Of a stretch of DNA of 64,000 bases, positions 1-64,000 are shown piece after piece. The notes below the pieces were generated by a model. It was not told the origin of the DNA, made no database searches, and saw only the letters and a program-made list of their open reading frames with translations. Within the stretch, counting starts at the first letter, position 1. Every line of letters begins with the position of its first letter. Position numbers and translations under genes: made by a program. The DNA comes from Aplysia californica (Eukaryota): positions 373,956 to 437,955 of the forward strand of contig NW_004797398.1 in assembly GCF_000002075.1 (NCBI RefSeq), in the 5' to 3' direction.

Positions 1-1311
1 GGGTCGGCTATAGACGCGTATGTACTCTCATCAGTTCAAGTTATTATGCCACATATGTATCAAGGGAAATAACTGAGGATTAATGTACCTCATATAACAC
101 CAAAGTAGTTACGCAGCCTTCTTGAAGTAATAGGTTTTGCAGCTTCGTGCACGGGGCTTTCTCTGAAACCCCCACGACCAGATCGTAGCATAAACGAATA
201 ATATTTGGAGGGGTGAAAGGGTTACATTACGTTGAGTATCAAAATGTTTAAATGACCGTTTTAAAACGAAGGCTTGGCGAAAATGCCCCCACCCCCCACC
301 CCACTCCCTTCCCAAACCCAGATCTTATGAAATTCTTATGAAATTGTCCAGTAAACAGCTGTTTTCTGACGCTGATGCACCTGAAGAATGAGTCATCTGC
401 CAGCAGATAAATAAATTTGAGTTGAAAACGTTTCAAATTGTAGTTGGAAACAAAGGGGCCTACGGCTGCAAGTCTAAAGCCCATTTCCTATTTTTTGACA
501 GCATGTTTAATTAAAAGTTTTAACTTGTGAACGTTAGCATTTTCAGCATAATAATGTAGGCTTCAAGCTACAAGCAAGTATTATCAAATCTGTACATTTT
601 AAGAAACGAATAAAGATATGTTAATGTGGGGATACAATAAATGTAGTAGTCTATGCAAGTAGACATTTCTAATTAGATCTAATTAGGAACACAAAACAAA
701 AATAATGCAGCATCTAGTCAGAAGACATGTCGACTTCTAAGTGTTAAAAAAATAGTATAGGCGACCGTGGTCCACCATTTATTTCTTTTTTTAAAAACAG
801 CTGCTTTGTCCCTGCCGCTTCCCATCAATATCTGTTCAGGTTTTCTAACTAGTCTACGGCTTATAACCTGCTCTTTGTCTACTTCTGACTTCTTAGCCCT
901 AGATTCTATTTTTTTTCCCAGTGAGAGCATGATGTTCTGGTCTTTATGTCAAGTATTCAGGAAACTGCACTGACCTTCCCAATTGCTTTTATTCGTGAGC
1001 TTCTTTCAGGAATATTTGATTTCTTTTCAGTCATTCTGTAGTTTCTTAAGAAATCATACTTATGTAGTTTCTATGCTATCTTTGGTCTCCGGCATTCACA
1101 GCTGTTCAGAAGGATTGAAGCCACACAGTTTTTTTTAGAATCTTATTTTGAATGTCATTCGGGTGTTTCGATTTTTCAGGACTGGAATCATTTATTGAAA
1201 TTATCTCCAGCTGTTGTAATTCTTCATTTTATTTATGTGGAACGTTTGGTATATCGAATGTAATGAAGCATTTTAAACTGTTAAACTTGTTTGATCTTTT
1301 TGCCTTTGCTT

Positions 1312-1776
1312 ATGATCACCCCCAAACCAGCGCGTCAAAGGTGGCGGATAGCGGACGGCTTCCAGATATGGGGATCAGCTGCAGCTGCGTGTCCAAATAA
1401 GCATCCGCGGACCAACAGGGTATGATTACGGGGGGGGGGGGGGGGGGGGGGAGGAGTTTTGGTTTTGAGTTTTGGTGGTTCTGCTACTATTATTTATTAA
1501 TGCCTCAATATGTCCCTCAAAGTGGTCATCGGGCGAATTGAGGCTCCCATAACCTCTTACCTAGGCTTGAGGTATGAGTCAAATAGTGAGGATGTCTAGG
1601 CACTCGGTGGATAAGAGATTTATTTTTCTCCAACAGCAAAGGGCAGAAAAGATGAGGATGTTTTATCCAAAATTGCCACCACACAGTGGTGCTTTGTCTC
1701 CTCCAGCAGCTACGGAAGCTTATTAGGATTTTCCTGCGGTGAATGACGATGGGCTAACAACACGTCTCTTAAAACT
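1312..1776 (+). mobile_element. Degenerate RTE-type LINE 5' UTR-like fragment
   Basis: GCGCGTC..GGTGGCGGATAG..ACGGCTTCCAGATATGG..AGCTGC..AATAAGCA..CGCGGAC and the terminal GGGCTAACAAC resemble RTE 5' leaders as I recall them; not verified by a search. Confidence 0.4.
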
Positions 1777-2235
1777 TTACTTGTCTCTGAAACGTACACG
1801 CTGCTGTGTGCTCGTTCTACGAGAATTGCAGAATCTACATCTTATGAGGTAAGATATAATATATAACTGGAGTTGGGCAAAGCTGTATATTATCACCTGT
1901 ACTTTTGGGAATTGTAATCGATATTGTAAAGAGACAGAGCAAAGACACCGAAACAGACTTTGAATGGACAAATGGCACATAGCCTATTTAAGAGATTGCG
2001 AATGACTGCCTATTTAACACCACAACAGTAGCCTACAGGAAATGCAATTAAAAGCAAATGAATTAGCAAGAGCTTCTAAAAAAAAAGATGACCTTGTAAT
2101 AAAATTGCAAGTGTTGATTATCATCACCGGAAAATACTCACATTCCTCTTTATGGAAAACCTCTTGCAGAAATTAATGGATTAATCAATAAGTACCTTGG
2201 CAGCATTATCTCCAAAACTGCAGACTTCCTCATTT

Positions 2236-2239
2236 GTGT

Positions 2240-2312
<73 letters not shown>

Positions 2313-2320
2313 TGTCTGTG
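2236..2320. repeat. (TG)n microsatellite
   Basis: Direct; another long (TG)n tract lies at about 49973-50044. Confidence 0.95.
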
Positions 2321-3306
2321 TAGTTAGTTTAGTTGTGGCAGGTGGTCTCTTACTTAGATCTACGGACTGTGCCCTCGACAAGAGGCCGTAAACACGTTTT
2401 GTTTTTCTGCATATTATATCATTTATGTTTTGGGAACTCTGCGCCCCCCCTAAAAATAAATTTTAAAAATAATATTGTTTAAAATCCAGTGCATCATCAT
2501 CATATCCAGTGCCAGATCTGCGGAAGACATCGGCGATCATTCCTTTGTTCGGATGCTTTAAAAAAAAAGCTACAATCCCTGATCTTTCCCCGTTAGAAAA
2601 GACCTTTATCATTATGTGTCTATTCAAGTGTCCCAAAACTGCATTTTTCGTTTCCTGGTTGTTTTTAACAGTGAACGTCCCCGTGGGCTTCATCAAGCAC
2701 TACCTCATTTGATTTCTTTTCCTACCTCGGCATTCTCAGCAGTCTCCTTCGAAGCCACATTCTATTGCTTCTATTCTATTTTCACTGTGTCTTTATTAGT
2801 GGTTACCAAGCATTCACAGTCATAATATATAGGCCTATAGAAGGGGTAACGACCATACATAGCATTTCAGAATTTTAATTTGTGTTGTCATTGAGATGTT
2901 TCTATTTTTTCAGGATAATCCAGTACACAAACAGCTTCTAAATACTTACTCTCTTAGATTATGTACATGTATCACTTCTCGCATGATGACTCATTTTTAC
3001 TTGCATAGAAATGACAGCAAGGATTAGGCCTACTTATATATTATTATATTGAGGCCATAATTTGAGAATAAGATTTCTCACTTCAGTTTTTTTTTAAATT
3101 TAACCAGCAGTCTTTCAAATTCTTTCTTACTTCGCCCACGGTTTCGTCAAGGGTTTGCATACTAGATATCTAGTTATAATGCGATAAATAAAGGTATGCA
3201 CCAATGCTGCTGCAACCATCATTGTTAGTGAAAGATAATTAAAACGAAGGAAACAACAATACGAAAACTCATAAGAAGGCAAAGAGATAACATTGCGACT
3301 CCTCGC

Positions 3307-3325
3307 CACAGAATTCTATTCTGTG
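3307..3325. mobile_element. 19-bp palindromic transposon remnant or footprint with 8-bp TSD
   Basis: CACAGAATTCTATTCTGTG flanked by CTCCTCGC at 3299-3306 and 3326-3333. Confidence 0.75.
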
Positions 3326-3512
3326 CTCCTCGCCCACCACTCAAAGAGCTACTATAAAGGGAAGTGACTCTCAATGGTTATTGTATCAATCAATGGCTTC
3401 GAAGCAGAGCTTCTTCCACGACAGCAGAATTTGAGACTTCATATTCTGTTGTGATTCTTGTTATATTTATTGAAGTTTATAACCTTTTATTTACTTTTGT
3501 GTCGCATCCACA

Positions 3513-6500
3513 ATGGGTTGCATGTGTGGTAAAGAGTCTCTGTCCATAGATGACCGGAGATTTTTCATAAGACAGCGGCTAGGAGAAGGGTTAGTATTTT
3601 ATTTGGCCGGCTGTATTTTCTCCGAACGCTCGGGAAAATAAACTTGAGGGCTGTCGTTATTCTCACCCCCGGGGTGAAAATAAAATTATGGTGAGAATAA
3701 TATCCATTCAGAAAGGAATTCACTTGCCAGAGTAGTAGATCTATGTTTTAAAGAATAATAGCCTTAACTGAAAGCTGTTTAATGAAATAATGTTGATAGT
3801 TTGTCATTGAATTGGCATTTGTTTACAAAGTAACAAAGTACAACACACCAAAAAATGAAAGTGGCTATTCTCACCCGCCCGGAAGTTCTCGCAAGATCAA
3901 CTCCTCCCCTCTTCTCTCTCTCTCTGTCTCTTTCTGAATACTGTCTATCGGTGTGGACGATCAAATTAACCAAAACAAAGTTAAAAAATGATGTTAAAAC
4001 ACAAAAGTAAATTGATTTGGTTGTCTACAAAGATGCTACGGCTATTTAACTTTTCGAATCGAGCCGAACTACGCGGGTCGCCATTTTGTTTTGCCCGGAA
4101 ATTCTCGCGCTACTCCTCTCTCTCTTTCTCTCTCTCTCTCCACTGCCCACAGACAAAATTGTACGCTTTTAGTAGGCTACAGTTGTAATGGAACGTTTGT
4201 TCACGGCACAGAATTCTACAATTTTTCTGTTATCACAGTGCAGAATTCTGTGGTTTAGGGTGAATGCAAAATTTGGTGAACACGCACCGGGTGAGAATAG
4301 CCACAAGACTTGCCTGCACTATTCTCACTCCAGGTGAGAATAGAGGTGGCCCCAAAAAATATGTTTAAATTGCTTTCCCTAGCAGAAGAACCTACGATTA
4401 TTTTTAAGGAACGCAGTGCCTTGACCCTAGGCCTAGGCTAGGCTTATATTTTTTCTTAATTTTGATATTTGTTAAACCATTCAAGAGTAAAATTTTCCAT
4501 TACAGAACTAAAATACACTTAGACTTAAAATAAGTAAAACAAAAGGTAACGCTATTTGGGCAAAAGATAAAGGTTTTCCCCATAATCGACAACATTCGCC
4601 TCCCGCGCTCAAGAGCTGGCCTGCTCGTTGGCGATTTTAGTCACCTCACGCGCTCAGTAGAGTGAGAGAGGGAGGGAGGCGAGTTTTGTCGCCTGGAGCG
4701 CTCAGTGACAGGGGTCCTATGATGCTCGAAACAAAAAAAATGGGTGAGAATAGTAGGCTGTCGTTATTCTCACCCGAGGTTAGAATAATATAAATTTTAT
4801 TCTCACCCCATATTCAGTTTTTATCCTCACCCCGTCATCTATTACTATTCTAGTATAATTACTCTCTACCACTCTCTTTCTTGTCTGGGGTCGCTGTCAC
4901 CCCCTCTAATTAGGCCATATATGCACTTTAATAGTTTTTTATCTAGATCTAGATTCTAGTTCATTGAATAAGAAAAAAGATGACATGAAGCTACAGTGAG
5001 CACCTAGCACACCTCTGTGATTGGCCCAAATATGGATGACGTATTTCCGCCATCTATTTTTGTTGTCTTCAGGGGTTTCCCCCCAAGACTCTTGGGTTTC
5101 CCTCGCGAGTAACTGTTGACTAGATTTCGCCGTCTTTGTCTTTTTAAAAAATTAATTAGTATTATAATATTATTTATTCTTCTAGATATTTACTTTCTCC
5201 TCAAAGTTTTGTACACACACACACACACGCAAGAGCGCGCGCACACACAGCCCAAGCAGTCGGCGATGAAACCTAGTGACGTAGCCCATGATGCGGACCC
5301 GCCACGGTGAGATCTAGTCAACTGACAAGGGAAGCCCTGAAAGACGACAAAAATAGATGGCGGAGATACGTCATCTATATTTGAGCCAATCACAGGGGTG
5401 TGCTAGGCGCTCGCTGCAGCTTCATGTGAAAAGATGGTGTTCTGTCGAGAATCCAGTATACTTTGTAGTGTAGAGTAGAGTGGGCTGTTGCCTTGCCTTG
5501 GCCCTTGGCATTGTAAACTCTGACTCTACTGATCTGTCATAATCAAATTAATTATAGCCACACATAATACAGACTAATATGAATGTCCATCCTATGGTGA
5601 TGTCAAGCAAAAATAGCTTTTAAAATTACTTGTCTTTTCAAAATGATTCAACAATGTCTTCATTTTTCTTGTATAAGCAACAAGTCACAATTTTCCTTGA
5701 TTCTTTACTTTACAGAGGTTTCAGCTACGTTGATTTGGTAGAAGATGCTGTTTCCCACAAGACGTATGCCCTCAAGAGAATTCTTTGTCATTCAAAAGAA
5801 GAAGAGCAGATAGCCCTACAAGAAGTGGAGGTGATGCGGGCAGTAGCTCATCCCAATGTCATCCCACTGGAGTGTCACTCCTTCCATAAAGTCGGGCAAT
5901 ATTCTAAAGCAGTTGATATAACCTGTGAAGTCTTCCTAGTTATACCACTGTATAGGGTAAGTCCTGTGTTTGTCGGTGGGAGTTTTATATTTTTCAGAAT
6001 TTTCGTGTTCAAACTTACTACAAGTATTACTAAATTCCAGTAAAGATGAACAGAGGATGGCTTATTTTTTTGTGTACATTGTTAAGCTTTGACATTTAGG
6101 TCAGGATATTTGGGCAATATTTATATCTATTTAATAGATGCTGCTCTATAGAGTTTTCCAGAGATTAGCAGGGGAATAGATGGTTCAAGATGAACTATGT
6201 TCGTTGTCTTTATTTTGCATCTTTGAGTGCACAAAGTCCAGAATATGGCACTGGTCATTTTTAAGGAATTTTGAAAAATACATATTGCAGTCTAGCAAGG
6301 ACTCATAGCGGAATTGGGATGCGAAAATCTTTTTGTTATGTAGAATTCACACAATGTATGTGTTTTGAATACAAAGAATAATTAAGAATATAATGTGTAA
6401 GAAAAAATTTGAGACCTGAAAATCTGTTCACTAAACTCTATGTGAGGGCTTCATTATTATGTGTGAACAGTGTGTGTTTTTTTGCGTGTGTTTGTTATGT

Positions 6501-9500
6501 GCATGCCAGACTGTATACTTGAACATTGGCTCCAGTATTGAAAACTTTTCTCAGAGTTAATAGTTGAGTAGCTCAGAAAAACAAGACACTGTTGTTTGGA
6601 TTTTGTGGGTGAAAGAGTTGAGATTATTGTACAATATTATGGTTTTTGTCCTGTTAATTTTTTGGTATAGGGAGAAGTAGTTTAGTTTATAGTTAAAAAT
6701 TCTGGTGTTTTTTACACCCCCATTAACACAGTGAGTTTCGATCATTTAGGAGTGGGGCTTTAATCCTTTCTGTCAGGGCCAACCGGAGCTGAAAGATCGA
6801 TACCCCATATCGTCCCAGTAGAAAGACCAAGATATTCGATAATAATTCTCCTCACACAGGAATTGAACTCATGTCTTCTGCATGCAATGGAGAAGCATCC
6901 AACTGCTGCCCCACAGATGCCAGTGTTTTGTCTGTTTATTTTTACACTTTATGATATGATTCATTGTATTAAATATATATGTTGAACTCGAATTCAATTT
7001 ACATAAACTGGTTTCATATTTATTTTTATTTTTTTGTCTTCTATAAGAGAGGTACCCTTCAAGATCGAATAGACACCCTGAAATTAAAGAAAGAAAAATT
7101 TACAGAAGATGAAATCTGGAAGCTCATGCTTGGCATTTGCAAAGGGATCAAAGCATTACATGATCATAATCCCCCATATGCACACAGGTCAGTATCTTTT
7201 CTTTCTTGTTTGGGGGGGGGGGGGGTGGGAGGGGGTGATGTTTTTGTCTTTTTTGGTAAAAAATTCTTTATCTCATTCGCTACGCCGAGCCGTGGGGGGT
7301 GGTGCGGCTAAAGTGCCGTCAGTACGCTAAGCCGCCCCCGGCGGCTGGAGAACTGACCTTCAATTTTAGCTTAGATTCTATTCCAATCCACATATCCATG
7401 TTAAAATAAAGGTCATAATATAATGTTGACTTCCGGGTCAAGCATTTCCACTGAAAATTGGAAGTTTAGATTCAGTTTTGAAACGCGATTTCGTAGTTTA
7501 TTCGACTTTGTTTTATCACGATGCCAAAATTATAGCCCGGACACCAGTCTTAGTAATTTTACACAACAAAATCTATTATTATTTTGCCCACTAAAGAAGT
7601 GTAGGACTCTTTTTTTATAATATTGATACAATTGGACTCATATTGCCAATGCACTGTTATTGAGAAATCAATATTTTTGAGTGCCAGATCTAGGTCTAGA
7701 TCTAAATTGTCAAAATATTTTTTTCTACCCAAAATCACTACTTTTTAAAATGAAATTACACAAAAAGTGCCACTCAAGACCTGTATAAGTTTATTCCAAA
7801 TGCAATTCTGAATAATTCCATATAAGATACGAGTGGGTTTTTTTCTGTTTGTGATCGTTTTTCAAGATTATAAAAAAAAATTATTTTTTCAATATTCGGA
7901 TGTTATGATCCAAATGTACAAATATTATGGAATGTATGTAAATAACTGCAAACTTTTCCTTATTTTCCAGTTCTATATTCATTTATGGTTATTTTGATGT
8001 ATCATTTGACTAGGTACCAGCATATTTTTTTAGTTTCACCAAAGATTATAAAGTTTATATTTTCAAATTTTATCCGCATACAATCAAAGTTGTGTTGCAT
8101 AATCGCCTCTTACAAGAACCAAAGTTGAAAAATACATAAATAAACATTACAGATGTATTCTACAATCTATACTGGAAATATTGGTATATAATATGTTGAT
8201 ACTTATTTGAATTTGTGGCCCCAAAGACCTTTTAACTGCTCACTAGTCATCATCTCATTCGCCCTCCCGAAAAAAAATTCGTCCACAAGCCGAAAATAAT
8301 ACATAGTGAATGAGTAAAGGTCTACTTTTTCTATCTTTCAAGTTTGAGTTTGCTGAGGTTTACTTCATCAATTAAATTGCTTTTAAAGGATAGCTAGTCA
8401 TGACCATGTTTTAATTTGTTGTCCTTGAAATAGCCCTTTTAAGATTGTGCACACCTTGCTGAAAAAAAGTATGCTTTGTCTGTCATGTACACAAATGTAC
8501 TGACATGACAAAATACTAAAATTTTGAAAAATGAGAAGCTTGCGTAACTATCGATTCTCCCTGAAAATGTGAACATGTTTTTGATTAAGTTAATGTCATG
8601 CCGATTTCATGAATTTGAGTAAATCCTGCAGAGACATCAAACCTGACAACGTGATGACTCACGATGATGGCACTCCTGTTGTCATGGACTTGGGATCAGC
8701 AGCCCCAGCTCGTATGGAGATTCATACTGCACGACAAGCTACCTCTTTGCAGGTAAAAGTGATAGACTTATACTTATAATGTATATATGTGTCACGAAGC
8801 AGCAGAATTAGGCACTCGTCAATTTTGGGGACATATGGAGTTATTGGTATTATATTATAGCTTGTCCATTTTGTCTCGCTTTTTATGAAAAAAGCCCATC
8901 TATCTTGAATAGCAGTTGAGAGATTTACGATCGAAGGAGGTGTATCCCCTGGTGGCAGAGTTAGATTAGCGAGAAAATGGCTGCCAAAACTGGTGACTTT
9001 CAAAGCTTGAATGTCCTTGTAAACTGCAAATTTACAATTTCTGTGCCTTTGATCAATGTTTTTGAGTAAAATCTACTCGTTGTTGTTAGCGACCCAGATA
9101 AAATCTACTCAGAAATGTGTTTTTAAATTGACACACAATGTGTTGAGCCAAAAAAAGCAAATTCGGAAAAAAAATGCTCTACAGCCACAAAAATGCCATT
9201 AAAAAAAATTCCAGTATTTTGACGACCGCCTGATTTCGCCATAATGCCTCACACATATTCACCGGGAACATGTCAATTCATGCACCCTGCATTTGATTAG
9301 GAACTCTGCTAAGGAGTATAAAACTAAGGCAGATATTTGATTTGTATTGAGAATTTCATCCTGATGCTTTTGAAATAAATGTCCTCGAAGAATTATGTAT
9401 CTTAAGTACAGTGGAAACCTGATATAACAGGGATGGTGGGACCAGGGGAAAAGTCCTGTTGTATCAGATCCCTGTTAAATCAGAAATGCAAGGGAAGTAA

Positions 9501-11911
9501 GCATTTGTGGACTAATCCAGCTGTATTTATTCTTGGGTAGTTTTCCTAGCCACTTGTACCCACACCGCAGCCCTCTCTCGCTTCTCACACTGCGTGTGCT
9601 TGTAGTGGCGTGGCTTGCGTGGGCTTGCTCCATCACTGCGTTACTCTCTCTCTCTCTCTCTCTGTCTCTTACTTTTTTCACATTGTTAACGAGCCTTTGT
9701 CCCTGCTATAACCGATTGGGCTCCGATGAAGCCCTATTATTGCTGATAACTTTTAATAGAGACAAAGAGTAGGAAAAAAACAGGGATTTAAAAAATTCCT
9801 GTTATTACCGGATCTCTGTTATAATCGGGCTTGTTATATATGGTTTCCACTGTAGCCATTTTGTGATAACTTCCTTTCACTGAAACCTCAGATGTAGCAA
9901 AGTTTAAGGGGAGGCACAGTATCTCAGAACACATGTTTGGTTAACTGTCTATTTGCTGGGGGGTGTTCCAATTGTCAGCACTGATTTTCAGCCAAGCTTG
10001 TTTGCTAGGACAGCAGTTTCTCATGTCTTAGCAGTGTTAGTGGACTTGCTTTCTAGATCTGACCCACTCATAATAACATATTCGGAGCCTTGGTCTTCAA
10101 ATTCTCACTTTCTTTACTCCCTCTATTCCCCATCTTGCCCATAATTTTGAAAACTTGCAAATCTAAGTCAAAAAGAGAAATTTGCTGCCTTTTTTAATAG
10201 TGCTCCCAAATTGAGGATGCCCTGATTTACAAAAAGATGTTTAACAGAATTGAAAGATATAAGAAAAGTTATTCAAATTATGTAAATATATTGCAATTTT
10301 CCTGTTAATTCTGGGACAGCCTTCACATGTTGGAAGAAGGAGATATATTTTGAGTTAATGTTACTGATGCTTCCGGGTTTTTTTTCTTTTTAAAAAATCT
10401 GTTATGATGGAACTTAATAATTTTTCACTGACAACTGCTATTACTACTGAAAGTCGAGACTGTACTAAGGACAATGCCTGATGTAAGGGGACTTTTTTTT
10501 TGGTGGGGGCTATAGTTTGTTCTTCTTGGATTTCATTTTTTCTTTCCAAAAGTCTTAATGAGTTATTTTTTATTTTACTCCCTAAATATCTTCTCAGGAT
10601 ACTGCAGCAGAAAGGTGCTCCATGTTGTATAGAGCCCCCGAACTCTTCACTGTGGAAACAAACTCCTCAATCGATGAAAGAACAGACATCTGGGTAATGA
10701 CTTATGAATGCTGTGGTTTTTGTATCAAATTTGACATTTGACTAGTTAAACTACAGTCAAACACGGATAACACAATCTCAGTAAACTCAAAATCGCAGAT
10801 AGCTCGTACAATTTGCTATTCTCTGACTGATTTTCACTTTAATTTTTCATGGTCAGTTTGAGTTATCTGTGTCTGACTGGATGTTTGGGTTGTTGTGAGT
10901 TTTGTAACCTCAGACTAATAACTACGTATTCTTCAGTGTCTGGTGAGTTGATTCAAATTTTGTGACTTTTTAGGGCTCTGTTAGTGGATGGCATGCACGC
11001 CCGCCCCCCCCCCCCCCTCCCCTACTTGAAAAAAGGAGAGGCTTTAGTGGTTAATTAATTTTTTGATTTGACAAACAGTTCGTATTTTTCATGCTTATTC
11101 TCTTATATATATATATATGTTGGGCTTTTCAGTTTTTTTATCTTTGGTTTTTTCTTTTTTTCCTTAGATAATGGTTTAAAAAGGAGACCCACTTACATTA
11201 ATCATGATTTTAAGTATTTGAATACTTTCTGAAAATGCGTCATTCGCTCCTTAAATTAAATTTTGTACATGCAAATGACTTACTCACTGTTTTTTTTAAT
11301 GTTTCAGTCATTAGGTTGTGTGCTGTATGCCCTTGCATATCTCGAGTCTCCATTTGAAAGTGCCTACCAGAGAGGAGATAGTTTAGCCCTTGCCACAATG
11401 GCTGGAAAAATTAATTTCCCAGATTCGTCCGAGTAAGTGGAAATAATAGTTGTTATTAGAAAAACACAGTTTCTTGGTCACATATTATTTAGTCTTTGAA
11501 TTAGGGAATTACCAGTGACTATTGATTTTTCCAATCTGAGATTAGGTGCTGAATGTAACATTGTTTTCGGGGTAGTATGTTATTTGTGCAGAAGTTGATC
11601 ATCTAATAAAACAAATTTTTTTTTCAATGAAGAATTGCTTTTCGACAAAGTTTTTTTTTTTTCTCTATAGTGTGGCTAAAGATTCATGCCTTCCTTTACT
11701 CATGATTGTCATGAACAATATCATCTCCTAATTGATTACCAGCTGCTCTTTTCTCAGTTTGACATCACTCTCCTTCTTCCACAGGTATTCCTCCAAAATA
11801 AATGATATTATCCTGTGGATGCTCAAGTCTGATCCTCAAGAAAGGCCATTCATTGATCAAGTGCTTGATAGGCTACACTCTATCATCCATGAGGGAGAAA
11901 ATCGTGTATGA
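3513..11911 (+). CDS. STK16: Serine/threonine-protein kinase 16 (NAK family), complete, 7 coding exons, 308 aa
   Basis: Exons 3513-3589, 5716-5956, 7048-7187, 8632-8752, 10598-10693, 11308-11432, 11785-11911. All introns GT-AG, phases match, total 927 nt. Translation: MGCMCGKE..RLGEG|GFSYVDLVE..YALKRILCH..RGTL..YAHR|DIKPDN..MDLGS..ERCSMLYRAPELF..DERTDIW|SLGCVLY..RGDSLALA..DPQERP. STK16 signatures include the N-terminal Gly2/Cys lipidation motif and DLG in place of DFG. Confidence 0.96.
3605..4860. mobile_element. Non-autonomous DNA element with dispersed TATTCTCACC/GGTGAGAATA motifs in both orientations
   Basis: The motif recurs at about 3658, 3690, 3866, 4290, 4320, 4333, 4743, 4765 and 4799; boundaries are approximate. 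Confidence 0.5.
4207..4252. mobile_element. 46-bp remnant of the same family (16-nt end + 14-nt filler + 16-nt end)
   Basis: CACAGAATTCTACAAT-ttttctgttatcac-AGTGCAGAATTCTGTG; flanks GTTCACGG and GTTTAGGG match at 6 of 8 positions. Confidence 0.6.
4983..5427. mobile_element. MITE with about 115-bp terminal inverted repeats, Mutator-like
   Basis: ACATGAAGCTACAGTGAGCACCTAGCACACC.. versus ..GGTGTGCTAGGCGCTCGCTGCAGCTTCATGT; 9-bp flanks AAAAAGATG and GAAAAGATG (1 mismatch). Confidence 0.75.
6706..6922 (-). mobile_element. Degenerate tRNA-headed SINE
   Basis: The minus strand has a decayed A/B-box head (GAGTTCAATTCC). Its body and tail GGTTGGCCCTGACAG..TGTGTTAATGGGG..TAAAAAACACC are shared with a + strand fragment at about 46212-46295. 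Confidence 0.55.
7272..8314. mobile_element. Non-autonomous DNA transposon, piggyBac-like ends
   Basis: Terminal inverted repeat CTCATTCGCTA / TAGTGAATGAG with degenerate TTAA-like flanks. Confidence 0.5.
8786..9258. mobile_element. MITE family with ATATGTG..AGGCRCTCGTC ends; 3 copies (also 43207-43667 and 55037-55322)
   Basis: Shared imperfect TIRs ATATGTGTCAC..AATCAGGCGCTCGTC / GACGAGCGCCTGATT..CACATAT and shared internal segments. Confidence 0.7.
9409..9852. mobile_element. Tigger/pogo-type MITE
   Basis: TA|CAGTGGAAACC.GATATAACA..TGTTATAT.TGGTTTCCACTG|TA. Confidence 0.8.
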
Positions 11912-14900
11912 GGTTCCTACAAATTAAGTGCATATTATATATATATATATATATATATAATTTGATAATTGTGATACATTTTCAGACTGTCATTTTTGCT
12001 TTTCCTTTATTTAACTATTTGAATTTTAATCTGATCTGACTAATAAGTATCTGCATAGACTGAAAATGTTTGCTTTTCTTGGTTTACTCAGGTTGATGGT
12101 GTGTTCTAGATTGTTATGTTGTTGCTGCTATCAGAATATTTTTTGTATTGGTTAGGTTATTATTTGCAATATGACAGTGCATCTGGTGAAATGCATTTTG
12201 CTTATGAAATTAATGTGTTCATATACAATTCAAAATGAGGCTTTGGTTGTTTTTATGAAATATTTGAAATGAGGCTTCTGTTTACTGATGATACAGTAAG
12301 GTCATTGAATATGAGTTTTGTGTCAACATTTTATTTAGCATTTTGAAAAGAAGCCACAGATATGATAAAGTCTACAGACATGAGTAGAAATCTATGTTTG
12401 TACTCAAAGTTACTTTTATCTTCTTCATCATTTTGACTGAATAAAAATGCTAGTCATTGAGGCATGTTTTCTGTTTGTAATCTTGTCTTCATCAAGATCA
12501 TTTTAACATCATGAGCAACGTTAAAATATTGAAAATAATCAAATGTAATGGATTTAAAATTATGTTAAAAAATGAGTAGGAAGTGATATTTATTGATAAG
12601 TTTTACCCTCTGATGTCAGTAAGATAATTAGGTTGGTACTCTTGTAATATATGAATTTGACTAAAGCTCAGAAGACCACAGTTTTCATTCTTTTTTTTTT
12701 TCTTTCGCTTTTGATGTTGATAATTAGTAGCATTAGGAGTGCAATAATTGAATCGAAACAAATTTTTGTCAATGTTCATGAAACGATTTTGCTGGAACTT
12801 TGATTATACCTTACTGTACAAATTTAGCAAGACTCTAAATTGCTTGCTGGGCAATTTTCATTAAAACTTGAACTTTTCTTAATATTTGCATCAAATTTTA
12901 GATTTCAACCAAACAACTTAAAAATGTACCCAGCACATCTTTGACATGTGTAGTTTTGATATCTCTACACAGCTGTGTCAAGAGCTTGTTTGGTTTATTT
13001 TGCGGAATGATCTCAGCAGTCAGTTATTTGCTATTGTTTTACTGGTCTGTATGTTGGTAACCTTTTAATGTTAACATCAAAATCCTCGTACCTGCAAGCA
13101 TTTTTAATCACAAGTTCTGCATATTTCAAACTTCTCATCTGCCCTAGTATTTGAGAAATATTAACTTCAATTTTCACTTTTTTTTTGGGGGGGGAGGGGG
13201 GGGGGGTCTACCAATGCTTTTCTTGTTTCGACTGTTTATGCCTCTCATCACTGTGTGCATTTATATCGCAAATATCTCTACAAATTACAAACATCACCAG
13301 TGTAATCCTCACACCATTTGTTTCCTTTATGGGTTTAATTTTACTTTTTGTATTGGTTTTGGTGGGGGGGGGGGGGAGATTGGTTTTGACATTTTTAAGA
13401 GATCTCCTTTTTCTTCTGTCAATAATCTGTGCTGAATATGATTACTATACTCTGCAAATCATAAACCATGTCCATTCCACATCTTTCTTTTCTGTCATGT
13501 CGATGTTAATGGGGACATATTAGAAAACATTAGCAAAAGGTCCTTTTTAAAGATTTTTTCAAGTGTTACAACCTTGTTATCATGACAGGTTAGAATTTTA
13601 CTTGTCTTTAAGTATTGGTAAAAGCCAAAGATTTTTTTATTTTCTCTTCACCCACATCGCCCTTTTTGAATGGTTTATGTTCTTTTTTCCCTACTTTTTG
13701 GATAACTTTACTGTTTGGGGCAATAAATGATAACAATGAGACGTCGTAACACACAACAGATGAACTGCACCATTCTGATGTAACACATGTGGCCTTGAAA
13801 AAAGCGATTGTGAAATGCTGACCTTTTGTGTAATGTGTATTTAATACGTAGTATGTCTTTTGTACAGTTATTTTCTTTGTGCACAAGGTATTACTAGCTG
13901 TTCGAAGAGTAGTTCTGCCTAAGGTATTATTAGCTATTCAGAGAGTGATTGTGCTCCTTACTCTACCACAAGTATTGATGCCTCAATGCCTAGACTTTAC
14001 TCTGTAGATTTTTTTTTGCACTCCTGTGGAAGGAGTAATCAAAGAGCATTTCCTGCTGAGATCTAATATATTTCGTTTTAGAAATAACACGCCAGTTTGT
14101 TGTGCGATTTTGTAATATTATGTCCTGATTTCTATATGGTACGCATTTCAGGGGACCCAGTGATTTGAAATAGTAGGCTACTTTTAGTGTATATTAGGTG
14201 TTCTTTCTTTTATGAATCTGTGTCATTCCAAGGGAGTGAATGGAAGAACTGCAACTTGTCTTACAGAGTATTTCCTTTACATAGATTTTGTCAGGGCAAT
14301 TGTTTCTTGGAGAAATGTTAACCTCTTTCCATTCCACGATATTGTGTACTGTAGATGCTGATTTGTTGGCTTTTGTTGGATAGCCACGGGACCAAGGATC
14401 TCCTTTATTCCAATGAACATAAAAAGTATATCTTGTAAAATACTTGTATGCCTCTCATTCAGTACTATAAGATGTTTTTTGTCTTTTTCATTTATCAGTA
14501 TCAGCTTTTTTAGGGTGAATATGCCACAACGCTAAATGTTTCAAGAGAGCAGTTATCTGTTCATGTGTTTTGAGACTTGATTGGCAATCTTTGTTTTTCA
14601 ACTAAATTAAGTGGAGCAATTTTTTCTGTATTTTTTAAATCGAATCATCAGAAGTCTCCTATTCAAAATGCTAATTGTATGGCTTTGAAAAACTACACCT
14701 TTGAGTGTATACAAATTATCAGCTTGTGTTCCATAATAATGAAAAGCAGGCTAGTGGAAATGTTAGTTATTAATGGTAGACAAATAATATATACATTTGT
14801 ATACTTTTATTGTTTAGTTCTCTACTGCTGTCAGTGTTTTACAATCCTCTTTAATTTGAGCAAGTACAGACTGCATGTGCCTATGATATAAATGACATGA

Positions 14901-15848
14901 CGAAAAAAATTGTAGGGCTTTTTCTCTACATTTCCATGTTTGTTTGTTTTTTGTTATCTATTCTGTTGTTTCTTCTTGTGGCCAAATTTGATGAAGTCTG
15001 TAGGACTGAAGGAGCTAGACATTCGTGTCGTTATGATTTTGCATCACTCCCCATATGTTGGTCGGACAATTATTTATTAAGTCTCATTTCTACAGTAGGT
15101 TTTTCTTGTTATTTTTGTTGCCCATAGATCTGAAAAGTGTTCCAGGCATTGCCATGTGAAAAATGTGGTTTTTAATGATGCGAAGTGAGACTTCCGGATT
15201 TTTCTTTTACGTTTGTCACGTCAAATGAAATTTGTGTGATTCATTTATTACTATATGAATGAAACAAATTTCAACCTAGATTATTTTTCATTTCACAGTG
15301 ATCAGTGTGTAGGCTACTGTAAAGTAGGCTACAAGATCCATGCAACGATTGAAATGATTTTGTGTGTGCTGATGTAAAGACTTTTCATTATTTGGTAAAA
15401 CATAGCTAATAATATTTCACGCCTATTGTTTGTTGGGACAGTGATGTATATGGAAATAAGTTTCTTTTGTGCAATAAAACTTCAATTTTCAGCTATTTTG
15501 ATATTCCTCCCATTATCCTGTTTTCTTGTTTACTGTGACGAGGAGGTGAGGCCTTACTGCACCAGGCTACTTTTAACTCTAGCTTTCCTCCGGCCCAGGT
15601 AACAATACTGGTGACTCATCAGGCCCAGTCAATACCGTGTCCACAATTTTGTGCCAACATAAAAAAAAAATTGACTGATTTTGTTAGAAGTTTTAATAGA
15701 AGATAACATGTTGAATATTTTTTTAGAGAGAGTAAGATAGAATATGGTAAAACAATGGGACAAGTTTTGAGATGTCTGGCACCCTTTGAGGGGAAAAAAT
15801 ATTATATATATTTTGGGCCTGGAGGAATGAGAAGTTGTGAAGGAAATA

Positions 15849-16319
15849 CAGTAGGTGTCGCATTCAACGAGAAGTCGGCTCCAACGAGGCAATCCTTAAT
15901 CCCCCGTATTTTCCCTCTCTATCTCTTTGTAAATGAACGTCAGCTCCAACGAGGTTCATAACGAGCAAAGTCGCTTTTAACGAGGTTGCGATAACCAAAT
16001 AAAAACAATTAGCGGCGCCAAAAGCAAAGAATTTTTCTCCTTTCTCTCGATCTCAGGCAAAACACAAGGCCCATCCTCCATTCCTAACACATTGTATTGC
16101 TAGATCTAGTGTGCCTCGCTCAACACGCGCACACTTATGCTGTTTGAGATTTTTGTCATCAGGGAGAATAACTGTTGGAATTACTGGTATTGGCACATCG
16201 TATAGTATAATAACTAGTCCCCTTTCTTTTCTTTAGCCTTAGTCACGTTCAACGAGAGGTCGGATCCAACGAGGACAACAAGCCTGTCCCGGCAACCTTG
16301 TTGAATGCGACACCCACTG
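15849..16319. mobile_element. Tigger/pogo-type MITE
   Basis: TA|CAGTAGGTGTCGCATTCAAC..GTTGAATGCGACACCCACTG|TA; internal CCAACGAGG repeats. Confidence 0.8.
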
Positions 16320-17928
16320 TATATGTGACTGGGGCTGTAAAGGTTAATATAATACATTTCTTGTTTATGTACATGATGTACTTTTATATTTCCGATTTTC
16401 TGTTTCCTTTTATTTGCTCCTGATGCAAATGCCATATAACGTATCTACTATTTGCCTTGATTTTTCAGTGCCATTTGCTGCTTGTTGTAACATTAGCATA
16501 ACCTTGTAATACATGCCATGCATAATTTATTCACAGCTATTTTGTCTGTTCTTAAGTTTACAAAAGAGGAAAAGAAGATGTGCATGTTGAAAATCTTTCA
16601 GCTATTATTGAAGTTTGACAATTTTAGCCAGTATCTTTTGCTGTTTCTATTTTTACTTTTCTTAGATGTCCATAATATAGTCTCACAGCTGTCTTTTACT
16701 TCTAGAGAAGACCATTGCTGTGTGTGGTTGTGGTGTGGGGGGGGGGGGGGGGGGGGGTGTCAGTGTATGGAGGTTTCCATGCAAATGTTGAGAGTTAAAC
16801 TTAACCTTTAAAATATTTTTTTTTCTGATTAATCCACATAAAGTACAGAAGATCCCTTGAGATAAGTTCAAGGGACAGGTTTAAAAAAAGGTGACTGAAC
16901 TATAAAAACTTAGTATGGTTGATGAAACAAAGCATTAAAAGCACTAACAATTCTTTTCAATTTTTCTAGAATTTAATTAAAAAGTGGACTGTCATGTAAA
17001 ATGTAATAAGCAGAAGGTTCACAATCTTTTGTGCTCCATCAGGAAGCAGTTTATTGTAAACGAATTGATACTGCATAGCTGCCAACTTTTCAAAACCAAA
17101 ATACAGACTTTACACATGCAGCAGATCTAGATGGTTAGCACTGGCGAAGTAACACCGCCCCCCCCTTCTCAAATACACGTTTCTGCTTTCAATAAATTCA
17201 AGCATTCCAAAGAAGACCTGCAGTCTACAGCCTCCAATTGATGCAAAGGCTTCATAATCATTATTAGCAAATGCAGTCTTAATTTAAAGATCTTAGTTTT
17301 TCTTCCACATCAGCAAGTCTGTGTGGAGCAATATTAGAAAACAGAGAATACGTAATTTCCTATCCTGTACAAAAAAAAAGGATTTCCATGCGCAGACCTT
17401 AAGGGACAACTTATCAAATGAATGCGTTTTTCATACCGATTGATTGGCAGCTATGATACTGCTGGGAGTGATGAAAGACTGTCCTAGGATGTGGGTACGT
17501 TTTCTTTCCATCTCATATTTGAAAATATTTCTCTCTGTGATGTGGCCGTTTCCCATTACTGAAATACCCTTTGATTATGTCTAGATGTCTCAAATTGTTT
17601 GTGTGGCACTGTGACTCTATACTATAATGCTCTTCCACACAAACTGATTAAATGTCTTTTTGAAGGTAAATAATATTGTTTTCTGAAACACACAAACAAA
17701 TCTCTGGAAAAGAAGAAACCTACAGCTTTCTTTTCCACACACATCAGTATTAGCTAGTGCTGTGTGATGTGAGCATAACCTGATGTGCCCAATAAACAAG
17801 TTCCTGTGAGAGCAACATATTTTGCTTTTTCAATTAAAAAATAATTTGTATTTATTTTATTCATCAATATATATATTTTATTGAACAAAAATATTTAATA
17901 TTATTCAGTCTTCAATTTGATCTAAATA

Positions 17929-18507
17929 CAGTCGGGCACAGATTACATGAACACGGAAAACTCGACTGATAGCTTGTACAATTTGCTATTCCGTAACTGA
18001 TATCTCTTCAATTTTTTATCATACACAGTTAACGCCATTACAGATGTATCACCCCCCGGGGCGGTGCCACTGACTGAAGTGTCTTTAGGCCATTCCCAAA
18101 GGGGAGACATTTCTCGTTCATGCACAGTAGAATTGTAAATGGGCTGATTCATCAATGTCACGCTCATAACTGCCTGATCTACAGCAGGGAACTGCTGCTT
18201 TATCTTTCCTAACCCTTACTATTGTCATTTTTCCTCTACTTCTTTTGTATGTTTGTAACACTCTTGTGACCTACTGTTTCCGGGGTACCTTGATAGTCGA
18301 AGCAGACTTTGTGCTGTTGAAGCTAGAGAGGTGAGCAGAGTAAGTCTGATGCCCTGTAAGGACTTTTCTGTTGACATCCACGCCTTGGCGCTCATATGAC
18401 CTTATGCAGTTTCGAGCGCCATAAAACCTCTTATGTACTAAAACTAAACAGATGTATCAAATCAATTTGTCAATCCTGGATGTGTCAGAGTTATCCGTGC
18501 CGACTGT
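17929..18507. mobile_element. Tigger-type MITE (related to 10754-10879) interrupted by a retroposon
   Basis: TA|CAGTCGGGCAC..GTGCCGACTG|TA; shares GATAGCT.GTACAATTTGCTATTC with the 10.8 kb copy. Confidence 0.7.
18052..18447 (+). mobile_element. Retroposon 3' fragment (LINE 3' UTR or derived SINE) with 12-bp TSD
   Basis: TSD ACAGATGTATCA at 18040-18051 and 18448-18459. 3' hairpin GGCGCTC..GACCTTATGCAGTTTCGAGCGCC followed by a TAAAAC/ACTAAA tail. Homologous copy at about 45735-46125 and a partial copy at 46697-46840. Confidence 0.8.
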
Positions 18508-18552
18508 ATGCATATATATATATTTAATTGCACATCACTTTCGTCCACTTAA

Positions 18553-19444
18553 CCCCTTCTTTGCCAGGGAACGTGCATTCCTACTGTCACCACCGATTTT
18601 CAGCTGAGCTCAAAAGCCAGGACAGCAGTCGCATGCATCAGTGCTAGTGAACTCGCTGTCTAGATCTAGCCCACTCATGACATATATTCAGACCCCAGGT
18701 TTTTGATAGTGTCACCTTCCTCATCCCCTGCATATTTTAAATTCCCAAATACAAATCAACGCTATGCTTGTGGCCAATTCTCCGTACAAAAGAATTAAAG
18801 ACTGATGATTAGCAGGACGTACATGTAAATGTAACATTATATGAGAAGCGTGCTGACAAAATTACTTCTTGGATTCAAGGCGTAAGGAAATTATACATCA
18901 CGCTTAAAGTTGAAGTGTTTACAATTTATAAATATGAAATAATGAAAGACAGGTTATAGTTACAGAATATGGCATAAATAAAAAAAACTACAAATGTGAC
19001 TCTAATTCTAATGTCGATTTTTGGCCAATATCTCCATTATATGTAGACTGTGAGAAGCAACTCATTTTGTCAGTACGCCTCACATACGGTTGCTTTTAAG
19101 CACAAGGGGGCTCTCCCGAAATATGCCGTTTTGAAAAAATCTAAGGTAAACTTGTTGCCCCTTGTTCAGTTTCTGTAAAAGACAAGGAGAATTTTCTCTT
19201 TAACTTTAACCAAACAAATATACACAGCAATGAAACCAAACTTCTCCTATATGTAGGGCAATGCCCACTTTTGGTGTTGGTCAAGATTTCTGGAAACCCA
19301 CCAAAATCTGGGTAAGCCCGCTTGTCCTTAAAAGCAACCATATAAACAACCAGGGAGGGAAAATTTTGCCAACTTCCGTAGTACAGCGCAAGGCTAAAAA
19401 ACCTGTTCCAGATGTACCAGGTATATCATGAGGCAATGAAGGGG
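18553..19444. mobile_element. piggyBac-type MITE with TTAA TSD
   Basis: TTAA|CCCCTTCTTTGCC..GGCAATGAAGGGG|TTAA. Confidence 0.8.
19088..19339. mobile_element. About 250-bp MITE nested in the piggyBac-type element; sister copy at 20821-21073
   Basis: TIR GGTYGCTTTTAAG.ACAAG; 4-bp AT-rich flanks (AATT/AATT at the second copy); the two copies align end to end. Confidence 0.8.
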
Positions 19445-20647
19445 TTAACAAGCAGTTTGGTCAGAAGTCCTTGCTGATTTTGACTTTTTCTGTCCTACCT
19501 TTCACATATTTCTCGCTTTCTTTTTTTTCTCCCCAGCATGACTGACATTTTACTCTCGGTATGTCAATGTGCTTTGAGGTGATTCTATTAAATTGTCCTG
19601 ATTTTTTGCAAAATTTATTCAGCTTTGACTTTGATACAATACCTCAACTGCATAAGTGATTGTAAAAGCCACCCAGTTTTAGTATGCTCAAGAGTGCAGC
19701 ATTGCTCCACACCATAAATTAGGGCTTGTTTAACGGATTGTGGTCTGATTTTCCATAGAACTTTACTGTTGAAATAGCTATGAAATTGATTTTACAAGAA
19801 GAAAGAAATTTGTACTTGTGCAAACATGTAAGAGTTATAATAGATATATATATATAGACACTAAAATGATGTACTATTTCTCATGTTTTGTGTTTGCATT
19901 GCTCAATTGATGGGAAGGGTATTGCTGGCTTTACACATACCAAAACAACTTACTCATGGTAAGTTTGTCAGTCATTTGATTCACTGCTATAATAACATGT
20001 AAACCTTTTGATGCATCTTTAATTCTTTGAATAAAAAGATATTTGATCCAAACATCTTAGCGTACCTTTCTTGTCATCAATGTCATAGCAGTAGATGGTA
20101 ACAGCTCTGGCCATGGGAGAGGCAACAAATTACTCTGCTGTTTTCTGTGACTGTATCGTATTGTACCACAAATCTGCATAGGCTTGCAAAAGAATGTTTA
20201 AACTCTTGGTTGCTTTCCTTATCAATAAAAATATATATACAGTCGACTATGGATGAGTCGGGGAGTGAAAAAAATCAACTTATCTGAAGTTCAACTAACT
20301 GTTGCAATCTGTAATAAGTGTTAGGAAGAAGTGCTTGGACCATAGAAAAAGATCAACTTAACTAAAGATCAACTCAAGCAGAGTCAACTGTATTGTTTTA
20401 TTACATGATGGCCCATTGGTTAACCTGTAAGACCACACTTTTGTCAACAAGAGCAATAGCATGAACTATCAATTCATTCATGCTCTTTGATACACTCATA
20501 ATGCATGACATGAAGATAAAATGGAACAAAACGTAAGTGAAAAGTTTCACATTTTATTAATTTATCGGTGACATAGTTTCAGTAAGCCAGAAAAATGCAT
20601 ACATAGCAACAGACATTCATCTACATTTCCATCAATAAAACAAAATG

Positions 20648-23600
20648 TTACTGATCCATGTCTTCTTCTCCAGAGCTCTCGATCTCCAGATTTCCAACAG
20701 TTCCATTCTCTGTCTCCTCTGCATCATCTGTAGAACAACATTTTGTCAAGTGAGCTTGTAAAATAATTGACTTATTAACTTTTATTTTTCACAACTTTTT
20801 CTTCATTATTCATAACAATTGGTCGCTTTTAAGCACAAGGGGGCTATCCCGAAAAATGCTGTTTTGAGAAAATCGAAGGTAAAGTTTTTGGACCACTGTT
20901 CAGTTTCTTTAAAAGTAAAAGACAAGGAGACTTTTCTCTATAACCAAACAAATATACACAGCAATGAAACCAAACTTCTCTTATAGGTATGGCAATGCCC
21001 ACTTTTGGTGTAGGTTAAGGTTTCTGGAAACCCCCAAAATATGGGTTAGCCCGCTTGTCCTTAAAAAGTGACCAATTGTTTTCAGATATCAATTAGCAAT
21101 TTTTATTCATGAGCACAATTTATTGTAAAAATAGAACTAATGAGTTTGACACTCAGTCTAAAAATACTCCTGCTATTCTTTGGCCATTCATATCAAAGAA
21201 AATGGCACAATTTGATACAGTAATGTAAAAAAAAAAATAGAGAGAAAATATTAGCATTTTAATATTAATTGAGAGACTAAGTAGAGGCTAATAATAACTC
21301 TACAAGTGAGTTTGCCCAAAACTGCTTTTTGAAAGAAAGAAAAAAATGGATTTAATTAAAGTAAAAGAGATTGTAAGGATGAAATTTACTAACTGGAAAA
21401 TATAGCTACATGCAGGATCTAAAATCAATTAGACCTGTGCAACTCAAATTTTATTTCAATTCAAAAGCTAAACACATAATAAGTTTGATCTAGCAGATGT
21501 AGGCTCTCTGACTGCTAGACAGGGAATCTAGAGGCTTCATCGCCAGCCACAAAAGTCTACAGAGCGTATCGCTGCCCATTCACCTTGCCGCGAGCGCGTT
21601 CACTAAACTGCCTACCTAAAGACTCACTTAACAAACAGACAAAGTAGTAAAGGAGTGGGAATTGAGTCAATATATAGTTCTTTACCTGAGTGAGGCAAAG
21701 ACTAAGAGATTTTTTAATGGGAAAGAAAAACACATTTTTTCTGATGAACTGTAAGAAGGAGAGGTCTACTTCAAGCAACTTGTCAAGAAACCTTTACAAC
21801 CATATGTTTTTACGGACTTGTGGCACTCAGGACTTTCACAACATAGCTCAGAAAAACAAGTTGCCAGATCTGTATACTACTGGCATTATTTTGTCTTTGT
21901 AAATGAGAGTACAGTGGAACTTGGATCCAACGAAAACTGAGATTGAACAAAAGAAGTTGGATTCCCCAGCTAGTGGTCAATGTTACAACGATAAGCTAGT
22001 CTTGACAAAGATCTACATATAAGAAATTGCGCGCTGGACTGAGGAATCAAACATTGCTGTATGCTAAGCTCTGCACAGCAACATAACTTGTTCGGCAAAC
22101 AGCATGCTATGTACGATAGATGACACAGGCATGCATTTGAACGAATTGGGCCTTTTTACACAGTGTGTGTTTGGCAGAGTTCAGAGTATTTTCCTAGAAT
22201 TGTCCAGCATTTCTTCGGTAAGGCATCAAAGAAACAAAAACGCCTCTTATCTGAAACCAAACTACTTTTCTTTCAGAATGTCGAACACATTATACATTAT
22301 TTGCTCGGAGCCTGTAATTATCTCCACAACAACCTGAAGTAAAGAACACTCAGATTCAACGAAATTGAAGGTTAAATAGCTCTTTACCTGAGTGAGGCTA
22401 AGATTAAGAGATTTTTTAAAGGAAAAAAAACCACCTATTTTTTCTAATGAACTGTAAGAAGGAGAGGTCTACATCAAGAAACTTGTCAAGAAACCTTTAC
22501 AACCATATGACGACGACTTCGTTGAATCAGAGTTCCACTGTATAAAAACAAGCAAGAAATCAAGGGACACTTCAGGAAACTAATTAAAGACTTTTTTGTT
22601 CATTAAAAAAATTAATTCTTACCAGGCCCAAGTTCTTGGATCAGTTCATCAATGTGACCAAGTAATTCAGCATCTTCATATTTCACTTTCACATAAACCT
22701 GGGGGTGTAAAAAAACATTCACATTTTTTTACAGCTCACTGACAAATGTATCACCAGCCCCGTTTACCGCCAGGTTTGGCCAATGTACGAAAAGAGACAC
22801 CTATATAAACATAATATTTTTGCCTTTACATCGCCATCCGCCTGAATTGGACCGTCCTCATTAAACTGAAGCAAATTCCCTCCCGTTGTACCGCCAGCGA
22901 ATTGACCGCCAATGGTACACATAACACACGGCACTCACTGGTTGGTTACTTGATAATCTCCCCCCCCACAAGAAAGACATAGAGATAGAGAAGACAATCC
23001 GCTCTGAATACATGTGCATGTACATGTATAGCACCAACAAAAAGACACTTTTCAAACTCAAACCGTACAACAGAATCATGTTCCTTGATGATGGGCAGCA
23101 GGGGCTATAAAACAGAGGAACCCTGTTGAAAGACCAGCCCCGCTGTTCCACCAACTTTATGCTCGTCCTAAGTATAAATATATTATATAACTTATATAAC
23201 TTCAATATTATTATATTGAAGGCCATTCTGAAAAAGACAACACTGTTATTAGTTAACAGAAAGATTCAGACTGGTATACAAAAAGAAATCACCACTCCCA
23301 GGAGGAAGCTTTTAAATTTAAGCACCTCAAGCCCACACAAATCTTTTGAAATACTGAAATATTGCAAACCATCATAACAACACCTACCAAGGTTAAATAC
23401 CCAGTACATGCTACTTACTTCTTTTGCTTTCTGGAGATAATGTCTAGAATTGCTGTAGTACTCCTTTCCATGCAAATAGTTAGCCCAGCCTAGCAAGTAC
23501 CATACATCGGGTACTTCATCATCTTCATCAAGTAATGTTTCCAGAACTTCAGTAGCCTCCTGATGAACAAAAATAAAATTTTAAAAATAAATATGTACAA

Positions 23601-26600
23601 AATCAAGAATCAATGATGATAAAACATCCAAGTACAAAATACATAGCATGCAACATGAGGCTCGGTTGTACTCATCATGCCCAAAAGTGAACATCTCTGA
23701 ACCAGGTAAATGGTTTAACGTAAGGAAGCTTGTAGACTAGACACACTGAACATTCAAAAATGGAACTTACAGTGTTTGAGGGCAACAATGTCAGGTGCTA
23801 TTAAGCAATATTTCTTCAGACTACCGTCCCATTTTCCAATATACCTAGCTTACTTTGATCTCTGAACTCAACAACACACCTACAGTCCAGTTTGCTGAAA
23901 CCAAACAGTTAATTCGAACAGTAGTAAACCAAAAGAAAAGAAAATTCACATTTTTTTCCTTCTATTTCGGCAACCTCTCTAACCAGAAAACCCAGGTATA
24001 CCAAGGAAAATCTGGCGATCATTCAGATTTCAATTCAAGCGGACTCCACTGTATATTATTTAATTTTGAATTGGCTGAAAAAATGCAAAACTAAAAAGAA
24101 CATTGGGAGGGGGGGGGGGATTTTTTTTCTTTTTCTTTTCCTGTGCTAGAGAACAATAGGAGCCCATCATTCTTCAACCCAGTGCGCAGCTAAAAAAAAT
24201 GATACTTTTTCGAGAAATTAGCTTTCCAAAGTATCTATCATTGCCTTTTGATAACAGCTTTGTTGAATAGACATTTTTATATTAAGAAGTCACATCTGCT
24301 GTGGACATGACTCTGCTATAATCAGAAGTATAAAATTTCTACTTTTCATTAAATTACCTCATACTCCTCCATTTCTATCAATATTTTCCCACTCTGAACA
24401 CGTGCAGTATATGGTACCGAGCAGACCTGCAATAAAAACAAAACACTACAATGTCAAATGCTGTATCTATTATTTTCAAAGAACATTCAAAGCAAGGTTT
24501 TGAACATTTTCCTCTCTTCATAATCTACTCCAAGTTCACAACCTCCTCATTCTCAAATTCAACTTTAACATAAAAACGTGTACATGCATACACAAACACA
24601 CACATACTCAGTAACATGTGGGCACACACATATCTGAAGAAAGTAAAGATTTCCAGAGAGATGCTAAACAAACTAAAAGTACTTGCAAAATGACTAGCTT
24701 TCACAGACTTGGGGCCAGGTCACTGATCTGATATGATGGATTAAAAATTCACAATGTTCTGCTCAGTAAATAAAAAGTAGGCTATTTATTCACAGGTGTT
24801 TTCTATAAAAACATATCAAAGGTTTCATCATACCAGCTGATAGAAAGAAACACAGATGTATATGAACAGAAGGAGAGATCAGCAACACGATCTAATTAAC
24901 TGTATCCAAATGGCAATATAAAAGATACAGTATAGCATCAGGGTATTTCATACCCCCCCCCCCCAACATCTCTAATAATACATTGGTTAAAAACCCCAGA
25001 ATAACGAATTCAAATCAATTCTCACGATAAAATGGGTTCCTGATTCATAAATGAATGGATATGAACACATGAGCACTGGAGGTACAGGTAAGTCCATTAA
25101 CGCTTCACAAATAAAAATCCAGGCAGCATCCTTATAAACATTGTCAGCAGTCAAACTATGAGACAAACGGGCTAAATTGTATCAACAGTCGAGCCACTGT
25201 GAACAAAAAGTAACAGAAAGAGTGCCCTAATAAAGAAAATTAACAACAGCTGACATGCATAGGGCTCAATATCACCTCATTCCTAAGGAGAAGATGAAGC
25301 TGTTAGTCTTAAAAAACCTTTGCAACCTATTACCTCAACAGGATCAAATTCCTCTTCTGGAAGTTCCCCCGTGTCTACAGCTTGAAGCTTTGGCAACCAT
25401 AACGACACACTTTTCTTCATTGCCGCCTTTGCTTCCTGAGGAATACATTCCGTAGTTTTGTTAGAATTCATTCAAAGTAAGATATATTTCTTCTTTTGAT
25501 TCTAGAAAAAATGAAATGATGTGGTTCAGCACATTAAAAGAAAAACTAATGATATCTACACAGTATGGTAAATTACTGTCATACTCCACATACTTCTGCA
25601 TCTCACTTTCTTACAATAAATGCCATTATACAAGGTGTCCAAAACGTTGCATACCATCCAGAAACACACTTATTGTTACAGATACTCAAATTGAGCACCA
25701 TTTTCATTTATACAACTCTCTACTCTGGACGGGCCGGGCCGGGCCTGTAGAGTGGCCACCACGATCACCAGATCTTACTCCACTTGACTTTTTCTTATGC
25801 GGACATCTAAAATCTGTTGTGTACACGAAACGTCCACGCTGTCTTGACGAATTGAGACATGCAATCACAAAAGAGAGTCACAGCAACATCCATCCAGATA
25901 CCCTTAGGAAAGTTAAAAACAGCTTTTTGCGGAGAGTAGAGAGTTGTATTAATGAAAATAGTGCCCATTTTGAGCATCTGTAACAATAAGTGTGTGTCAG
26001 GATGGCGCGCAACGTTTTGGACACCCTGTATATTGAAGCACAAAATATAAATACCAGCATATCAATACAAACAGCCTGTCTCTGTAGAGTATGCCAACTG
26101 TCAGACCCATAACTGGATATTCATAGACCTACACAGATCATGAGATATGAGAACAATCATAACAAATGAAAATTATATGTCACAATGAAATATCAACATG
26201 TACATAATGAAAACATAAAAGGTAGATAAATATATATACAACTTCAAAACAACTACATGTATTTCACCTCTTTTTCATTCTTTGACATCAAAAAGCTGGC
26301 CTTCACTTGCCATGCCTCAGCATTGTCTGGATCTGATGCTATTGCTTTTTCCACAAATTCTTTGCACTTCTCCTCTGCTTGATCATCAAAGCTGGAAGAA
26401 AAAATGGGTCATAAGACAAAACTCTGAACAAGCATGGTTGAAAATATTAGTGTTAGTATTGAAATATTTTACTGCACTTGAATTTGAAATTTAAAAAAAA
26501 GCACAAAGAATCCACGACGACCAATATTTGCAATTTATTCAATAACAATTTACATGGTTTAAAAGATTTGTTTACTTTAAACATTTCTGAATTCTTTGAC

Positions 26601-29600
26601 AGAGACACATACATTTTTTAAAAATTGTCTTGCTATGAAAGTAAACTTACAAAAAAGTAAGAAACAAATCCACAATATTATCAGTGATCCACAATGCTAA
26701 ACATTTTTAACCTAACTGGAAAAAAAAAGGTACTTGGGTATTTTGACATGTGCCAGTAGTATACACAGTCACACACAATCACACAAAAGTTAACGTTATG
26801 CACACCCACATGAGTGTATACAACACACATCTGGCACATTGAGATCAAAATGTCTTACCAGCAGTCTGTCAAATAAATTTCAGCAATAGCACAGTATGCA
26901 CTGGAGATGTCTTTTTCAGAAGCAGACCTGTCATTACTGCATGCAGCTGCAACCTGAAAAGGCAAAAAGTGATTATGGTACATACTGAAATCCTGTAACC
27001 CTGTCCACATGCCCTGGTCTTCACATTTTAGAATACTTCGAGCGCGAAGATCTCTTTGAAACTGTCAGTATTTCTAAATAAAAGAATTTTGACAGACTGC
27101 TATGTAAAAGCGTACGGAACGGATTAACGAGTAAATTTCCTCTTTGGAAAGTGGTGGCACAGATAGTAAAACATGACGTACGCATAGGGTTTAAAAAGAA
27201 AACAAACTAACAAACAATTCAAACCACAGAGTACTACTACCTTGTGCACATCAAAAGTAAGACCTATCAACAAACTAATGCCAAACTGTAAGCTGAATGC
27301 TTCATCTCGGCATCCAGCCAGCTAAAAAGATTTTTAATGTTTAGCAAAACTCAATTATTCTGCAGGGGATTTAGAGGTGCCTGTCAATACAATTGTATGT
27401 ATACAGTTGAACCTGCCATGACGGCCACCTGTATAAACGACCACTTTCCATTTCCCCTTGCGTTTTTTCCATATAATTCAACTGTGTACAGCGTAAAACA
27501 GTCACCTGTCCAATGCGGCCGCGGCCACCTTATTTTATCAACCCACAGTCAATTTTACCTGCCTGAGCCTGCCAGGCGTGGTCTTGCTTACCCCGATGCT
27601 TTGTCAAAAATTTTTAATCAGCCCCTGACACTGTGAACGGGCCGTCATAATCCATTCACCTGTTATTATTGTTAGTCCCTCCAAAGAATGTTTACTCTAG
27701 TTGACCAATGGGTAACCGTACTTTTCAACTGCTGCTGAGGAAAGCGTGGGATCCGTCATAACCTATAAGCCCCACCCACAACTCATAATCAAATCGTATG
27801 TGAGATAACCGGTCACTGTTTCGTTCACCTAATCTGTAACAAAGTAACAATAGATGTTAACGTGAACTAGCAACAGAAGCATTGCTCTTTCTCCGAGTGG
27901 TAGCGACCAAGTGTTTGTTTTACCATGGCTCTTGATCATCGTCTAACATTCATTGATTTTAAACAAAACTTATTTTACAGCACAACCAGTAAACCAGAAC
28001 ATCATTGAACATGACACTAACTCAGACCAAGGTAAGTCACACACATGAACAAGAGCATCTCAGTGAAACAAGACTCAATAATGCTGGCTTTGCCCTTTAA
28101 TACCAGACATTAAGAAAGACACATTAGAAAGCATAAGTAAATGGAGACTACTGAACCAAAAACAGAATACAATAATCATTGAGGACTAAAATCAAGAAAG
28201 ATGAGGCTAACAGAATAAAAACTGGAATTTTGACAGAGTACACCTGAGGATATCTATCTGACAGAGTTCAGTTACTCAGGCACTCTCACAGACCACTCTA
28301 CGGTATTAATAGAGAGCAACGGACACCAAGTCATGCCACTCTGGTAACTGTATAAAAAATGTGAGTCAAAATCCACACAGAGAAAGCCATGCTACTCAGG
28401 AACTCTCAAAGAATAAACAACTGATGAGTAACTAAGACAAGTATGTATTACTCAAAAATTGTTAAAGACTAAACCAATAGCTGGGCTCCATAGCAAAGAC
28501 TGAAGATTTATGAATTTGCACAGACTGAAGACTTACGAATTTGCACAGACTAATTTTCATTTAGAATATAAAAAAACAGGTTTCTAACATCATGGCTATT
28601 CCATACCTCCTCTGCTTCCTTTGACTCTTTCTCCTTGATCATGAGTTCAATTCCCTTCTGGTAGCATTGTACTGCTGTGGCTCCCTCCATGAGCTGACCA
28701 AGAGTCATGTACTTGCTGAACCCAGATTCTGGACACACCTCCACAGCACGGCCCAGACACTAAGAAGCAAATCAACACATGTAGGAGGTGTTATTTATTG
28801 GAATTTTTATGACACACACAATTGATTCAAATTTTAGGACACCAGCACTGAGAACATTGTGGAGGAAACTAACTCCTTTCCAATATTCCACACTTGAAGA
28901 AAATAACAATATAATGGGGAAAATAAGCCTGCAAAATCGCCAAAAGATTTTAACTCATGAATTATTACACACATAATGAACAGAAACTATAAACAAAAAT
29001 TAAGAAAAGTATAATGGGAACGCAACAAAAGATTATTTTTTTTCAGTCAACACCAAAACAACAAGCTTCAAATTAAAATTTGGAAAGTATTTGTCATTAC
29101 TTGAGTACAAAAAAACTAAAAACTCTTACATGCTTTGCAGACTCAGCATTGCCCAGTTCAAGAAGGAGAGAAGCTGATGTTTCAAGGGCACGGACATTAT
29201 CCGGTTCTGTCTCTAAAGCTCTCTGGCAAAATTTCTGAGCAAGCTCATAATTGAACTCATCAATTAGCTGTTCAGCCTATGGAATACAGGAATCAAAATT
29301 ATTATCAAATCACACATATATATATACTAAACAAATAAGCTAATTCTTTAACAAACTAAATTAGGCAATATCTTTAAGGAGCAACATTCATTGGAAAAGA
29401 TGACGTGATACAATATATAGATCATAAATTCACTGCCACAAAATCTCAAACTGCTTGCATAAACCTACTCTCTAACATTAATATGAAAGGACAAAAGTGT
29501 CTAAGTAAAATGCATATCACTATGACTATGAATGACTACTGGCACACATACAGTGCTCAATTTTATGCCTACTAGGGTTTTGTCTGGGTATGAACAGAAT

Positions 29601-29633
29601 GCCTCGAACATGAAAAATATTCAGATGACAACC

Positions 29634-29664
<31 letters not shown>

Positions 29665-30977
29665 TAGATGAATGAAAGTCTTCATACTTTAATTTGACAA
29701 AAAGACAAAGCAAAATAAAAATGGAATAGGAACAGTCATAAAAAGGAGTTTCATATTTTTTTTACATCAACCTTTTCTACTTTACTGAACATTTTTTTTT
29801 TTAAATCAAGATGTTTATTTAGCTTTGATCTCAATATTCAGTACAGTCAGGCAAAGTCTATAAGGGATGCAACAGTTGGAATTATCTGAAAAGGTCCATC
29901 TTCTAAAAATCATGTTGAAGATTGCAAATATGATGACCTACCCTTTATGCACATCAATAAAATCAAAGCAAAAGCCACCACATTCATCAAACACTCACTG
30001 GTGTTGAATGTGAATGTGAAATTAAAGTCTGTGATTGAAAACAAACAAGACCAAATATAGACTGCACCATTAAAAACTGATGCATTGACAGCACTCAGCC
30101 CATTTTAAAATCTTTTACCTTCTAATTCAAAATATCTGAGCAAGGCAAACAAGAAGTGGAGTACAAATACAAAGCACAACTAACAAAACCTTTCATGACA
30201 GATGAAAATCTTAAGCCCATACCTTGTCCAGTAATCTGTCAATAGAGTGTGCTGCATCAGTTTCCTTTTTATCTTCTGCAACTACTGATGTCACTGTTTT
30301 GGCTGCTTTTTGCTGCTCATCTGTTCAAAGCGACAAAACAGACAGTCAGATATATACACAGTACATTATTATGTGTTCGATTTTGAGACATCATATTCAA
30401 TATCAGTCGAATCTGCCTTAACGGAAAAGAGTGTAAGACAGAAACCTGCTGAAACAGAATCCCCTCTTGATATTTCCTCTTTAATTAGCTGTATAAAACA
30501 GAAGGGAGTGTATACAGACCCGGTAACCGGGAACAAAGTCACAAAGTATACAGACCCGGTAGGGGAACTCTTTTGTGATTTCGGAGAGTTTCTGCGCCCT
30601 CTTGGCTCAGGGTAGACCTAGGTTCTTCTAGATCTGTGGCCTAGGTCTAGATCTAGACATAGGCAGAGAGACATAAATCTTTGATCTAGTTTCGCGGCTA
30701 GATCTAAATGAAGATTGCGGATGTCTTTTCGATGAACGATCGTTTTTCCTCCGTTTTGGAGTTGGGGGAATCGCAAGACCCAATTTGAAGAAAAGAACAA
30801 TGTCATAATTTCAATCGAGCAGTCACTCTCTCTATTTCTCTCTCTCTCTCTCTCTCTCTCGCTCGCCTTCTCTTTTTCTTTGTTTGTCTCTGTCTTTCTT
30901 TGTCCCCACCTATTTCACACTCTATCTTTCTCTCGTTCCCTCCTGCCAACTGGGGCATGTCATTACATTTTGCTAGC

Positions 30978-31040
<63 letters not shown>

Positions 31041-34000
31041 TAGATTTCTACCGGCTGGGTCTGGGGGCTGAAACTTCCCGAAATCACAAAAGAGTTCCCC
31101 TACCGGGTCTGTATACTCCATGACTTTGTTCCCGGTTACCGGGTCTGTATACACTTCGAAAACAGAAACCTGTCCAACGCGGAAAAGGAAAGAAAAATTC
31201 GCTCTCTTACCAGGGCTTCACCTGACTAAGATAGAAAATGCTTTGCCCGCTCAGCCCTGATTTGAAAAAAAACTTGCAAGTTTGGTTCAGCAGGCTCTAA
31301 ACTTAACGCCATGCTGCCGGGCGAGGAAGGGGGGTAGGGGTGCAATTTGAGGGTAGATGTTTCCATGCTACCCTATCTATGTGAGCCCCGAGTGATGAAG
31401 ATGGTCATGGTGATGTGGGTTTGAAATCTCACGAGTGCCAGTGAAAGTGCTCGAGTGGCGCTCCAGCATGGAAACTTTCATTGATAGCCAGAGGCCAGAG
31501 GTGTGAAATTAGTTCAACCAATGCCTGCCGCCCTGGTCGTACGGCCAGCCAAGAAAAAAGTTCCTCTAATTGTTGTTACATGGGAGAGAGAAGTGGCATT
31601 GGTTAACTCTGCTTATGGCACCGATGGGCGGGGACAAGGGTAGAAGCAAAAACATTTGTTTTTTATTTTAATAGGTCAAACAGCACTCCTATGAAACGCA
31701 AGCACTGGTGGCAATAGATTTATAAGTAAGACTGGCGCATGTCATTATCAGAGAGGATGTCACTTGAGAAGTATGAAGTTTTGACCACTACTTGCCGACC
31801 GGACAATTTAAGCGACTCTTGATCCCACCGGCTGGGCCGTTGAAACCCCCCTCCACCTCCCCCTAAAAATTCCTTGTCTAGGACAGAATATTTACCTGAC
31901 TCCCATGTGATTCCATCTTACACAGGTTCGACTGTGTATTAAACAACTCTCACAAAGCTCAGCGTAAGACACTATTGAATATTTATAACATAGGGTGGCC
32001 ATTTTGGACAATTTCAACAGTTTTGAAGTACAGTCAAACCTGTGTAAGACGGCCACCCATTGTCAAGGAGAAAAGTGGCCGTATAAGACAGGTGGTCGTC
32101 TTAGGCAGGACTGATCAAGATAAAGAAAACAAACCATTCCATCTGAGGCCCCAGTCGAAAGTAGCCCATTATGTTGTCTTTGTTGGTGTTGTTGTTGTTG
32201 GTTTGTATTTCGTTTGTAATTTTTATTTTGTCGCTGATTTTGTACAAGGGTGACAATAAAACAAAATGTATCAGACAAGGAAGACCGAGTGCCATGTTAA
32301 AACAAACACATGGGTCGTCACCACTCGGAGAAAGAGCGACGCTTCTGTAACAAGTTCATGTTGACGTCCTTTGTTACTTTGTTACAGACTGGGTCAACAG
32401 TAACCACTCATCTCACTTAAGATTTGTGTATGAGTTCTGGGCGGGGCTTATGGGTTATGAGGGATCACACGCTTACCTCACCGGCAGCTGAAAATTGGTA
32501 GCTATTGGTCAACAGTGGGAGGGGCCTACGCAACATGATCGGTTGGAGGGACTACCAAACAACAACGATAGGTGATTGAATAACGACGGCTCGCCCACAA
32601 CGCCAGGGGCCAAAGCACAATTTATGACAAAACGTAATGGATTCACTAAGGTGACCGTCTTAGACAGGTATTATTGCTTAGTATGATAGGGGTTGTGTGT
32701 TAAATTATGGTGGCCGCAGCCGCGTTGGACAGGTGCCCGTTTTACACAGTTAAATTATATAGAAAAAACGCAAGGGGGGAAATGGAAAGTGGCCGATTGT
32801 ACAGGTGGACGTCTTATAGAGGTGGCCGTCAGGGCAGGTTCGACTGTATTTTATTAGGAACCAAATGGGAAATACTTCGTTTTCTCAGAATTACAAAGTT
32901 CTATCTCACATTTTTGGCCGCTTAACTGAGTTACTACTAAGGCCATGAGGTTAGAAACCAAATGTTCTGTGTTCTAGATCTATCAAAATCGTAAGATTAT
33001 TCTGAGAAGTTATCAAGATAGGGCAGCCTATTCAAAGAACTGCATTGGAAAAAGCTTGAAATATTGTAAAACTCAGAATTTTTAAAGTCAAATTTCTCTA
33101 AACTAGGTACTGAGCAAATAGAACTTTGAAATTCTGAGGTAGCAACTTACTGTTGAACCTGCCTTTAACAGAAACCTAATAAAAGAATCTCCCCGCTTCC
33201 CTCGATAACTTGCTTGGATTTACTTGGATTCAGAGCTAGAATCATAGCAGGCGGCACATGTCCATAGCTGCTCATCTCTCCTTTCCAGCGTCCACCTCAG
33301 GGTCTTCCTGCTAATTGTCTCCATGAGGAGCTGGTTTGAGACACGCCTGACCACTCCTCGGAGCAAACTTTTTTTCGCTGTGCCCCGCACACACTTTCCT
33401 TTTATTGTGTCGAGTGTGTGGGAGTCTGACTCCTCTTGGTTGTGAAGGCTCTCCTTGCATCTGGCGATCACCATTGGTGGGTCGAGCATGATTCGGCCAT
33501 TGGGTGCTGCTTTGCCGGCAAGTTCATCAGCACGCTCATTTCCGTGCACCCCGACGTGACCAGGGCAGAACACCCATGTAATTCTTAGGAGGTGGCTATT
33601 TGCAATGGAAGCTCTCCAGTCACTGTAGAGCCACCCACTCCTGATTTTTTCTAGGGTGCTCATCGAGTCTGTGACAAACAGGGCATGTTTATACGCTTCC
33701 GTGCTGATCCATTCCAGAGCCTCTGTTATTGCCTTGACCTCCATTGCCATGCTCGACGTAGTGCACTCGTAAGCTCCAGACTGTTTTTTAATTATCCTAC
33801 CTACCGTCAACTCGAGCACTGAACGCCCATCCAGATTACTGGCCACGCCTCACTGATCCGTCATTGAAGACAACAACATCACCCATAACTGAATTTTCCT
33901 CTACGATGGCCACAATTTCCGCATTAGTTGCACTTGCTGGCCACTTGCGACACTCTCGACCTAGCGTAGCTATCACCTTCATGAAGTTGCTCATGTCTTT

Positions 34001-37000
34001 CTCCGGCCTCATCCAGTCACATCCTCTTCTTATGTCCTCGATTTCACAGCACATATCGGATCGAGAGTTCGCTCCGCCTGCACCATCCATGAAGATCCTC
34101 TTTTCAATCTTTGGCGTACTTGGTTTCCTATTTTCGGAGGTAGAGGGTGACGTTCGTCTGCTGTTACTCGAAGGTAGGCCTTGACTTGTGCTAGCTTGTG
34201 TCGGTGGGTTAACGTTGGCAGGTCCAGCAGATATCTCATCGCTGATGCTGCTGTGTCACGGGTGCATCCAAGAACAGTTCTCATTCCTTCATTTTGAATG
34301 ACTTCGAGGCGATTTAGTTGGGTTTTGGATAGGGTGAGCATACCAAGGCCATAGTCCACTACAGACAGTACAACCGCTTGAAGCATGATCATAAGGGCGC
34401 GTTGGGGCATAGATGCAGCCATCACTCTCAGTGCAACAAGTCCTTTCCTTGCTCTGGTGACAATATTTGTCACACGGTCTTTTGCCGAGAGGGTGCGGTC
34501 AAAAGTAATGCCCAGGTACTTCAATTTCTCTTGCCTTTCCAACTGCGTACCTTGTATATTGACAGTAGGCATGATAGCCTTGACTGCTCTGTTGTTGAGA
34601 CTGGTCCACAGTACCCCTGCCTTCCCTCGATAAATTCCTCTATAATTCACAAAGGCAAAAACCTGCAAAACCTGGAAACAGAAAGAGAACATCCTTCCCT
34701 TCGGAGGGTTCTGACCAGTCAAAGACTGAAAATAATGCTTTGTTCGTGCATCCCTTAGATACATTATTTAATTGTTCTGAAACAAAATTCCCAAGTTTGA
34801 TTCCATCACTTCTAATCTTTACCATGATTTACGCCATGCTGCCAATTGTGGGGGTGGAGATGCATTTTGGATGAGTGAAGCTTAGAACTCTAGGCCTACT
34901 ACTACTTGCGGACCATTTAGGCAACCCTTGATCCCACCGTCACATCGTGTGTGGGTTGGCCCTCTGGAGACCACCCCTTCCCTCCCCTTAATTAATTTAA
35001 TGTCAGCAGAGGCAGAAGGCGGATGACAGTACAACACGGCTATAGCGAGACATTTGGTTCCAGAAGAAAAATTCAGCTGTAGGCAAGTTCCCGCTATAGA
35101 AATGCAAAGGGGAAATTACCCAAAATTTCTAAAAATCCACATGATTACCTCCTTTCCATATCAATAAAATATGCACTTTAGATTAGCCTTCCTTTTCTTG
35201 TCAACTTCGTTGATTATCTCGGCCTTTAATTCGAGTGAGAAGCCTTTCCTTTCGTCTTTGCTTGAAGCCATCTTTTCCTTGGTCTCATTGCTTGTGCTAT
35301 CTATTGTACTGGTAGGCCCACGGTAGAACTGGTAAAATGGATGCGTGTGTATATCTCTGAGCATCAATTATTGCAATTCAATGAATCAGGAATCACACAC
35401 GACACTCTTCTCTTCATTTTACCACTAAGGCATAGAGCTGATGCCTTGACTGCCATCTCACTTGAGAAGTCCAAGTGTCTGCCTGCAACAAACCAACGCA
35501 GAGCCTCTGCAACAAAATCAGTGCCCACGCGGACAGGCAAGTCGAACTGGAGAAAGCATGCCCAGAACCTCATAGCCGAAACTGAACTGGATACATACCC
35601 ACGCGAGGAGCTGGTTGTTTTACCCCCCCCCCCCACACACAACCGTGGAAGGCTGCATCATGCAACGTGACTTTTAGCACCGATCTTGTCGTCGACTGCA
35701 AGCGTGCTAATGAATCAGCAATCAGGAAAGCAGCAGCAGAGGCTACCATTCGATCGCTTCCCCTGCCCGATGTAGAAGTCTGGACAGACGGTTCAGCTAA
35801 GCACGGTACCGAGTACGGAGGCAGTGGAATACTGATCAAGACTGGTGATACCGAACTCGACCACCGTGTACCCGCGGGCCAGTATTGTTCCATTACAGGG
35901 CCGAGCTTGTAGCTCTCGATACAGCGCTGGGTAGCTTGTGGCACTTCATTCAGCAGGCAGCCTTCCGAACAGTGTACGCATCCATGTATGCACTGATTCC
36001 AGGTCAGCAGTCATGCGCCTCTCATACGGCCCTACCAACCAATCGAAAAGGTGGCATGCTCAATCTGGCAGCATCTGCACACCCTCTGTCAAAGCTCCGA
36101 ATGTTCCATCCACTTACAGTGGATTCCAGGCCACGCTGGACTGGCTGGGAACGAGGAATTTGACAGCTTCGCCAAAGAAGCAACAGCGCTTACCCAGATT
36201 GACACGCCAATCGATTTCTCGACAGCTAAAGCCGTCATCCACCGGTCGACCCGCGTAAAGTGGAAGAGAGAGGCGAAACCCAAACTGCTGTTTGCCCAGC
36301 CGCCATCATACCAGCTTGAGGCCTCGCTCAGACGACAGGACCGCCGGCTTCTCTTCCAAATGAGAACTGGGGGAAAATCGCCCAAGCTGAGATCATATCT
36401 CCACAAAATTGCGCCAGCAGACAACCCAGATCTGTCTTGTCGAGCCTGCAAGGAGGAGGATGAAACTATAGACCATGTGTTCCTGAGATGTCTCGCCAAC
36501 TATCGTGCCAGAACCCGTCTGCTGGGACATTTCAGTAACCCATTTTCATCACTTTTAAAGGACCCCCGGGCAAGTGTTGAGTTCCTGCTTGCTGTCGGCA
36601 TCTCTGACCGTTTATGACGTCCCAGCGACAGAAGAGAGAGAGAGATACTCTTCTCTTCTTTCACTTTTTGGTCTACCCTATGGCCAATAGATACACGCTC
36701 TCATACTGAGCTCCAAGCTACGGCACATCATTTTTACTTTTGGAGTGGCTCACGTAATCATGGTAATGCGTCTCTCTGCCGCCTCCCCCACCTCACTCAT
36801 CACTGCACAGGCCAATCACAACGCCTAACCAGCTAGAGCTCGCTCGATCTCACTGTATCCGAGTTCGGGCCTTTCCTTGCTCCGCTAAACCTGAACACAG
36901 GTAGCCTAATTGAATTTAATCTATATTTAAAAAAGGGGGGATTCCGGTAAGGTCCCGCTGTAGCAGGTGCCGTTAATGCATAGACTATAGATCTAGCAGT

Positions 37001-37692
37001 AGACCTATATCTAGATCTAGATCTATAGAGTCATGTTCTGCTGTAGATCTTTTTTTTTCTTGGCTTCTTAAATTTTGCTTTACAATTCCCTTGACTTGAA
37101 CTTGGACAAGTTTGACAGTACCATTTATGTCTGTTATAATACAGTATTATTAAAAACTAAAGTTGTTCCCGCATCCGATTCGGACATTGGGGATCGCCAT
37201 GTTTAGTGAAACAACTTCCTGGGCCTTCGGCATTGTGATAGGGTGGCCAGTTCTTTTCCACGCCGCCTTTACTTCCCCAAAGTCAGGTACCCATTACTGC
37301 TGGGAGGGCAGGAGGGGGCGAAAAAAATATGTGTCCAAACCGAGGCTCGAACCCGAACTTCCCGCTTCGGAGACGAGCGCACTAACCGCTCCACCACCGC
37401 ACCCTCTAGATTCTAGATCTAGATTAGATCTACACTATTATTACTAGACTCTATTACTAATTCATTACATACATGGTATATATATATTTCATTCACTCTA
37501 CTGTCACTGCTCATCTGATCCTCGCAGTTCCTGAGCCAGCGACAGGTCCTGATGATGATTACAACTTACAAGCACAATAAGAAGTCCAAAGTTGATCAAC
37601 AAGTAGCCTACTCAGCAAACTCTTAGAGTGTATAAAAACTCACCCTGCAATAATGACTTCTTTTGTTTCTTTTTAATATTCTTCTTCCCCAT
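20648..37692 (-). CDS. ACL4: TPR-repeat protein, probable assembly chaperone of ribosomal protein uL4 (Acl4-like), complete, 11 exons, 377 aa
   Basis: Exons in transcript order: 37692-37644, 30320-30223, 29276-29130, 28759-28607, 26953-26859, 26391-26268, 25435-25334, 24426-24358, 23559-23419, 22698-22623, 20727-20648. GT-AG, phases consistent, 1134 nt. Has TPR helices (ELAQKFCQRALETEPDNVRALE; KYMTLGQL), Acl4-family motifs SAYCAIAEIYLTDCCFDDQAEEKC and LLDEDDEVPDVWYLLGW, a basic N-terminus and an acidic tail. Minus-strand AATAAA at about 20553-20558. The gene structure is firm; the orthology call is from motif recall. Confidence 0.85.
21912..22540. mobile_element. Tigger-type MITE carrying a copy of nearby flanking DNA
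   Basis: TA|CAGTGGAACT.GGAT.CAACG..CGTTGAATC.GAGTTCCACTG|TA; a related end lies at 46495. Confidence 0.75.
25631..26028 (+). mobile_element. Tc1/mariner-superfamily deletion derivative with the transposase C-terminus
   Basis: TA-flanked CA.GGTGTCCAAAACGTTGC ends. ORF segment WPPRSPDLTPLDFFLCGHLKSVVY..RRVESCINENSAHFEHL contains the third catalytic Asp region. About 96-bp inverted repeats at 25631-25726 and 25933-26028. Confidence 0.9.
27404..28020. mobile_element. Tigger-type MITE fragment, inverted relative to the 32030-32846 copy
   Basis: CAGTTGAACCTGCC.TGACGGCCACC.. is the reverse complement of the end of 32030-32846; internal segments also match. Confidence 0.7.
30404..31934. mobile_element. 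Tigger-type non-autonomous element (about 0.9-kb family: also 51913-52790 inverted, 38387-39609, and the host starting at 33150)
   Basis: CAGTCGAA.CTG ends; long internal blocks (GCCAGAGGTGTGAAATTAG, TGGCATTGGTT.A.TCTGCTTA, CCCTTGATCCCAC) are shared among the copies. Confidence 0.75.
30504..31158. mobile_element. Mutator-like MITE with about 100-bp TIRs and a perfect 9-bp TSD, nested in the Tigger-type element
   Basis: TSD AAAACAGAA at 30495-30503 and 31159-31167; TIR with a duplicated GTATACAGACCCGGTA motif; internal (CT)n and (CA)n tracts. Confidence 0.85.
32030..32846. mobile_element. Tigger-type MITE
   Basis: TA|CAGTCAAACCTG..GACGGCCACC..GGTGGCCGTC..CAGGTTCGACTG|TA. Confidence 0.8.
33209..34620 (-). 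mobile_element. 5'-truncated non-LTR retrotransposon (RT thumb + RNase H; I/Ingi/Nimb-like group), frameshifted
   Basis: KLKYLGITFDRTL..LEVIQNEGMRTVLG; RNase H motifs FNDGS, EVKAI, TDSMS, CPGHVGVHGNERADELA across three frames; short repeat tail AATCCAAG; 13-bp TSD CTTCCCTCGATAA at 33196-33208 and 34621-34633. Confidence 0.92.
35027..36970. mobile_element. Tigger-type host element with a CENP-B-like N-terminal remnant, split by a LINE
   Basis: CAGTACAACACGGCTATAGCGAG end (fragment also at about 46840). The minus-strand peptide MASSKDERKGFSLELKAEIINEVDKK resembles a Tigger/CENP-B HTH start. The right boundary is approximate. Confidence 0.55.
35416..36646 (+). mobile_element. 5'-truncated non-LTR retrotransposon (RNase H + C-terminal CCHC knuckle), frameshifted
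   Basis: VWTDGSA, RAELVAL, TDSRSA, LQWIPGHAGLAGNE, CRAC..ETIDHVFLRC; (GA)n tail; 12-bp TSD ACTCTTCTCTTC at 35404-35415 and 36647-36658. Confidence 0.92.
37158..37404 (-). mobile_element. tRNA-derived SINE with a Nin/Deu-like central domain
   Basis: Minus strand: A box TGGTGGAGCGG, B box GGTTCGAGCC, core CCCAGCAGTAATGGGTACCTGAC, tail GGGAACAACTTTA. Confidence 0.8.
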
Positions 37693-37923
37693 CGTTTCTG
37701 TTGACACGTCTGGACTCGGGATCAAGTAGAATGTGCAGTGTGTTGTTCAAGGCACACCATGTGTGTAAAGTGTAAAAGCCATCCTTCTCGCTATCTTTAG
37801 CTACTGACCTTAACGACCCGGAAGTAAACATGCTGAGCTCATGAGCTGGCCGATCCCCCGACTGAAGGCGAGAGAGGCACGAAATACGAAAAATCTGATG
37901 TCAACAATAAACAATAACACAAT
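37693..37923. promoter_or_regulatory. Putative bidirectional promoter shared by the Acl4-like gene (-) and SFR1 (+), with ETS-type motif CCGGAAGT at 37818-37825
   Basis: The Acl4-like ATG at 37692 (-) and a + strand donor at 37923/37924 are about 230 bp apart. The region is relatively CpG-rich and has a perfect ETS/GABP core. Confidence 0.6.
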
Positions 37924-38148
37924 GTAAGCCAAGAGTCAGAGACTATTTTACCCTATTTGCCTTTATAGAATTAAGTTTGACGACAGGGCCCAAGGTATGT
38001 AGATCTACAATAATTTTGGCAAGGCCAATAGTCTCACTGGAGCCCCAAGAATTTTGATGGACTTTCGACTGCCAACTTCACTTTTAGAACCGGTCTGCTG
38101 TAGCCTGTGTGTAAGTGCTGCCTGCTACACAGTAGGCTGAGTAGGCTA

Positions 38149-38287
38149 GGCGGCGATTGTTAAAAGATTCCAGCGTATAATTCCGATGTGTGTTTTTCAT
38201 AGCCTCAGTCGCTTTGGTCCCTAACCCTAACCCTGAAAAACGCACATTCGCAATTTAAACGCGGGACTGAATTTAACAATCGCCGGC
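38149..38287. mobile_element. Small fold-back MITE with internal CCCTAA repeats
   Basis: TA|GGCGGCGATTGTTAAA..TTTAACAATCGCCGGC|TA; imperfect arms of about 50 bp; CCCTAACCCTAACCCT at 38219-38234. Confidence 0.7.
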
Positions 38288-40184
38288 TAGGCTGTGTCAG
38301 CCCTCAGAAGTAGGTAGAGTAGAGTTAGCAGAGAGTGTTGGTGGTAAGGAAGGTCTCTGCTACACTACGACTACATACACAGCTAGCTGTCGAACCTGCG
38401 TTAACAGAAGCCTGTCATAAAATGGAACCTCCTCACCCCCCTCCTTGATTTGATCAAAATTCCTCTGCCCGGACAGTACTGTTGATCTAGAATCTAGAAT
38501 CTAGAAGTCTAGGCTAGTCCTATACTCTATATTACTTTCATACAGAAACATGCTCAATCTGTAAACTGAAGCAGAATGGCATGGGAAGTTCCTTCCCTTG
38601 GCAATGGAGGGTTTCGACTGTTACTAACAACTGTAATAATGTGCAGTGCTGGTACGAATTGGAAGATCAGTTTGGTTCGGCTAGGTTTCTGGCGGCTTGT
38701 TCAGTGCTCACTACGAATACTGAAATAGATCTAGATCTAGACCTCAAACCTGCTCACGGCCTGCGTTTGTTTTTGAAGGTCATTATTGTTGGTTTCTTTC
38801 TTTTTTTTTGTTGCTTTACCACAATGGTAGCTTTTGCCTCTCCTTGGAGGAAAATCTGGCTAGCTCGGACAACCAATACGAACCAAAGCAAATCGGTCCT
38901 ACCAATGGGCACATAGACAGAAAATGTGGAGTTGCTGAATGAAAGAAAAGGCAGAAAAAATGATTTTTCAACTCTGCCCTGATTTGAAACAAAAGCTCCA
39001 AGTCTGGTTCCACTGTGTTTTATTTTATAAAACTAAAAGAGTGGCGTGCCAGATCAGTGCACAGTTCAGAAACCTTCACTTTCCTGGGTAGCCAGAGGTG
39101 TGAAATTAATTTTACCAAGCTGCCTTACTGCCTGCCACCCTGATCATACAGCCTGCTAAGAATAAAGTTCTTGGTATCGTTGCTACATGCAGGGAAGGAT
39201 CTGGCATTGGTTGATTCTGCTTACAGTACAGAGATGGGTGGGGCTACGGGGGGAAACAATGGAGACCGTTCAAACATAAAATTTATGTTTTTTACTGGTT
39301 AAACGGTGGTAATTTTCATTTATTTAATATATGAGATGCAGCTACTGGTGACAATTATAATGTAAGATTAAGATTAACACACTATTTTATTATCAGAGGA
39401 GAGGTTAGGACACTAGGGTGATGTGAAATAATGACCACACAACTACTTGCATACCGGACGGGCAACCCCTGATCCTACCATGTTTGGGCTGGCCCTCTGG
39501 AACCCCCCCTCTCCCCCGTAAATTATTCCCCTCTTCAAGATGGAAAATTTCTAAGATGGTTTTTTTTTTTCTAGCTCCCCTGTAATTTCATCCTGGAGAA
39601 GTTTGACTGTATGTATTTGTATAGGACTCCTTTCCTAGTTCAAATTATTAATTAAGTTTTATATAAACAATTGACCTTACGTTTTTTACCTTGAAAATTT
39701 ATTGAATTTTGTAGAATCTGAAATTTTATCAGCGCACATGTTTGAGATTTGACAACATTTTTTGTTCTTAATCTGACTGACTCCGCCCTTTGCTTTGCCT
39801 TTTTAAGATATTTTATATTCTGTGTGTATATGATGCATTTGTGGTGTGGAACACTAAGTTAAAACTAGTGAGTGTGTAGTAATAAAGGGTATAGAATGTG
39901 TTCTATGTACAGTTATAAACTTTATAAATTTAAATGTATTTACTCATTACTCTAAGTTGTTACAATTGTCCAAAGCTCACCACTTACACAAAATCCCTGT
40001 TCTAGAGACAACAGAGCAGGTTATGCCATGCTCTGAAGTGCCTGCTGCAAGCAGTTTACTGACAGCTAATAATGTTCTGGTGTGAATTGCTTTCTTTTTT
40101 CTTTCAATTTCCAGCTTTTTTTTCTCCTTCTAGTCTCTGACTGAGAGTACACTTGATTAAATTAATGAAACAAGTCTACAAGTA

Positions 40185-40356
40185 CAGTCGACTCCTCTTG
40201 GGTTGAACTCGCTAGTTGATCTTTGGTTAAGTTGATCTTTTTCTCGGGTCCCAGAGCCTCTTCTCCTTTATAGATCCCAACAGTTCAAGGTGAACTTTAG
40301 ATGAGTTGATCTTTTTTTCACTCCCCCAATGACATCAACTCATTCGTAGTTGACTG
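40185..40356. mobile_element. Short Tigger-type MITE; inverted sister copy at 20240-20390
   Basis: TA|CAGTCGACT..AGTTGACTG|TA with repeated AGTTGATCTTT. Confidence 0.75.
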
Positions 40357-40487
40357 TACAACCTTGCCTTGTGTTGTCGTGACTAAGATCAAAGAAAAGA
40401 ACATTGTGCAATTTTTACTGTTTGATTTTGCCCAGGTTGTAACGAAAGGAATCCAGTATCTTAACCAGCGAGGATTAAAAACTGAAA

Positions 40488-43400
40488 ATGGACAGAACAC
40501 CTCAACAGATCGTCAAGAACAAAGACCTTCCTGGCAACAAGGTGACCTAAAGCTGTTTGTGGCTGTGCAAAGATATCTTATGGAATGTGCCACAGTTATA
40601 ATTTACATGACTTTGTTCATATGTCATATATGGATAAGTTATTGTGTATTTCAAGCACAGTGGAGTCTGCAAACTGAACATGGTTAATCTGAAAACAATG
40701 TGGTAAACCAAGAAAATGGAATCCCTGATTTTCTTCATTTTGACCTTTGATAGAAAAAAAAACTATCAGTTAGTGGAAATATTCCTGTTTGTGAGCCTGA
40801 AAAAATTTAGATAATATGAATTTATAACAATAGATTGTGTGGCTGTTCAGTTGATTAAAAGCAAAATAACAGTGCTGAAGAGAAAACGCAAGGAACAATG
40901 TGCACAGCTTGCAACTCAAATTCCAATTACCTCTAAGAGGTGTGAGAAAAAACTGTCAAAAAGTAAAATTTGCTTCAAACATGGCATTCCCATCTCTACA
41001 TTGTTGACAATCATCACACTTTGAGTGACCTCTCTTATCCAAAAACGTGGCCAAACCACAGAAAATCCAGCTGTACCTTAGATTTTATACCATCGTGGCA
41101 CAAACCGAACATTACTTTTGTCTAAATATAATTTGATTTTTTAAAAAATTGGCACTTCGAAATTAAAAAGACTTTACCTAGTATAATTAATGTCTCAAGT
41201 GTATGCTTATTGGGCAACTAATGACAAAATTTCTTTTGTACTGACATCCCAAATAGTAATTTCTTATTATTGACCACCTTTCCTCCCCACACACACACAC
41301 ACCACCACCACCATATTTGACTGAGTGAGTAAAATAACTTTTGGATGTAATGTAATGCTGATGAAGGCTCCAGGTGAGTGTTAATTCTCATGGTTTTAAG
41401 AAATAATTTCCCCTCCCTCTAGCCTCTCGTGACTAAATATACACCAATGTCTACTGCATTTTCACAGATGAGCTCCAGTTTAAGGGAAAGGTTGAAAAAA
41501 TGCGGGCGCTATCATCCTGGAACCCCTACTTCCATCCACTCACCGCAGACTTCACAGTTTAAGACTGAAACTGCAATTTTAAATAACTGCATGAACTCGC
41601 CAACAGCTGAGTTCACTCCTTCTAAGGATGTGCTTCAAAAGAATCATCTGTTGTCAGCAGTTGAGGGTGATACCAACTTCAGGTTGCCTTCTAAATTAAA
41701 GACATTAAAACCAATCAAATTTGAAGACAGGATAAAATCTGTAGATCAGACAATTGATGGAAATTCAAAAACGCAATATAGTGACAGTTGTGATGTGGGT
41801 ACTTCTACGCATGTGTTGACTGATGATCTGAGCAAGAAAGTCTCTACAGACACCTCGTCAGACTCTAATTGCATTGACCCTTCAACTAGTGTGCCCCAGT
41901 CCCATTCAGATGTTGTTGAGGGGGATCATTTACAGTCGGACCCCTCTTGTCAATCTGAAGACATGGAGGAACTTTTAGCAGTGAAAAAGACGTTGCAGTC
42001 CGATCTCTTGAAGCAAGAAGAATGCCTGAGAAAGCTAAAGATGGTCAAAATGTACAGAGAAAAGGTTGAGTAAACACGTCAGAGTTCCTTTTATCCTGAT
42101 TTAGAAGTGAAGACTTTACCGTTGTAGGATTTTAATTTTTCATTTTGTTTAATAGTCGTATAAGTACACTATTCATTGTTTTCTCTAAGAAAATGTGGGT
42201 GGCTAGAAGCATTACTGATATGTATAGCTTTGTCCATTTCATTTACTCCATGTCAGCTTATTATATCTAGCATTGTATGACCTTCATTTGATAAAGGTGT
42301 CAAGTGCTAACTTTCTGTGTTGTGAGTGGTTGGTGAGCACTCTGGTTAAGTATTATCCTTTTACTTCTTCTCAACTTCTTTTGTCCTAAATTGTTCCTTT
42401 CAAAGTACAGATAATTAGAGGATACCATTAGTATGTGCTGCTTCTTTCCTTTTCCTGTTCCGAACTGTCTGTCTATCCTGCTTTTACCTCCTTTGTTTGG
42501 TTCTCATCATGTCAGTATGTGCTTTTTTAACTCAAACTAAAACTGTTGAATTGTGGCAGTTATCGTTGAAATTCAGTTACAGTTACTCTGTGGTGTTTCT
42601 TTGTTACAGCTGCGGAATAACTGATGACAGTGGCACTTGCTACTCAGAATTCTTGAGTTTTTTCATCTCTCTCAAGTTACTCTTTGATAATGCAACTGAT
42701 TGTTTTCTTGTCTCCTTATGTTCTACTCTCAAATGAAAGCAAGATATGCCATTTCTGCTCAGTCATATGAGAGATGTTTTACTCAGGTTTAGAGGAAAAT
42801 GTATGGCAAAGTGGAGTAGATTACAAGTTATTGGACTATTCTTCAGTATTTTGATATGATAATTCTCTGTCCTGCAGTGCCTCTACAAGTACTAGTGTTA
42901 ACAATAGCTTCCTCAATGCAAACATACCAAGTAATATACTAGACCCTTCCCTTTACCCTGCTATTTCAAAATGCTTGGCTAAGGGGCAACATATTCCTTC
43001 ATATATTACTAATATTAGGGATAACACTGCAGTGAGGTTTCAGCTATTTCTTACAACTTACAGGTACAGTACAGGAAACGGTGACCTTTGATCATTGTCA
43101 CCTGTGAAAACATAGCTACGGAATTATAGATTACTTTACTATTTTACTTTTGCGCCTCCCAAAATGACTCCCAATGTCCTGTTGTAGGAGGTAATATTAT
43201 TGATAATATGTGTCACAACATGATGGAATCAGGCGCTCGTCAATTTTTGGGGGTATTGAGTGATAAATATCATCTTAAAGTTAAAACTTATTCATTTGTC
43301 TTGCTTTCAATGAAAAAATTACCCATCTAGTTTCAACACAAGTGGAGATATTTTGGATTGAAAAAGGTGGGGATAGATTCTCCTCTTATCTGGTTTTAGA

Positions 43401-44148
43401 GGTAAAATTAGTGAGAAAATGGCAACCAAAGCTTGGTAATTTCCAAAGTTGGAGAGTCCATGGAAACTGTAAATCTACATGTTTGTGCCTTTAATCAACA
43501 TTTTTCTCTTAAAAAAACCTCACCGGAATTTGTTTCTAAATGAACATAAAAGGTGTTGAGCCAAAAAACAAAAATTTGATAAATATTGCCAAGCGGGAAG
43601 AAAAATGCTGTTTTCATCTCTTTCATTATTTTGACGAGCGCCTGATTTGACCACAATGCCTCACATATGTGTGACTCATGTTTCAGCACTTCTAACTACT
43701 GTAGAGTAGATTTGAATTTTTTAAATTTTCAATAAAATGATACTTTGAAAACGATTTCAATTGAACATGACATGTTCCCGTTCTAAAAAATTGTTCACAA
43801 AATACGCAAACTTCCCATCACAGACGTGCTTTACAATACAACTATGATTTCTTTTTTTGTCATTGCAAATGTTGTGGTTCTGAAAGTTGGATTGTTTTTC
43901 TCCTTGTTTACTCATTTCAATGTTTCTCCTCTCGTATGTTACATTCTTGTCTTTCTTCTTTACTCCAGAATAATTTGACAGAATTGCAGAAGCTCATCGA
44001 CACATGGAGAGATGTATCTCAAAGGGCATTGACTGATTTGCTGGAGCTGCAGCCACCGCCCCAGCCTCACATGAGTGATCTGATCAGCCACCTTCAAATA
44101 GATCCAGAGTTTATCGGATACAATAAGGAGGAAGAAGGGTTCTCATGA
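40488..44148 (+). CDS. SFR1: Swi5-dependent recombination DNA repair protein 1 homolog (SFR1/Mei5), about 291 aa
   Basis: Coding exons 40488-40541 (MDRTPQ..GNK; phase-0 donor AAG|GTGACC, less certain), 41423-42064 and 43969-44148. Family motifs MSSSLRERLKK, EECLRKLKMVKMYREK|NNLTELQKLIDTWRDVSQRAL and IGYNKEEEGF at the C-terminus. A likely non-coding first exon ends at 37923 (AAT|GTAAGC) and splices to the acceptor at 40436. Confidence 0.9.
40875..41025 (+). mobile_element. Tigger/CENP-B N-terminal HTH remnant
   Basis: KRKRK..SKSKICFKHGIPISTLLTII resembles the CENP-B_N helix-turn-helix. Confidence 0.5.
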
Positions 44149-44532
44149 GAATTTAGGAATGGCTACGGAGTGTGTTCTTTACTGTGAAATAGAATCTGTG
44201 ACATTTATAATGAGTGAGCACACTCGGAGTAAGGTTATACCTTTACATTTGTTGTTATTTTGCCTGTGATGAATTACAACATTCTTGAAATTTTCACTTA
44301 AGAGTGTTCAGTGTTTTATTTATTTTCGAGAAACAGTATTTTCACCATAATTATCCATGGATGTGGAGATTCCCATTGATGTGTGAAAGTTAGTTGTTTT
44401 TTTATAGTTAGAATTCTGTAGAGAGGCCTGTATAAATTGGTAGCTATAGATTTTATTTTTTATCACAGTTTCTGTTCCTGGTTTTGAAGTAGAATGAAAT
44501 TGAAAGTAATACAAGGTCACTAGTAGTACAGC

Positions 44533-44760
44533 TTGTCTGCCATACTTTGCTGGGCTGGCAACTTTGTAAGAATGCCTGATTTCAGAATTTCAAAGACAGT
44601 GCTTTATTCTTTGCTATTTTCAGCTTTGGGCGACAAAAAATTGCTGCAAAGATACCGTACAATGTCCTTGGAGGACTTAAATATAATAAATCCCTTGACA
44701 TGGGTGAGAATAGCTCCTGACAGACTCTTTTGGGTTTTGGAGAGCAGCAGTCACAGTTGA
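44533..44760 (+). mobile_element. Decayed RTE LINE C-terminal fragment
   Basis: WAGNFVRMPDFRISKTVLY..INPLTWVRIAPDRLFW matches the RTE WAGHVxRM..DR..W signature. Confidence 0.7.
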
Positions 44761-47042
44761 CAGCAAGTCATTAGAGTTATGAGCCTCTCGAATTAAAAGT
44801 TCTGAAGCCAAGAGAGAAGCCCTAAGCTTTGTGCAATTGCGAGTGGAAGTGAAGCTTATGCTCAAAATGTAGCAAACTCTTTTCAGCCAACATTGGATAA
44901 GATTGTTATCTTGACCCTCATTAAATTCTTCTATTTTGCTTCTGAATCGTCTACAGATTGGTTGTTGTCAGAAACTGGCAGACAAACTACAGTCTAGCAT
45001 GCACACAGGAAAGATGTACACAAACAAGCACACAGCGAGCATTTTCCGGGTTCTGATTTTTTTCTTATTCCTGTATATCTGTCCCTGTCGTTTTATGCAA
45101 GAAAAATTCTGCAAACTGAGCCCAAAAATGTGAAATTATGCGATTTTGTTAATTTTAACAAAGAATGATAAAGGAAAATAATAGCGAAATTTGTAAACAT
45201 AACTAAAAGATTTCTGGGTCCCCACCAATTTCACTATGTGCTTGCTAGATTGTACATGTATTAACAGTTCTTATGAACATTAAAGTTTGAATTTTTCATA
45301 ATGGGAAAGTTACAAGGCTGATTATTTATTTTTTTCTTGAGACAGTAGGTGAACTGTGGAGATTTGCTATACATAACATTGAAATAATTGTAGAGGTGAG
45401 TGTGCAGTGAAAAAGATAAAAACTCAAGCACTCTTACTGGTAGGCCTACTCATAGTCATAGTACAATAGCTTGCAGAAGTCACACTCGTGCTGCTCATGT
45501 GTCCCTTTAGAGAAATTCAAAAGTTTTGGGGCTTTTTCTTATTGTCTCTGTCGGAGTTTAATGTAATGCTATTTTCAACACAATGCAGCAATGATGTCGC
45601 CTAGCTAAGTTGCTCACACATACTACATGTACTGCACTGTGCAGGCAGCCTTGAAAGGAATTCCTTCTAACACTAAGGTTCTTTTATTTAATACTGTTTT
45701 TAAGTTTAAGAGTTAATGACTCCAGTCTTCGTACTGCTACTGATTGAAGTCTCTTTAGGCCATTCTCAAAGGGGGGATATAAACATGTTCTTATGCACAG
45801 TAGAATTGTAAATGGGCTGATTTAGCAATGTCACGCTCATACTGTGCCGGAACAGCGTGGGGGAACTGCTACTTTTTCTTTCCTCATCCTTATATACTAT
45901 CGTCATTTTCCCTCTACTTTTGTACGATTGTCACTCTCTTGTGAACTGCTATTACCGGAGTGCCTTGATAGTCGAAGCAGAATTTGTGCTGTTGAGGCTA
46001 AAGAAGTGAGCAGATTAAGCCTGATTCCCCATTATGACTTCCCTGTTGACATCCACCCCTTGTCACTCAATTCACTCATATGACCTTATGCAGTTGCAAG
46101 GGCAGTAAAACCTTACTAAAACAAAATCTAAAGAGTCTGCGTACTGGCGTCTGTGGTGTTGTGCAGTTAAATACTTTGCTGTCTCATGCAAATGTTGCAT
46201 TTGTATCCCTCTCGGTCCAGGTTGGCCCTGACAGACAGGGTGGGATGCCACCTCTCAAATGATCTAATTGTGTTAATGGGGGCCTAAAAAACACCTACAG
46301 GCTCCATTTGTGGTTTATAAATAAATAATAAATAATTTGCACCTATTGAAAGTAGTGGATAGCAAACTGGGAGTGGGAATCCCGCCTTTTTTCTATCTAA
46401 AACTCGTGTCATGTTTCAAACAGAACCGAATGAAGAGACAAGAAAAGCTGTCCCGAAGTACCACTCACCACACTCACAGTAATACCTCGTTATACAGTGG
46501 AACTCGGATTCAACGAAGTCGTCGGGCTTAGCCTTAAATTTCGTTGAATCTGAGTGTTTGATAGCAAACATGAGGTTTTGGTGTAGATAATTATAGGCAT
46601 CAATCAAGTAACGTATCATGCATTCGACTTTCTCAACCAAAAGTAACTGTGTTTCAAATGAGAGGCATTTTCGTTTCTCTGATACTGAAGAAATGCATAA
46701 GGGAAACTGCTGCTTTTTCTTTCCTCAGCCTTACTATATGATGTATCGTCAATTTTCCTCTACTTCTGTTGAATGTTTGTCTCTCTCTTGGGAACTGCTA
46801 TTCCCGGGGTGCCTTGATAGTCGAAGCAGGCTTTCTGCTACAGTAGAACATGGCTATAGCGAGACTTTTGGTTCCAGAAGAAAATTCCGCTGCCTGTTTG
46901 AACCCTACCTGGTCTACAGCCCCCACCCGCATTCCCCTTCCCACCAGCTGGAGCTCGCTCGTTCTCTCCCGCTGTATCCTAGTCAAGTTCGGGCCTTTCC
47001 TTGTCACACTGGTGAAAATCATTCACGTTCTTGGTGCCAATT

Positions 47043-47210
47043 AATCTGTCCCCGTCGTTTTATGCAACCCGCATAATTTAGCGAAATTTGGTCATTTTTT
47101 CCATTCTTTGCTAAAAGTAACACACTAACAGAATCGCATAATTTCTCATTTTTGGGTTCAGTTTGCAGAATTTCGGAATTAATTCTTGCATAAAACGACG
47201 GGGTCAGATT
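47043..47210. mobile_element. Short MITE; related fragment at 45077-45195
   Basis: TIR AATCTGTCCCCGTCGTTTTATGCAA / TTGCATAAAACGACGGGGTCAGATT. Confidence 0.75.
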
Positions 47211-47301
47211 AATACCGGTACATGTAGTTCCAAGACCGACAAATATTCTTCAGTCGGGTATTATTTACAAGATTGATAAGGTTGGATCCTGTGCACTTTG
47301 A

Positions 47302-47480
47302 NNNNNNNNNNNNNNNNNNNNNNNNNNNNNNNNNNNNNNNNNNNNNNNNNNNNNNNNNNNNNNNNNNNNNNNNNNNNNNNNNNNNNNNNNNNNNNNNNNN
47401 NNNNNNNNNNNNNNNNNNNNNNNNNNNNNNNNNNNNNNNNNNNNNNNNNNNNNNNNNNNNNNNNNNNNNNNNNNNNNNNN
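47302..47480. other. Assembly gap (179 N)
   Basis: Run of N. Confidence 1.
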
Positions 47481-47861
47481 GATGCAGCCTTGGCACCCAT
47501 ACTATCTTCAGTGGCCTCCGGATAATTTGAGCTTGAGACCACTGGCCCCCTCCTGAGCTACGATATTATTGGCCTACAACAAGAGTTTGAACTAAGGCTG
47601 GCCATTATAATGTAATAATGGAATGACAATTTTGAGACACTTTCATCATTATCTGGTGATTTCAATTAGCTCAATTCATGCCCGACATCGTAATGAGTTT
47701 GATGGGGGGGTTTTTTCAATGAATTTTCATGGCCCAGCCTGTTCTCTATCATCGGAACTGTAGGGCCTCGTGCTCAATGAAATTGAGAGAGGCGTATCAC
47801 TATAATAAGCATTAAAAGGAGCCAAGGCTCGCAGTTGCAAATCTGTTACATGTATTCTGCC

Positions 47862-47894
47862 CACAGAATTCTACACTTAGTGTAGATTTCTGTG
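47862..47894. mobile_element. 33-bp remnant of the same family (16+1+16) with 8-bp TSD
   Basis: CACAGAATTCTACACT-T-AGTGTAGATTTCTGTG flanked by ATTCTGCC at 47854-47861 and 47895-47902. Confidence 0.8.
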
Positions 47895-49519
47895 ATTCTG
47901 CCCTTCTTTCTTTCTTACTGTAGTATTTTTTTGTTTCCATTTAATAGTTAATTTATTTATTTGTTTTTAGTATGTTATCTAGGCCTATTTACTTATATCT
48001 ATATTTTTGTAAAATAACATTTACCGGTAATTAATTTTAAAATTAAAAAACAAAATTATTTACTTTTATTTTAATTAATTAATTAATTTATTAGGAAGGG
48101 GGGGGGGGGGGGTCCACGATTGCCGGATAGCAATAAAAGCGAACTCAGTTTTCGGCACTTGTATAATTGGAGGTTGCAATAGCTGATCATCAGAAACTGC
48201 GAATTGGACCCATATCTTCAAGAAAACTCGTTTTAAAAGCGAATCATTATGATATTGCTATTACTGATTGTTTTTCTTTTGTTTTCATTTCACCCTTTAT
48301 TGCAGGATAAGAGTGTGTACAGTAATGAGTTGTTTATTTAGGCCTACGTGTATTTTTTTAATTTTTCTCCTTTCTTTTTCTTATGTTTTTGTTTATGGTG
48401 ATATAATATGTCAGCGCTTTGGCATGTTCGCTGGCTTTAGTTATTGAAGCACTCTTACAGTTAGAAAGCAATAACACTCTTCCAATTGACAACTTTGTAA
48501 AATATAAAGGATTCAGAAAAAACTATTGGTTCTCTTAGGTTTAGTTTCAGTCTTCATGCGAACGTGTCACTAGACAATTTTAACATGCCTAGTTAATGGA
48601 GCTGATAGAGCATTCTATTCAGCTACCCTGAGAAGCTGCATTCATTCATATTCTAATTTATAGGCCCCTCACATGCATTTTATGAACCTTAAATTTTAAC
48701 CTCTTCTTGGAAACGTATTTTATATTATAGAGACCGGTGAAGAAAATCTGATTGTAATTTTATAGGCTATACTGAGACAAAGTGCAGAAGGCGTATGTTT
48801 TGGCAATAGGCATAAGGATCAGTTGTTGTATGGCCTTTATAGATTATAGACTAATCCTTGGGTAGCCTGCTAAGATGTTAGGAAGAGTTGTTAGTTTTAG
48901 TTTACTCTCACTGTGCTGTGATTTAGTATAAAGTTAAAGTGATAGCCTACAAAACATATTAGTACATGTATTAGGTTCTTTATTTTCGTCTGGCTGTATT
49001 TAAAAAAGTCTAGCTCATTGAGGAATTTACCTATGCCCACGAAACTTTGCTTGGCACATCTGTAGGCCAGCAACCAAACAAAAATATATCTTTAAAAAAT
49101 CTTGACCCAGTAATAAAAACGTTTTTCTCTTTGGGCAGTATATAAAACCCCTCTAAGGATGCATACACAGGATCACTAACTTGCGTCGCGTGCAACAAGA
49201 TTACTTTTTATTTTTACGTTAATTCGAATCGACCTATTAATGCTGGGTTTGAGCTAAAATAGGGTATTGAAATGATTAGGGCTAATTTCAAAAGGTATCT
49301 CAACGTTTTCTGCGAATTATAAAACTTGTGCATACTTTTTTTTTCTTTTTTTTTATATCCGAATCTGAAATTCTGAACCATCCATCCAGGTTTAGATATC
49401 TCGTATGGACCATTATGTCAATGTACTCGTTTTAGAATTTGCTGGAGCTCTTTTTAGTTGAAGGTGAGGCTATCAAAACAGTAAAACACCAACGAAAGCA
49501 TTTCCGGGATTGATTAATC

Positions 49520-49970
49520 ATGGCTGACCCAAAATATGCTAATCTCCCTGGGATTGTAAGTTAATGTCTGTTTTTTACGCTTCTATCATTATTTTACTCT
49601 AAAGGTGGATGGAATTGAAAGAGTCGCTTGTTTTTAATGTATTAGATTCTATGTCTTTAAGGAAGAAAAGACGGAGTTGAGCCATATCATTGCTGTAACT
49701 CCACCAACCTGGCTAAACCGACTTAACGTTGTTTGCGGCATTTGCAGCCCAACTCGGTGGTGTTGTCTGCTGATTATTTTCTCGCTTGCTGGTTTCTTCC
49801 TAACCTCACAACACACTGCACTATCACCGGTTGTATTTATCTAATCTGGATTTCCCAATAAAAGCTATTGGTGTGGGGGAATCTTAAGTTGGTTTGATAA
49901 TGAATACTGGGTATCAGAGTGGGAATCATCAGGGTGATGGATGAATCATCCAGTAGTCAGGGCCAGGAGG

Positions 49971-50031
<61 letters not shown>

Positions 50032-53000
50032 TGTGTGTGTGTGTATCGACACTGTGCCTACCAACTCACACTTTAAAAAAATTCCTGGTAGAAAGATCCC
50101 TGTTCATGCCCATGCCAAGAGACCTGTTAAAACTGCTTTCCTTTCACACATTAAATGACATCCAAGGTCTCGCTAGATCTAGATCTAAGCTCCTTAATTT
50201 TGCCTCTTTACTTTTGTAGTCTTATCTAGATCTAGATCTAGATTCTAGGTGTCTAGATCTACAGTTGGGCAATCTTCCAGTTTGGAATATTTCACTCTTA
50301 TTTTTAATCACTCATGATATAATTTGCCAGATTTGTGAAGATCTAATAAAGTTTTCGGAGTGCTTATTGGCCCACAGGAGGGGCATATGATTTCCCCTAG
50401 AACATTTCTTATTTGCCCACAAAATTGCGAGTTATCTCCCCTGTATTTGATCTTCTCCCCCCCCCCACCCCATAAAGTCCGTCAATCATATATTTTAAAT
50501 TGAGAATGTATAGATCTAGTATAGTTTTCCAATCTAATGCTAAAAATTAAAAGATGAACAATAGAGTCTAAGAAGTTACACATCTTCATCTTGTTGTCCA
50601 ACACAGTATACATAGAGTAAGCTAAGAAATAATTCAATTATACCGTAATATATTGTTTGCAGAAAGAAGCAAGCCCACATCCGGAGAACCTAAATTCTAA
50701 ATGAAATACTGTTTGCAGACAATCAAAGTCTACTGCATAACAATTTTATAACACTGATCTGCAGGAACACCGCTGACAAATAATCAAATCTGTAGAAATG
50801 TGTGCGAGATGGAATGCCTCAGGAAAACATTAACAAGAAGGGATAAAGTGAGAAAAAATCAAAGAGAACAAGTTTGGACAACACCACATATGAAATACAT
50901 GTACATTGAAAAAACAACGCATTAAATGGCCCATGTGGGCCAATAAGCCCCAGCTTATTTGCCCATGTGGGCCAATAAGAGCAGCATAAAGTTTTAAAAC
51001 TTTTCTCTGCACTGCGCAACACTTTTCCCCACGGACCTGGATAGGATCATAGGCCTGTACTACAGGTGCTGTGACATGCTATCACACCGTCGCCGATCGA
51101 CGTCCCATGGGGAAAAGGGATTGCTTCTTACCGTCGCCGATCGGCGTCCGGTGGGGGTATAGAGCCTAGTGTTAAAGTTAAAATATAGTTCATTACCTGA
51201 ATCCAGTAATACCTTAAATGTTCAAAGTGGAAGATTGCTTACTGCTGATGCGTTATCGTTTCATCAAAATTGTAGCAAGAGCTGACATTCGTATATAAAA
51301 TAATTTACCATCATCTTTGAGTCTTTGAATTGCCAGCATGCTCTAACGTTATAAATAAAAGTTCAAGTACATGCAGTTCGGATTTTAAAATGTTAGAATC
51401 ATTTTTTTAAAAACTGGCCTTCTGGATTTAAAGTATGAGCCTGAACTCGACAGTATTGCCTTTACCAACAAACCTGCCGTGGTGGTCACCTTTTGGCTGC
51501 TGTTCCATGACACCCATGCACTTTTTGTATTTTTTAATGTCCATAGAAGAAGTCCATGTCTAATGCAGCCTCTGTCAGTCAACAATCTTTTTTGACTTTG
51601 TCAAGTTTAATAAGTGATATAATTCAGACTCTGTCCATAGCGGTTACCAGTCTGTAATTATGCTGTAATGTTGAGTGACTGTTATAATGGGTAGATTCGG
51701 CCCGGCTGTGGGACCTCAGAGAAGAGCTGGAGCAGTTGGTGTTAATATTAACTGTTTAGAATCGTCAGTGATGCTTTGTGCTAAAGGGAGGCCCCTTGGA
51801 TTACAGCAGAATTGATGTTCATGATAATGACAAGCAAGAGATGGCATCATGTTACCACACTTACTTGTAGGCTACTTTTCCTAGAAAGATCTACTGACAT
51901 ATTTTTTATGTACAGTCGAACCTGTGTAAATAAGACGGAATCGCAAGGGAGCCAGAAAAAAATTTCGTCTTAGACAGGGGAATTTAGTGGGGAGATGGAT
52001 TGGGGGTTTCAAAGGCCCAACCACTGGGATCAAGGGTGGCTTGTCCGGTCGGCAAACAGTCACAAGTGGTCAAAACTTCACACCTCTCAGCTGTTGTCGT
52101 CTCTGATGTATAATGACATTATTTATCCAATTACCACCAGTGCTTGCATTTCATAGAACCACTGTTTGACCTATTAAAAACAAAAACATTTGAACATTTC
52201 CTTTGCTTCCATCCTTCGCCCCACCCATCGGTGTTATAAGCACAGTCAACCAATGATACTCCTCACTCCCATATGTAACAATGTTTCGAGGAACTCTTTT
52301 CTGGGCTGGCTGAACGATCAGGGCGGAAGGCATTGGTTAAACTAATTTTACACCTCTGGCCTCTGGCTATCACTATCAATGAAAGTTTCTCTTCTGGAAC
52401 GCCACTCGAGCACATTCACTGGCACTCGTGAGATTTCACACCCGCCATCTTCATCACTCAGTGTTCACATAGATGGGGTAACATGGTAACATCTACCCTC
52501 AAATTTCATCCCTACTCCCCTTCCTCGCCCGACAGTATGGCGTTAAGTTTAGAGCCGGCAGAACCAAACTTGCGAGTTTCATATCAGGGCTGAACCGGCA
52601 AAGCATTTTCTGTCTTAGAAGGTGAAACCCTCGGAAGGGAGTGGCTTTTTCTTTCCATTTCCACGTAGGACAGGTTTCCGTTTTATGCTGGTAGTTAGCA
52701 GAAAATATCAAGGGGGGAGCGTGGAGATTCCGTTAAGACAGGTTTCCGTTTTACACAAGTTTCCATTAAGTTAAGGCAGAGGTTCGACTGTAAATATCTT
52801 TTAAAAATCGTATTTGTATTGAAACACGGATGGATAGTTTCTAACTAGTGTATTTTATTATAAATGTAAATGTAATGTTAGCATTCTATTTGTTTACAGG
52901 ACTTGAACTCTCCAGATGTTTTTGAGTCCAGCGATCTTCCTGAAGATGACCAGAATCTTGCCAAACGACCTGTAAGTCTTAATAAACAAGCATTGCAACT

Positions 53001-56000
53001 ATATCGGTACTAAATAATGTGATGTTTGGGTGGACTTCTTAGAGCAGGTTTCTCATACTTGCAACTCACACGCCAAAATTAAGCTGGCAAGATGATATTT
53101 TGTAGTCCCTACTTGATGTCAGTTCAGTGAAAATTCTTGTATAAGTGGGTCTTACTTGCTTCATTCCTCAGACAAAATGTGGCTGAGCTATGTATGAGAA
53201 AAAGCGCTGCGAGCTCTTTGGAATCATGGAGTATAAGAAGATAAGAAGCCTATGGTCTGAGGAACTGCTCATTCTCTGAATTCCAGTTAATAAAGACTGA
53301 GAAGATTGGATCAGTTGTATTTTGAAAAAAAAATACTTAACACTTTTTTTTTTTAGTGTGTGTGTATGGAATATTTTATGTTGCAGAGGCTCATCCAGAC
53401 TCTACCCTCAGTTATCCCTAGGTATTTTGAGTTTTAGACCCCTGAGTTTGAGCATTTGCTTGCAATACAGAGGGTTTTAAAAGTCTGTTTGAGAATGTCT
53501 TAGGTTTTTAGGATTTATTTTCCCAAGTTTTTATTATATATATAGGCATGGATCGAAAAGCAGTGTTTTTGCTCTCACATGTCAGATATTGGACATGTGT
53601 GTATGTTTTTGAATGAACGAGCTTTTTGCATCAATTTTTGCAATGCCATACTAGCTAACGGATCAAATATCATTCTTTACAAATTACAGCATTTTCTAAA
53701 TCTTGCTGCTAGGCTTGTACTTTTAACAAAAAAAAGAAGAGGGATCACATTACTCCCATGTTGAGAACATTTCACTGACTCTGTGTGTCAGCTAGAATAT
53801 TATATAAATTGCAATACAAAGCCCTAATATAATAAGCGTGTCAATAACAATGAGCTGCTGCATTAGGTGATTCATGTTTATGTTTCATCTTGACAACTGA
53901 GATCAGAGATCAGTATCTTGAGAGTTCCTAGGCAAGGAGGTTAACAGATCAAAAAACACAAAAAGTAATTTTTAAAGAAAGCTCTTATGATTTGTATAAA
54001 TCTATTCTAGTAAGTCTTTGAAATGTCATGATGAAAAATTTTATTTTGATTATTCTCAGGAGGAATTGTCCAGTCAAAGTGTTGAGCCCATCTCAGTAAG
54101 CACTGATGCAGCATTTAAAGTTTTCAAGGGCAAAGGAGTTGACCTTGGTAAAACAGGTTGGTCTTTCCATATCTTTTCTTTTCCCAAGTTATCACAGTGT
54201 ATCATGAATTGAACACATTTGTTTGCAATTGATTTTGATTCCTCATTAAATGATTGTTTTCATATTGCACATATAGAAGGTATTGTGATTGTAACATTTT
54301 TCATTTCAAATTTTTGGAAACACTGCACTCAGAGAATAAGAGTTTTGCGCGATATAATGTTATTTATAAAATATGTAAATGCTTGTGGTAGACGATTTCT
54401 GTACAAAAGCTTCACAGTGCTCTTAGTCTATTTACTCTCTGATATATTTAATAGCTCGCGTCCCTGTTCATTTCCTTTGCAAAAAGGTTTAAAGCCTTCC
54501 TTTATGAAATATTATCCTTTAAACTTCAAGGAAAAAGTGTAATCAAAATCTCAAGTATACTTTGTTAAAAACACTAATTGAAATCTGAGAAGCTTTGAAT
54601 TATTAGACAAAATTTTTGCAGTTGGCCTGATATTTAGAAGTAGGGTGACATTTATGCTTGACTACTAAAATGTGTATTGTTGTCTTCTTTTCCTTCTTTT
54701 TCTTTTAAGCTTCTGCAATAAAACCCTGTCTCTTGACCTTCTGCCTGCCTGAATTTTTTTGGTTTCAAGCCAGGTTTCTGTGTCTTGTTGTCTCCCTCTT
54801 CCTCTCTTGCCTGCTACCTTTGCAAACCTACCAGTTACTCCGAAAAATCAGAGTTCTCTAATCTTTTATTGCCTACCGGAGAACCCTTGTGAGATTTGCA
54901 TAAAATCTTGTTTTTTCTTGAATTCTGTTTACAAGTCATATGCAAGTGACATAAAAAAAACAGGTTTGTTTCCCATATTTGCATTATTTATTGTGACTGA
55001 TGTAAAAATACTCATTAATATTTTCATTTATTTGCATATGTGAGGTATCGTGGTGAAATCAGGCACTCATCAAAATAATTGAATTGAAGATACTCACAAT
55101 TTTCCCGTTTGGCAATTTTTATCTTTTTTTCTTCTCCTTTTTTTTGTCTTACTGAAACCAGGTGACCCCCACCTCTTTTAATCGCAAGTTTCTAGGCTTC
55201 TATAGATAAATATTTTTTTTCATCAAAAGAAAGATTTAATAAACAAGCTTTAAGATGATACCAATAACTCTACAGGCCCAAAAATCGACGAGCGCCTGAT
55301 TCCACCGCGTCATGACACATATATTTGTGATGCACACATTTATTTGCGATTGTCGCTTCATAATGTAATCTTAATCTTCTTGGGATTTGGTGAGAAAAAC
55401 TTGTAATATTGGTTGTCGAGGGGTTGGCAGGTCTACATTTGCTTTTAGAATGTTTTTCTTGAGTGAATCATAGCATGTGAAATGCCCAAAGTATAACACG
55501 ATGATGTATTCCACAGATTTTTCAGATAGTGTAAGCAAGTCTAGGACCATAGGATACTATGCTGATCAGACAGAGTATGAATTGGTAAGTGTATTACTTT
55601 AATTTTTCAGACCTCTGTGTCTGTCAATATTAATGATTTGAGAAATGAAATTTGGAAATACTTCTACCATGTCAAATATAATGAGTATTGATTTTTTTTA
55701 AAAAGTTGATCATAGTTATGAGAATATGTAAGTCTGGTTTGGCTGTATTAATTTGGTTAAATGATTTTGGAAAAAAGCTGTATATTACTAATGCTTTCAG
55801 AATAATAAGTGTTTAGTGATACATGGAGTTCACTGCTTTTAGAAGTAAGGCTTTTCTTTAAAAAAAAATAATTCATTTTTGTCATCCAGGATATCTTTAT
55901 AACTGAAAAATGAATAATTGATTTTATTACTTTGCACAGCTGGGACAAGGTGACAAGAAAGAGACTGCACAGCAGAAGTATCAGCGACTGCAGCATGAGA

Positions 56001-57309
56001 TGAGGGAATTAGCCGAAGAAGTGGGCAAAATCAAGGTCAGTTCTATTCTTTTATTTTTCATGCTTAGTAATAAATTCTTTTTGCCATAGCAGGATGTAGT
56101 CGAATGTTGCTGTATTGAGTGGAAATGTTTTGTGCCCTTCCCCAATAAACTTCATTTAGATCCATTTGGAGTTTGTCTGCTTTGACCCAGCCCTCTAAGG
56201 TCAACTGTCAACATAAGGTGAGTGGGATGCATCTTTTCAGCAGAAAGCTGGAGGTGATTGAAGAAATAGACTTATTCTTGTTCAATTATGGCAAGCTGTG
56301 TTACACGCTAAAGAGGGGTAGGGGGTCCTGTAGAGACACCTATTCTGCTTGAGTTGTTCAAATGCCTTTATAAAGATAATGAAAAAACCTTCAGTCAGTT
56401 CTTCCTTTCTCGGCTCTTCAACGCTATGGTTAGGGGAAAGACGGACGTCATTGTTACTGTCAGAGGAAAACTGGGAGCCTATTAAGTTATTTTCATACCT
56501 TGTAAAGCAAGTTAAATAGAGTTAAATATCTTTTTTGCAACAATGAAGATATCTATTACTAAAAGAACAGTACTGTTTCATGGTACACTACTTATAACAG
56601 AACCTGAAGTTTTTACAGCACAATTCGAGCTCACCAGGCTTTTCTGCCTTTGAGAGAGATTCACATATATTTGTTGCCGTCACTGCTGTCGCTCCAGATC
56701 TTTTTGTTGTTATCTTGTTGGCATGCAAAAAACCAGAAGGTTGTTTTCCTTTTTTTCAACTCCAGCTGCCTGATGGTAATTTGATACTGTGGAAAGAGTA
56801 CAGTGTACTTAAGTGAAAAATCTTGTCAGTTTGTTAGTCTTTGAGCGCTTAATCAGCTGTTTGCTTTGTATGCTTTCTGGGAAGCTGACATTGTTTCTGA
56901 GTGTTCTGTGGTCTGCTGGCGTGATAATATAGTGTGTAAAGCGCATACAGCTTGCTGTCGAGTGGGGATGTGCGCTATATAATGCTATATATTATCATTA
57001 TTTTTATTATTATTATTGTTATTATTATTAATATTATTATTATTATTATGTTCAAATCTCAAATTTATCACTCCCTTAGGATTCAGTCCAACAAACAGAT
57101 GCGGGCGACTCCCTATCCCCTGTGGCGCTGGGGAAACAGTTGGAGTACCTGCAGCACCAGCTGGCAGACCTGCACTTGGAGAAGCTGCTGGGACCTGAGG
57201 CCAAGGTTGATCTGGCAGATCCCCAGGGAGCCCTGAGACAGTAAGTGCTCAGTAAGAGCTTGCTTTTGAGTTGAGCGGGGGTATGCACTGTACTGTCTAC
57301 AAATTATGC

Positions 57310-57344
<35 letters not shown>

Positions 57345-60300
57345 TTGCATACCGACGCTTTACTGAAAACTCAACTTTTTGCATCAGTGTATTTGACCCA
57401 GTGTGTATTGAAACAAACGAAAGTGAAAGTGTTTTTTTAAAATTATTTGTGAAAGGGAATTTTTTTGCAAAATGTTTTTGATTTTTGTTTTTCTGTCCAA
57501 TATTCTGTTAACTCAACAGTTCAGAATATTTTTGTTCTAAATATTGAACTTGAATTTGAAGCAAACTTATTTGTAGACTGTCTCTAGTGTATATGTTATG
57601 AATTTTATCCATTGTGACATGCAGTATCAGGCCTGATGTTTCTCGCTAAATTTATAAATGATTACTCTGGTCCATAAAATTCTGAAAATTTTTGGGCTGA
57701 GGCATGTGAAAATGATTTTTGTATGGAACTTGAGTGGTAGAATCTGAATCCTGTGTCAGATTTTCTTGATCAGGTCTAAAAATTTAGTACAATGGGTCGC
57801 AATTTTTTGCTTCTCCCCTTTGATTCATTTACACATAAACCCCTAAAACCTCACTCACTTTTTGGGCTTAGGCATGTGAGTATGATTTTGATATGGAATT
57901 TTGGTGGAAGGATTAGAATCTTTATCAGATTTTTCTCTATAAGATCAGAATTTTTTATACGAAATGTCGTATGCTTTGGGGGTTTTTCTCTTTGATTCTT
58001 TTAAACATAAACCCCCTAAAATCTCACTCGTATGAGTATCAAAAAACACAATTGTATGCAGTTACGTTCTGTTCATTAAGGAACATCTTTTCCTCGAATG
58101 AAATCATCATCTGTACTAATGTATCATCACGTGTGACTTTTTAAATGTCAGATCCAACTAAAATGTCCTCTTTCAACTTAATTAGCACATAGCAGCACAA
58201 CAGAAAATCACTGTGGGTGAACAGTGGGCACTAAATTCAATAAATTAATTCTCAAACTGACGCATCAAAACAGTGGAAACCACTTACATTAGCTTGAATA
58301 AATCAAATGATTATTTCCCTCTGAAGTTTCTTAGTCACTTTATCGCACAATTTAAAAACAGTTTAGTTTTTTTTTTCATTCTTTCAAATTTTAGATTACT
58401 TTATTTTTATCATTATTTATATTAACAATTGACTGTAGAAATGAAACAAGTCTAAACTTTAAAACAATTTCATTACAAATATGTGATACTGGATATTATG
58501 AAAATATATCACACTTCGTTAGTTACTTTTTTTGGAAAGAATGAAAGTTACGGCCTTTGTTTTATAGAGTCTGTTATTTTTACCTCCCCTGACAAAATCA
58601 AGAATACCTGAAATTGCTTAAATATGCGAATTGTGCAAAAGCCTGACGTGAAAGACAAAAGTTAACTACTATTTGGAATCGGCACATGAATTTCCATAAG
58701 ATTTGACATCTTTGGTCGCTAAGTCTTATTCTTCATTCACCAATATTATTAAACCACTGTAATTTGTCCTTTTTTGTAATGCTCAACATTACAGTTTGTA
58801 CTTACTTTATCTGCCTTCAGGCGACTTCTCACCCAGTTAGAGGGCNNNNNNNNNNNNNNNNNNNNNNNNNNNNNNNNNNNNNNNNNNNNNNNNNNNNNNN
58901 NNNNNNNNNNNNNNNNNNNNNNNNNNNNNNNNNNNNNNNNNNNNNTAAGGTCAACTGTCAACATAAGGTGAGTGGGATGCATCTTTTCAGCAGAAAGCTG
59001 GAGGTGATTGAAGAAATAGACTTATTCTTGTTCAATTATGGCAAGCTGTGTTGCACACTAAAGAGGGGTAGGGGGTCCTGTAGAGACACCTATTCTGCTT
59101 GAGTGATTTACTGAGTCCTATTTGTATGAGTTGTTCAAATGCCTTTATTAAGATAATGAAATAACCTGCAATCAGTTCTTCCTTTCTCTGCACTTCTACA
59201 CTATGGTTAGGTGAAAGATGGACATCATTGTTACTGTCAGAGGAAAACTGGGAGCCTATTAAGTTATTTTCATACCTTGTAAAGCAGGTTAAACATAGTT
59301 AAATATCTTTTTTGCAACAAGAAGATACCTATTACTAAAAGATCAGTAATGTTTCATGGTACACTAGCTTGTAAAAAATACCTGAAGCATTTACTGCACA
59401 TTTTCAGCTCACTACGCTTTTCTGCCTTTGAGAGTGGGTGGTTGGCGGGTGCTCTTGTGTGGTTTGCTCCTTCTATCCTGTCAAACATCTACCGTCCTTA
59501 TCTCCCTTTTTTCTTTTTTCTTTTTGTTACACTCTTGTACTCCTCTAATCTTCTGGCACTCAAATGGCCTTATGCAGTTGCGAGCGCCGTTAAACCTCTA
59601 CTAAAACTATAAAACTGCCTTTGAGAGAGATTCACTTATATTTGTTGCCGTCACTGCTGTCGCTCCAGTTCTTTCTGGTGTTGTCTTGTTGGTATGCCTA
59701 AAACCAGAAGGTTGTTATCCTTCTTTTCAACTCCAGCTGCCTGCTGTTAATTTGATGCTGTGAAAAGAATACAGTGTATTTAAGTAAAAAATATTGTCAG
59801 TTTGTTAGTTTTTGAGCACTTATTCAGCTGTTTGCTTTGTATGCTATCTGGGAAGCTGAGATTGTTTCTGAATGTTCTATGATCTGCTGGGGTGATAATA
59901 TAGTGTGTAAAGCGCTTAGAACTTGCTGTCGAGTGGGGATGTGCGCTATATAATGCTATTTATTATTATCATTATTTTTATTATTATTATTGTTATTATT
60001 ATTAATATTATTATTATTATTATTAAGTTCAAATCTCAAATTTATCACTCCCTTAGGATTCAGTCCAACAAACAGATGCGGGCGACTCCCTGTCCCCTGT
60101 GGCGCTGGGGAAACAGTTGGAGTACCTGCAGCACCAGCTGGCAGACCTGCACTTGGAGAAGCTGCTGGGACCTGAGGCCAAGGTTGATCTGGCAGATCCC
60201 CAGGGAGCCCTGAGACAGTAAGTGCTCAGTAAGAGCTTGCTTTTGAGTTGAGCGGGGGTATGCACTGTACTGTCTACAAATTATGCTATTTATTATTATT

Positions 60301-63181
60301 ATTATTTTGCATACCGACGCTTTACTGAAAACTCAACTTTTTGCATCAGTGTATTTGACCCAGTGTGTATTGAAACAAACGAAAGTGAAAGTGTTTTGTT
60401 TTTTTTATTTGTGAAAGGGAATTTTTTTGCAAAATGTTTTTGATTTTTGTTTTTCTGTCCAATATTCTGTTAACTCAACAGTTCAGAATATTTTTGTTCT
60501 AAATATTGAACTTGAATTTGACGCAAACTTATTTGTAGACTGTCTCTAGTGTATATGTTATGAATTTTATCCATTGTGACATGCAGTGTCAGGCCTGATA
60601 TTTCTCGATAAATTTATAAATGGTTACACTGGTCGATAAAATTCTGAAAATTTTTGGGCTGAGGCTTGTGAAAAGGATTTTCGTATGGAATTTGAGTGGT
60701 AGAATCTGAACCCGGTGTCAGATTTTCTCTATCAGGTCCAAAAATTTAGTACAATGAGTCACTGTTTTTTGTTTCTCCGCTTTGATTTATTTAAACATAA
60801 ACCCCTAAAATCTCACTCACTTTTTGGGCTTAGGCATGTGAATATGATTTTGATATGGAATTTTAGTCGTAGAATTCAAATTTTTCATCAGGTTCTCTCT
60901 GTAAGATCAGGATTTTTTATATGAAATGTCGTATGTTTTGGGGTTTTTTTCCTCTTTGATTCATTTAAACATAGACCCGTAAAATCTCACTCGTATGAGT
61001 TTAAAAAACCACATTGATATGCAGTTACGTTCCATTCCACTGTAATTTGTCCTTTTTTTGTAATGCTCAACATTACAGTTTGTACTTACTTTATCTGCCT
61101 TCAGGCGACTTCTCACCCAGTTAGAGGGCTTTGGTGCTGCGGGGGACAAATCCAAACAGAAAGGAGCTCCTGGTGCTGGAGGGGACAGTGTTGTGTATGA
61201 GCTCTTCTACAAACCGGAGCAAGCGCAGTTTAGCAAGAACGCCAGAGTATGTTTTTGACTGAGTAACTGTTAGTGCAGGTGATGCAGTCTGATTTACCGT
61301 ATCACCTCTCTTACTAGGTTGTCTGAAATGTACAATGTAAGCTTGTGTGAGTTGGACAATGAAACTGATAGTTTACTATTTGTCTTTAAAAAAAATTTCA
61401 GTCTTTTCTTTTGACAGTATTTGAATATATATCTTCGTTTCTGTGAACTTCCTCTTGAATCAGCTGTCCATTTGAGTGACAAGTGCTTCTTTTGTCACTC
61501 TGATGTGTATGGCTACATTTGCTTAAATATATATATATATATGTATGGACATAAACAAATGCAGGCTTCACCTCATGGTATTTGTGCTCCAGAGATGCAT
61601 TTTCTAAATCTTGTGTTAAGTTTGACCAGAAAGTTGTTCAATAATGTGTCTGTTAATAATTTTTAAAAAGCGTCATTATTGTATTGTGTTAGTAGTGTTA
61701 TGGAATTTCTGTGCTCATTAATAATGAGTTTTAGCTCTTCAGTACTAGTGCCAAGTGTGGCTTTCACCCATATTGTTGCCAAAGGTTGAAACAGTAGATA
61801 AGTTTGTAATTATTTAAAACTATTTTTTTGAAAATCTCAACAGCTTGCGAAGCTTGAGGAAAGGCTGGACAGACTTGAAAATGTGATTGGGAAGAATTTT
61901 GATAAAACGGTGAGTTTAATTCTGAAACTATAAATATGCTTATGTGGTTTTGTGTTAACAGATGCATTAGTCTTAATTTACTTAATAGCTGGCTAAGTTT
62001 AAAGAGAAATTTGGTTTGCAAGCTGGTTATTGTCTTATCTGCTAGAAGTATCAATAATACATCCAGAGCTGCAAGAAAAAGAGGAAATTTTGCTGGACAA
62101 TGCAAAATATGTATAGACTAATACCTTCACTTAATCGTATATTTAAGATAGTTCTCAGTAACTGTCCCCTTTCCTTTATCGTACTAAACACTTAATTGAC
62201 ATCTCCCCCAATGGTGCCGAATACAGCAATTTCTCAGTTGATGAGAGTCTTTCTATATGTTGCCCCTTGTATTTCTCCAGCAGACAGACTGTCCACAAAG
62301 GAAGAAAATGTGTTCAGGAAATTAAGATTTTCTACATCCTGAGTACTTCCCATTGCCAGTTTGCTTTGTTTAGCGTTTTTATATTTTTGTTATTTGCAAA
62401 GTTTCCCCATGATTTCTGTTTATACTAAAAAATAATCAAATTCGACACCTGTACTTATATCATTTTCTTTTTTCAGAATGTACTGACTGCGGACACAGAT
62501 AACAAGTCTTTGATTGTAAGTTGAAGTACACAGTTGTGCTTTTTATCCCTCTGAGGAAAAAGTCATGTTCCATCACATATTATTTAAAAACTATGAACAC
62601 ATGAAAACTTTCAAAGAAAAAAAATTCTACGGAACCTGTGTGACTCATTGAACTCAAGTCTGTCCTGATGCCATAGTATGGAGTAGAAGAGGTCACCCCT
62701 TGTACAGATCTCTCTTCAGTGATTTGTTTAGCCTAGACAAATGCTGGTGCCAATTTTTTTTTTTTTAAATGTGTTTATTTTTGTTTACTGACTTGGGGAA
62801 AATAGGAAAGGGAGGGCAGTGTCTTTTAGAGCGCAAAATGCTGGTACTGGTGCAGCCAAGATTGGAACCCTTGTCTAGTTGATTTTTAATCCGGCAGCTT
62901 CACCTTTACGTCTTTTGTAAGTGATATGCATTATTCTCTCGTCATTTTATGTCTTATAATAGCTCATCTACTCAGGCACATCTAAAGATAAAAATCATTG
63001 ACCTCAGAAATATTTATTCTCATAGGGTTCTGTGGCAGCCCTGAACTCAAAGCTGTCACTGCTGGATGCTTCCAACACTGAGACTGTTGAAGCCAGACTT
63101 AACGCTGTCCTACAAAAAATGCAACAAATTGCCGAAAAGAAAGAAAAGGAACCACAGGCTGATCCAGATAAACAGAAAAGG
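49520..63181 (+). CDS. DCTN2: Dynactin subunit 2 (p50 dynamitin), 5' part; continues beyond the window
   Basis: Exons 49520-49555 (MADPKYANLPGI), 52900-52971 (PDVFESSDLPEDDQ), 54060-54156, 55517-55584, 55940-56035 (ETAQQKYQRLQHE), 57080-57240 or its duplicate 60057-60217, 61105-61246 (YELFYKPEQ), 61844-61909, 62477-62515, 63026-63181. All GT-AG and in frame when only one copy of exon 6 is used. Confidence 0.96.
53620..53815 (+). mobile_element. Decayed L2/CR1-group LINE RT C-terminal fragment
   Basis: FCNAIL..KLQHFLNLAARLV..IT resembles the L2 LQxVQNxAARLV..HITP motif. Confidence 0.6.
56933..57050 (+). mobile_element. L2-type retroposon 3' tail with (ATT)n; duplicated at 59904-60025
   Basis: TGTAAAGCGC..GCGCTATATAA followed by (ATT)n. 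Confidence 0.6.
58846..58945. other. Assembly gap (100 N, placeholder size)
   Basis: Run of exactly 100 N between the two duplicated copies. Confidence 1.
59435..59614 (+). mobile_element. 180-bp retroposon 3' fragment with 13-bp TSD, present in only one duplicate copy
   Basis: TSD CTGCCTTTGAGAG at 59422-59434 and 59615-59627; the empty site is visible at about 56644-56656; same 3' hairpin and tail family as 18052-18447. Confidence 0.9.
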
Positions 63182-64000
63182 GTATGTAAAATGAAGTCTG
63201 TATTTTGTAGAAGAGGATGATGCATCTGTGAATAAAGCTGTTTCTGTTAAAGTTTCAAATCTAATTTAGTCCTGTATTTGTAGCCAAAGTACTTCTCACG
63301 GCGTCACTTTTCGCCCGATTCTGTTACTTTTAGTTCGCGTGACTCAGCAGCCCGCCGGAGCTCCCCGGCTCAGGGTCACGGGGTTAATGAGCCCTGAGGC
63401 GACTTTGCCGGTGTCGGTTAGGAAGTTTGCATTTTTGACTATGTTTAAAACGATATAACTTCTTCCCCATCCCACACAGCAAACCATTACGCAGATGTAC
63501 TAAAAGCTCAATGTCTAGAGATTTATTCTGCGTTAGAATGGTTAATTTCTGTGCCTTAGTTTTTGTTCTAGGCAAGTCTTTGTAGAGTACCCAATTTGTC
63601 CTATTCTAGTTACAAACTTATGAATAAATGATTGTTAATTTAAAAAAGGCACGACAGATCTCTCCAAAATCTGTGTTAAACTGACTATGAATATCATGTC
63701 TTTTACCATGAGAAATCTTAAATCTGCGCTAGTAGAAATAGTCAAGTTATAAGAGGATAAAGATGCACATCTGCATTTTTTAACTAAAGATGATCAGCGT
63801 TAGCTCTTATTTTACTATTAAACAAGAGAAAGTTACTCTGCGTTTGTTCATGAATCATGCTGTGTCTGTGGCAGCCTGCATACAACTAAAAAGATATAAT
63901 ATAGAATCTAAGCAATTAAAAAAACCACAAAACCGTGTAAATACATGGGTAGAGATAAACTTCTTGTATGGAATAAAAATAATGACAGCTAACACATTCA

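Follow-up and report, generated by a model that had tools for sequence, protein, structure and literature searches.

The window, by which we mean the whole 64,000-nucleotide stretch of Aplysia californica DNA analysed here, contains a 33-bp palindrome upstream of a DCTN2-like gene (Table 1). An earlier note, made from the letters of this DNA alone, had described the palindrome as two 16-nt inverted ends around a central T, with one mismatch, between perfect 8-bp direct repeats and about 1.6 kb upstream of the DCTN2 ATG. We found the sequence at 47862-47894 to be as described, with the single mismatch in the right arm. The position relative to the gene holds as well, with the start of the DCTN2-like exon (49520) lying 1.63 kb downstream of the palindrome and exons matching the Dynamitin profile (PF04912) following further on, at window positions 55943-56041 and 63029-63187. 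The arms of the palindrome correspond to the outermost 16-18 nt of the 23-nt terminal inverted repeat (TIR) of a transposon family, and the junction can be parsed as a tail of 18 nt that meets 16 nt of the opposite tail, with T at the centre; the mismatch in the right arm is a substitution that followed the formation of the scar.

Table 1. Features of the window, in window positions (TSD, target-site duplication)
Feature	Position	Strand	Remark
Second probable scar: TSD CTCCTCGC, 19-bp junction, TSD	3299..3333	.	read from the sequence
MITE-like host repeat of the 46-bp form, ~495 bp	3857..4351	+	copies 96-98% identical
46-bp form: 14-nt arm, 16-nt filler, 16-nt arm	4207..4252	.	shared flanks
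Left 8-bp TSD ATTCTGCC	47854..47861	.	same letters as 47895-47902
33-bp palindrome, probable excision scar	47862..47894	.	commonest junction form of the family
Right 8-bp TSD ATTCTGCC	47895..47902	.	same letters as 47854-47861
DCTN2-like gene, first coding exon MADPKYANLPGI (landmark)	49520..49555	+	exon end approximate

The same terminus had been reported to occur twice more in the window. Both occurrences exist, at 3307-3325 and 4207-4252, but the latter has to be discounted as a separate event: the 46-bp form at 4207-4252 does not represent an independent excision, because its flanks are identical wherever it was sampled and it is part of a ~495-bp repeat. This form begins 350 bp into the MITE-like repeat and its flanks are alike at all loci sampled, while in one subfamily (L051/L052) the TSD is kept at 7/8 bases (GTTCACGG/GTTCAGGG). 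It looks like a single old scar that was fixed in the MITE master copy and then passively amplified. The terminal inverted repeats of the MITE-like repeat itself are imperfect (…GTGGCTATTCTCACCCG / CGGGTGAGAATAGAGGTGGCC), duplications of 8-9 bp flank it, and it is probably present in well over a thousand copies, a figure obtained by subtraction from the count of the 13-mer terminus.

The 19-bp junction at 3307-3325 consists of a 12-nt arm and a 7-8-nt arm and is enclosed by perfect 8-bp copies of CTCCTCGC (3299-3306 and 3326-3333); an identical 19-bp copy is found elsewhere in the genome (G000:C22:2432632). The scar lies ~190 bp upstream of an ATG at ~3515 (ORF MGCMCGKES...), with a TATAAAG ~30 bp downstream of it, a promoter-proximal position. 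The frame opened by this ATG, MGCMCGKESLSIDDRRFFIRQRLGEG, resembles the N-terminus of a myristoylated kinase and is a candidate of that kind only.

We found that the 13-nt terminus has 5920 matches in the 927,310,431-bp assembly, compared to 16 for the reversed control (all genome patterns were exact-match searches, mismatches not being allowed). The full TIR is 23 nt long (CACAGAATTCTACACTTATAGAA). Five long elements of 1.3-3.0 kb that were fetched from the genome carry this TIR and have perfect 8-bp TSDs in 5/5 cases; they are 91-97% identical to one another and have no long reading frames. The 2.7-3 kb copies are non-coding, because tblastn found no remnants of P-type proteins in them. Furthermore, the 5′ end of the family is represented by at least 340 candidate copies in the genome, and perfect 23-nt termini occur 425 times genome-wide, mostly in pairs 1.2-4.1 kb apart (as seen among 100 listed matches of the 425), with internally deleted copies of 1.2-1.8 kb also present. 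Tandem units of ~200 bp with 80-83% identity were observed within the non-autonomous copies (L031:1452-2058), and short arrays of the (TAGATC)n type occur both in a non-autonomous copy (L031:2790-2835) and in intron 1 of the autonomous element on C986 described below. A literature search for the terminus sequence returned no paper.

Short palindromes made of two TIR ends, which we refer to as scars, are widespread. A pattern consisting of a 12-nt arm, 0-21 nt and a second 12-nt arm, with the paired arms within 45 bp, was found at 817 sites in the genome and at 0 sites for the control pattern, a difference that chance does not explain. About one third of these palindromes lie within the ~495-bp MITE and the remainder in unique DNA, among the matches listed: 18 of the 50 listed (817 in total) are 41-45-bp derivatives of the MITE-borne form and 32 lie in unique DNA. 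The lengths of these 32 are dominated by the 33-bp form (20 sites), followed by 30 bp and 39 bp (three sites each), 34 bp and 36 bp (two each), and 27 bp and 42 bp (one each). The frequency of TSDs, which the earlier note had named as a check, is high, with nearly all sampled scars having a perfect duplication or one that is a single base off. Among sampled unique-DNA scars with arms of at least 12 nt, a perfect 8-bp TSD flanks 17/21, three match at 7/8 bases and one at 6/8, this lone case sitting in a poly-G tract. The first unique-DNA sample gave 8/11 perfect TSDs and 3/11 with 7/8 bases, and the filler and long-arm forms have a perfect TSD in 9/10 cases.

A pattern with 7-nt arms yielded 218 sites versus 201 for its control and is overall not above it. 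Of the 50 matches listed in this 218-site search, however, 34 are one self-complementary 14-mer (CACAGAATTCTGTG), for which an estimate from base composition predicts ~4 copies by chance. Perfect TSDs flank 5/10 of the 14-mers sampled, and one more has a TSD matching at 7/8 bases. At one of these loci (L073), TSD, 14-bp scar and TSD correspond to a 22-bp insertion in a copy of an unrelated repeat, and this 22-bp insertion is missing from two paralogous copies of the repeat, which is a direct empty-site comparison for the 14-bp scar. Elsewhere (G000:C12:2779341-2780146, L087 and L088), two 14-bp palindromes lie ~790 bp apart with GAATAACA as the outer flank of both; the pair resembles an 806-bp unit bounded by the 14-mer within a TSD, and may be a derivative with ends rebuilt from scars.

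The amount of TIR retained in the scars is sharply limited. Arm matches reaching 18 nt number 548 and those reaching 19 nt number 18, which is a 30-fold drop, and arm length peaks at 16-18 nt with a hard ceiling at 18 nt, in line with the peak at about 15-17 nt that had been put forward as a test. Most of the 18 matches of 19 nt or more have base 19 alone in common, a base that can come from filler by chance, and arms of 20-35 nt are kept at about six sites, among them sites on C81, C738, C83, C133 and C161. In scars with filler (18+3+18, 18+6+18, 18+1+17 and 17+4+18; five scars, parsed by hand) the arm ends exactly at nt 18 in 8/10 cases. Nucleotides 17-20 of the TIR read TATA, a 4-nt palindrome and an excellent potential microhomology, and no 36-bp product of a TATA junction was found among the matches with arms of 19 nt or more. 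Because this 36-bp product is missing, the single-stranded tails would have ended short of nt 19-20. The simplest reading is an 18-nt tail on each donor flank, and from the scars we infer a transposase cut that would be staggered by 18 nt, close to the 17 nt of the fruit-fly P element. The cut geometry originally proposed, a P-type stagger of 17 nt, therefore stands in its essential part, the long stagger that leaves TIR arms behind, and needs correction in its length, the retained tail being 18 and not 17 nt.

The listed sites with an 18-nt arm, 86 in number, are made up to ~63% of the 33-bp form (54 sites), and 11 are a perfect 34-bp palindrome. The 33-bp product thus outnumbers the 34-bp product by ~5:1, even though the 2-nt overlap behind the 34-bp product is a perfect one, a dominance that is not fully explained and for which we have no first-principles reason. 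Relative to the flanks, the centre base of the 33-bp form is T or A, in similar numbers.

The parent of the family was found at G000:C986:103647-108601 (minus strand), a 4955-bp element with the 23-nt TIR at both ends. The TIR was not found within 1.5 kb of 27 Tnp_P_element loci, and was reached by extending one such locus (L056) 700 bp further upstream; two apparent TIR matches near Tnp_P_element loci proved to be coding sequence. When compared with the non-autonomous copy L033, the ends of the parent are identical at 80/80 (5′) and 77/80 (3′) terminal nucleotides. Diverged similarity to the non-autonomous copies covers ~300 bp of the parent at its 5′ end and, in the final 0.8 kb at the 3′ end, two blocks of ~170 and ~190 bp.

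The first exon of the parent, as read from its sequence, starts with an ATG 254 bp from the 5′ tip and has 24 codons (MVLNCCVFGCSN...) that include the C-x2-C of a THAP domain. It stops at a GTAAGT donor, which is followed by an intron of ~1 kb and then by an open frame of 855 codons. For domain and protein searches we used a 739-aa part of this 855-codon frame (exon 2), leaving the exons unjoined. With this query, the THAP (PF05485, 9.6e-12), Tnp_P_element (PF12017, 7.9e-21), TNP-like RNase H N- and C-terminal and GTP-binding insertion domains all scored over their cut-offs (remaining profiles PF21787, 4e-45; PF21788, 2.1e-39; PF21789, 1.4e-17). The protein matches the Drosophila P transposase structure 6p5a (E 7.3e-28), and the residues aligned to D230, D303 and E531, the catalytic triad of the P transposase (PMC8230255), are D, D and E. 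A language-model search likewise placed it among THAP9/P-transposase clusters, and no hAT domain was found in the protein at E <= 0.01. The earlier note had suggested looking for full-length elements with the same termini and asking which transposase they encode; this parent has those termini and encodes a THAP + Tnp_P_element transposase, not a hAT transposase.

The C986 element is the sole intact copy, the rest of its lineage consisting of fragments with 70-94% identity. It has no TSD (flanks GGAAAGAC versus GGTTCGCC), and these unlike flanks point to a rearrangement of the flanks or to recombination of two copies. Its 5′ untranslated region (L101) contains, ~150 bp inside the 5′ end, a 22-bp nested scar that belongs to its own family and is flanked by a perfect TSD (GTCACGAG), which means that the element received a self-insertion that was then excised. 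The transposase domains and triad, the shared termini, the 8-bp TSD, the tailed scars and a 14-bp target motif, all of which were found for the family, place the parent in the P superfamily as a new member, possibly still competent. More broadly, the P-like complement of this genome is diverse, with at least 10 lineages at 25-47% protein identity, several of which (C820, C209, C20 and C167) have uninterrupted frames of 750-890 codons; for two P-like lineages the predicted 5′ termini are CAGTTTGAAAGCATCC and CAGAGAGCTTAGAATTACC. A search for scars of two other P-like families, both low-copy and with termini deduced from one end (CAGAGAGCTTAG... and CAGTTTGAAAGC...), was meant as a positive control and gave 0 sites, a result that says little at such copy numbers and with such ends.

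The target preference of the family was derived from 29 different TSDs, all of them perfect, which were taken with six bases of flank per side and symmetrised to 58 half-sites. The base three positions outside the TSD is T in 45/58 half-sites, and the first base of the TSD is G in 34/58 and T in just 1. The preferred target is accordingly a 14-bp palindrome, T-n-n-[G-n6-C]-n-n-A, with most information at the outer positions. The Drosophila P element likewise prefers a target of 14 bp that is palindromic about the TSD; the TSD begins with G and ends with C, and the outer two positions, A...T in the fly, are the most informative (PMC2577343). The two preferences therefore share the palindrome, the TSD ends and the weight of the outer positions, and differ in the outer bases, which are T...A here.

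Taken together, these results make it very probable that the 33-bp palindrome is a scar left at the donor site by a DNA transposon of the P superfamily. Under this hypothesis, an element with the 23-nt TIR would insert and duplicate 8 bp of its target, and the transposase would later cut the 3′ strand at the tip of the element and the opposite strand 18 nt into the TIR, so that each flank would keep 18 nt of the TIR as a single-stranded 3′ tail. The scar would then result from end joining of these two identical, non-complementary tails. If the tips (...CTTA) were aligned over TA, a 34-bp product would be formed, while alignment over TTA, with a central T-T mismatch, would lead to the 33-bp product with T or A at its centre, a route that would be equivalent to a 1-nt microhomology once 2 nt had been trimmed. 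Annealing within the tails of the self-complementary octamer AGAATTCT (TIR nt 4-11) would generate the 14-bp scar, and 1-6 nt of partly templated filler joining two 17-18-nt arms the scars of 36-42 bp. That the tails are 3′ tails is an assumption by analogy. The family, its TSDs, the spectrum of its scars, the 18-nt limit and the P-type transposase of the parent are direct observations, and the strand chemistry, the repair pathway and the germ-line timing are inferred. The earlier note had already taken such sites for scars of a P/THAP9-type transposon that had inserted and excised; the arm limit, the TSDs and the transposase of the parent all agree with this, and its mechanism is supported, the type being correct and the number of nucleotides nearly so.

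The 33-bp palindrome could instead be a mobilised micro-MITE, that is, one scar cut and pasted repeatedly by the same transposase. A single 33-bp sequence at ~63% of the listed sites with an 18-nt arm would fit this explanation, as would a separate 8-bp TSD at each copy and the unexplained excess of the 33-bp over the 34-bp form. However, a 33-bp unit could not move as a duplex, because with an 18-nt stagger at both ends it would have no double-stranded core, as would be true of any unit below 36 bp after two such cuts, and mobility of the Drosophila P element requires more than 100 bp of each end. The similar numbers of T and A at the centre are, moreover, what a resolved T-T mismatch predicts, and about one third of the junctions among the matches listed are of other kinds (14, 19-31 and 34-45 bp) with differences confined to the junction, as end joining would produce and divergence among copies would not. 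Part of the 33-bp copies could have arisen by re-mobilisation, and we regard this explanation as a whole as very improbable. Identical internal sequence across many loci, which had been named in advance as the mark of a micro-MITE, applies to the 46-bp form alone, and there it appears to reflect passive copying within another repeat.

Alternatively, the palindromes could be internal deletions of full elements, produced by abortive gap repair from a sister copy, by replication slippage or by cruciform (hairpin) processing between the TIRs, in which case arm length would mirror microhomology and not the cut site of the transposase. P elements are well known to undergo abortive gap repair that is completed by end joining (PMC2895639), deleted copies of 1.2-1.8 kb do exist in this family, and a few sites have arms of 20-35 nt. 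Under such a process, arm lengths should be widely spread and the best microhomologies should be used; in fact, arm matches drop 30-fold from 18 to 19 nt, the junction at TATA (nt 17-20) is missing and scars containing filler stop at nt 18 on both sides. We therefore consider internal deletion a very improbable source of the scars at large, and one that may account for the handful of longer-armed sites. Still less probable, to the point of carrying almost no weight, is that the family is of the hAT type, or of some other superfamily that makes 8-bp TSDs, and that the palindromes are unrelated to P-type chemistry. An 8-bp TSD alone cannot separate hAT from P, and animal genomes generally contain more hAT elements. 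The hAT alternative is nevertheless refuted, because the parent with the same termini, the sole coding element that has them, encodes a complete P/THAP9-type transposase in which the DDE triad is kept. The target motif spans 14 bp as in P, and the scars retain 7-18 nt of each TIR, whereas hAT excision proceeds via flank hairpins and leaves no TIR arms.

Excision scars of a P-superfamily transposon, the reading we prefer, can be compared with what has been described for the fly element. Excision of the Drosophila P element produces 17-nt non-complementary 3′ tails (Beall and Rio 1997, as cited in PMC7776569). Repair junctions of P{wa} show short microhomology at the tips, long imperfect microhomology, or partly templated insertions of 1-15 nt, which sit between near-complete tails (PMC2895639, Table 1), and the Aplysia scars fall in the same three junction classes. 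The likeness extends to the 8-bp TSD, the TIR that begins with CA, the long TIR tails held by the donor flanks, and a protein with THAP, HTH, split RNase H and GTP-binding insertion domains and the DDE triad. In contrast to the fly element, the tail is 18 nt (as deduced from the scars) instead of 17, the TIR is 23 nt instead of 31 and unrelated in sequence, and the gene of the parent has a ~1-kb intron within its THAP domain. Furthermore, the host is a gastropod and not an insect, and the record is natural and genome-wide, with hundreds of fixed scars, where that of the fly is experimental.

Zebrafish Pdre2/zfTHAP9 and human THAP9 are likewise P-superfamily members outside insects and are similar in transposase architecture, 8-bp TSDs and short TIRs, the TIR of Pdre2 being 13 bp (PMC10983969, PMC8230255). 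Excision by zfTHAP9 results in larger flanking deletions, with no stagger mapped (PMC10983969), whereas in the Aplysia family the stagger is readable from the scars. Compared with these vertebrate homologues, the Aplysia family has hundreds of non-autonomous copies and one autonomous copy that is complete in its domains. A similar partnership is known from the Drosophila repleta group, where the BuT5 MITE is mobilised by a divergent P-element master (PMC3698922). In both cases an autonomous P element moves a far more numerous non-coding partner that shares its ends only, and the Aplysia pair differs in host phylum and in sequence.

To our knowledge, the geometry of P-type cleavage has been measured only for the fly enzyme. 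The hundreds of natural scars in Aplysia are an independent readout, at the level of nucleotides, for a distant relative, and they indicate conservation of both the long tail (with its 3′ polarity by analogy) and the 14-bp geometry of the target. The repair in an animal germ line of breaks that have long, non-complementary tails is documented by them as well, the repair classes appearing to resemble those of polymerase-theta-type end joining in flies. As palindromes of 14-45 bp, such scars are missed by repeat annotation, lie close to genes and may be multiplied within other repeats, one of them having probably reached thousands of copies in this way inside the MITE. Collectively, they are an unusually clean record, left by nature, of how P-type cleavage and repair proceed outside insects. 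On balance, we lean towards the view that the long staggered cut, hitherto regarded as peculiar to the Drosophila P element, is an old and conserved property of P/THAP9 transposases that fixed scars in a genome sequence suffice to reveal with nucleotide precision, at 18 nt in this family, and that the autonomous copy, with its intact TIRs and DDE triad, may still be active. If it is, Aplysia would offer a second natural P system for experiment.
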